A stretch of 64,000 bases of DNA from Camelus ferus (lineage: Eukaryota). This document shows positions 1-64,000 of this stretch, piece by piece; the first letter of the stretch is position 1; every line of letters begins with the position of its first letter. A model generated the notes under the pieces. It was not told the origin of the DNA. It saw only the letters and a program-made list of their open reading frames with translations, and ran no database searches. A program made the translations under genes and the position numbers. The stretch is taken from the NCBI RefSeq assembly GCF_009834535.1, contig NC_045696.1, forward strand, positions 45,882,001 through 45,946,000. The letters run 5' to 3'.

Positions 1-12440: not shown

Positions 12441-13829
12441 GTAATCAAGGAAGAAGTTCTGGGCAATCTCACTGACTTTTCAGAGATTAAGTTTTTGGTT
12501 ATAGCACTAGGCAAGCAATTCAGACCAGCTGAAGCTCTGGCCAAAGATGAGAAAAATCTAGAATGGGTCCCAGAGGAAAGGGATAATGAATATCTGTCAT
12601 GATGCTGGAAGCAGTGGCAGCACTGGGGACTAAAGTCTGTTTCACTAAGACTGTACAAAATCATGTTAAGATTCCAGATGATTATCACTTTGAAGTATCA
12701 GAAACAGAGTGAACTTAATGAGGAACATATGGAAATCTAGATAATGCAAGTGGACCAGACAATGCTGGTGCAATGGGTCACATCCTATCAACCCACTTGT
12801 GATTTCATTCTCAGCTGCAGCAGCAGACAGTTCTACGTGAACTCAAACTTACCTAACGCTGACAGCAACACACGTTAAGTATGCATCCTTTTGTATTTTG
12901 CCTCAGAACCTTCTCCAACATTGTAAGAACTTGGAAGTACTGACAACAAATGGCAGTGGTAAGGGGAAATCTAATATGCCTAGAGAGAAACAACCAACCA
13001 ATGAGGAGTTGTAGCCTGCATACTAATACTCCAGCCTCCTGTCCTCCAGGTGGAAAAATCTGGGCAATATTATGTGCATTTTTCAGAAGATGCTGCAGGA
13101 ATTGATCCCTGCTGCCCACAGCAGCCACTTTGAGAAAGTACTGTTACATTGAATTCTTTTCCTTCCCAATCTCACTGTCCCCTGTCTCTCACTTCTGAAA
13201 CTTCAAATTGATACCAAAATAAACTACCTGTACCCAAGCCTTTCCCTTAGGTTCTGCTTTCATGAGGAAACCAAATTAAGACAATCAGCTTGGTAACAGA
13301 CTTGTTATCAGTATCAGTATATACAGGGAAACTAAATTTCTATACTAAGCCTAACTATTATCAAGCATGAAAGCAAAACATATTTTCAGATAAGCAATAC
13401 ATAATTCTTACCTCCTATACACCTCTTATCAAAAAATAATCTAAGATTTGAAAAAGTATTCTGAGAAATAAGACTTGAAATCCATCAAACAACATTAACT
13501 GATTCAGGAGTAAAAATGTAAAGAAATTCTGGATAATAATAGTGCACCACACATAGCAAGTATTCAGTTAAAATTAGAAAATTTTAAGGCCAGAGTATCT
13601 CCAAGAATGCTTTCAAGAAAAAAACAAATTCCATGTAACATATATTATTATTAAGAAGTTGGAATATATTTGCAGTATTATGAAAAGTACATAGTTAAAC
13701 TTTATTTTAGCTTTATTTTAAAGTAAATAGGTTAAAAGGGAATAGGAAATTCTGGGAAAATGTTTCCAAAAAAAGTTATGCTTCAGATCTGAAGCAACTA
13801 GTAGATGGTATGATTTATTTTACTTTATC

Positions 13830-14780
13830 TTTTTTTTTTAATTAACAGAGTAAAATTGGCTTTTTATGTATAATTCTTTGAGTATTAACACATATTAATG
13901 CCACTACCAGCAGGATACAAAACAGTTTTCCCAATTCCCAAAAATCTCCAGAATGCTTCTCCTCTGTAGTTACACTATCTCCCTATGTCTAACCTTTGGC
14001 AACCACTGATCTTTTGATTATCACTACAGTTTTGCCTTTTCCAAGATGTCATATATGTGCAATCGTACAGTAAGTAACTTTTGAAACAGGCTTCTCAACA
14101 CCACATAAGACCTTCAAGATCCATCTGTGTTGATGTGTTGATCAACAGTGTGTTCCTTTTCACTGCTGAGCAGTATTCCAGTGTATCCATGTGCCATAAT
14201 TTATCTATTCACTCACTGAAGAACTTTGGATCATTTCTGGCTTTGGTCAAAGAGCTTCTATAAATATTTGTATACAGGTTCTGTGTGTACATAAGTTTTC
14301 ATTTCTCTAGGGTAAATACCTGAGTGGGATTGTTGGGTCATACAATGAGTGCATATGTAATATATAAGAAACTGCCGGACTGTTTTCCAAAGTAGCTGTG
14401 CTGTTCTGCATTCTAGTCTACTAACAAAATATTGGCAATGCAGCTACTCCACATACTTGTCAGCACATTAAACTGGCATGTTTGCTTTACTTTGTTTTAT
14501 TTTTCAGCTATTTTACTATGTATGCAGTGGTAACTGATTGTGGTTTAAGTTTGCATTTTCCTAATGACCAATAACATGGAGTATTTTTTCATATGCTCAT
14601 TTCCATCACTATTTGCTCTTTTGTGAAGTGACTGCTTATTTGCTTACTTTAAAAACTGGGTTGTTTGCCTTATTACTATTGAGTTTTGAGTGACTGCTAT
14701 ATGTTCCAGACTTAAGTCTTTTATTAGATGTGTGATGTTCAAGTACATTCTCTGTTTGGAGCTTATCTTTCATTATCACT
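13830..14780 (-). mobile_element. LINE-1 3' region (L1MB/MC-like)
   Basis: ggcaaccactgatct, ataagttttcatttctctagggtaaatacc, aagaaactgcc..actgttttccaaag. Confidence 0.85.
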
Positions 14781-17700
14781 TGATTTGGAACAAGGATTTA
14801 AATATAAGAATGTGAATCCATTTGACCTGTCTCTTGCAAGATTCTCATTCTCTTTGAAACGATATAGGATTACATGCCTTCTCTATAGATCTATTCACAA
14901 TATTTTATAATCATTAAATTATAGAAGCCCTTTATTCGTCATTTTTAAAACCAACCTATAAGCAAAGCATCTTAAACTCATTTTTAATTGAATTCTATTA
15001 ATTACTTACTTCACAGAATGTAAATGTTACAAACTGAAAAATACGTAAGAAATTATATGGTACACAGAAGTGAACACTAAAGGTTATGAGGGGTGAACAG
15101 ACAGTGGGAAGAGAGTCTTATTTTTCTGCTGTTTCATAGTGATGCATCTTGAAATAGTTCTAAAATTGATGAAACAGAAAAAAAGATTTAAGTATTTTAG
15201 AATAAGTGAAAACAGTAACATTGGTAGCAAAACTCAGGAGGTGATAAGACATCAATGTCACTAGACATGAGTTCATTCCTAATCAAATGAAAACATGACT
15301 AGAATGTGCAGTCACAAGATACTGTCTCAGTAGAAAAGATTAGCAGTAAAATTTTACTTGACATTTGGTGCTATTTTAAATTGTTCATACTTCTACATGC
15401 ATGTGTTAAATAAATATGTACACATATATTTATATTAAAATGCAGTTCTATATTATGGACAGTTAAAGGCATATGGGAAAGTAAAAAAGGATAAAAAAAC
15501 AAGAGCTTTGAGAGGAGAATCACAGAGGAAAAATACTGCAAAGAAAATGAAAGACAGGCCCAGGCAGATAAAGGAAAAGAGGTAGAGAAAGAAATGTAGA
15601 CTGACAGAAACACAGTGAAAAGGGGACATCAGTGATGGAGACTGACCTCCATGGAATAATACTGTCAACTTGTGGCCTTTTAAGACATTGCAACCAGAGA
15701 ATTTTTCAAACATTTTGAAACATCGCAAAAATCTCATAAAATGTTTTGTGTCTTAAGACGCAAGAATCCAATTTTCTTTGAAAGTGAGATGTCACTAATA
15801 ATTGTGAGTGAATATTTTCAATTAAACAAACAAACAAAAACAACCCCAGGAATATATCTAAAAATCCAAACTTCAAGAATGAAATACTGGCCAGTTTACT
15901 TATTCAACCAGAGCATTTAAGTTATTTACAGAAGGACTGTGCAATCAAATATTAGAAAATTCCTCTGAATACTTAAGACCCTGGAATAAACTTTTTAAGC
16001 ATAATTGTTGGGATGAGAGCCTTTCTATGTATCTAATTTGTAACTGCTGGTGAAAAATTCCATGGACACATCTCTAAGTTCATAGATAACTTTCCATGTC
16101 TCCAACAAGTACCTGCCTCCCAAGCTTCAGTAATCCTCACCAGTGAGGTACAGGGGAAAAGGGAGATAATGATAATTTAATTTTACCATTTGAACTAAGT
16201 ATTTGGTAACTTCTTTTTAATCTATAGTTGGAGCATGGATCTGTGGCAGTGGTTTGGAGGAGCAGGGAAAGAGGGGGCTGGTAGGGAGGAAAAGGAAAGT
16301 ACTGCTCAACAGCAGGTGACACTAATGCTATAAATCCTAACTATACGGATCTATGCTCCAAATATAGCATCTCAGGACCACTGTGAAACTTCTGCAAACA
16401 CTCATCATGTCTTTTACGAAAACAAGGCATCAAATAAATAGTCCCACTAGAGAGCTACTTGACTCATTTCTACATCCTGTACAAGAATTTCAGCAGTTCT
16501 GAAAGTGTAATTGATTTATCATGGGAAGAAACTCAAGCTTCCCATATCCACTAAGGGAGAAAGCTAGGTAGTTGGGGGGGGGGGCTTTTAACCACTATCA
16601 CCTCCTATTATCTCATGGCAAAAGTGGACCACTGGCCTAAACATCAGTGGTAAATTACAAAAACATCCATGAAAGAAAGAATAAATAAAAGAACCATATG
16701 TCTATATGTATAGACCCCAAACTTCTTATTACTTTTTTACTCTCCCTTAGGAGGAAGTTAAGTTAGCTTTATTGGATCAGCCTATTTCTAGCTATTACCA
16801 AGCTTGTTTCATTTTACTTTCAATTGTTCATTAATGAGGAAATGTGTCACATACCTAGCGGGGACTCATAATTAAGTATTTCAAAAAAGTTTTAGAGTTC
16901 AAAGGTTAACTTTATATTTTTCCTAATATTGTTTCAGCAGATCAGCGCTCCAAGCTTTGGTCAAGCTATCTGTGACAATGAATTGCTCTAAATTCTGAAA
17001 CTGGGAAACCTGTTACACCATTTCAAAAATAGATCATAGTAGGTTTTTAGAATATGTTTGTTTTTTCCTTTAAAACCTCTATGTGAATGATGAGGGTTAA
17101 AGCTGATGCTTCCAGCAGGAGAGACCCATATAAAGGAAAAGATGTATTATCAATCAGCAGTTGCTGACTTAAATTATTTTTAACTTGCTTAAATATATAC
17201 AAACATACAACATTATAAATTCCTCATGTGCCTAATTCTCTCCCAACTGTAAAACCAAGCATTTATTTCAAATACTAAAAAAAAAAAAAAAAAAAAGAAA
17301 AAGAAAAAATCAAGAAAATAAAAATTCAGAGTGACAGCATTAATGTGATGAGTGACATTTTGTTGAAGCTAAACTAAAATTCACAATATGAATATGGTAC
17401 TGACTGCTGTTGTGTAAGGCAGTTGAGTTTCAGCAATCTAGTGATGGTGTGATGGCACGATCCCTTGGCCACTTTTCTCTAAATACTCATGTCCATGTCA
17501 CCTCTGTTCCTTTGTGATATCATTTGACCTTTACTTGGTGCAAATATTTCATTTGCATTGCAATCAGCCCGTTTTCTTCTTCTCAGTCTACTACAAGTGG
17601 TACATTACTCTATCTCAGCTCTTTCATAATATCAGATCCCAATATTTTATGTAGCTTAATAAAGTTTCAATGTATGAAATTGTTTTTAATAGAAATGTAT

Positions 17701-20049
17701 CACTATAAATTTACCTCTAACTTTTAAAAAGTCAGACATGAAAATTGTGTCAGATACCATTTTGATATAAGAACCCAAAGGTAGATATCCTCATAACAAA
17801 AATTCAAACATGAATATCATGACAGATAGTAACCACTTTAATATTAAGAAATGCTAAGATAATTACAGATACGCTTAATACGTTAAAAACTAAATGCTAT
17901 CAACTATGGTAACCACTTATTTTGAACAGAATCACAAAACTAATACTAAATTAACAACTAAAATTGTTGGGGAACACTCAGTTTTAACTTGATCATGGGG
18001 TAATTCAGAATATTCTTAAATTGACTTAGAGTAATATTGAAATAAAAAGACAATTTTAATGTTTACAATATTTTAGGATATATAGTTTATTTAACATTTC
18101 CTGGCAACACATACATGGAATTTGGTTTGAGAAACACTAGATTAAACAAAGCAAGTTTTTAGGAGCCAACTGTGGGGAAATAATCTTAGAGTCTGTAGTC
18201 AATGTCTTCCTCAGAGATACATGCCAACAGATGGAAAAAAATGCCTCCACATATGTGAGGTTTTCACTTTTTCTGACTTTATCAGTTATTTTGTTTCAAT
18301 TTCTAATTATTCTGGGACAAACAGTAATTCACTGATATGCAAATTCTGCAAAATTAATTAAAATCATCCAGGAATAGCAACTTTAAACATCCATATGGAA
18401 ATAATTCTTGGTACGTGTGACATCTTCTTTAGAAATAAAAAAGAATAGAGTTTCTCTAATCATGATAGATAGTTTTTATGTAGTACAAAAAAAAATACAA
18501 TTCATATTCTGAATTTAACACAGTGTATCAGCTCCAGTGGGGTTTTGAGTGTAATTTAGTACTCTAATTCTAACTCTGTAAGTACATCTGAAAAGAACTT
18601 TCCCACATACGCAGAGGGAGCATGAAGTTTAGTGCAGCTATATGTAAACATACTCTGAAGGGAGGTGAACACTGTCTTTGACTTTCTGTTAGGAGACAGT
18701 CTCAAGAGAGGAAGTTTCAAAGCCAAAATAAGTATAATAAAATGGAATAAGCATGTTTAAAGTACACAAGACTTGGATTTTAAAAGACATATATTTATTT
18801 ATAAGTTTCATTCCCACCACTCACTTGTTATGCAATCCTAGGCCAATGGAGAAAGCAATGAGAATTTAATGTGCAAAGTAATACGTAATATAAAGAATAC
18901 TTTTCATACTCAATTGCAAAACTTAATTTAGATTACTGTTCTCTATTTGACAAAAACAGTGATATCGACAATGCTCTAAGTTTTCAGTTTAGTAAACAAA
19001 AGCAGATGTTTTTCAGTAAAGACATCATCCGTTGAGGACATAAGACAACCTCACCTGATTTCTATCTGATTCCTTATCATATAAAATAATAGCCTTTTGT
19101 GAATTCTTGAAAAGAAATATTATTCATAATATTTACCTACCTCCAGACATCAACTTCATAAACATGTATTAAACATCGTCTATGTTTTAACTATTTTGAT
19201 AAGTAATAAAAATGATATAAAGATGTCAAAAGGAATAAATTATCACAGACCTTTCAGTCTAATAGGTCTACCTCACACACAACTGTCAACCTCACCAGGC
19301 AGCATCTGATAAATGTAATAGGGTAGATACGAAGTGCTACAAAAAAAGGGAAGAGAGAAATAATTTCCAAGATGGGAAATCTTGGTAGTGTCCATGTAAG
19401 ATGTGGCCTTTAGCCTCTACCGTTATAAAAACTACTTTCAATTTGTAGGGATGCATGCATATTGTAAATTGCATTCTACATGAAAGAAACCATAAACCCA
19501 ATGGAACTAAATAAAGAGATATGCTTAGAGAACAGTGAATCACTTCATATGGCATGATTTTGAAATTCTTTAAAAGTGTTTAGTAGGAGATATGGTTGAA
19601 AACAGGCTAGTGCCAAATCATGAAAGGATCTGAAAGTAAATTTAAAGAATTTACATTTCATATAATTGAAATATATTACATTGTATGTGTTTTGAGACGA
19701 AGACCATGATGAGACAGAAGTGAGGAATAGAAAGACCAACAAGCAATTGTGGCGTCTGAGTTACTGCTGGACCAAGAATTGTAGAAAGAATAGAACAGAC
19801 AAAAACATAATACATAGAATCTACAGAATTCCTTGATTGATAGGATGCTGGATACAGAGGAAAAATGTATTACACAATTTTGAAGTTAAGATCCTAGGCA
19901 ACTTAGGATATGGTAGTATTATTATAAGCAGTGCATAAGAAAAGAGGACAGAAATGAAAAAGAAAAGTTAGGGAGAAATTATGAACAAATAGCCACCCAG
20001 AGGACAACACAGTCTGTCTTAAACCCACAAAGTGAATATTCCTAATTTA

Positions 20050-22200
20050 AACTGTAGCATAAAACACAAAGACCTACATTCTCATGGACAGTTTAACTAA
20101 AAAGGAGATAACAATAACATATATTTAGGTTGGTCTTCACTTTAACTATGGACCAAAAAAAAATCTTTCCTTGGAATTATAACCAAGAGCCTGATTTTGT
20201 GAGTTTGTATGTGAATTTACACTATCCACATGATCCAGAAAAACCAAGCTGAGAAAACTCAGCAAAAATGGTCCTGGTTTTTAATTACCCTATGAGTTTA
20301 TTAAAAAAAACAAAAAGGCAATCTATTCTTAAACAACTTAGGTGGTTTAGGATTAAAACGGGTAATAGCAAGCGCTTCAAACATTTGCTCACAATCCACA
20401 ATTTCAAAACACATGAGGAGATTAACAACCATGAATAAGCAGAAACAACCACAATGGGTTTAGAACTCAAGGGTTTCAAATATTTAAGTTATCAAAAAAA
20501 CTATCATAAAATAATTATGCTTAAAATGATAGAAATAAAGGATAACTGAAAATATGAATTATAATATACAATTTAAAAAGAACAGATGTATTTAAAATAG
20601 GAAACAGAGTACTTTAGAAATTAAATGTAATGTATTTCATTGCAATTAAAAATACAAAGTATAGGATAAAGGGCAGATTAGATACAAGGAAAGAATTAGT
20701 TAACTGCACTAAAGAATTATCTAATGTAATTTCCTAAAGTACAGTATAGAAAGACAAAGTTTTGGAAAATATTAGAGACAGTTTAAAAGCATTGAATGAT
20801 CAAGTCTAAAAACACCAAATCGCAGCACTAGAAGAGAGAAGAGTACATGAAGGAGAATCAAGATTTAAAGCTAAGAGGTTTACAGATTGAATTAGACACT
20901 TGTATTTTCAAGTAAAAGCACAATTTGTTCACACTGAACTAAATAAAAGCAAGTCATAGCTCAACTGATCAAGTTGAAACTACAGACTATAAACACTAAG
21001 AGAAGATCTTAAAAGCACCTAGAGACAAAAGGCTGAATTCTTCAAAGAAACAGAAACCAGAATGAAAAAATGTTCAATATAAATAATGGAAGCCAGAAGA
21101 CAGTGGACTAACATTTTAAAAGTATGGGAGATTAACACTTATAAAAATCAGATTATTTGTATATATTTGTATTCTTGACTATATAAATATAATTAAGAAA
21201 AAGGGTAAAATCAAGGCATTTTTAGACAAACAAGTTAGAGCTTTTATCACCAACAAATACCATTAAAGAAGTTCTTAAAATATATCTTAGGGAGAAGGAA
21301 AATAACACCAGAAGGAAAGTCACAAATATATATTAGAAATATTAAGTAAATATAAATATAAATATAAAAATTAGAATAGCAATTTCTAATTTGAAAGTCA
21401 CAAATATATATTAGAAATATTAAGTAAATATAAATATAAATATAAAAATTAGAATAGCAATTTCTAATTTGAGGGTTAAAAAAACACAGAAGTACTGGAT
21501 AATTATGATACAGAAGAGGAGAACATGATGATTGAAACCAAAGTTTTCTTAATTTCTTGGACTGCTGTGGAAGTTGAATATGTATATTATAATTTTAAGA
21601 GTAAACTTTAAGAGTATATAGATCTAAAAATAATAAGAAGTTTTATATTCCACCAATAAAGGCAACTACTTTCAGAGCAATTAGCAATATCTAGCAATTC
21701 TGAAGAGTTTATACCTACTACTCAGAGGCATATTTTTGAGTATATAAGCAGATAAATGATCATACATGTTCTTAAGGAGATATTTCAAAAAATAATACAA
21801 TAATAAAATTTATTAACAACCTAAATGTCTATCAAAAGAACAGGCAAATGTATTTTGACATAATCATACATTAAAATGTTAAACAATAATGAAAATGAAT
21901 TCAACAATATTCAAAATAGAGAAATCATAAATATTTTGGGCAAAAACCTACATACTCAATGATTCCACCTATAGAGAGATGAAAACATGCAAGGTAAGAC
22001 TACAAACTTTATAGGGCTATATATATATTGAGCAAAAATATAAAGAAATAGATGATATTGATAAACATTAAAACTGAATTAATGGTTTCCTCTACCAGGA
22101 AGTAAAAGTGATTCAATTATTTTATTTCTTAAATAGTGAGAACATACATGTTCCATAAATACATCTTTTATAAAATTCTACCTGTCTATTATTTCATAAT
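20050..22200 (+). mobile_element. Ancient L1M/HAL1-like remnant
   Basis: Strongly A-biased; motifs agaagatcttaaaagca, aatggaagccagaagacagtgga, acaacctaaatgtctatcaa. Confidence 0.6.
21315..21472. repeat. Perfect 78-bp tandem duplication
   Basis: Units start at 21315 and 21393 (gaaagtcacaaatatatattag...tttctaattt) and are identical. Confidence 0.95.
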
Positions 22201-22724
22201 AACTTAAGTGAATAGAAGTTTGTTGTTATAATTATTTGCATGATGTTTAGGGTGAAATGCTAAGTGATAATGAAAGCTGTGGAATAATGAAAAAAGTGCT
22301 TGGCCTCAAAACCAGTTTCAATCCCTCCTCTCCCTCTGTCTCTGAAATCTTGTTACCATTTTTTGTTATCTGCTTGTTTTGAAATCTCAGTAACATGTTT
22401 TTACCTCTTCAGGCCTAAGAAGACCTGTGAGGGGACAAGATCAAAGCACAGCCAAAGGCTTTAGCTTTCGATATAAGAAGACAGTCTTCTAAGGAAGATA
22501 AAAACATAATTTTGATACATGCAGTTTTGAACTGCCCAGTCTAGTATTTGAACTTTTTAACTAGAAAACACAATGAGAACATGTCTTAAAGAAGTGGCTT
22601 GCATTATTCATTTCAGTATTATTTTCATTTTGCTATGATGTGCTTCATGTGTGATTATTATTTCTCACTCTAGGTCTGCGGGGGGTACTGCTAAGTCAAT
22701 TTGTGGATTTAAGTAGCAGGTCAG

Positions 22725-22930
22725 CTACATCAAGTACTGCTGGGGCTTTGAGTAAACTGATAAGAGAAAAATGTCCACCTGGTTTGGCAACACGAAGCCA
22801 CCTCTGACCTTGACAAAGCAGCTTTGATAGAGCAGTTGGGCGGGAGGCAAAACTGGAGAAGTGCTGAAAAGTAAAAAGAAAGTGAATAGAAGGAGATATG
22901 TGGAATCTGTTTCATTACAAAGAGCAGAAA
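22725..22930 (-). mobile_element. L2 LINE reverse-transcriptase remnant
   Basis: ccacctggtttggcaacacgaagccacctctgaccttgacaaagcagc; minus frames faintly echo the L2 RT motif LQSGF..HSTETAL.KV. Confidence 0.6.
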
Positions 22931-22958
22931 AAAAAGTATAAGCTAGTAGCAAGAACTA

Positions 22959-23056
22959 GGGGGAGGGTATAGCTCAGTGGTAGAGCACATGCCTAGAATG
23001 CAGGAAGTCCTGGGTTCAATCCCCAGTATCTCCATTAAAAAAGAAAGAAAAGAAAA
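22959..23056 (+). mobile_element. tRNA-derived camelid SINE (Vic-1-like)
   Basis: GGGGAGGGTATAGCTCAGTGGTAGAG (A box), GGGTTCAATCCC (B box), A-rich tail. Confidence 0.9.
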
Positions 23057-23139
23057 CAGCAATGCCGCCCACCATGTTTTTAATGGGAATTAGAAGAGTA
23101 TGTTTTGTACCGATCCATTAGAGAAAAGTCGACAATGTG

Positions 23140-23770
23140 GATGTTCCACAACTATTTCAGATTCAACATTTCCAGTGTTGAATTCATCATCATCCCACCC
23201 ATCCCACCTCCCTCCAGTCAGCCTGTCCTGCTCTCATCCCCCAATAAATTTAGAGAAGCTGTTACCTAAACCAAAAGTCATCCTAGACTGCTTTGCCTCT
23301 GTCAGTTTTCCACATGCAGTTCATCACTAAGTGTTACAAAAGGTACCTCCTAAATTATAAAAGTCCTTCTCTTCCCCATCCTACTACCAATATCCTGATT
23401 CAGACAATCACTGTCTCTCAGACGGACAATTTTCACAGCTTCTAGTTGATCTCTCTGGCTCCAGTGTTACACTGTAACATCTCCCATTTATTTTGCTCTA
23501 ACACATCTGCTTAAAATCCTATGATGGTTTCCCAACAACAAAACCTAATCTCTAAGCTTAGTTTCTGGGAACATCCAACCAGTGTTCTTAAGCAACAGCC
23601 CTACTTATATATGCTGGCACATAATACACTACTTCAAATCTTCAATTCTTGGCAAAAACTGCCCCATTTGACCTTATGGTTACTCTTCTTTAAAAATGTA
23701 GCTCAGCCATCATCTCACCCTGGAAGTTATTCCCTCTTCAACTTCACCATCGTGAACCCTTCCCCTATGC
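23140..23770 (+). mobile_element. L2 LINE fragment, resuming at about 24390-24580
   Basis: Pyrimidine-rich L2-like motifs; 3' end cccagcatctagcatagtt...gtattgaatg. Confidence 0.6.
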
Positions 23771-23773
23771 CCC

Positions 23774-24384
23774 TGTGGTAGGCGGAATCCTAAAATGGTC
23801 TTCCAAGATTTTCTGCCCAGTTCCCAGAACTGTGAATAAGATGAGAATTCATTCAAGCTCATTGATTATGTTAAGTAATAAAGGTGATTTTACAGATGTA
23901 ATTAAGGCTACTAATTGGTTGGCCATGAGTTAATCAAAAGGGAGATTATCCAGGTAGCTATTCATCTAACTACACGAGCCCTTTAAAAGCATAATGTTCT
24001 CTGGCTGGTAGCAAAAGAGGGAGTCAGAAAGATGCCAAGCATGAGAAGATCCAACAAATTACTGCTGACTTGAAGATGCAAGGGGCCACAGGATAAGGAA
24101 TATGGGAGAGGCCCCTGACTGACAGCCAACAATAAAAGAACTTCAGTACTATAACCATAAGGAACTAGATTTTTCCAGAAATGTGAATGAGCCTGAAAGT
24201 GGATTATTCTCTAGACCCAGACAGGCTGATACCTTGATTTTTGGCCATGTGAGGCCCTAGGCAAAGAACGCAATTGAGCCTGCCCAGACTTCTAACTGAT
24301 CGAAGTCTGAGGCAATAAACAGGTACTGTTTTAAGTTTGCTCAGTTTGTGGGTATTTGTTATACAGCAACTGAAAACTAATACA
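23774..24384 (+). mobile_element. MLT1D/E-type MaLR solo LTR
   Basis: TGTGGTAGGC start, gagattatccagg, ccttgatttt, AATAAA, ends GAAAACTAATACA. Confidence 0.9.
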
Positions 24385-24586
24385 ACTCCACAGTTACGGA
24401 GCCGTGTTTGTGTTGGCTCCCACACAAGCCTTTCTTATTTATGAGGCTCTCTCCTCAATTAGTTTGTGAGCTGCTTAGGTTAGAAATCATGTTTAAACAA
24501 TGTCTGTACTCCCAGCATCTAGCATAGTTCTTGATACATGGGGTGGGGAGGTGTTCAACAAGCAAGTATTGAATGTCTCAGGGGGA

Positions 24587-25030
24587 TGTTACTATGTTCG
24601 TTGAATCCTATAAGAAGCAAACACTGAGATGGAGTTAGGGGTGTGAGGAATTTGTGGAGGTGGGGAGGGATTCAGGCCTGTGAAACTAAAAGACAGAAAG
24701 GCTGAATTGGTCATGGAAAGATTTGGGACTTCAATGCATATCTGAAAGAGTCACGGCCTACCCAGAGCAATGAGTCTGGAGCTCCAGACCAATAAGTATC
24801 CTTAAGAGGAGTCCCATGTTGCACAGAAATGACCAGGCACAGTACCTCCAACCTGCTCGGTCATGGATCAGGGGCTGCCTAGGAAAAGCATTACCTTGGC
24901 TCAAGAGATGAGGTGAATCCTAAAGGTGCCAAAAGTAAAAGCTGTCAGTTAACTGTACCCCTTGCAGATGAGGTGCGTAAGTTCTTTCCAGAAGGAAGAT
25001 CTAAATAACACAGCTCCATAGCCACCGTAT
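24587..25030 (-). mobile_element. Old ERVL-type solo LTR (LTR33/LTR16-like)
   Basis: agaagcaaacactgagatggagttaggggtg...; overall pattern only. Confidence 0.55.
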
Positions 25031-26249
25031 TGTACGAGAGATCACTCTCTCTTAAGTAAAACATAAGCTCTACTCATCAAGTGGAACCATAAGGTTTTCT
25101 TCCAGAAAGAAGGCAATGAAGAAAGGACTCCAAAATGACAGTAACGAAAAATTTACTTAAGAATCAATCCACTATTTTACAACAAAAGTTGCAGTGATTA
25201 CACTTCCTCCTAATATTGATGGTTGTGTTTTTCCCAAAGCAGAGAATTATTAGTCAATTGTAACTTCCCCAAGGTTTTGGCAAAAAAAAATATTCTCACC
25301 TCAAGGGTGTATCTTCAGTTCTGAGAAAAGTTTGTTTTAATAAACACCAATGATAACTTTAAAGGAGTTTGATTTTCTCAGCATTGTTAAAATGAAGTTT
25401 TAAAGAGAAAAGTCTACTTTCTTAGATTGTTCTGTCTGAATTCATATATCTTCATTCTTAGGCTGCTTTTTGTATTTGTTTCAACAACTCTTATTTGGAA
25501 TTGAATAAGTTTGAATTCTAAGCAAAACTACTGAAAGCTTCCATTATCATTTCACAAGTGTCAAAAAGAACTAAAAGCTGTTCTTTTTAAGAGGACTGAG
25601 TGTTTTAGAGGAGAAGTCTGGCAATGTACTAAAGGAAGAGTTATCTTCAAAGGCAACTGCCAAATCACGTTCTTTGATGACTCTCATGTTTCAGAGTATC
25701 GACATCGCAAGTGGAAATATGACCATTAAGGATACATTTTTTACCAAACCTTCTACATTCTTGTTTATGAGTATATGAGTATAAAAGTTCCCAATACAAA
25801 CTGTCCTCAGAAATTTAGTTTTTGATTTAATTATTTCAAATGGCATGTTCACAACTATAAGCCTGGATGAGACAATGTATTGTGATATCCTTAGTGATAT
25901 TGGTTTTCTCCTCATCCAGCTTCTGGCTTGGGGATTGGAACATATCCTAATTGCCATATTGAGGCTTAGTTATATCACAATAGATTTAAATACATGACCA
26001 TAAAGCATTATTGCATTTTTCAGATTAACACAATGTTTAGAGGTATAAGAAGGCTAAGAAAAATCCACCATTAATTTCATTTACCATAATTCATTCTAAT
26101 TCTGGTTTCAATTTGCTACTTTCTTACTAACCAGCCAGAAAAAAAAATCACTTTAAAGAAAAATCTAACTCTTTTTCACATCCATTATCAATGGTAAAGA
26201 CAGAAGCCCAGAGCTCTGTGTGCCACTTTGTGTGAACCTTAAACGGGGC

Positions 26250-27890
26250 TTCTATGTACCACATTTTCTTAATCTTTCCCTCTCCACCCCTGGATGACCA
26301 CATTAGCCTTCTCATCCCTCAAATCTTAGCTCCTCCTTCCATGTGTTCACTCTCAGCTAATAGTCTTATTTCCTGTTATTCAGAAGAGCAAGGCCATCAG
26401 AAGTGGTTTTTCACACATTGACATTTTCACATCTATCAACATGCTGCATTTGACCTGTGTACATACACTGCCTTCTGTCTCATTGATGTAGATGAACTGC
26501 CTTAGCTCTTCTATAATTAGACCTTCCACTGGTGCACTGTCTCCCTTCCCCTCTCATTTCCTCAAGGACATAGCTCCACAAATCTCCCCTTTTCCCTGTA
26601 ATCAATGTCTCTCTTCACTAAATCATTCACATAAGCATTAAACTCAATGTTTTATCTTGCATATTCTATTAAGGCATCTTGACCTCACAACCCCTTCTGG
26701 AAAATTCTATTTTCAAAAGGAAAACTCCTAAAAGCATATAGCTATCCCCCTCCCCTCCTTGTCTACCTTCTCTCCTCTCTATCTCTCCAATCAAATGTTT
26801 GTTTCCACTACACCAAAAAAGCCCCAGTGAAGCTTAGCACTGTTAAATCAAATAATCAATTTTCAGACTTTATCCTGTAAACAGAATTTGTCATAGTTGA
26901 CACTTTCTCAGACAATGGAGTATTACTCAGTGGTAAAAAAAAAAAAAGAGTGAAATAATGCCATCACCAGCAACATAGATGGACCTAAGATTATCGTATT
27001 AAGTAAAGAAAGTGAGACAGAGAAAGACAAATATCATATGATATTACTTATATGTGGTATCTTAAAAATGATACAAATTGCTGACCTGTAATATTTCTTA
27101 TTTACAAACCAGAAATAGACTCACATACACAGAAAACAAACTATGGTTACCAAAGGGAAAAGGGGGTGGGGAGGAGAGATAAATTAGGCATTTGGGTTTA
27201 ACATATATATACTACTATATATAAAATAGGTAAATAATCAGGACCTACTGTACAGCACAGGGGACAATATTCCATATCTGTAATAGTGTATAATGAAAAA
27301 TACTCTGAAAAATTATAACTGAATCACTTTGTATACACCTGAAATTAACACATTATAAATCAACTATTCTTCAACAAAAACACAATAAAATAAATAACTG
27401 GGTACTATAGCCTAGCCATGTTGACACATAAAACTAAGAATCGTATCTCTCAAAGCCACAAATCCTTTGAATTGCCTTAAAAGCCTCATGCACTCCAGCC
27501 CTGGGTTAACTCTGACCTCAGCTCTTTGCATTCTCTCTCTTATTCACTCTGCCCAGCTACTCTGGCCTCCGTGCAAGTTCTCAAACTCATCAAGTACATT
27601 CTTTCTTTAGGAACATTTGTTGTTCCCTCTGAAATAATCTTCCCCAAAGGTTTAAAAGGCTTTTCATTTTGCTCAGATTTTGCTCAAACATCACTTCCCT
27701 TTATCACTCTCCTGATTTCTTATTCTCCACAGCACTTACCACAATCTTACATGCAGTGCACTTCTGTGCTTATTTGTTCACTATCTCTTCCCACTCAAAC
27801 CTAAGCTCCAGGAAGCCAGGGATCTTCATTATATTCACTGAGAACAGTTTCTGAAACACAGTCACCATCCAATAACCATCTTTTGAATTA
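26250..27890 (+). mobile_element. L2 LINE fragments interrupted by a younger L1
   Basis: L2 RT-like segment at 26780-26905 and L2 3' motifs at 27520-27880. Confidence 0.65.
26912..27397 (+). mobile_element. 5'-truncated artiodactyl-type LINE-1 3' end
   Basis: acaatggagtattactcag, gagaaagacaaatatcatatgat, ggacctactgtacagcacaggg, A-rich tail. Confidence 0.9.
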
Positions 27891-29599
27891 ATTTTTGTTT
27901 TTAAACATACCATAGAGATTTCTATAATGATTACACTGAAGTTTTTCCAGTGAGCACAGTGAAAGGGCATTAGACTGTAGATTTATAAGCCTGAGCGCTA
28001 ATGTGGCTGTGCCGCTCCCCTTACTTCCTCTCTGATAAATCACTTCACTACGACAGGACACAGACATCCCCAACTTCAGAGCAAAGGTAATGAATGAGGT
28101 TCCTTCCAGTTAAGAAATCTTATTTTCTTTCCTCCGTATCTTATTTTACTTAAATAGGACCTCAAGATATATTACAGGTCAAAAATTTGGAAAGGTCTAT
28201 ACATTTCCTGTCATAATGCATAAGGGAATTACACCCTAATTGAAGAAAGAATAGATGATGTAAATTAAAACAGACTTGATGTAGGGACTTATTTATGACA
28301 GCAAATTAAGAATACCTTCTAGATGTTACTCATCCCCATTGCAGTGTCATAAATACAGGTCCACATATTTTCAAAATGGTGTGCACACTTGGAAGGACTA
28401 CTTCAAACTTCAGAAGCTGAAGACAGACACTACAGGCTTTGACAGGTCCATCCCTTCATAAAGACACCACTTTTTCTTCCTCCAAACTTGATAACATTCT
28501 ACGCTCCTTGGCTTTTATGTAATCTGATTTCATACGTTAGTGTCCCCTCCTATCATCCCTAAGAACCTACTATCTTTCTGGAATAAAGCAGCAGTTACAT
28601 ATAAATAATCACTTTGTTTAGAGCTACCCTAAGGCTTTGTGAATTCCATCATTGGGGCCCTGCAGATTTTACCTGCCTTTCTCTATAGGAAGTAATAACC
28701 AGTGTCACTAATTGACAGTTTCAGTGACCCACTTTCTCTCTGTTCTTCTCTCTCATTCAGACACAGAATTATAAGTATTCATTGTTCATAAGACTTTAAA
28801 TCCATATAGTCAATACTTTACAACTCTGAACCACAATCAATATGAGAGTTTTGTATGACACTGCAGTGCATTTTCCCTTGCCCAGGAAACTTTCCTTTCT
28901 TATGAGAGAGAGAAAATGAAGAAACTTATACAATCAATATCTCAAATGTTGAGTTTCTCTAATCCTTTCAGCTCTAGAAAAGGAACTATGTCAAGTTATA
29001 ATCATCGTATGAACTTTTACAGGGTTTTACTTTCACTAGCTTAATAATAAAATTTTAAACTACTCAGAAAAAAGACTGATGGCTAAAATTCAAAAAGTTC
29101 AGCTTAGTTCTAACTGCAATCATAGGCACAAGTAAATTGGTGCTAATGCAAAAGAAATGCACAGAGAGCAATTAAAGGGAAAAATCTTAAGAATGAACAC
29201 AGCCACAAAAGGCTTTAATCGAAGTTACTCTCACATTAAGGAAAACCATTATGTGAACAAGACAAACTGAAACTGTCATTAATAATGCAGATGTGCTTGA
29301 CAAGCCAGTCTTAGCCTTTCAGGCAATGCAGACCAGTCTTACAAACACTTGCCCCTCTAATCTCCATCAGGCTATTAAAAAAAAGGTAAAAATGTGTATT
29401 TTAAGATTGGAAGAATATACTGCTGATTATAAATTATTTCTCACTTTCAGCCTTGAAACTTACATGGAATTAGTAAAATTGTGGCTGTAAAGAAACATTT
29501 TTAAATGCTGAAAACTAACTTACCTGTCTCTAGTGCCACAAACGCCTCCAACATTTGCAAATTACTGGCCACTTCTGGATGCCCACTAAAGTCAAAGCT

Positions 29600-29800
29600 A
29601 TGTCCTAGACCCATTACATACATTATCTCAATTCAATACTGCAAGACAGGCATTATTATTCACATGTTATGGATTAAATAGTAAGGTTCAGAAAGGTTAC
29701 GACAGTTAACCCAAGGCTATACTGCTAATTAGTGAGAAAGCTCAGATGCAAACTTTGGTCTATCAGACTCCACAGCTAATGTTCTTTTTATTACTCTGCA
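29600..29800 (-). mobile_element. MIR SINE fragment
   Basis: ggcattattattcac...aaggttcagaaaggtta...cccaagg...cagactcca. Confidence 0.6.
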
Positions 29801-30265
29801 TAAAAATGTTTCAGTTGAGATTCAGTGAGGGGTAGCTTTTTTTAACTGCAGGGAAATGGGAATATCACAGAAGAAGTGCAACTAAAAAGACTCTTACCTG
29901 CTTTCCCAGGTCACAGGTAAGGAGTGCCCAGGACCTGGCTAAGGGCACAGTGAGACTGGCAAGAAAATAAAAAAAATTTTTCTGGGTCTAGATACTGAGG
30001 GTGAAGATTGCTGAGGGGCAAGCAATAATTAAAAGCGACCTTTTGATCACTAAGATAGGTATCATTTTTTCCAGGCATGTGTGTTTCAACATCTTGCACC
30101 CATTTTATTAACAGTATAGTCAAAAGACTGACCCATGCAGAGTACCTCAGAGTTCACATAGTATTTAATCATTGACTCTCCATACACTCACAACAGTCTT
30201 GGAGCCCCGTTGGAAACATGACACACTTTTCAGCATTACTAACAATTTTTGAGAGTTCTAACTAC

Positions 30266-30874
30266 TGTCGACTGAAGGAGAAACACACAACCTAATAGTT
30301 TCAAGTTAAGAGATTTTTTTTGGTTTTGTTTTTGGGCAGGGAGTAATTAGGTTTTTACTCATTTATTTTTAATGGAGGTACTCAAGATTGAACCCAGGAC
30401 CTCATGCCTGCTAAGCACGTATTCTACCACTGAGCTATACCCTCCTCAACTCAAGCTTTATTTGGGGACCTTACTGAGGTCTATAGCCCGGAAGAAAGCC
30501 TTTCAGATAGCTCTGAAAAACTGCTCTGAAGACGTAAGGTAGGAGCCAGGATACATGTAAACTTTTTCTGCTGGAAAAAAAAAATGTAGTCAAACATCAA
30601 ACGATTACTGCTAATTACAAAGAACAGACATCTCAAGTTAATGGTTTTAGTGCTCTTCTATCAATGTATAAGAAGATATGAGAATCTGGGGTCACTGAAA
30701 TTATTCCTTAGACTTGCATCTTAACTATCTAGGGCCAGTATCCAAAGCACAGAATGCTTCCTGTTCTTTCTACATCCTAAATTCCCCTCAGGGTATACAC
30801 TGGTGGGCAACTGCAGTGGCTAACGGCTTGATTCTTGAACAACTGGAAAGGTAGGCAGCATTCTTTTCTTTACA
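30266..30874 (-). mobile_element. ERV1-type solo LTR interrupted by a SINE
   Basis: TGTCGAC...TTTACA termini, TTTATT at about 30457, 4-bp TSD-like ctac/ctat. Confidence 0.8.
30313..30447 (-). mobile_element. tRNA-derived camelid SINE (Vic-1-like)
   Basis: gattgaacccagg...ctaccactgagctataccc is the reverse complement of the 22959 element, with a T-rich tail. Confidence 0.9.
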
Positions 30875-31227
30875 CTATTCTACTAGGGGATGATACGCTG
30901 CCAAATAGTATCTTCACAACACCCTTTAGACAAGAAGAAACTCAAGTGTGATTTTACTTTCCTCCAAATCAAAAGCTAGTAACGTAAAATCAAAGTATAC
31001 ATAAATGAATAAGTAAATAAATAAATAAGAAAGAAGAAATAATGGCTGTATTTTATAAAAAAAAGAAAAATGATTTGCTATGCCAAGGCAATATTGACAC
31101 AAGTCTCCCAGCTCCCCATTTCAGTCACATTTGTGGCCTTAAGCACCTTCTACATAGAACTTCACTAAGGAGAAAAGGCAATCTAGGTCTGATTTCACAT
31201 CTAAAATTAAAGTTAAATCAGTAGCAT

Positions 31228-32590
31228 TTGCGTTAATTTCCTATTACTGCTATAACAAGTTACTTAAAACAACATAGATTTATTATCTTATAGTTCTCAA
31301 GGTCAGAAGTCCAAAATGGATCTTACTGAGTATAAAAACCAAGGTCAGCAAGGCTGCATTTCTTTTCAAGGCTCTAAAGAGAAGCCAATTCCCTTGCCTT
31401 TTCCAGATTCTAAAGGTCACCTGCAACCTGGACTCATGGCCCCTTCTTCCATCTTCAAAGCTAGCAGTGTAGCATTGATGCCGAGAAGGACCCTGTGCGG
31501 CACGACCACCCCTCAACTACTGCCTCTTGTTTACAGAAAAGCTGGAGTCTGCGAGGCCTCCCTAAAGTCATAGAAGGGCAGGCTCAAGCAGTTGATTATG
31601 ACAAACCTGCAGGCATCAGGGGATGGCAATGACTCTGACCACCTATCTCAACAATTAACTGAGATTATTCCCCTAGCTCCCTTTAAAACTTTCACGGCTG
31701 AACAGAATCTTTGGAGATGGTTTTCTGGGGGAGACGCTGGGGTCGCCAGATTGCAGGCATTCTGAATAAAAGCAACTTTACTTTTTGTGACCAAGGTTGT
31801 TGCTTCCAGGATCATACCCTGCCCCTGCCTTGAATAGAAACCAATTACTCTTATCTAAGTCTCAGGAGGCAGCTGCAGAGAAGAAACAAGAACTGGTTAG
31901 AATCCACGGCCCACGATGAAGGATTTGACTTCCAGTGGACCTCGAGCTTCATTATACGGTCACTGTAATGTATAAACACGCTAAATGACACACCCACCAG
32001 TGCCATGACAGTTGACAACTACCATGACAACCAGAAAAGCCCATACAAGGACGACTGGTTCCATCACAACCAGCAGAAGGACATGATGGTAGAGGCCTCT
32101 CATAAAAATCCACGTGGCCCAGCCGGGCCAGAGCTGTCACTACCAGCCATCTCGGCTGATATCTTCCCCGCTCAAGTTCTTTTCTTCCCTTCTCCCTGCT
32201 TGAGCATTTTCCTTCCTTTTTCTTTTTTGAGAAATAAAGCAGCTTTTTCATTTTGTCCCTCCGCCTCTGCTGCAAAATTTTTCACAGCTGGAAGCAAGGA
32301 CCCACACTCTGGTGGGACTCCAAATTTAGGGGTCTCACTATCCACTAACAGCATCATCATCTAATCTCTCCCTCTAACTCTAACCACCACTTCTGCCAGC
32401 CTTTTCTTCTTTTAAGGATCTTTATGGTTACACTGGGTTCATTCAAATAATCCATGAATAATTTCTCAGTCTGCAGATCCTTAGCTTATTAACATCTACC
32501 AAGTCCCTGTTCCCATGTAACCTAACATATTCACAAGTACCTGAAGATTAGGACATGGACACCTTTGGAGGACCATTATTATGCCTACCA
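31228..32590 (-). mobile_element. MLT1B/C-type MaLR LTR split by an ERV1 LTR insertion
   Basis: tttcctattactgctataacaa...ccatcttcaaagctagcagtgtagcat, resuming after 32350 and ending attatgcctaccaca. Confidence 0.85.
31476..32350 (+). mobile_element. ERV1-type LTR insertion, apparently a composite of two LTR modules
   Basis: TG...CA termini; GCAT duplicated at 31472-31475 and 32351-32354; AATAAA at 31765 and about 32233; U3 core homologous to 1274-1370. Confidence 0.8.
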
Positions 32591-32929
32591 CAGCATATTT
32601 ATATTCACTGACCTGGAAACAAAGATTTAAAAGAATTTATAATGAAAGATGCAATTGCCTCTTTTGTATAAAAGATGACGATGAAAGCACTTCTGAGTAT
32701 CAGTTGAAGTTTTTAGTATGATTTCAAGGACCAAAACTCTTCAAGGTGACATCTAAGAAATGGTTTGAATTTGTGCTACATCATACAATAAACCAAACAT
32801 CTTTGATGAGGGGAGCAGAAACTCTACTACAGTTAAAAAATAAATGTCATAAAATTTAAGGCCAAAAAATATGAGTGGTGTATCAGAGGGCAGGGGGGTG
32901 TCTATGTTTATCACTGAATGACTTGTCAG

Positions 32930-33140
32930 CTTGAATTTTAGGTTCTTCTGTACTAACTAGGTGACTGTAGCAAGTTGCTTAAAAAAATCAATGCCTCAGT
33001 TTCTCATATGTAAAATATGAGGTATTATATTTTATAATATAATATTATTGCTACATTTTAGAGTTGTAAGGATTAAAGATCACACCCCTTAAGTACCTTT
33101 CAAAGGGCTTGGTCCATGGGAGATGCTAGGTAAATAGTAA
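32930..33140 (+). mobile_element. MIR SINE fragment
   Basis: gcaagttgcttaa...tgcctcagtttctcatatgtaaaat...gttgtaaggattaaa. Confidence 0.75.
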
Positions 33141-34989
33141 TTTCTCTCTTTCCACTTCTTCTAGCTCTGGTAATACACAAGAACTCCACATGCAAGGATG
33201 CTTTCCATTATTTAGTTAAATGTACAGCATTTATATTCCTGAATGGAATCCAGCTTCAGGAGACTTCCTGCAGAGCTATAACTCCTTTCATGGTAATGCT
33301 TTATAAAATTGCCTGATGAACTGCCCAATAACAAATTAAAGAAATTGTCAAGTTTTGACAATTAAATTACACAAAGCTCTAAATGCCATAGTCACAAAAC
33401 GAAAATAGACAACACTGGAATGCTAATTCAGCTAAAGGAACACCGATAGGAAGATTTACTGTCTGCAGGCTATCACAGAGGGCTTAAATAATTTTCTGAC
33501 CTGAGTTAGAGGTCAGTTTAATAAATAAAGAGCTATATAGATCTTACAATGTGAATATAACGGCTAGCCCCTTTCTCTAGTTTCTTCAGGTCATTAAGTA
33601 GTTCCTGACACCCCCTCCCCAAGTAGCATTCAAAATGAAAAGGTTTTATGACCTAGCTGATTATGACAAGTTATTTCAAACCTCAATTAAGCCAGGATAT
33701 ACAGAGCGTATCCTTTTTTAAAATTTAGTGCTAAATATTGATCTGATAACACATTTTCTACGCAAATGTAAAAGAAAGCTAATTGCAAAAATTTAGAATA
33801 TTATTCTATAAATTAAAAGAAAAATAGTTACAGTTGTTTATAGGACTCTGATTTTTGCTGTCAAAATATCTCATGCTACACTTCTGAGCTAACAATTCAA
33901 CAAAACAAGTTTGTTCCTAGTAGGAACTCTACCAAACATCAAAGAAGGGGATGTCATCAATAAAACAACAAGAAGAGCTTTCCAGTGTGTATCTGTGGCA
34001 TGTATCAAAATAAAAATATTCTGTTCCAAAATCTATTAAAAATTCCACTTGTAAAGTTTATACTTTCATTAACTACTTATATAAACTGCAAGCACCATCT
34101 ACAAGATTTCAAATCCACGAACAAAATAAAAGCATATCAGAGCAACAATAACTTGTCCTTTAATAATATTGTTTCCTTTGAGGAAATCATGGTTTCTTGT
34201 CTTATTCTTGTGAAATCTGACTGAAAATAAGAAAACTTTCATTGCCTTTTAAATTTAAAATTACAGTGAGAGATTAGAGACATATATACCGTCAGCCAAG
34301 GCAAAGGAATTCCACCAGTTGAAGAACTAGAGTACATGTATGTTGCCAAAGACCTCCTAACTTCATCAACATGACTTCATCAGTCTTGTGTTAAAGAATC
34401 AGAGGAAGTTTATATTCCTGTGGCTGCTGCTGAAACACTGGAGTTCTAACATCGTCACAGAATTGGATCTTCGAGGGATTTGTGATGGGAGCCTTTGGCT
34501 ATTCACAACACTAAGTGTTTGAAGTTGGGAAAACTATTAAAATAAGAAGAATGTAAAATGGCAAGTGCCTTGATGTGAGGCCTTTGCAGCAGGATATGGT
34601 GTTAAATGAAGCTAACCAATTTCCACTTTGTAGTTTTGACAGATGTCCAGAGGGCTTTTTGAAAGAAAAACAAAATGAAAAGAACAAAAGCTGAGTGATC
34701 ATTTCCTCAGGGAACCCCTGGTTTATACTGTAGTTCAATTTAGGCAAGTCAGTATCAGAAAACTCAAGAAATACTAAAGAACTTCTCCTCAAAACTCATT
34801 TCATCTCCCACCCAAGAGCACACCCTAATGTACATTTCGTCATTTTTCTGAAGTCAGACTTCTCTTGTTTTCCAGCCAAGAGAAAACACCGCTGAGTCTA
34901 CCCTGGCCTGTAGAAGCTTTGATACACTACTTTAATACATAGACAAGTGTTTTGCATGCATCAGGTCCACTAAAAAATTGACCTATTTA

Positions 34990-35585
34990 GCCTGTCAAAA
35001 ATATTTCTGAGCACCTATAATATATTTTGACCTATGCTAAGTTCTAAGAATAAAAATAATATCCAGACAGGTATAGTCCCTGGCCTCATGGAATTTACCT
35101 GTTTTTTTAAAAAAAAGCAACTAATTATTCATTTCAAATGTGATAAGCACAGTGAAGCAAAATAGGGTGCTGTGGGAGCTTTAATAGATTTCACTAATTG
35201 GGGCCTCGGGGAATGACTCATAGTGGATGAATATATGAGCCAATTTTGAAGGATGAACAGAATTAGTAGGAAGAGTTGTTGGAAACTAGTTGGTCAAGAA
35301 GGAAAAGTATCTAGGCTAACAGTCCCCAGATTAGATTGAAGTGTTGAAAGTTTGAGAACTGAGCAAAAAGCAGAGTGGGGACAGCCAAGAGTGAGGAGGG
35401 AACAGTATGACATAAGACAGAGGGAGAAGCAGGCAGAGGCTAGATCATGCCAGACTTGGAAGCCATTTCAAAGATTTTACTTTATCCTAATACCAACGAG
35501 AAACCTCTGGAATGTGTTGAGTAAATACATTGATACAACCAGACTTATGTTTTTAATATATCACTTTAGTTGCAAATATGGAGAA
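34990..35585 (-). mobile_element. L2 LINE 3' region
   Basis: aaatatttctgagcacctat...gtccctggcctcatggaattta...ctagatcatg. Confidence 0.7.
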
Positions 35586-36241
35586 TAATTACTATTAATG
35601 AAGCAGTTACTTCTCAAAGATTCATGGATTCCTCATAATATACAGCAATAGCAAATTAAAAGGAATGCAAGAAGTTAATGAAAAACAAATAAGCACCAAT
35701 GAACCTGAATCTAGAAAATGCAACTGTGACAGGAAATCACAAAAAGTATCTGATTCAAATTACTATCTCTGTTTTTACAATAGCATATGAACTCCAAGAC
35801 TATAATCATCCCTGCACTTTGTCCATTAATTTACCCACAGCACCTAGAACTGTGGTTGGCAACAGCAGATTCCTCAATGAATACTTAGTACATGAATAGA
35901 TAAACAAAGAAGCAAAAAAAGTATCTCCAATCACTTTACACCCATGGTAATTACATTCTTCATTCTCCTCTTCATGATTTCCATAAATATCACCTTTATA
36001 TACATTCTTCCTCTTGCACCACTCCTCCAAATTTAAAACAAAAGAAGGTAGTAGGGTTTGGTGACAAGATGAGCATAGTGCTAAGTGGTGTCAAATAATA
36101 ATGAAGCAGTAGCCTGAAGAAAAGATAAACTAGGGGACTACAGATACAAAGAGAATGAGTTAGCTATGAGCATTAAATCATTCACTTAATGAGGCTCAAG
36201 TCCCACTAGGGCCTGGTGATTTATAGCCATTAATGATACTC

Positions 36242-36606
36242 TGCTACGGTCTCAGTGTTTGCACCCCTCACCACATGCAATTCATACGATGAAGTCCTAA
36301 CACCCAAGATGATGGTACTAGGAGTTAGAGATTTTGAGAAGTGATTAGGTTATGAAGGTGGAGCCCTCACGAATGAGATCCATGCCGTTATAAAAGAGAC
36401 CCGGAGAGATCCCTCGCCCCTTAGGTCTTGCGAGGTTACAACAAAAAGACAGCAATCTGGGAAACAGATTCTCGGCAAACGCTGAATCTGCTGGCACTGT
36501 GATCCTGTACTTCCCAACTTCTCTAGACCTGTGAGAAATGAATGTTGTTTATAAGCCACTTGGTTTACGGTATTTTTGTCGCAGCAGCCTGAAAGGAACG
36601 AAGACA
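36242..36606 (+). mobile_element. MLT1A-type MaLR solo LTR
   Basis: TGCTACGG start, ggtggagccctcacgaatg, gaatctgctggcac, ends AAGACA. Confidence 0.9.
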
Positions 36607-37199
36607 CACCCCGACATTCAAGAGTTCATATTGAAAAGCTTGTCTTAAAGGTGATCAGCAGAGAGAATGTACGAAGCTCAGTTACACATCCACTATAGCA
36701 AAATAGCAAAGGCATCTGTGAGTGCTGAGATAGCACTGTCACTCTCTAACGGGAAGCATGCAGGAAGGTAAACTGCACAACAGCTTTAGGGTGATGGCTG
36801 AGCAGCTCCGTGCCTCCCATTTTTCCTTGCAGCAACACTGCACACTCTCTGTGTATTCAATGTTCAATCAGCCACGGGAGATAAATCCTCAAGCATCCAC
36901 CTCTCATACACATATACACACTCTCAACACACACACACACACAACCCCTACACGAAGAGAAGGGAGAATGTCCACCTTGGTGGACACAGTCTGTGTGAAA
37001 GCGTGTGTTCCAGAAGTCAAGTGGGACCCGCGGCAGCCTGTGCCCAGAGATCAGCTTCCACGTCACCTCATGCCCTAGAATTCTGTAAAAAGACAAATTA
37101 TTATTCAAAAATAGGACTAACATAAGGACAGTTTAGATCTATAAGGGCTCAGGATGTTTGCCCCTGAGAGATAGTTCATTAAAACAATTACTGAAGAAA

Positions 37200-38145
37200 G
37201 TATCATAGAAAGTAGAAAAATGAAGTCAGGAGGAATTATTGGAATTCAGGAAGTAAAGGTAAGTTAATTATTCAAGTTTACTGTAAAGTTTAAATAGGGA
37301 CTGATTATTAAAATATTTAACACCTATGTATATGTGAGGGAAAGGAAGAGGTGCCTGAGGTGGGGGTGGAGCATAGAAGTGGAAATTAAATGATGCAAAC
37401 ACATATTAGTTTACCATTTTTAGGGTACATAGATGCTTAAAAATTTAAATCTTCACTTTAAAAAGTGTAAGTTTGAACATCTCTGCTAAGGTAACAAAGG
37501 ATACATTAAAAGAATAGAAACAGAAGTATCATTTTCAATTCAGAAAGTACAAAACAAAAGCAGATAGAAAAAAAAAACTAACATAATGAATCTAGCAAAA
37601 TCCAGGAAGGAAGACAAAAGAAACAAAGACATACCATGTTGAACAGAAAACATGAAGCAAGGTAGCAGGTTTGCAGGGAAGCACGATAAATATAAATGTG
37701 CTTAAATTAGCTCATCTTTTGGAAGACATTTTCAAATTTGTTAAAACAAATTAATTACCCATATTCTATTTTAAAATGACACACCTTTTATGAAAAGGAC
37801 ACAAGAAAGTTGAAAATAAAAGTAAATGCTAACAAAATAAATCTGAATTGGCAATAGCACACAAAAAGAGAATTCAGAGCAAAAGCTTTAAAAAAGCTTT
37901 CAAGTGGTTGACAACATATTGATAAAATAACAATCCAATATAAAGATATAAAAATCACAAATTTTAAATACCTAACAACATAAGTTCAAAACTTGTAAAG
38001 GAAGAACTGATATTCCCAAGGAGAAACAGATAAATCCATACTTCACAGCAGGCGAATATAACACATCTCAGTTAGAAATCAGCAGATAAAATAGAAAAGC
38101 ATACCAGTACAGAGGATTTTAATGCCACATTTTTAAAGTTTTATC

Positions 38146-38184
<39 letters not shown>

Positions 38185-38940
38185 TACCCCATAAGAAGCT
38201 GAATGAAAGATAATACGTTCTTTTTAAAGCACATTTACGGACACAAGAATGATTTTATATCATGCTATAAAGAAAATATCAACAAGTTTCAAAAAATTGG
38301 TTTAAGTCTTACAAGGTTTACTCACTGACCATAATAGAAAAAAAAATTGAGATCAGCAACAAAACATAGCAGGAAAACTCCATACATCTTAAAATTGAAG
38401 TCCACATTACCAGTCATTGTACTACATAGGAAATTAAATACAAATTACAAACTAGCTATCACAAACATGCCTAAGGAGACATGTACAAAGATGTTCAGTT
38501 AATCATTGTTTTAAGCAACAAATAAAATTTTGGGGAAAAGTCTGTTCTTCAATAGGATAAATAAAATTGCTAAATAAGACATGGGACACAAACCATGGAA
38601 TACCAATTATATCTGTAGATACTACCATGGATCTATTTCTAACACATCACTGAAAAAAGCAAGTTGCAAAATAATGTGTACTGTATGAGAATATCAATAA
38701 AATACAACACTTACAATCTATATGCAGCTTATATATATAGTATATACACTAATCCATAGAAAAACATATGACAATACACCCATCTGATGGAGGAGCAGGG
38801 AAAAGACACAGATTTAGTTTCATGATCAAAGAGGATCTCAACATTTTCTGTAATATTTTATTTCCATAAAGAAAGCATATTAATGTATGACCTGGTTTGA
38901 AACAGAATATAAACTATTTTATAACTTACTAAACTTTGAG
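37200..38940 (+). mobile_element. Ancient L1M/L1ME remnant containing a (CA)n at 38148-38178
   Basis: Degenerate ORF2-like and 3'UTR motifs (gacatgtacaaagatgttca, aaaaagcaagttgcaaaataatg). Confidence 0.6.
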
Positions 38941-38949
38941 CAATTATAG

Positions 38950-39315
38950 ATAGTACGTAGAGAAAAGAAAATGAGAGAGACAGAAAGAGACTTCGGGTGG
39001 GGGAAGGGTTCTTCTTTAAGTAGGGTGATAGATGAGGCATCTCTGAGGAATTGACATTTGAACAGAGGTCTGAATTAAGTAAGGAGGTTGACTACTGGGA
39101 AAACAGGGAGAAGTGTGTTAGGCAGAAGGAACAGTAAACACAATGGCCCCTGAGGACAGCTTGGTATGTTAGAGGAAGGGCAAGGAGAGTGGAGAGGTAA
39201 GCAGAAGCCATATATTTTGGGACTTTGTAGTCATGGGGAGGAGCATGAATTTTAAGAGTTACAGGAAACAGCTGGAGGATCTGAGCAAGGAAAGGACATG
39301 ACTGATTTACATTTT
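38950..39315 (-). mobile_element. L2 LINE fragment
   Basis: tctctgaggaattgacatttgaacagag...aggcagaaggaacag...gacatgactgatttacatttt. Confidence 0.7.
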
Positions 39316-39324
39316 GGTTTTCTT

Positions 39325-41060
39325 TAAAATTTTTATTTGAAAATAATTGTGGATTTACATGCTGTTTAAGAAATAATACAGAGAGATCCCATGTACCATT
39401 TACCTAATTTTCCCCAATGGTGACATCTTGCAAAACTAGCATACAATATAATAACCAGGATACAGACATTGATACAGTCAAGATACAAAATACTTCCACC
39501 ACCACAAAGATCCTTCACGTTGCCTTTTTAAAGCCACGTATCCCCTGTTTTTAACCTGGCAACCATTATTCTGGTCTACAGTTTTATAATTTTGTCATTT
39601 AAGGAAAATTACATAAAAGGGATCTAACAATATGTAACATTTACAGATTGCCTTTTTTCACTCAGTATACTTCTCTGCAGACTCCTACAGATTGCTGAGG
39701 ATATCAATAGTTTACTTTTATCGCTGAGTCATATGCTATGGTACTAGAGTTTGTTTAACCATTCACCTCTTAAAGGATACCTGGGTTTGGCTATTAAGAA
39801 TTAAACTTCTGTATAATCCACAAGTTATACACAAGTGTGTACACAAGTTTTCATTTCTTCAGGGTGAATGCCCAAGAGCACAATTGCGTGGTTGTATAGT
39901 AGTTGCATGTTTAGCTTTTTTAAGAAACTGCCAAATTGTTTTCTAGAGTGGCTGTACCATTTGACATACCCACTAGCAATGTATGAGTTATCTAATTGTT
40001 CTACATTGTCTGCATTATGTGTTGTCACAGTATGTTAGCCATTTTTAGACATTCTGGTAAGTGTGTATTGATATCTCATGATGTTAATAGCCATTTCCCT
40101 AATAGCTAACAATGATGAACACCTTTATATGTGGTTATCTGCCACTTGTATATCATCTTCAGAGAAATGTTTGTCTTTTGCCCATTATCTAATTGTTTGT
40201 TTTACTACTGAGTTTTGAGGGTGCTTTATATACTCTATATACTAATACTTTGGTGGGCATGTGGTTGGTAAATATTTTCCCCCAGTCAGCAGCTTATGTT
40301 TTTTAACAGGTTCCTTTTTTTTTTTTTTTTTTTTTTGGTGGCGTTGGAGGGGGCAGAGTAAAGGTTTTGATTTTGATGAGGTTCATGTTATCAATTTTTC
40401 CTTTTATAGACTGTGCATTTAAGGTCAATTTAAAAAACTCTTTGCCTAGCCCTAGAGCTCAAAATATTTCTCCTATGTTTTTTCTAAAAATGTTGTAATT
40501 TTACATTTTCAATTTAAGCCTGTGATCCATTTTGAGTTAATTTTTGTATAAGATGTGAAGGTGTGAAACAAAGATTAAGGTTCCTTTTTTTAAAAAAAAT
40601 GGATATCCAGTTGCTCCATTGGTTAAAAAGGCTATCCTATCTCTTGAATTTCTTTTGCACTTTTGTCAAAAACAGCTGGGTATATATTTGTGGGTCTACT
40701 TTTGGGTTCTCTTCTGCTCCACTGAGTTCTGTATCTATCTCTCTACCAATACCACACAGCAGGATTCTGGTAACACAAATATTAGATCTTATTTAAATCT
40801 TCTGCTTTAGCTGAGTTTCTCTGAAACCACTCAGCAAGGGAAGGAGAGGCACTGACTTGTTACTGCCAGGTGGAGGTAGGTGTCTAGATTCCCCACTCAG
40901 CCTCCCTATATGACCAAGGTGGGGGCTACTTGATACTGTTGAGCAGGGACTGGAATTCCATCCCCTCAATAGGGCAACACTGGATAACTCTCTAGTTAAG
41001 GAGATACTGTATTGATATTGTTGCCACTCCCAACCTGGCCTCTACTGACACTGACACTGA
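39325..41060 (-). mobile_element. LINE-1 3' region (L1MC/MD-like)
   Basis: aagaaataatacagagagatccc, tccccaatggtgacatcttgcaaaacta, aagaaactgccaaattgtttt, gatccattttgagttaatttttg. Confidence 0.85.
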
Positions 41061-43505
41061 CAGTTTCCTATTTCTCAGGGCATCCATGAGGGCCATATTA
41101 GAACACCCTAAGCCACCAGAAAGCCTCCAAATTTCAAGGACTAAATCTCTCCCTTCACCCACAGTCTTTTGAACAGCTCCATGCTTGACTCTGGCATGCC
41201 CCCTAAAATCATCTGAAAATTAAAAGTTACAATGAGCTCAGCTCACTGCCAAGCAAGCACTTTCCTGAGGCAGGTCTTAAAATATGCTAATAGGAACGTA
41301 AAAACACTAAATTTATTTTACATCCGTAAGACTCATACTGGAATATTCATCTTCAGCTGTGGATTCCTAACTTAATGTTTAATTTAATGAAACCAAAGGC
41401 ATCTAAATAGAAAGTTGCAAAATTTATAATAAACAACTGCTTGTCAAGACAATTTATTACTGGTACACTATGTGCCTGTGGATGTAATTTTATGCAGTTT
41501 AGATGCAAACATCTAGAACTATCTTTCACATCTGTAAGTATTACCTACTTTGTCTTTGCTCCTCTCTTGAGATGATTTCCTGAGCCCTCTGTTCCCTGTG
41601 AGCCCTCTGTGATAGTTGGTAAAGAGCTGATGCTCTCTTGCTGCTAAGTCCTCATCTGCAGACTTAACTTTCTAAAGACCCACCAAGTCTGGCAGATAGT
41701 GAAGGAAAACCAACAAACCTCAGGAAGTCTCCTCACTCCTCAGCGGACATGGAATCCCAGGAAAGACAGACAGACAATCAGGCTAGCCTTAACTATTACT
41801 CTCTCAGAGCTAAAATGGGAACATTTATCCCATCCACACTTCTTTCTCTGGTCACCCACTTGCCTCCTAGACTTAACTAAGGTGCAATTAGTTCAATTTT
41901 CTCTTACAAAAAAGCTGATAAATATGAAGCTCAGTCTCATCACCGTGGGACTGTAACCCAGATGTGGCCTTTTAGTAATGCATACCGCCCTTTAGCAGGG
42001 AAAGAGAACACTGCTCTTGCTGTCCCCCACTAGCTTCCAACGTACGAGGTGAGGAGTCTGTGGGGCTGTAGGACTAGGCCCAAGAGGACATATGCCCCCA
42101 CTTTTGGACCATTCTCTCTGTACCCAGGACCCCACTATGTCCTCTCCAAATAGCCCAACCTTTTTTCTGGGCCTGCTTAAGCACTTTCCAGGGCCTCACT
42201 TCTGAGGGTGTATCAACTGGTGTGATTAACCCTAGACCTGAGGTACAGTCAAGGATGACTTTTTTTAGTAGATGTGGATGGAAGATCCAATAATTCAAAT
42301 TTGAGCTTGGCCTTCCAGGTAATTATAAGAGTATATTTGTTAAAGAAGGAGGATAGCATACATTTTATTAAGCAGTTTCTTGGCCTGACTTATAACTTTC
42401 AAGTAGTCAGACATATGGCAAATGGCCTCTGTTTGTATGTATCTTTCTGGGGCCTTGTAAATATTAAGAGTTAAAGCCTAGGCTGAATCTGTGTGTAATA
42501 AAAGTAAATGTCTACTATTATTTGTTAATTATGAGTCAGAGGATCTGGTTCTGGAGAGGGTGCCAGGATAAAAAAATTTCAAGTGTAAATCTTTAAGATC
42601 CTGGGAAATATAGAATATTTAAGAAAGGAAGAGATGGAGGGAGCTCTATGAAACCTGGGAATCAGAAAATACTTCAATTTCATGGGAGTGGCATCCTCCA
42701 AGGAGGATTCCTTCACCCCCAAAGTGAACCAGGTGCCGTGTCCATGAGCTCGTTGTGTCCTGTCCTATCATAGCACTGTACTGCAATTACTTACTTTTCT
42801 GCATCCCGCACTAGACTGAGTTCTGGGACAGAGAGACTATTAATCTGGTCTACCACTTCATCCTGAGTAATCTAGCATAATATATAGAAGATGTTCAATT
42901 AACGTATTTTGAATGACCAAATTTAAAAAATGAATAAATTGTGCTATTGTTACGGAGATACAACAGAAAATGGAGACCTAACATTTCCAAATATTCATAT
43001 GTTGGGCAAATTGAGGAAAGCTCTCCACAAAAAAATTGAGTATGATCAAGTTATAACTAGTAAGAAAACATAAATTTGATTTCTCAGAGAAATAAACTCT
43101 GGATCAAGAAGTCACAGTATTTTGATAACTAGAGATAAACTTTCCAGTTTGAGAAAGCTTTATGAGTTCCTTAAGGATGAGACTGAAGTCTTACTCATCT
43201 CTGTGTCCCTAGAACTTAATGCAGTGTCTGTAATATAGTAGGTGCTCAAAAAGAGTTTGATGAATGACTAGAATAAGACAATTTCCAAGACAAAAATTTA
43301 CTAAACTCTATTTCAATGTTATATGACTATTGTTCAGAATGTGTGCTCTAATACTTAGTGAAATTCAATCAAAAGATATCTATTAATTGTATAATGTTAT
43401 CTTTAAATGTATTGGATTGTTAATCCTATGACTGTAGCTCATGCATATAAGGAATATGAGTACAAAGGTAGTATTTGTTTCCTAAATCATTTCTATAAAC
43501 AACAG

Positions 43506-46074
43506 TGTTCCAGCTATTTACAACTGCACAACAAATCCCCCAAAACTCTGTGGCTTAAAATGACAACAATAATTCAAATATCTCTTATGGTTTCTGAGGG
43601 TCAAGAATTTGCCCAGGGCACAGTGGGACCAGCTTGTGTCTTTCCTGTGATGTTTGACATCTCAGCTGAGAAGACTTGAAGAGTGGAAGTAACTGGATGG
43701 CTAGAGGGCAAAATCATCTAAAAGTCCATTCATTCACATTTCTAAAGGTTGTGGCCAACTACGGACTTGGGCCTCAGCTATGGGTTTATTATGGTCATTG
43801 GCCAAAATACTTAGCCATAGTCTCTCATGGTTTTTCTGCTTCTTTAGTGCATAGTGAGAGAGTTCTAAGAATAAATATTCCAGAAAGAGCAGGCAGAAGC
43901 TCTAACACCATTTGCTGTTTAGGTTCAGAGGTTATATCACTTCACTTCTACCATAGTCATCCAGACTCTAAGGAAGAGAATCCACGTCACAGTATAAGAA
44001 CACAAAGCACAGACGATCTTACTGTTGCTGTCAACATGGAAGATAGAACCTGCTATAGTCCACCTTCTGGCCACTATAATTCACATCCCTCAAGCATACA
44101 AACCACCTCCATTCCCACCATCAAGACTACCAATCTCATTCCATTACAGTAACAGCTCAAAGTCCATGAGATCATCTAAATCAAGAGAACGGGGCCCCTC
44201 AGCTGAGATTCCTCAACTACATTCCTTAAACACTCTTCCTTTCCAGCTTAGAGACCTAAGACATAAGAAGATGAGTTAGGCATTAATAGATTACCAGAGC
44301 AGTGTCTTTCCTACAAACGACTCAGGCAGCAATAGCAGGACAGGCACTGGATAAACACTCTAGAACTCCCATTCAAAAAGGGGAGAAACAGGAGGCACAC
44401 AGCAGTCACTAGTTAACAGCAATTCTGACATCCTGATATGTATTGCCAGTCCCTGGATTAAAACACAGGACTGCTCCCTAGCAGTACTTCTCCATGAATT
44501 CTGGTTCTGCTCTATGAATTATCTTTCCTTTTATGTATGTGAGCTCATGTTTGCTGCTGAGTAGTTTTCTCAAGATGTAACCTGTTGGTAGAAATTGGAA
44601 GAAAAAGGACTGAAAGTCTCCTTTATTTGTAATCTCTCTGTCCCTTTCAGTCCAAGCTGATGGTGCTTCCATGATACTAAAAATCCCATGGGATTTTTCT
44701 ATAACTGTTTTTTGGTGTTGATCTACTTCATTAGGCAAAAACCATAAACCACAAATCTCTTCTAGGCTAGTCCTCCTTGAAAGGCTGCTGTGGTTCAACA
44801 CAGATAAGAATTTTGAAGCCTTATTAACAGAGATCTGTAAGGCATATCCATAAGGTCCTTAGAGAGGGTTTAGTCTGTCTAAAGAAGTCTCTGAGGCACC
44901 ACCTTAAATCTAAGGTCTTAAAAAAAAGTTATCCAGTCATATTTTTGGTTTTTTTCTTTAGACAATGTTTTCCTGACAATGATGTGGATTTGACGTGCAT
45001 TAGGAAGACTTTTATTAATTTTAGAATCATTTTCCTTTTGAAGAGGTGGGCATGAAAAAAGCTTTATTTTTACATATGATTCCTGGCTCCCTTATTTTTA
45101 ACAGTTTGATTTTTAGCTTATCTCTCTCTTTTCATATTTTATCATGGGTGCCAAGAAGTTCAGTGACACTTTTAGTATTCTCTCTGGAAAAGTTTTTAAC
45201 TAGATCACAGAATTCACTAGATTCATTTACTATTTTCCATATGCTGCAAGTGACAGTGTCACCAAACTTTTTGCCACTACACAACCATGGTTTCTTTAAC
45301 TTTAGTCTCCAATGACATTTTTCTTACTTTCCTTTAAGGTCTCACCAATAGCTTCCTTGTGGCCTTTAAGTGTCCACTCACTCACTCCTTAGGGTACTTC
45401 AGGCATCCCCTAACTTGTTCTCAAGGCCTCTTAGGCTTTCCCTAGCAGTCTTCTCAATTGTCCTTCCAGCTTCCATCCGCCATCCAAAGCCAAAGCCACA
45501 CGTTTTAATTGTTTAGCTGCCCATTCCTAGCATCCAAATCTGTTCTGGTTTTCTGTTGCCAGGCAACAAATTGCTCCAATGCTTCATGGATATTTATTAT
45601 AACTCAGTTTCTGTGCATCAGAAATTTAGACAGGACACAAAAGTGATGGCTTGCTTCTTCTCCACAATGTCTGGAGTTATCAGCTGGGAAGACTCAAAGG
45701 CTGAGAGCTGAAACCACCTGAAGCTTTGGTCACTCAGGTGTCTTGATGTTAATGCTGGCTATTAGCTTGGCCCTTGGCTAGAGTTATCAGTCAGAACACC
45801 CACATATGGCCTATCCATATGGTCTCTTCATCTCCTCACAGCATGGTAATTATGTTCAAAGAATAAGTTGTATTGCCTTTTATGGCCTATCCTTGGAAGA
45901 CATAGAGTGGCTTTTGCCTTAGTCAAAGGCATGCCCAAATTCAAGGAAAGGTAACACAGACAACCCTCCCCTATTGCCTGAACTTTTAGGTGGGAGAAAT
46001 GCCTGTAACACAAGAAATGCAGGTAAAGTAAGATGACTTGTTGCAACCATTTTGGTAAAATACAATCTGCTACA
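43506..46074 (-). mobile_element. Near full-length MaLR (MLT1) provirus: LTR ~43506-44055, internal ~44056-45540, LTR ~45541-46074
   Basis: Two related minus-strand MLT1 LTRs (tttctg...tca.gaattt..cagg.caca...gcttg...cagctg.gaagact) flank about 1.5 kb of MLT1-int-like sequence. Confidence 0.75.
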
Positions 46075-46489
46075 TATACCATTTAAAGAAGACTAAGATG
46101 TCCATGCTTATATGCCTCCAAAATTCGAAGCGTAATGATATTTTAAATCTTGTATCCTAAGAATCTGTATTTGATATATATATACTTTTTTTCTGATTTT
46201 AATACCGTAACAAGGATTTAGTGCTCCTTTAACAAATACCTCCAGCTTATAAACAAATATAGTAGGGCAGAGAGAGTTAAAATAATTTGTCTAAGCTATT
46301 AAACTAATTAGTCTTTTAACTTCCAGCAGAGTTATCTTCCCATCATATCTATCATATATCCTGTTACATTAAAATGCTTAAAATGTTATCCCATCTCATC
46401 TATCATCATATCTATAATAATAACCAAATAATCAACAGTATTGTAACTGTTTCTGAGAAGTTTTAGAAATACAGGTGATGTCTAAAGCC

Positions 46490-47772
46490 ATACATATACG
46501 AACAGTTACTTTACAACAAAGGAGCCAAGAATATACAGTGGATAAAGGAGAATCTCTTCAATAAATGGTGTTGGGAAAACTGGAGAGCCACATGCAAAAG
46601 AATAAAATTAGACCACTGTTACACCATAAACAAAAACTAACTGAAAATGGATTAAAGACTTAAATGTAAGACCTGAAACAATAAAACTCCTAGAGGAAAA
46701 CATACGTGGTAACCTCACTGACATCAATCTTAGCAATGTTTTTGTGGATCTGACTCTGAAAGCAAGGCAAACAAAAGTAAAATTAAACAAACAGAACTAC
46801 ATCTAACTAAAAACCGCAGCAAAGGATAAACCAGCATAACAATGAAACGGCAACCTACTGAATGGCAGAAGATATTTGCAAATCACACATCCGACAAAGA
46901 GTTAATATCTAAAATACATAAAAAACTTATACAAAATAAAAAAAAATCATACAACTTAACAAAAAACAAACCTGATTAAAAAATGAGCAGAGGATCTGAA
47001 TAGACATTTTTCCAAAAAAGACATACAGGTGACCAGCAGACACCAAAAGATGTTCAATATCACTTTCATGGATATGCAAATCAAAACCACAACAAGATAT
47101 CACCTCACACCTATCAGAATGGCTATTACCAAAAAGAAGAAATAATCATTGTTGGCAAAGATGTGGAGAAAAGGGAAAACTTGTACACTGTTGGTAGAAA
47201 TGTAAATTGGTTCAGCCACTATGGAAAACAACAAGGGGCTGTTCCACTTCTGGGTATTTATCTGAAGAAAAGAACAAACTAATTTGAAAATATATACCCC
47301 AATGTTCATAGAAGCATTACTTAACAATAGCAAGACATGAAAACAATCGAAGTGTCTACTGCCGGATGAATGGATAAAAAAGATGTGGTATACATTCATA
47401 ATAGAATACTACTCAGCCATAAGAAAGAATGTTCTCTTACTATTTACAATTACACAGATGGACATTGAGGGTATTATGTTAAGTGAAATAAGTCAAAATA
47501 TGAAAGACAAAAAGCTTATGATTTCACTCATGTGGAATCTAAAAACAAAATGAACAAATAAAACAAAACAAAAGCAAACTCATAGACACAGAGAACAGAT
47601 TGGTGGTTACCAGAGGGGAAGGAGCTTGGGAAGTGGATGAAGGCAGTCAAGCATATGGTGATGGATGATAACCAGACTTTTGGTTATGATCACTTTGTAG
47701 TGAACACAGATGTCAAACCATAATGTTGGATGCCTATATATTATTTTACCTCAATAAAAAATCAATTTAAAA
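46490..47772 (+). mobile_element. 5'-truncated LINE-1 (ORF2 C-terminus plus 3'UTR)
   Basis: ctcttcaataaatggtgttgggaaaactgg (LFNKWCWENW motif), aaaactcctagaggaaaacata, gatgaatggataaa; ends tcaataaaaa. Confidence 0.92.
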
Positions 47773-48814
47773 AGGTTTTATCATCTTATAAATTTGTAGT
47801 AAGAATACAATGCAAAGTCACATTTCTTGTATGCAAAAAATCTAGAACTTAAATGCTATCTCTGAAACAGTCGCAGGTTAACAAATAAAACTTGCTCTGA
47901 ACAGAAAGGAATATAAACATTTCACTAATCTTTCTTTCTCCTTCCTCACTACAAACTCTAGTTAATGTGTGTTATTTCATTTTACTGTCTGCTTTTAGGA
48001 ATATTTAGGCATTCTCTCTCTGGTATGTTTCAGTTAGAGAAAGCATAGGGGCAGTGTTGCTTAATTGATTTCTGATCAAAAATCTTTGTAAAAACACACA
48101 ATTCACTGATTTTTCTTTGTGGACTATTACCATCAATAATCTAGAATTGGATTTCTCATTCTTGAAAAAAATAAAAATAAATGAAAACATTCCTACTGTG
48201 AAAAAAAAAAAGAAATACAGGCTTCCTTCATTTTTTTGTAAAGCAATTTCATAGCCCTTGTGAAAGTTGCAGGAACCTTTAAATATTACAATAAGCATTC
48301 AGATCAAGCAAGACCCTCAGGTGTGTTAAGCTGACATCTCCACTTATAGTAACAGGGGCATGTAAGGCAAAAACATAATTACTCCAAATTTGTTTCTAGA
48401 CATTTATTGACCTTAAGAGTTCAGAGTCTATAATGTTGCTCGCATCCAAAACTAATCACCAACACTTCATAACTTGAATGCTGACAAATTTCCACTCAGC
48501 TGCTGTCAAAGTTTGCATAATTATATTTAAGGCACTTTCTTCAGGACTGTTTCATAAATTTTGGACAACAGTATTGGAGTCTAATTTTAAAAGTGTTCAT
48601 TGTCAACAGAATATTTTTAAAATATTAATTTCTGAAAATAGTGATTATATGACTATTGAATCAGATAAAACCTATTAATGTAACACTGCCATCAGTCTTT
48701 AGAAAGCAACATGCTACTTCTTACTTAGAACTGTTTTTTAATAGGCGTGAGGCCAGGCTGTGAACTGTAAAAAAATAGTTTTTATTTAAAAATTGACAAA
48801 AATAAGTAAAAATA

Positions 48815-48920
48815 TATGACAATGAATATATGTATATTCATGAATAACTGAAAAATTGTGCTCTACACTGGAATCTGACACAACATTGTAAAATGACTAT
48901 AACTCAAAAAAAAGTTTAAA
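48815..48920 (+). mobile_element. Young, extremely 5'-truncated LINE-1 tail
   Basis: gacacaacattgtaaaatgactataactcaaaaaaa; perfect 17-bp TSD aaaaataagtaaaaata at 48798-48814 and 48921-48937. Confidence 0.85.
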
Positions 48921-49624
48921 AAAAATAAGTAAAAATAAAACAGCCGACATCAATAACTGCATATATATTGCTGCTTACCCATAAACATTAGATTATAAAC
49001 CTATTTTTTGAAAACATTATCAAAAACATATTATTTATATTTTTATGTTAAAAAATAAAACAGATGCCAAAAATACATAATTATAATTATATAACACAAT
49101 TTTTAACGTAATTCAACATTAGTCCTCCAATGTACTTAGTCAATATCCACATCAGATAATTTTTTGTATCCTAAACCAAATTAAGAAAATCACTTACTTC
49201 AAGGAGATTCATCTGTCCTGTATTTATGAACTATTCACAAAAATTGATAACAAGCCACAAAGAAATAATTAACATATTTAAAAAATATATACAGTAAGTG
49301 GGTTGATTACTGTGAGAAAAGGGCCAATTACAGAAGTTTAGACAATATATCTACAATAATACAGAGATTAAAATCACAATATAAAATGTTATAATATGAC
49401 AAATCATTACTTTTCTTATGTAAAGAACTGACACAAACAAATAAATAAAAATAAAAGATCCTCCTATCTGTCATGGAAAAATACCTGAAGAATAATTTCT
49501 TAAACTTCTTGGTTGAAGAAGTAGTTGAAATAGTAAAAATAAATGTGTAATAAACACTTGAACAAATGTTCAACATCACTAATAATCACTTACTTGGTAA
49601 ATTAAATCACTATAATCCAATTTT

Positions 49625-50354
49625 TTTGTTTTTGAGTAAAGGTAGATTTATTCAAAGAGATACACTGAAAGGCAAGAGAAAGGCCAGAAGGTGTGGGGGT
49701 TGGGTGCTCAGATTAAAAGTAGGTACACACTCCACAGACAGAGGGCAGGCCATCTCCACACGGAGGGAGAGAGGTGGCCACGAGGCAGCATGTTACTAGT
49801 TTTTATGGGATCGGTGGCTTAGAGAATGACAAAAGATAGAGGGGAGAAAAGCCTTGGGCTCAGTGGGCTCCTTCACAGCTAGAGAGCTGGTCTCTGCCAG
49901 ATCCTGCAGGCAGTGTCAGCCACCAGCTAAGAGCTACTTGAATCTGCACGGCGCGGGATAAACCCCCTGCCACCCTCCAAAGAGAGGGGAGCTGCAGCCC
50001 AATAGGGAGATCGAGACTATGCCCTTTGAGCCCTGTTTCTTTATGTAAATGCCCCACACGTTGGGCACCAGAGATGATGCAGGAAAACGGATATGGGGCG
50101 TGAGAAGGGCCATGTCCCAGGCTTCGGTTGAGCCCCTGGGATGTGCCCCACCAAGTGTGAGTCCTTGGCTTCACGCAGGAAAGAATTCAAGAGCAAGCCA
50201 CAGTTGAGTAAAGGTAGATTTATTCAGAGAGATACATTAAAAGGTAAGAGAAAGGCCATGAGGTGTGGGGGGTTGGATGCTCAGATTAAAAGTAGGTACA
50301 CACTCCATAGACAAGAGTGCGGGCCGTCTCCAAACAGAGAGAGAGAGGCGTCCG
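49625..50354 (-). mobile_element. Processed (L1-type) retrocopy of a short ERV transcript: R-U5-PBS-leader / U3 end-R-poly(A)
   Basis: R 50354-50205, U5 to 50075, PBS 50070-50051, leader to about 49821, U3 end with CATAAAA 49807-49801, second R to 49634, A tail; TSD ctataat(c/a)caatttt at 49610-49624 and 50355-50369. Confidence 0.9.
50051..50070 (-). promoter_or_regulatory. Retroviral primer-binding site, tRNA-Lys-like
   Basis: TGGTGCCCAACGTGTGGGGC, 4 nt after the LTR end GCATCA; the Lys1,2 PBS is TGGCGCCCAACGTGGGGC. Confidence 0.75.
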
Positions 50355-53312
50355 CTATAATACAATTTTAGTGCACAAAATAAACAATGATTAAAAAACA
50401 AGAACATCCAGTTCTGGAAATGGTGCATTGAAGCAAGGCACTCCCAACCACAACTGATAATAGCCTAAACTGATACAATTTTTATGAAGAACAATCCAGT
50501 CATTAGTTGCTTGGAAACTATCCAAAACCTGTGACCACGTGATTCTGTTTAAAGCTCTGTTTTATGAAATTAAACTGAAAAGATCATTTATGTCAACATC
50601 ACCTATTACTGAATTGCTTGTTACCAGTAAAACACTGGACACAACATAAATATTCAACTTTGGGAAATGATTAAATTCAATCCTGATATATGAATAATAA
50701 AGATTTTACAAAGATTTTTAAATATTGTGAACAACTGTCTATGAAATGGTATTAATAAGAAAGGATACACAAATATTCATTATATTCCCAACTACATAAA
50801 ATGTACTTCGAAGAAGCCTGGAACACAATATTCCAAAAAGTTGAGAGTAACTCTGGCTTTATAGAAGTACCATGAGAGATTTAATTTGTTTTTGCTTTGC
50901 ATGTTTTCAAAACAAATCTGCGTCACTACTATTAGAAAAGACAAGGAGAGAAAATGTTTAAAACATTTAGAAGGAAAAAATAACAAAGAAATATTAGCTT
51001 CTGGCAAGCATTAGTATAATGAAAGGAAGGTAAAAATTAATTTTAAAAGCTTGCTTAAAATTTTTTACTCATTTTCTTTTATGTAATGATTCACTAACTG
51101 ATCTGTTAAAATTCTGTACAAGATTTGTTTTTTTTTTAAATCCTGAAAATCTGAGTTATTCTTTTTAAGAGACTATGATGACTATACACCTACTTGTTTT
51201 CCTTTCATCCTTGCCTACCAGGAAGTACAAGGTCAAGTGTCCTTCTGAGAAAAACAATTATGATATTCTATTTTCTTAACATACTTATATACATACCTAG
51301 CCTACTGCCACTGTCATCTTTATCTTCATCTTCTTAACAGGTTTTATGACAGATTTCTTACAGCAGATGCTGCCATACTATATATATATATATATAATGT
51401 AGAATATTGGGAAACAATTTAAAAGAATTGGCATGGTGATGAGAAATGTTGAATAGTCAATTTGGAACAGAAGTTTTCAACTTAATGGAAGTTTAAAAGT
51501 AAAACTAAATTTAATCAATGTTTTTTACCTTAAATTGTGGGCTCAAGGTAAATTTTAGTTTTTAAGCATAAAGATTATGAAGGTGACTAGAAAGAGAGGC
51601 AGGGAAAACCATTTTCTCTGCAAGAAAAATTGAGCTTATTGCACGTATGGAGAGCTCGTCAATAGGATTAACAGTTGAAGTGCTTCTGATTGTATTATTT
51701 GTCTATGCATACTATTACTCTGTGGCAGCTTTCTCTCATAAAAAAGTCCACTCTTTTATCCTAATCTTGAACAAGTCTTCTCTCTCTGATGTAAAAAGCT
51801 TTCTACCTAATAAATAAGTGAGCTGCTGAAGTGTAGAACAATAAGGTGGCTGCCTTTCATCACCTTCCTAGTTGTGCTTGGGTCTGCTTTCTGTATAAGA
51901 GGATGGCTTACAAATGTCAAGGTTCCATTTCCATCAATTCTCTTCAGGAAACAAATTAGGAAATCTCCTTCAGACTATGTTATCATCATTGTCTGTTACC
52001 AAACTATGGCCTTTTTCTAACATAATTTGATCACTTCTAAATTACACCACATTTTGAATATTCTTGCATCTCTGCGCTACAAATATTGTAATATCATTTC
52101 CCTGTCTTTCAGAGTAAAGCTATGAATTCACTTTTTAAAAATGTTTTTAAAATTTTTTCCCAAAGTGGAATTAAATAATTGTTTGTATTACTCTCAACAA
52201 ATGACAAGAATGATTTAGAAGGTTATAGCTTTATCCCTAGGAATATACATATGCCTTCATATACAAACTCTAAAAAATGTCAGTGTAGCCTGGAAGATTA
52301 ACATTAATCTTCTCAAATTTCGCAAGGGACAAAAATGAGAGTGTTAGCTACTGTGTGAGACTTAGGTGATGTCAGACACCCATATAAAGCATAAAAACTT
52401 TGGTGCTTTATTCGTGATAATTTAGATAAATGTTTGTAATTGTTTTTCCAAACTCAACGTTCGTTAGATTGTTTGGTTGTTATATGAACTGGCTTAGGGT
52501 ACTAATATCTAGAACTTGGAAATTAGTAAAAAAATATTTATGTGAATTGGTCATTTTACCTTTTTAATATTTTATACATAAATTGATTAAAATAATTTCA
52601 AACACACATAATACATAGTTTTCCTGTGCAAAATTAAGACATTGTGAGATTAAAGAAAATGTTGACAACAAACTTAAATTTCAGGGTCCTCCCAAGAGGT
52701 ACCCAACATTAGCAGTAGAGTTTGCATCCTTCTCATTTTTATAGATTTATGTAGAAATACTAAACATGAGATATAATACTATATATGTATTTAATATGTA
52801 TATAAAAGCATATAGTATTTTACATGTATTATATATACATAAACACTAATCCATAAACCTTCCAATAGCAATGTCAGAATGTATCTATTACTACCACTGA
52901 GAATGAGCTTTTTTTCATCTTCCATGATTTACTTACGTAAGTGTCCCCTCCACTTTTTCCCTATAAGGTTGTTTTATTTATTCGTGGAGCTTTCTGTATA
53001 TTCTAAATATTCGTATTTTCATATTATCTATGTTTCAAATATTCTTATATTTTTATTTAATATTGTAAGGTGTCTCTTGTAGTTGAATTTTAATTTAATG
53101 TCAATTTTCCTTCATAAGTTTTGGTTATTTGACTTATTTTAGAAGGGTTTTTTCCAGCCTAAAGATCAAATATGCATTCTTCTATATTGTCTTCCCATAT
53201 TTTTTATAATTTATTTTCACATAAATATATTCAATGTTTAAGTTATTTTGTGAGTTGTGTGAATATCTTAAAAATTTTGTGGAATACATACCAACTTATT
53301 ATCTTATTTACT

Positions 53313-53452
53313 TTATATACATATTTTTTAATATTTTGTGGAGGAGGTAATTAGGTTTGCTTACTTATTTTTAGAGGAGGTGCTGGGGATTGAACCCAGG
53401 GCCTTGTGAATGCTAAGCATGCACTCTACCACTTGAGCTATATGGCCCCCTC
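53313..53452 (-). mobile_element. tRNA-derived camelid SINE (Vic-1-like)
   Basis: ggggattgaacccagg...ctctaccacttgagctata; 16-bp TSD tattatcttatttact at 53297-53312 and 53453-53468. Confidence 0.92.
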
Positions 53453-54294
53453 TATTATCTTATTTACTGAAAAATCTATTCTCCCTACTTATCTAAAACG
53501 TACCCTTTATAATATGTCAAATTCAGAGAGGGCAAGAGAGAAATTAACATTTTCGGGCTCTTTACTCCATTTATCTATTTTCTAATATTTTTTCATTTAA
53601 TAATTACTTAATTCCTATTTAATTGCTATAATTTTTTTTAATGTTTTAATAGGGCATGCTTCTACCACTGCTTCTCTTTCAAGATTGTCTTGGCTATTTT
53701 TTCAATTTTTACTTATAAATTTTCATCAGTTTCTGAAGTTCATGGGGAAAAAATCTATTAATTTTGAATGGTTTGACTTTAAATTATAGATCTAAAGTAG
53801 ATTTGCTTTATGAGAATTAAAATATTTAAAATTATAAATTACCTCACCCATAAAATATTCTTTCTCTCCATGTATGCAGCTCTTCTAATAAAATTCCTTA
53901 ACATTTTAGATATTTAAAAAAATTTAATCCTGAGTTTCTTGGACATTACTTACTGGCTTTTTTCTTGGGCGCTTTACAGTTTTGTGGGATTTTTTTGTTG
54001 TTGCTATTAGCTATTTTTATTTGGATTATTAATACTGCATTCCCTAGCTTGTTAAGTTCACACATAGGAAAGTAATTACTTCTGTATGTTGATATTTTAT
54101 CTAGCTGCCTTGATGAATAAGTTCATGAGTTCTGATAGCTTGTCAGCTGATTCATTTGGATTGTCTATGCGACAGTCATCTTCTGCAGGTTATCCAGTTA
54201 CACTGTTAGTGCTACTGTCTCATTGACTGGGCCTCTGGTGCCCTGTTAAATAGTCACAGTAATAATGGCCCTTCTTTCTCGTCCCTTTTTCAAA

Positions 54295-54345
54295 TTTAAC
54301 AGGATGCATTTTTAACAGGATGCATATACATTTAACAGGATGCAT
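54295..54345. repeat. Three near-tandem copies of tttaacaggatgcat
   Basis: Copies at 54295, 54311 and 54331. Confidence 0.9.
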
Positions 54346-54590
54346 ATTTTTATAGATTTTTGTAAAAAACCTTCATCAAGATAATAACAACCCTTCTAGT
54401 CCTTGTTTGCTGAAGTATGCATTTAAGTTTTATTTAAAAGTTTTTTTTATGTCCTTTAGTATGTTTATTACTTTGACAGGTATTGTTGTTGAACCATTTG
54501 TTATATTATTGGGGTAACATTGGATGTCCATGATATATTTTAATTTCAATGAACTGCTTGATGTTATTTATAAATGTTTTATTTCAAATT

Positions 54591-54757
54591 CTCTCTCTCT
54601 CTCCCTCTTCGGAGATGGCTCACATTCTATGGAATGTGTACCTACTTTTAATCCGAGCACCCGACCCCAACACCTCGTGGCCTTTCTCTTGCCTTTCAAT
54701 GTATCTCTTTGAATAAATCTACCTTTACTCAACAACAACAAAAATAATGAAATAAAA
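54591..54757 (+). mobile_element. LTR R-region-only retrocopy with A-rich tail (SINE-like)
   Basis: Matches R of the solo LTR (~1526-1664); AATAAA 54712-54717; homology stops at ...ctttactca, then acaacaacaaaaataatgaaataaaa. Confidence 0.85.
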
Positions 54758-57079
54758 TTGTGCATCTATGTTTATATGTTTTTTTGCGTGAACCTACATA
54801 TTTTCTCTTTATCAGGTTTTTAAATATTTGTACTCCCTCTTTCTTGCCTTATATTGAATCAATCAGCTTTTCTTTGTTTCTTGTAGTTTTATTAATGATT
54901 GAAACTTAAACATTGATTTTTCTTCTTCTAGTAGTAACTTTAACTTTTAAACTACTCCTTTATAATGAATTGCAACTCTATTGTTCCTAACAATGGATGG
55001 CATTAAACTGTGTACCTATCATTTCTTCACTAAAAGCCAAGACTGATGGTAGCATATTTATGCTTTTATTTACCATCATTTGCCATGTTGATACCACCTG
55101 GAAATTTTTAATTATAAATAATTAATTTTTGAAAAAATAATTACAGTCAACTCTTATTTAGAATTTACAACAGTTCTGACTAATTTAGTTGCTTATCAGT
55201 GCTTTGGTATCCATCTTCTTCCTCTTGGATCCATATCTGGCTTCTTGCTGGAGAACATCCAGCAGTAATTCAACTTCTGTCTATAAGTGATACATTTTCT
55301 GAATCATTCTGTATACAAAACAACCCTAGTTCTCTAGCAGATGACCAGATAAGGAATTATACATTTAAAGTTATTTACCTTAAAGTGGACTTGTCTCTTA
55401 TTTTCTTGCATCTAGTTAATCTAGTGAATTCTGAGGTGAATCTAATTTCATCTTGACCATCATTTCCTAGTAAACAATCTCTTAGTCTCCTTCTCTGGAA
55501 GCTTTTATGGGTTTGTCTCTGTCCATGGTGCTCTAAACTTCATCAGGATGGATGGTGCTCTGAGAGCTTTCTCCAAGTCCTACTCAGTGCTCCCAGGGGA
55601 TATGTGCTTTCAATCTGAAGACAAAGTGTTCCCCAATTCTCAGAAAATTTTAACAGTTCTTTCATTTAATATTACTTATTACTTCTTCTCCACTCTCTTG
55701 TTCTGAATCGTTTAGTATATGAAGTTTGAAACAGGAGATTACCTTACCCTTCATACTTTTCATCTCTTTTTTTTGTTTTGAATTCTCTAAGAATTCTTCA
55801 GGTTTTTTTTTTCTGTTGTTGTTTTGTTTTGTTTTTTACTGTATAAATTCACCCTGCTTCAGGGACCATTCTGTTCTGCTTAGTTCCTCTATTTTGCTGT
55901 TCTGTGATTGACCAATTTTTATTATCAGTGTAAAATAATTGATTAAGTTTTAGGTATCAATATCCTCTTGCTAAAATAAATTGTTAATTTATTGCAATAT
56001 CCTCTTGCTAAAATAAATAGTTTTTTAAAAATCCTGTGCAAAAAGAAATCCTTTACTCCTTGTTCTAACAACTCTGTTTCTTTGGGTTTCAGTTCTTCTG
56101 TTTATCATCTTTTTTGTCTCTCTTTAATGGTGATGAATTTATCTGAATACTTGATAAATTTTTATCGTGTGTTCCTTTTAAAAGAGGAGAGTCTCTGCTA
56201 GGGAACCTGCTGCAGCACTTCCTTGTTTTTCTTTACTATACCAAAATCTTGCGTCTGCCCTAGCAATGATTTAACGCTGACTGACAGAACAGCTAATAGA
56301 AAGATAAGCTTTACTGTGTGATTCACGTGCTGCCACCTTTAGCTGTCTAAAGAGAATCTGGGTGCACTTTGGGCCTTAAAATAAAATAATAACATAGAAA
56401 AGAATATCTGCTCTACCTAGAAGACAAAAACAAACAATTTCTTAGAGAACTCTGGGTAGAATTATATCACCACCACATTCTAGTATAAAAGTGACAGTTT
56501 CAAAAACTTCTTGTTATAAAAATCATGGTGGGAATATTTCACTTCAGGTAGAGGGCTTTTATTTCAGCAGGCCTTCTTTAGGCTACTCCATGAAAAGGAG
56601 TCTGATAGGAAAAATGCAACCTCTGGCATTTGGAACCTTAGCGCCTTGCAGAGTCAAGAAGAGAAAAGCAATTTCAAAATGAATTGTTCTAAAATTAGTG
56701 TGATTTAACTTTGCAAGAGGTACTAGATCAAGCCATCTAATCTTTGTGATCTTCTACTAACATTTAGAAACTGAGATTTATCATAGTAATACAAACATCA
56801 CAAGGTTTTGTGAAGACTAAGTGGGTGCATATATCTGATTTTATTTTTTATACACAGTAAAATCTTCTAAAAGTCATTTGCCAAGTATGTAGGCCCTCAA
56901 TATCAAAGAAACTACACGTTATTAACTACTGTTAAGTGAAATTATAATAAAATTTTCAAATTTATTTTTGCTTTTGTGTGTAACTACCTCTTTCTAACCC
57001 ATAGCTTTTTCATATAGAGATGAACAGTTATTATTTCCTCAATGTTCTTCATATTCCAATCTGAAGATTCAATTATAAA

Positions 57080-57237
57080 TCACATGCTCAAACATAAGAA
57101 TCTCCTGAGTTGCTTGTTACACGAATAGTAATTCCCAGGGCTTCCTCTGTAGATTCAGATTCAGGAGGCACCCAGACAAACTTTTTTCACAAGCACTCAG
57201 ATTAAAATTTGTCATCAGGAATATATGGAAAACACTG
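57080..57237. mobile_element. Possible MER5-type hAT DNA transposon remnant
   Basis: agaatctcctgagttgcttgtta...gattcagattcagg...cacaagcactc...gaaaacactg. Confidence 0.5.
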
Positions 57238-58579
57238 GCTTAAAGTAATGAGCTGTAACGGTTTTCTGAGAGTCACAAATTTATCTTCATCTTAGGGCTA
57301 ATGACAAATGGTAAAACATTATAATCCAGAAATAAATTGCCCCAAATTTGTCTAAAGTCATCTGTAAGCCCTCATCCCCAAGAAAGATAAGTCAAAGTGC
57401 TTAGAAGAAACCATTTTCAGGTCTTCTAGCCTGTGTTCATTTATATTATCCCAGGTAGATGAGACTAAATCCTATTTCCTAAGACTTTCAAGTAAAAAAC
57501 ATTTCCCTGTTTTGTGATAACCCATTCCAGTATTTTTTCAACTGTCCAAAAGCTCATTTTTATATCTGGCTTAAATATTTAATGCATATAAATTCATTGA
57601 TAGTAGATTAGCATTACCACTGCAACGCAAAGAATTTTTATCTCGAGCTTAACTAAATTCACATAATATCCTCCAAATTATAAACTACTCTTCACCACCC
57701 AAAATCTCATTTCTTGCTAAAAAGGGCCAAAAAGATCAAAGAATACGGAAAAAAAAAAAAAAAAACAGTAACCTAGATCCACCTAAACATTTCTGCAAAT
57801 GTGCTGTCAGCAATAAATGCACAGGGGCAGGAAGGGAATGTTTTCCAAGAGACGAATGATTAGCGTGAATATATCATGCTCAGACCTTTAGGATAACAGA
57901 ATAGCCAGGGTCTAGAAAAACTGTGCAACTGTTTCCAGGATGCCTTTATTTATAATTTCATGGACAGTGCACTGTGCCAAAAAATGTCACTGGAAGATAT
58001 TCATTCATCTGCATGATTGTCTCAAAAGTCCTGTCTGCCAAAGTGATCATCAATGAATATGCAGAATATTTCTAAGGTTCAACAGTTTTCAGATGGGCTA
58101 GTGACAAACAACCTTGACTAAATTTACTCTTAAGGTCCTTTTTGGAGGGCTAGAACCACTGACATGGTGCCAGTCTCACTGGCACAGGAGATAAACCACC
58201 TTGGTTGTGCTCTTGTCTGCTAAAAAGCCTAAGCTCCCTTCTCAACAGCGGACTCTTCAATGGCTTGGTGTGAACCAGCCATTCTAACAATGCCTGTTTA
58301 AATCTTAGACTGGTTAAAAGAGAAAAGTAGACAGATTTGGCATTAAGACTTGTGGAACAAGAGGCAACATTAAAATTTTAAATATTCATGGGCTAGACTT
58401 CAATTTTTAAAAGTACAGAAAAATACATAAAATATTCATAGGTATACACACATAAAATTTCATTGTGTAATTTTGGTTACTGTACTTTGGGTCTGTATTT
58501 TATTTGGAGGGCTCTTACACAGTTAGATATGCAAACTCACCATACACATACTAAAAGATACATGATTGTGGCCAGTATA

Positions 58580-61450
58580 GTTATTCATTTTTTAAAACTG
58601 TTGTATTATGATATGTAATGCACAAAATGAAAAATGCAAAAAAAAAAATAAATGTACAGCTCAGTGAATTATCAATGAAATTACACAGTATATACATTTT
58701 TGTATTTGACTTCCCCCCAATTATTATAATTGAGAAATTCATCCCTGTTGTGGACTGTGTTGGTAGTTCTTTCATTTCATTCTCACAAAGTATTTCATTG
58801 TGTGACTATAACACACTTACTTATCTATACTACTGCTGGGTGGAGATCTATGTTTTCCCAGTTTAGGACTATAATGAATAATGATGTCATTATTATTATC
58901 AGTCATTCTGATGAATGTGCAGTAATACATAGCTTGTTTTTCCCTCATCACCAATGAGATTGACTTCCTTTTAATATGTTCATTTAGTCATTCAGATATT
59001 CTCTTTTGTGACCTTCCTGTTCAAATCATTGCCTATTTTTATTTTAGGTTCCCTTTTCCTTATTGATTTGTAGAATTTTTTTTTATTCTTGCTATGCATT
59101 CATTGTTAGTTAGATATATTTAATGCTTTCACTCTGTGGCTTTCCTTTTCACTTCCTTAATACTGTCTTTTGATTAAGCATGTTTTTAAAGTTAATATAG
59201 TCCAGCTTATTAATCTTTCCTTAATGGTTAGTGTGTGTCCAATATAACATATCTTTCCCTTCCCTAGGGTCATGAATTATTCTCCTATATTAATTTCTGG
59301 AAACTTTATTGATTTGCTTCTCAATTTATATGTCATGTGAGGTGGGTCATTTCACTTTTTTCTTTTTTTACAAATAGAATGCATTTGAACCAGCACCATC
59401 TATTGAAAAGATAGTTCTTTCTCCACTGCATTGTGCAGTGCCCTCACTCTTAAATCAAGTGTCCTCCCAGACAGAACTCTAATTCTGAGCTCTCGTCTTC
59501 TTCACGTCCATTTGCCAACCTCGTTCCAATGCCACACTTTGCTATTAGTATAGCAATACACTTTAATTCCTGGTAGAGCAAACCTTGACACTTGTTTTCA
59601 TCAAGAGTGCCTGACTTGTACTAGCACTTTGTATTCCCATGTAACTTGTATGATCAATTTGTCATTTCCAAAGAAAATCTGTTGAGATTTTGATTGGGTT
59701 TGCACTACATCTACAAGCCACTGGCAAAGAACAGAAAATTTTAAAATACTGAGACTAAAGATATATAAACATGATCTATTCCTCTGCTTATTTCTTGCTT
59801 CTTTAATTACTCCCAGTTCTTTTTCTTACAGAGCTCTGTAGTTTTCTATGTAATGATCTTACCCATTTTCAAAATTTATTCCTGAGCATTTGATATTTTT
59901 GAGATGCTAATATAAGTAATAACTATTTTACTGTCTTGTTTTCCACATGTGTGTTACTTGTGTACATTAATACCCTATTGTTTTTCATTAAACTTAAATC
60001 TAGCAACTTTGGTATACTCATTTATGAATTCCAGTCATTTATCTTAGGGATTTTCCACATAAATAATAATTTGCAAATAATAAAAGTTTTATTCCTTTTT
60101 TTACATACCTATTTTGTATACTTTTGCCTTGTTTCACTTCAGTATGTTAACAGGCATCTTTGTGCTCTTATCATTTGGAAGGGACAAACTTTCAAAATTT
60201 TACCATTAAGTTGATGATTGCTGTGGGATTTTTTTAAATATATGGTTTATAAATAGATGTACTTTATTAAATGGTTTTTTAGAAACTATTGAGATGATTA
60301 TGAAATTATTTAATATTTTGTTAGTATAGTAAATTATATTGGTTCCTTTTTTCACTAATGTATTTTTAACAGCTTTATTGAGATATAATGTGCATACCAT
60401 AAAGTTCATCTATTTAAAGTGCTTAGTTCAATGATCTTTAGTACAGTATAGAATTGTGTAACCATTGCCATAATGTAACTTTTAAAATATTTTATCATGC
60501 CAAAAAGAACGCTCAAACTCATTAGCATTCACCCCCTACCCTCCCCTCAGCTACCTGGGTCTAGACAACTGCTAATCTACTTTCTGTCTCTATAGAGTAC
60601 TGTATGATGGAAATTTCATGTAAATGGAATCATCCAATATGTGGTCTTTTGTGGATGTCTTCTTTGACTTAGCATAATATTTTTGATGTTCTCTCACAGT
60701 ATTGCACATATTGGTACTTTCTTCTTTTTTGTTACCGAATACTACTTCATTTTACAGATATACTATATTTTGTTTATACATTCATCAATTGATAGGCATC
60801 TCAGTTATCTTCACTTATTGGCTGAAGAAATCAGAAACCAATTCATGTTGGGAAGCTCTATAGTATAGGAATTTGAATTTAAATTCCATATATTTAAATT
60901 CCGTATAGTTATTAATCTAACAAACTAAAAACTATTCTCATTGGATCTTTTAGTTTGAATATAATTGGTTTTATTTCTACCATAGTTTTTTTCTGAGTAT
61001 TCTGGACTTTCTTTTTCGTTGCTCTTCTTTTATTATTTTTCCTGCCTACTGTTGAACTGAAGTTTTCTTATTCTTTCCTTCCCTCTACTCCTTTCTTACA
61101 TCTGATCTGAAGTTCTATATTATATTCCTCTGTGTGTGTAAAGTGTCATCCTTAAATTTGTAAGCCACATCCTCAATATTTTTCCAATAAATTCCACATT
61201 TCTGTCTTCCTCCCAACCCTGACAACATTCTTAGCACATTTATACTTTTCAATAACAGACACATCTTAGTTTAGTTGAATTTAAGTACCCTTTTTCAATA
61301 CTCAAAAATTATTACTTTCTCTACTTCACTATCAAACTGTCTATTTTTTTACAGAAATCAATGCCTTTTTTTCTTTTTTCTTTGCTTTCTACATAAGGAC
61401 AATACTCTTAAATTCTAAAAATAAAATCTATCAGTAAACTGTCACCTCTG
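58580..61450 (-). mobile_element. Old LINE-1 remnants, with a younger L1MB-like 3' end nested at ~60352-60822
   Basis: ccagcaccatctattgaaaaga; aacagctttattgagatataat...ctaatctactttctgtctctataga. Confidence 0.75.
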
Positions 61451-61476
61451 TTTACAGGCTCTTTCAAGTATAGGGA

Positions 61477-61574
61477 TGTGTGTGTGTAAATGTGTATATG
61501 TATGTGTGTGTGTATATATGTATGTGTGTGTATATATGTATGTGTGTGTGTGTGTATATATATATATGTATGTA
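61477..61574. repeat. (TG/TA)n compound microsatellite
   Basis: Direct dinucleotide blocks. Confidence 0.9.
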
Positions 61575-61674
61575 TTTCAGTAGGAAACCCAATACAAAAC
61601 AGACATTCAAATTGAGAGAATTTCTATCATTATCAAAATCTGAGCACGTGGCAACTTTGAGAGAAGTCATTCAA

Positions 61675-61945
61675 TAATCATAATGGCTAATGCTTATATA
61701 TAGGACTTAATTTGTGCCAGACACTGTTTTAACTGTTCTAATACATATATATATATAGATAGATAGATACAATGTAATCTTCATAACAACTCTATGAAAT
61801 AGGTACTATTATTATATTATTATTCCCATTTTACAGATGAGAAAACTGGCACAGGAGGTTAAACTGCCCAAGGTCACTGAGTGTTACAGCTGGAATGTGA
61901 ACCTAGGCAACACATCCCCAAAACCTATGTTCTTAAACTACTATC
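61675..61945 (-). mobile_element. MIR SINE with an internal TA/GATA microsatellite
   Basis: cccattttacagatgagaaaactg...tgcccaaggtcac. Confidence 0.85.
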
Positions 61946-64000
61946 TGGAACATTAACAAAGGAATAATTCACAAAAGTCAGTGCCCCTGAAACTTACATC
62001 AACCATTAGCAGCACATGTATGAAATAGGAATGCATGAGTATTATTATTTTTCATAATGGCCCGTAATGGCTAATCGAAACATTAAAAAGACATCAGTAA
62101 ACTGAGGCCAGTCTTTAAGAAGCATTTTAACATTAAAACTCATGTATGGAGTCTTTGCACTGTTTTGAGAAATTCTGTTGTTTAGACATTCACACATTAA
62201 ATTCAAATTTAATGCTAAATTTAACATTGAATTTAGAAATTCCTTCTTTTCGGCCTTGAATGTGACATTATCTAAAAATACAACCTTTGTAATTGAGAAG
62301 TCATAAAAATAAATGCCCAGGATTTGGCAAGGTTAACTGTAATGAATAGTAATAATGATAATAAAACTCTAGGTCTACATCTATCTAGTGCTGCTCAGGG
62401 ATTATGCACACACCACTGCCACCTGATTACCTGATGTTCTCTGTCACAGGTAATGATCCCCTCTGAAGGGGCATAATCAATGTCTAGTGAAGCTCTCACA
62501 CACGCCACGCTAATGAAATGGGTCTGTGCTGTAAGGTAGCCAAGCAAGTGGCAGTGCTAAGTAGGAGATTCAAATACTCAAAAAACCCTGGTTCTGGTTA
62601 GTCTGACAACCTTCCTCTCTGCACTAACGTGAAATTCAACTCAGACTCAGCCACCAATTTGGAGACCTCCAACTCCATTATCTCTCCCAATTCTCTCTGT
62701 TCCCCAGGGTACATTCAGCTCTCTGATAGTAATCAGTCTTATAGTTTCGGCTCCATGGAGGTCCAGGGAGATAAAATGCTGTCAAAGAACATAGGAATTC
62801 TGACAACACACATGAGCTCCTCTAAGTAAAGTAACAGTAAATGAGCAAGGGGAGAAGGTTTTGTTGTGTGGAGCTATCTTCACCTAAGAGGCTGTGATTC
62901 CATCTATGTATATACCTTTCTATTCCTCTTTCTATTCCTTCCAACTTAAAACAGGTAACACCATTTCCAGCCACTGTGCTTGAAGAAAAACAAATGCAAT
63001 GAATGTAAAATAATTTGCAAAAACACATACTGCTCTAAAATATTCAATAAGATTTATTTCCTTTCTTGCAGAATAATACATCCCTATTGTATACACTACC
63101 GAATATTTCAGATACATTTTGTTGCATATTTGGCACAATTCTGAATATTCATATTGCCCAAAAGCCATTTATTAGAGCTTTCTTAAAAATACTTCTTAAT
63201 CTTCTATACAACAGCATAACCCAAGTCTTTTTTATGAATTCACTAAAGCTGTATTCAAATAGAGTAATTATCCTTAAGTGTATAAGCTTAAAATATGTAT
63301 AGGATATTTATGTGTTAAAGCTGGTAGGTTCTAAATGCCTTTATTTTGATGGTGAGTTATGAATCCTTTACATTTAAAATAAAATGTGTTTTCAAGCCCC
63401 AAAGCTAGAAATCTTTTTAAAACTTATTGAAAACAAAGTCATATTTCCCTGGTCTATTTCAGTATACAGTACTTTGTAAAATAAATATTCCAAAGTGGTT
63501 TGACTTTGTAACAGTAATTGCTTAAAAACTGCCCTAAGGTTAGACCTAGCACTGCAGATTTTGTTTGGTGGCCAATTATTATGGTTCTGTTAATGCTCTA
63601 AAACACTGTCTATAATGGAATGTCAACTTCTCTGTAGTCTATAGGAATGAAATATTGCAAATTAAAGTATGTATTGACATGCAGTTTCACCTATGAAATA
63701 CGATGATTGCCATTTGCCAATATATTTGCAAAAAATATATGAGCAACAAGAATTGGTATGAATGCTTAGGGACAACAAGCAAAAGTATGGTTGAATTCCT
63801 TACAATCCAATCCTTTATTACATTTAGTCACTAGTTCATTATGAGTTACATCAGAAAGAAAGTCAGCCTTTCCTAACTCAGTGACATACTATATACTATA
63901 ATTATTTATTAGGGGCTTGTATATACCTACTTATGCTGTGTCTGTTGGTAGATACTTTAAACTGTAATTTATAAAGGCACAAATGTGAAACAGAGAAGAT

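Follow-up and report, generated by a model that had tools for sequence, protein, structure and literature searches.

A probable LINE-1-made processed copy of a gamma-like endogenous retrovirus RNA in Camelus ferus, and its relatives in the same genome

Results

The window analysed here is a 64,000-nt stretch of the Camelus ferus genome (NCBI RefSeq assembly GCF_009834535.1, contig NC_045696.1, positions 45,882,001 to 45,946,000), and positions below are counted from its first letter. Its minus strand carries a 730-nt element that, read directly from 50354 to 49625, consists of R, U5, a tRNA-Lys primer binding site (PBS), leader, the tail of U3, a second R and an A-rich tail. The element is bordered by two copies of a target-site duplication (TSD):

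50369-50355, minus strand: TSD at the element's 5' end, aaaattgtattatag; preceded by ct, giving CT/AAAA
50354-50204, minus strand: 5' R, with AATAAA at 50224-50219 and without U3 upstream (direct reading and alignment)
50203-50075, minus strand: U5, ending in GCATCA; aligns with the U5 of the solo LTR at window positions 1177-1794
50070-50051, minus strand: PBS, complement of the tRNA-Lys(CTT) 3' end (17/18, plus a 1-nt insertion)
50050-49821, minus strand: leader (pre-gag), 230 nt, ending about 100 nt short of the splice donor of this endogenous retrovirus (ERV) group
49821/49820, minus strand: deletion junction, leader joined to U3 tail
49820-49780, minus strand: U3 tail, the last 41 nt of U3, with TATA-like CATAAAA at 49807-49801
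49779-49632, minus strand: second (3') R, with AATAAA at 49652-49647 and its end 13 nt past the signal
49631-49625, minus strand: A-rich tail, aaacaaa (direct reading)
49624-49610, minus strand: TSD at the element's 3' end, aaaattggattatag

A first-pass annotation made from the sequence alone had proposed this layout with its 15-nt TSD, and both direct reading and alignment agree with it. Some of its measurements needed correction. The U3 tail is 41 nt rather than about 35 nt long, and the start, rightly placed downstream of CATAAAA, lies 28 nt from the C of that motif and not about 25 nt. The stretch given as the poly(A), 'AAAAACAAAAAAA', is an A tail but not over its full extent: its last four A are part of the duplication, which leaves a tail proper of only 7-9 nt, or of up to 13 nt when A's common with R and the duplication are included.

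There is no U3 at the 5' end of the element, and the 41-nt U3 tail with its TATA-like motif is found only upstream of the 3' R. The start of the 5' R corresponds to the transcription start common to other U3-less copies of the group (designated by L numbers), and those of L003, L008, L012, L016, L021, L024, L036 and L048 lie within a few nucleotides of it. The PBS starts 4 nt past the GCATCA of U5. Its Lys-like character, also recognized in the first pass, is clearer still in the sister copy L006, where the PBS is an 18/18 complement of the 3' end of the genome's own tRNA-Lys(CTT), the tRNA genes used being those of this genome as classified by ARAGORN. Sister copies carry the leader onward (cctctatcgctc...cctgattgg/gtgagc). 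In the window element the parts stand in the order of the proviral RNA, but everything from leader nt 534 to U3 position -41 is absent, a loss that takes in gag-pol-env and the polypurine tract together with the remaining leader on one side and about 310 nt of U3 on the other. The two sides meet in a blunt join that has neither GT-AG ends nor microhomology and that no other scored copy has in common with it. Directly after the 3' R come A's in place of U5 (ctgtggc...), and the two R copies differ at 16 of 148 aligned nt (K2P 0.119, or 11%).

The solo LTR at 1177-1794 (tgagac...gcatca, with 4-nt flanks ctcc/cttc) and L064 are of the form U3-R-U5 with the same R and U5 as the window element, at which no complete TG...CA LTR with a 4-6 bp duplication was found. 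Rfam and tRNA scans of 49400-50600 returned no tRNA and one sub-threshold chance match, in the flank only. The element is an inert fossil, dead on arrival, without a 5' promoter, polypurine tract or genes, and we ascribe no function to it.

The two 15-nt TSD copies are identical at 14 positions, and by hand arithmetic (not a tool output) the chance of such a match directly abutting both ends is of the order of 1e-7 to 1e-6. At the 5' TSD edge the nick-like site CT/AAAA, as annotated in the first pass, agrees with the TT/AAAA consensus at 5 of 6 positions. The short, interrupted tail is as expected for an old copy. Upstream of 50354, the TSD gives way to single-copy sequence, and because the flank at 50355-50750 is single-copy DNA, no paralogous empty site exists. 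Nineteen sequencing runs from three organisms contain 0.81-0.91 of sampled words of 49100-50900, of which the flanks make up only about 59%; this hints that the insert could be present in all three organisms.

We scored 40 of 104 candidate relatives selected by their leader sequence. Half of them (20/40) lack U3 and begin no more than about 15 nt from the R start; the remainder comprises 16 with U3, two with a rearranged R in which no U3 was seen, and two left unassigned. All ten U3-less copies that were read at both ends (L001, L002, L003/L061, L004/L062, L015/L063, L024, L016, L058, L106/L076 and L110/L118) have an A-tail and a duplication of 10-15 nt, and several of them sit at TT/AAAA-like sites. 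The common start, A-tails and TSDs in these independent copies lend good support to the earlier proposal that LINE-1 retrotransposed a retroviral RNA.

Full-length processed copies are present in three sizes, namely about 1.4 kb (spliced), 5.4 kb (L004/L062) and 7 kb (L015/L063). In the spliced copies L024 and L058, cctgattgg is joined exactly to tcttttg, and at those places the unspliced L062 and L063 read gg/gtgagc (donor) and ttttaag/ (acceptor), a GT-AG pair. L003/L061 stops just before the splice donor and has its own A-tail; no copy in the sample ends at leader nt 534. In a tree of the 5' 530 nt, built by a quick method from 30 rows, processed and proviral copies are interleaved and the end branches have a median length of 0.073. 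We considered L013 as a recent retrocopy of L014/L017 and rejected this on the strength of 37 mismatches in about 890 nt. The flanks of the L005 provirus, read in search of an integrase duplication to set against these copies, do not match (aaac/agta) and so gave no contrast.

Since the window copy has no coding part, pol domains were examined in the sister L063. Pfam matches comprised RVT_1 (2e-16), RNase_H, Integrase_H2C2, rve (2.5e-19) and MLVIN_C (5e-15), and the nearest solved reverse transcriptase (RT) was that of XMRV/MoMLV (E about 1e-20), with foamy virus at 1e-4. As judged from these matches, the parent group is a gamma-like (class I, ERV1) ERV with an MLV-type RT and integrase.

The first pass had also suggested that the 730-nt form may be a retroposon family, which is not borne out. 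Counting copies with the same leader/U3 junction, the check that it had itself put forward, turned up the window copy alone (1/40 scored, 104 candidates). The single look-alike, L002 on contig 7, shares the overall architecture and has a separate duplication and tail, and its breakpoints differ from those of the window copy on both sides; when the two are aligned, they differ at the junction by a single uninterrupted gap of 40 nt. The junction of L002 is likewise spanned by L002 only among the best 40 scored of 1024 candidates. Both searches score the best candidates only, so that diverged copies can escape. In the 5' tree the window copy pairs with U3-bearing L005 (contig 5), its closest sampled relative, and not with L002 (SH-aLRT 98). 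A 1-nt PBS insertion occurs in the window copy, L003, L004, L005, L007, L016 and L029 and is absent from L002. As no other scored copy has its junction, the window element is a one-off retrocopy, the reading that the first-pass annotation had attached to this outcome. It is one of several hundred LINE-1 copies of its ERV group, not a repeat family of its own. Counting against a one-off origin, the contiguous 40-nt gap relative to L002 could mean descent from a common shortened RNA.

Three explanations of the junctions were tried and rejected. Splicing would imply introns ending in CC...TG (window copy) and AC...TT (L002). A template switch guided by homology, at the repeat gaag(at)ccaccaag of leader and U3, is not supported, as neither junction falls inside that repeat. 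The duplex energy observed for long-range leader-U3 RNA pairing was reached by 108/300 and 62/300 shuffles. The 5' breakpoints lie in the same 27-nt CT-rich leader segment that is also broken in L018 and L014/L017; as these copies carry a 5' U3, the segment breaks independently of LINE-1 copying.

Pattern counts gave 573 R ends followed by AAAAAA and 1953 followed by U5, with controls at 1 and 0. When 40 A-tailed R ends were read, 24 proved to be R-only units of 150 nt, which makes this unit, and not the 730-nt form, the commonest A-tailed form in the sample. Selection by U3 tail plus R gave a different picture: 38 of 39 non-self matches were ordinary LTRs and one was A-tailed, so processed copies that retain U3 are a small minority of LTR-bearing loci. 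The ERV group has been copied by LINE-1 on a large scale.

Discussion

The window element is very probably a LINE-1-made processed copy of a gamma-like ERV RNA with a tRNA-Lys(CTT)-type PBS. Its architecture, common start, A-tail, duplication and family context are direct observations. What we infer is how the enzymes acted and at what point the deletion arose. A source provirus would have been transcribed from the normal start, 28 nt past CATAAAA, and the RNA would have passed through the 5' R unprocessed, to be cleaved and polyadenylated 13 nt past AATAAA in the 3' R. LINE-1 ORF2p may then have nicked the target at CT/AAAA and primed reverse transcription on the A-tail, with copying presumably reaching the capped 5' end of the RNA and a staggered second cut giving rise to the 15-nt duplication. 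We lean towards an RNA that was already short, being transcribed from a deleted source provirus, or that lost its middle through a jump on the template while LINE-1 was reverse transcribing it. The position of the junction does not follow from any step of the model, because the join is neither a splice nor at a microhomology. A nick site that is not the canonical TT/AAAA and a tail proper of 7-9 nt also count against the model, as does the single A-tailed match among 39 in the U3 tail plus R sample.

The main competitor concerns the timing of the deletion: a longer processed copy, either spliced (about 1.4 kb) or genomic (5-7 kb), could have been inserted and its middle lost later by genomic deletion. 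We consider this the less probable order of events, though one with an appreciable chance. Processed copies of 1.4, 5.4 and 7 kb do exist, and the 27-nt CT-rich segment has also been broken in the 5'-U3 copies L018 and L014/L017, but nothing in the sequence dates the loss of the middle, and a blunt join without microhomology is as compatible with end joining as with template jumping. It is very hard to credit that the element began as an ordinary integrase-made provirus or solo LTR and was afterwards eroded by deletions. Ordinary LTRs are far commoner than processed ends, both by pattern (1953 versus 573) and in the U3 tail plus R sample (38/39), but erosion would have had to stop three times, exactly at the transcription start, the cleavage site and a 15-nt direct repeat, and the same three features recur in 10/10 of the U3-less copies read at both ends. 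The A-tail also directly follows R, where U5 belongs.

We find it unlikely that the element belongs to a dedicated mini-ERV lineage, in which the short RNA of a deleted master provirus was copied repeatedly, the L002 junction being the older one and the window copy having undergone a secondary 40-nt loss. The shared architecture of these two copies, their separate duplications and tails and the single contiguous gap between their junctions fit such a lineage. Against it, each junction is spanned by its own copy only (1/40 scored of 104 and 1/40 scored of 1024), the window copy groups with U3-bearing L005 rather than L002 (SH-aLRT 98), and its PBS insertion is missing from L002; copies of the window type, lacking a 5' promoter, would also be unable to act as sources. 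Similarly improbable is a chimera of two templates, in which LINE-1 RT began on an RNA of U3 tail, R and A-tail and switched to a second RNA ending in the leader. The halves come from the same ERV group but not necessarily from one molecule, the two R copies are 11% different, and prematurely ended leader RNAs existed, as L003/L061 with its own A-tail before the splice donor attests. However, none of the sampled copies stops at leader nt 534, and the difference between the R copies is that expected of initially identical R's at the age of the family (end-branch median 0.073).

Several known systems resemble the element that we interpret as a LINE-1-processed copy. SINE-R/SVA elements are hominoid retroposons containing the env end and part of the LTR of HERV-K; SVA, composed of SINE-R, VNTR and Alu, is mobilized by L1 in trans. 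As here, an LTR-derived, non-coding, polyadenylated RNA moves through LINE-1 only. SVA, however, is a true family with common junctions, its own transcription and ongoing activity, whereas the junction of the 730-nt form is unique and a 5' promoter is missing from it. Chimeric retrogenes, which arise by template switching in LINE-1 reverse transcription, likewise show an abrupt, non-spliced join of two RNA segments in an A-tailed insert flanked by a duplication. In known examples the two RNAs are usually unrelated, the one at the 5' side being a complete small RNA, whereas both segments of the window element derive from one ERV group and are colinear.

The closest parallel is found in the HERV-W processed pseudogenes of Catarrhini, described as LINE-1-retrotransposed proviral transcripts (Grandi et al., 2016, PMC5016936, quoting criteria of Pavlicek et al., 2002). 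Like the window element, they are reported to derive from a gamma-like ERV, to begin with R-U5 and end with U3-R, lacking U3 at the 5' end and U5 at the 3' end, to carry a poly(A) tail, and to lie between duplications of 5-15 bp at a TT/AAAA-like site. Some HERV-W copies are described as lacking a spliced-out part of the leader (PMC6995185), as do some copies here, and both HERV-W forms are reported to have spread at about the same time, which is paralleled here by the interleaving of processed and proviral copies. The ERV group and host are different, the PBS being of tRNA-Lys type here and Trp in HERV-W, and the window copy, unlike HERV-W, has no coding region left and only a small part of the 3' U3. 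The 150-nt R-only unit that is the commonest A-tailed form here (24/40) was not found in the HERV-W descriptions examined. In an artiodactyl host, the ARTenvV retrocopy of Hippotraginae is described as the product of LINE-1 copying of a spliced mRNA derived from an ERV; its 14-bp duplication, TTAAAA site and short run of A's are like those of the window element (PMC9604959). It is presented as a single retrocopy of a co-opted env, while we observed a non-coding leader/LTR RNA from a group with hundreds of retrocopies.

The behaviour of the ERV group thus resembles that of HERV-W, in a second ERV group. We regard as evenly poised a broader reading, under which LINE-1 would have mobilized the retroviral RNA of this tRNA-Lys gamma-like group wholesale, a second such case and one outside the primates, on a scale at least that of HERV-W (at least 573 A-tailed R ends). 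The RNAs copied would have included genomic ones, others spliced at the canonical sites, and still others that had ended prematurely or were shortened internally. The dominant product would be the 150-nt R-only unit, which extends between the transcription start and the poly(A) site of the LTR itself; with about 2000 LTRs supplying it, such a unit would amount to a SINE-like retroposon made by Pol II. As for the 730-nt element, it would be a rare by-product that originated at the deletion-prone CT-rich leader segment. In the literature searched, we found no report on LINE-1-processed ERV copies in camelids or on R-only units.

These copies also call for care in annotation, since elements flanked by R at both ends and bordered by duplications mimic short 'LTR retrotransposons' for structure-based finders. 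A study of Camelus and alpaca repeats mentions that there are large ERV1 clusters whose members are short and lack ORFs (PMC8605555).

The value of the window element lies in its pointing to the wider LINE-1 copying of its ERV group. HERV-W has been called the only HERV group that LINE-1 has mobilized specifically (PMC5537654), and the non-mobilization of the closely related ERV-W in New World monkeys has been called unexplained (PMC6995185). An independent ERV group with the same behaviour in another mammalian order offers a comparison for asking which properties suit a retroviral RNA to copying by LINE-1; candidates are a long R, the location of the poly(A) signal within R and strong LTR transcription in the germline.

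Structure of the window copy

The first-pass annotation read the element as R-U5-primer site-leader-U3 tail-R-A tail, and this arrangement holds overall, with two corrections: the U3 tail is 41 nt long, and four A's assigned to the A tail are part of the flanking duplication. The two R copies show 16 differences over 148 aligned nt (K2P 0.119).

Layout of the window copy (L001)
50369-50355, minus: flank repeat copy at the element's 5' end, 15 nt, starting AAAA, with CT directly before
50354-50204, minus: 5' R, AATAAA at 50224-50219
50203-50075, minus: U5, final letters GCATCA
50070-50051, minus: 20-nt primer site, four bases after U5
50050-49821, minus: leader, 230 nt
49820-49780, minus: last 41 nt of U3, joined abruptly to the leader; CATAAAA at 49807-49801
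49779-49632, minus: second R, ending 13 nt past its own AATAAA
49631-49625, minus: short A-rich tail
49624-49610, minus: flank repeat copy at the element's 3' end, 14/15 identity with 50369-50355

Retroviral identity of the group

The group is also represented by a full-length solo LTR (tgagac...gcatca) at 1177-1794 on the plus strand, which has the same R and U5 as the window copy; it is about 618 nt long, shares 85% identity with the LTR of locus L064 and is flanked by the 4-nt sequences ctcc/cttc. The window holds three group members within 64 kb. At 31915-31997 (plus), 83 nt weakly resemble the U3 portion of the LTR reference (76%) and may be a piece of a related LTR.

Sister copies of the group have a coding interior, and in L063 Pfam searches recovered RVT_1, RNase_H, Integrase_H2C2, rve and MLVIN_C domains and a weak Gag_MA match. 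Among solved structures, the L063 reverse transcriptase piece is closest to those of XMRV and MoMLV (E about 1e-20; foamy virus 1e-4), and the ERV group is therefore gamma-like (class I). A tRNA pattern search found eight genomic places, and both of those fetched are tRNA-Lys(CTT) according to ARAGORN. One of the two, L104, supplied the test sequence, an 18-nt complement of its 3' end with CCA added; the primer site matched this at 18/18 positions in L006 and at 17/18, with a 1-nt insertion, in the window copy.

Movement as RNA through LINE-1

The 730-nt query gave 43 matches across the whole genome among the best 40 scored of 3976 first-look candidates; nearly all of these matches span positions 7-534 and then continue into a common interior. 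Many copies share a GGCC... start preceded by unrelated upstream DNA. In a sample selected solely for leader similarity (40 loci scored of 104 candidates), 20 loci have no U3 and begin no more than about 15 nt from the R start, 16 have U3, two have a rearranged R with U3 not recognised, and two are unclassified; processed copies make up about half of leader-bearing loci. In all ten U3-less copies that were read at both ends, R is followed immediately by an A-tail and the element is bounded by a 10-15 nt duplication.

Flank duplications of the ten processed copies
L001 (window copy): 15 nt
L002: 15 nt
L003/L061: 15 nt, at a perfect TT/AAAA
L004/L062: 13 nt; copy of 5.4 kb
L015/L063: 13 nt; copy of 7 kb
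L024: 12 nt
L016: about 10 nt
L058: 12 nt
L106/L076: 15 nt
L110/L118: 10 nt

In L024 and L058, cctgattgg is fused directly to tcttttg, and unspliced copies read gg/gtgagc and ttttaag/ at these places; the leader donor gg/gtgagc has been joined to the acceptor ttttaag/tcttttg, which lies some 330 nt upstream of the 3' LTR. This join is a canonical GT-AG splice, which is explained only by an RNA intermediate. The R-U5...U3-R layout, A-tail and 15-nt duplication of the window copy, together with the pattern of ends in 10/10 copies and the splices in L024 and L058, bear out the earlier proposal that LINE-1 retrocopied an ERV RNA.

Other processed forms were also observed. One of about 1.4-1.5 kb recurs at L024 (C7:15979457...), L058 (C37:101942217...), L016, L106/L076 (C7:24630772-24632219) and L110/L118 (C1:38205557-38207063); as found in L024 and L058, it would represent a small spliced RNA. 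The processed copy L003/L061 (C37:61089692-61090320) stops just short of the splice donor with ataaaaatctgatcaactaaaaaaa, a sign either of early polyadenylation or of a short last exon. The U3-less copies L021 (C8:4881054...) and L023 (C1:95177779...) lie on different contigs, and their 5' flanks resemble each other for 80 nt or more, owing either to insertion inside repeated sequence or to duplication of a copy along with its flank. A second LTR subfamily, with R starting ggc(c/t)...tttttgctccct and with ctctaaataaatc ahead of the cleavage site, shares 70-79% identity with the reference R. It also gave A-tailed copies (R-only or U3-less examples are L043, L058, L110, L114, L131 and L133), and therefore at least two LTR lineages fed LINE-1.

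Scale of processing and R-only units

A 25-nt pattern of the R end followed by AAAAAA, with up to two mismatches, occurs 573 times (reversed-pattern control, 1), and a pattern of the R end followed by the U5 start occurs 1953 times (control, 0). We read the first 40 A-tailed places listed, all exact matches on contigs 1-6, with none dropped: 24 are R-only units of about 150 nt that start at the R start and have no U3, four start within R, one starts within U3, and 11 extend into U3 past the fetched stretch. A flank repeat of at least 10 nt accompanies 15 of the 24 R-only units, compared with 14% of 300 mismatched flank pairs. The R-only class arose either when LINE-1 copied short transcripts of the LTR or when R-R recombination left "solo R" units behind. 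When 40 of 2340 candidates were scored for the U3 tail plus R, 38 of the 39 non-self hits go on into U5 and one is A-tailed; processed copies are thus a minority among all LTR-bearing loci. The window itself has an R-only unit of the group at 54595-54745 (plus), which starts a few nt into R and ends at the cleavage site; caacaacaaaaa comes next, and a flank duplication is not clear.

The 730-nt form and its internal deletion

The first-pass annotation had proposed that the element could be a retroposon family, which our data do not support: a 141-nt query centred on the leader-U3 junction was spanned by the window copy alone (1/40 scored), and its nearest tree relative is not the copy most like it in plan. 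That copy, L002 (contig 7), is the sole other locus with the same overall plan, at 81% identity and with its own tail and its own 15-nt duplication, and compared with the window copy its leader is 22 nt longer and its U3 begins 17 nt earlier. The two junctions differ by one contiguous 40-nt gap, as a common origin might leave, but such an origin is improbable, since each junction is unique among the scored copies (the L002 query was spanned by L002 alone, 1/40 scored, from 1024 candidates) and the two loci have different affinities. A quick-method tree built from the 5'-terminal 530 nt of 30 loci groups the window copy with the U3-bearing L005 (SH-aLRT 98), and a 1-nt primer-site insertion is shared by the window copy, L003, L004, L005, L007, L016 and L029 and absent in L002. 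Throughout this tree, processed copies are mixed with U3-bearing ones (10 changes, equal to the shuffled mean). Among the copies scored, the 730-nt element is a one-off in its exact form.

Neither the window-copy nor the L002 junction shows GT-AG or microhomology, and the deletion could have been present in the source provirus before it was transcribed, have come from a template jump as LINE-1 reverse-transcribed the RNA, or have followed insertion. About 29 loci were read, and in four independent lineages among them a deletion begins within one shared CT-rich leader segment of 27 nt, which lies directly 3' of window position 49821 (minus strand) and at the equivalents in L002, L018 and L013/L014/L017.

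Deletion starts in the CT-rich segment
Window copy: +0
L018: +12, joined to U5 at a "gctc" microhomology
L002: +22
L013/L014/L017: +27

Since a 5' U3 is present in copies from two of the four lineages, the fragility of this segment is independent of LINE-1. Leader-U3 RNA pairing, considered as a cause, was not above shuffles. The U3-bearing L014 (C37:88608045-88608540, minus) and L017 (C37:88623415-88623910, plus) are both on the highest-numbered large contig, where 15 kb separates them; they point in opposite directions and share 98.7% identity over 1276 nt, a pattern resembling the two arms of an inverted duplication.

Age and spread

The mammalian neutral rate is about 2e-9 per site per year. 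With the window copy's end branch of 0.088 (quick-method tree) and R-R distance of 0.119, insertion would date, very roughly, to 25-40 million years ago, which is a maximum if the two LTRs of the source had already diverged from each other. In 19 sequencing runs from three organisms, 0.81-0.91 of sampled words from a stretch that is 40% element were present, a hint suggesting that all three carry it.

Comparison with known systems

HERV-W processed pseudogenes are defined, in a passage quoting Pavlicek et al. 2002 (PMC5016936), by an R-U5 5' end, a U3-R 3' end, poly(A), a TT/AAAA-like site and a 5-15 bp duplication. The window copy shows all of these features; unlike the elements so defined, it is without the interior and most of U3. 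The same source counts 135 processed pseudogenes among 213 HERV-W loci, and the abstract of a review singles out W as the one HERV group that LINE-1 mobilised (PMC5537654). In the relevant passages of PMC6995185, no processed copies are reported for New World monkey ERV-W, and HERV-W leader parts are occasionally spliced out. In antelopes, a spliced ERV env mRNA is reported to have given rise to one LINE-1 retrocopy (PMC9604959). The term-matched passages of a Camelus and alpaca repeat survey (PMC8605555) do not mention processed ERV copies and describe large alpaca ERV1 clusters of short ORF-less elements; a link between these clusters and the group's processed copies is speculation. In the literature searched, we found no report of the group's LINE-1 copies or R-only units.

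The window element is a LINE-1 retrocopy of an ERV RNA, a real finding that belongs to a known kind. What is worth following is the pattern across the group, in which about half of leader-bearing loci are processed, spliced forms occur, and R-only units number in the hundreds.

What the first reader, a model, noticed from the sequence alone, without database searches (positions are those of the whole stretch)
54577..54759. R-only, A-tailed LTR fragment behaving like a Pol II-derived SINE
Seen: about 140 nt matching only the R region of the same LTR family. It starts within a few nt of the inferred transcription start and ends at the same ...ctacctttactca cleavage point as the 49.6-kb copy, followed by a CAA/A-rich tail. 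It interrupts an old L1. Inference: an LTR that initiates and polyadenylates within itself makes a ~140-nt RNA that L1 can copy. Two such RNA-derived copies within 5 kb hint at a high genome-wide copy number, i.e. an LTR-R-derived SINE-like family with solo LTRs as source genes. The TSD is only aaatt/aaatt, and a 5'-truncated copy of the longer RNA cannot be excluded.
Basis: partly seen in the sequence, partly recalled or inferred. Interest (0 to 1): 0.75.

Follow-up and report, generated by a model that had tools for sequence, protein, structure and literature searches.

The report
A-tailed copy of LTR R region
A 140-base piece from the middle of a retroviral long terminal repeat sits here with a decayed poly(A) tail, most likely pasted in from a very short RNA by the LINE-1 machinery; this is the route already known for the tarsier's TINE repeats, and whether it forms a large family in this genome is still open.

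Summary
54591-54731 is only the R region of an LTR family that also occurs in the window as a solo LTR (1177-1794) and as a 720-nt R-U5-leader-U3-R retrocopy (50352-49633, A tail, 17-nt TSD). The copy starts within about 5 nt of that retrocopy's 5' end (28-30 nt after a TATA-like box), ends 14-16 nt after AATAAA, and has an A-rich tail and a 5-nt TSD. A random 5' truncation would stop there in 0.6-3.9% of cases, so an RNA both started and polyadenylated inside one LTR, then copied by L1, is the best reading (0.6). That mechanism is already published for tarsier TINE1-3 (PMC5059674). Rivals: collapse of a two-R retrocopy to one R (0.17), and truncation (0.17). The claim of a high-copy family is untested: no genome is held, and only assembled contigs were served. 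They show a large LTR family but cannot show ends. The TSD is weak and short for an L1 trans copy. The host L1 is a recalled resemblance that Pfam and PDB searches did not confirm. The scan's notes held no earlier finding of this kind on other DNA. Verdict: a candidate camelid counterpart of TINEs; modest interest.

The parts
54586..54590 (+). 5' copy of 5-nt target-site duplication (AAATT); junction reads TC/AAATT, close to but not the canonical TT/AAAA L1 site
   Evidence: chance 6.9%
54591..54731 (+). R-only LTR copy: CT tract to the CA cleavage site; homology may run to 54733
54712..54717 (+). AATAAA polyadenylation signal, 14 nt before the CA
54732..54754 (+). decayed A-rich tail, (CAA)n then A-rich, 16 A of 23
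54748..54757 (-). 10-nt perfect inverted copy of the left flank 54577-54586 at the end of the tail; possibly a templated junction insertion
   Evidence: 668/20000 and 464/20000 shuffles; 12/1141 local 40-mers; found after the fact, suggestive only
54755..54759 (+). 3' copy of the TSD (AAATT)
1177..1794 (+). solo LTR of the same family (TG...CA, 618 nt): U3 to ~1519, TATA-like CATAAAAA 1492-1499, R ~1520-1664 with AATAAA 1645-1650, U5 1665-1794. This is the type of locus that could make the R RNA; it is not shown to be the source.
   Evidence: contig cover rises in the bin 1156-1180 and falls to near zero after 1805
49633..50352 (-). 720-nt processed retrocopy: R (50352-50205), U5 (to 50075), PBS-like site (from 50070), 230-nt leader without a purine tract, last ~40-45 nt of U3 from 49820, R (to 49633). 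Its 5' end marks the transcription start.
49608..49632 (-). A tail (49632-49625, 7 A of 8) and 3' TSD (49624-49608) of the 49.6-kb copy; the 5' TSD is 50369-50353, 15 of 17 identical
54340..54860 (-). host sequence, probably ORF2 of an old L1 (bounds approximate), interrupted by the R copy
   Evidence: recalled resemblance of the frame; not confirmed

Best explanation
A TINE-like retrocopy. An LTR of this family carries a TATA-like box in U3 and AATAAA inside R (shown). Pol II starts ~28-30 nt after the TATA-like box (inferred from the 49.6-kb copy's 5' end). When the R poly(A) site is not suppressed, as expected in a solo LTR that lacks the downstream leader, cleavage 14-16 nt after AATAAA gives a ~145-nt polyadenylated RNA that is R alone (inferred). 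L1 ORF2p copies it by target-primed reverse transcription into an AT-rich site, leaving a tail and a TSD (tail and repeat shown, enzyme inferred). The copy has no promoter of its own, so it is a dead retropseudogene and the LTRs are the sources.
For: Both ends coincide with RNA ends: the 5' end is within ~5 nt of the 49.6-kb copy's start and the 3' end within 2 nt of its cleavage site. A random truncation would end in a 12-nt window there with probability 1.7% (uniform over the 720-nt RNA) or 0.6-3.9% (geometric, means 140-2000 nt). L1-type copying of this family's RNA is shown independently by the 49.6-kb copy (A tail, 15/17 TSD). The same route made 29,041 TINE1/2 (26,938 full length) and 1,668 TINE3 in tarsier (PMC5059674, passages and supplement legend). 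Retroviral LTRs with AATAAA in R give short polyadenylated RNAs when suppression by the downstream splice donor is missing or incomplete (PMC3694450, passages). The family is large: 7358 and 6919 contigs from two DNA runs of two organisms lay on the solo LTR.
Against: Only one R-only copy is in hand (1 of 3 family insertions in 64 kb). The first ~5 nt of the RNA are missing. A 5-nt TSD is atypical for L1 trans copies, full-length or truncated (PMC2912911, passages), and could be chance (6.9%). No RNA of this size was seen, because no raw reads were served. The final structure is the same as a collapsed two-R retrocopy would have. The 49.6-kb copy shows that the 5' R site can be read through despite an intact AATAAA.
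Confidence: 0.6

Rival explanations
1. Solo-R by collapse. A 49.6-kb-type RNA has R at both ends. Either the inserted copy later lost everything between its two R repeats by recombination or single-strand annealing, as solo LTRs do, or L1 reverse transcriptase jumped from the 3' R to the 5' R of the same RNA. Both give start-site R + tail + TSD without any R-only RNA.
For: The required precursor type exists 5 kb away, with two R copies 572 nt apart start to start. Recombinational loss between terminal repeats is the rule for ERVs (PMC11359688, passages). Of five 2:2 columns inside R, one groups the copy with the 5' R and two with the 3' R.
Against: The repeats are only ~145 nt, and the 49.6-kb copy kept both while they drifted to 90% identity. 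The five 2:2 columns (two group it with the solo LTR) show no clear 5'/3' chimera. No direct evidence.
Confidence: 0.17
2. Ordinary 5'-truncated processed copy of a longer RNA (the 720-nt RNA, a proviral RNA, or a host RNA ending at a solo LTR's poly(A) site) that happened to stop at the CT tract.
For: The first ~5 nt are missing and the junction is in a CT repeat. Short TSDs go with truncation in L1 itself (PMC2912911). L1-processed ERV copies are known from HERV-W (135 of 213 loci; PMC5016936, passages). The odd tail end hints at an irregular integration.
Against: Chance of stopping there is 0.6-3.9%. The same paper finds short TSDs rare in truncated trans copies. In the folds, pairing near the 5' end spans about nt 10-25 in this copy and nt 2-33 in the 49.6-kb 3' R, so a stall would be expected further 3' (inference).
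Confidence: 0.17
3. Not L1 target-primed: capture of an R RNA or cDNA at a double-strand break, with a templated filler.
For: Short TSD, near-canonical rather than canonical site, and a 10-nt inverted copy of the flank in the tail (p about 0.01-0.03).
Against: The break is exactly at the poly(A) site with an A-rich tail, there is a direct repeat on both sides, and the junction is endonuclease-like.
Confidence: 0.06

Closest known systems
Tarsier TINE1/2 (from LTR77_TS) and TINE3 (from a MER83B-like LTR); PMC5059674 (passages, supplement legend), PMC5322556 (passage)
   Same: LTR TATA box starts the RNA, the LTR's own poly(A) signal ends it, L1 is the proposed mobiliser, and the copy is short, A-tailed and has no promoter.
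   Different: Different lineage and LTR. TATA to poly(A) signal is ~153 nt here against ~80 nt. Tens of thousands of copies were counted there, one is seen here. This family also makes long two-R retrocopies.
HERV-W processed pseudogenes (PMC5016936, passages)
   Same: The 49.6-kb copy has their structure: 5' R-U5, 3' U3-R, poly(A) tail, TSD. The 54.6-kb copy shares the 3' end.
   Different: Those are kilobases long. The 49.6-kb copy is 720 nt without genes, purine tract or most of U3. No R-only class appeared in the passages read.
tRNA-derived SINEs, such as the copy at 53.36-53.45 kb in this window
   Same: Short, non-coding, A-tailed, L1-type insertion.
   Different: No A or B box in R, whereas the same patterns find both boxes in the 53.4-kb SINE. 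The copy cannot be transcribed by itself.

Membership tests
TINE-type LTR-derived retropseudogene | Sequence is only the LTR segment between start site and poly(A) site | tested here: met
   first ~5 nt missing
TINE-type LTR-derived retropseudogene | Source LTR has a TATA box upstream and a poly(A) signal inside the copied segment | tested here: met
   solo LTR 1492-1499 and 1645-1650
TINE-type LTR-derived retropseudogene | L1 hallmarks: A tail, TSD, TT/AAAA-like site | tested here: inconclusive
   tail 16 A of 23; TSD only 5 nt (chance 6.9%); site near-canonical
TINE-type LTR-derived retropseudogene | Many full-length copies with the same ends | tested here: inconclusive
   no genome held; contigs cannot show ends; 1 copy in the window
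TINE-type LTR-derived retropseudogene | Short Pol II RNA exists | not testable with these tools
   only contigs were served, no raw RNA reads
SINE, strict sense | Internal Pol III promoter (A and B boxes) or tRNA/7SL/5S head | tested here: not met
   no box match in three R copies, both boxes found in the control SINE (box patterns recalled); no Rfam match at gathering score in 49400-55000
HERV-W-type processed ERV copy (49.6-kb element) | R-U5 5' end, U3-R 3' end, poly(A), TSD of 5-15 bp or so | tested here: met
   TSD 17 nt with 2 mismatches
Named Repbase/Dfam camelid LTR family | Sequence identity to a library entry | not testable with these tools
   no repeat library is held; resemblance to MER41-like ERV1 LTRs is recalled only

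The most novel reading that the evidence does not exclude
Camelids independently evolved a TINE-like family: a thousand or more R-only, A-tailed copies made from LTR RNAs by L1 and hidden inside LTR annotations, beside a 720-nt gene-less two-R RNA that L1 also copies. One LTR family would then feed L1 with both the suppressed and the unsuppressed poly(A) product, and part of the R-only class might arise by an undescribed collapse of two-R copies.
Probability: 0.3. Interest if true: 0.55.

Novelty: new member of a known kind. Interest (0 to 1): 0.35.

Why it matters
If many such copies exist, TINEs are not a tarsier oddity but a repeatable route from an LTR to a short L1-spread repeat. The copies' ends would map the start and poly(A) sites of an old germ-line LTR promoter, the ratio of R-only to long copies would record how leaky poly(A) suppression was, and LTR counts in camelid annotations would need correcting. 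A single copy is an ordinary retropseudogene.

Tried and rejected
Genome-wide count: no genome is held. Collection scans with R motifs: metagenome 0 loci, then 19; genomes 1; viral 1. None of these 21 loci aligns to the LTR over more than 25 nt, so all were set aside as chance.

Contigs of 4 of the 24 listed runs were laid on the solo LTR. Summed depth did not fall across the R/U5 boundary (R/U5 ratios 1.00, 0.92, 1.22, 0.79), table 6 listed no pile of ends, and none of the 24 loose ends shown (1166 hidden) was an A tail at ~1665. This gives no sign that R-only copies swamp LTRs, but the tool states that contig depth is no copy number and cannot rank parts or show ends, so I treat it as inconclusive. 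The two RNA libraries cover U3 as well as R and U5 and may hold DNA: no evidence of transcription.

Host L1: Pfam and PDB gave no L1 match; the two hits (E 0.6) are chance. A longer decayed TSD was sought and not found. Chimera test: too few informative columns. R RNA fold: z -2.3 for this copy, -0.4 to -1.3 for the other three, no shared structure. Rfam: three matches, all below gathering score.

Earlier scan notes: nothing by sequence, place or words; one search gave six unrelated notes. Ten paper searches listed no report of R-only copies in camelids. Repbase, Dfam and most subscription journals are outside them.

Full report
What is there. The window holds four copies of one R region in three insertions. 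(a) A solo LTR at 1177-1794, TG...CA, with a TATA-like box at 1492-1499, AATAAA at 1645-1650 and the CA at 1663-1664. Its flanks match at only 3 of 5 positions. Contig cover rises in the bin 1156-1180 and is near zero after 1805, which agrees with these bounds. (b) A 720-nt element on the minus strand, 50352-49633: R, U5, a PBS-like site, a 230-nt leader with no purine run of 9 or more and no GTRAG, the last ~40-45 nt of U3, R again, an 8-nt A tail and a 17-nt TSD with 2 mismatches. This is the structure of HERV-W processed pseudogenes (PMC5016936, passages). (c) The finding: R alone at 54591-54731, tail to 54754, AAATT on both sides. The R copies are 88-92% identical to one another.

The ends. 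The 5' end of (b) lies 21 nt before the GGAGA anchor, which puts it 28-30 nt after the first base of the TATA-like box in (a) and in the 3' part of (b). I take that as the transcription start (inference). Copy (c) starts 20 nt before the anchor but lacks the first ~5 GC-rich bases and has extra CT units. Its 3' end is at the same CA, or 2 nt later. If (c) were a random truncation of a longer RNA, it would end in a 12-nt window there in 1.7% (uniform) or 0.6-3.9% (geometric) of cases. These are simple models and ignore any hot spot at the CT tract. Of the 11 family variant positions inside R shown (162 more rows of that table were hidden), (c) carries the other letter at 8, so many of its differences from (a) are family variants and not private decay.

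The weak points. The TSD is 5 nt and a random local 5-mer occurs in the tail region 6.9% of the time. TSDs of 9 bp or less are rare in copies moved in trans by L1 (PMC2912911, passages). The end of the tail, 54748-54757, is a perfect inverted copy of the flank 54577-54586 (668 and 464 of 20000 shuffles; 12 of 1141 local and 15 of 6346 window-wide 40-mers). This may be a templated filler made at integration, but it was noticed after the fact. The host L1 is recalled from the frame printed; Pfam and PDB did not confirm it.

Mechanism. LTRs with AATAAA inside R must suppress it in the 5' LTR. In HIV-1 and foamy virus this depends on the splice donor and U1 snRNP, in MoMLV on a weak site; loss or leakiness of suppression gives short, cleaved, polyadenylated RNAs (PMC3694450, passages). 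A solo LTR has no leader behind it, so an R-only RNA is an expected product (inference). L1 copying of such RNA is the published model for tarsier TINEs: the LTR's TATA box starts the RNA, its signal ends it, and 29,041 TINE1/2 and 1,668 TINE3 copies were counted (PMC5059674: passages; supplement passages and part 1 of 7; the figure itself was not visible. PMC5322556: passage). I give this 0.6. Collapse of a type (b) copy to one R, by recombination or by a reverse-transcriptase jump between its two R ends, leaves the same structure (0.17). Plain truncation gets 0.17, capture at a break 0.06.

Copy number. No genome is held. All 24 runs listed were assembled contigs. Four were laid on the solo LTR at 80% likeness: 7358 and 6919 contigs from DNA runs of organisms A and B, 2087 and 411 from two RNA libraries, covering U3, R and U5. 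The LTR family is therefore large and present in both organisms. The share of R-only copies could not be measured, because contigs do not show ends and their depth is no copy number. One R-only copy among three insertions bounds the share only to 0.8-91%, and the window was picked because of it.

Known or new. The mechanism is known. Ten searches listed no camelid case. The camelid repeat survey PMC8605555 (passages) mentions clusters of short non-coding ERV1 elements in alpaca, and the passages read name no R-only copies. PMC6726744, PMC10362595, PMC11727581 and PMC11359688 (passages) added names or background only. Repbase and Dfam could not be searched, so an entry may exist there. It works like a TINE; membership of a multi-copy family is not shown; it is not a SINE in the strict sense. 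No family consensus or dating against one was made, so the age of the copy is left open.

Verdict: real feature, new member of a known kind, interest 0.35. If a family of a thousand or more copies is shown (probability 0.3), interest 0.55.

Noticed in passing
window 49820 (minus strand): In the 720-nt copy the leader joins U3 at an AAG shared with the solo LTR (1479-1481), dropping the purine tract and ~300 nt of U3. It may be a splice into U3 or a deletion. The copy still holds the TATA-like box, R and AATAAA, so it could itself make an R RNA.
   Followed up: partly
window 50070-50051 (minus strand): The PBS-like site resembles a tRNA-Lys site with 2 extra bases, while the LTR resembles MER41-like ERV1 LTRs; both resemblances are recalled and untested.
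   Followed up: no
window 54748-54757 and 54577-54586: 10-nt inverted repeat between tail end and left flank, possibly fold-back copying of the nicked target strand before the RNA was copied.
   Followed up: partly
window ~31478-32350: Another LTR-like element whose part at 31922-31997 is 79% identical to U3 of the solo LTR (1287-1362), with no match to R.
   Followed up: no
window 53375-53447 (minus strand); relatives at 22962-23051 and 30330-30445: tRNA-derived SINE copies with A and B boxes (weak Rfam tRNA match, E 0.11). The passages of PMC8605555 report nearly all camelid SINEs as MIRs.
   Followed up: partly
window 21315-21470: Perfect 78-nt tandem duplication (two copies, 100% identical), recent or an assembly artefact.
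   Followed up: no
window 54298-54347: Three near-identical ~15-nt units (tttaacaggatgcat) in the host sequence, a small local duplication.
   Followed up: no
solo LTR positions 1363, 1632, 1734: The best-supported loose ends carry alternative LTR-like sequence, pointing to subfamilies with length variants in U3, R and U5.
   Followed up: no
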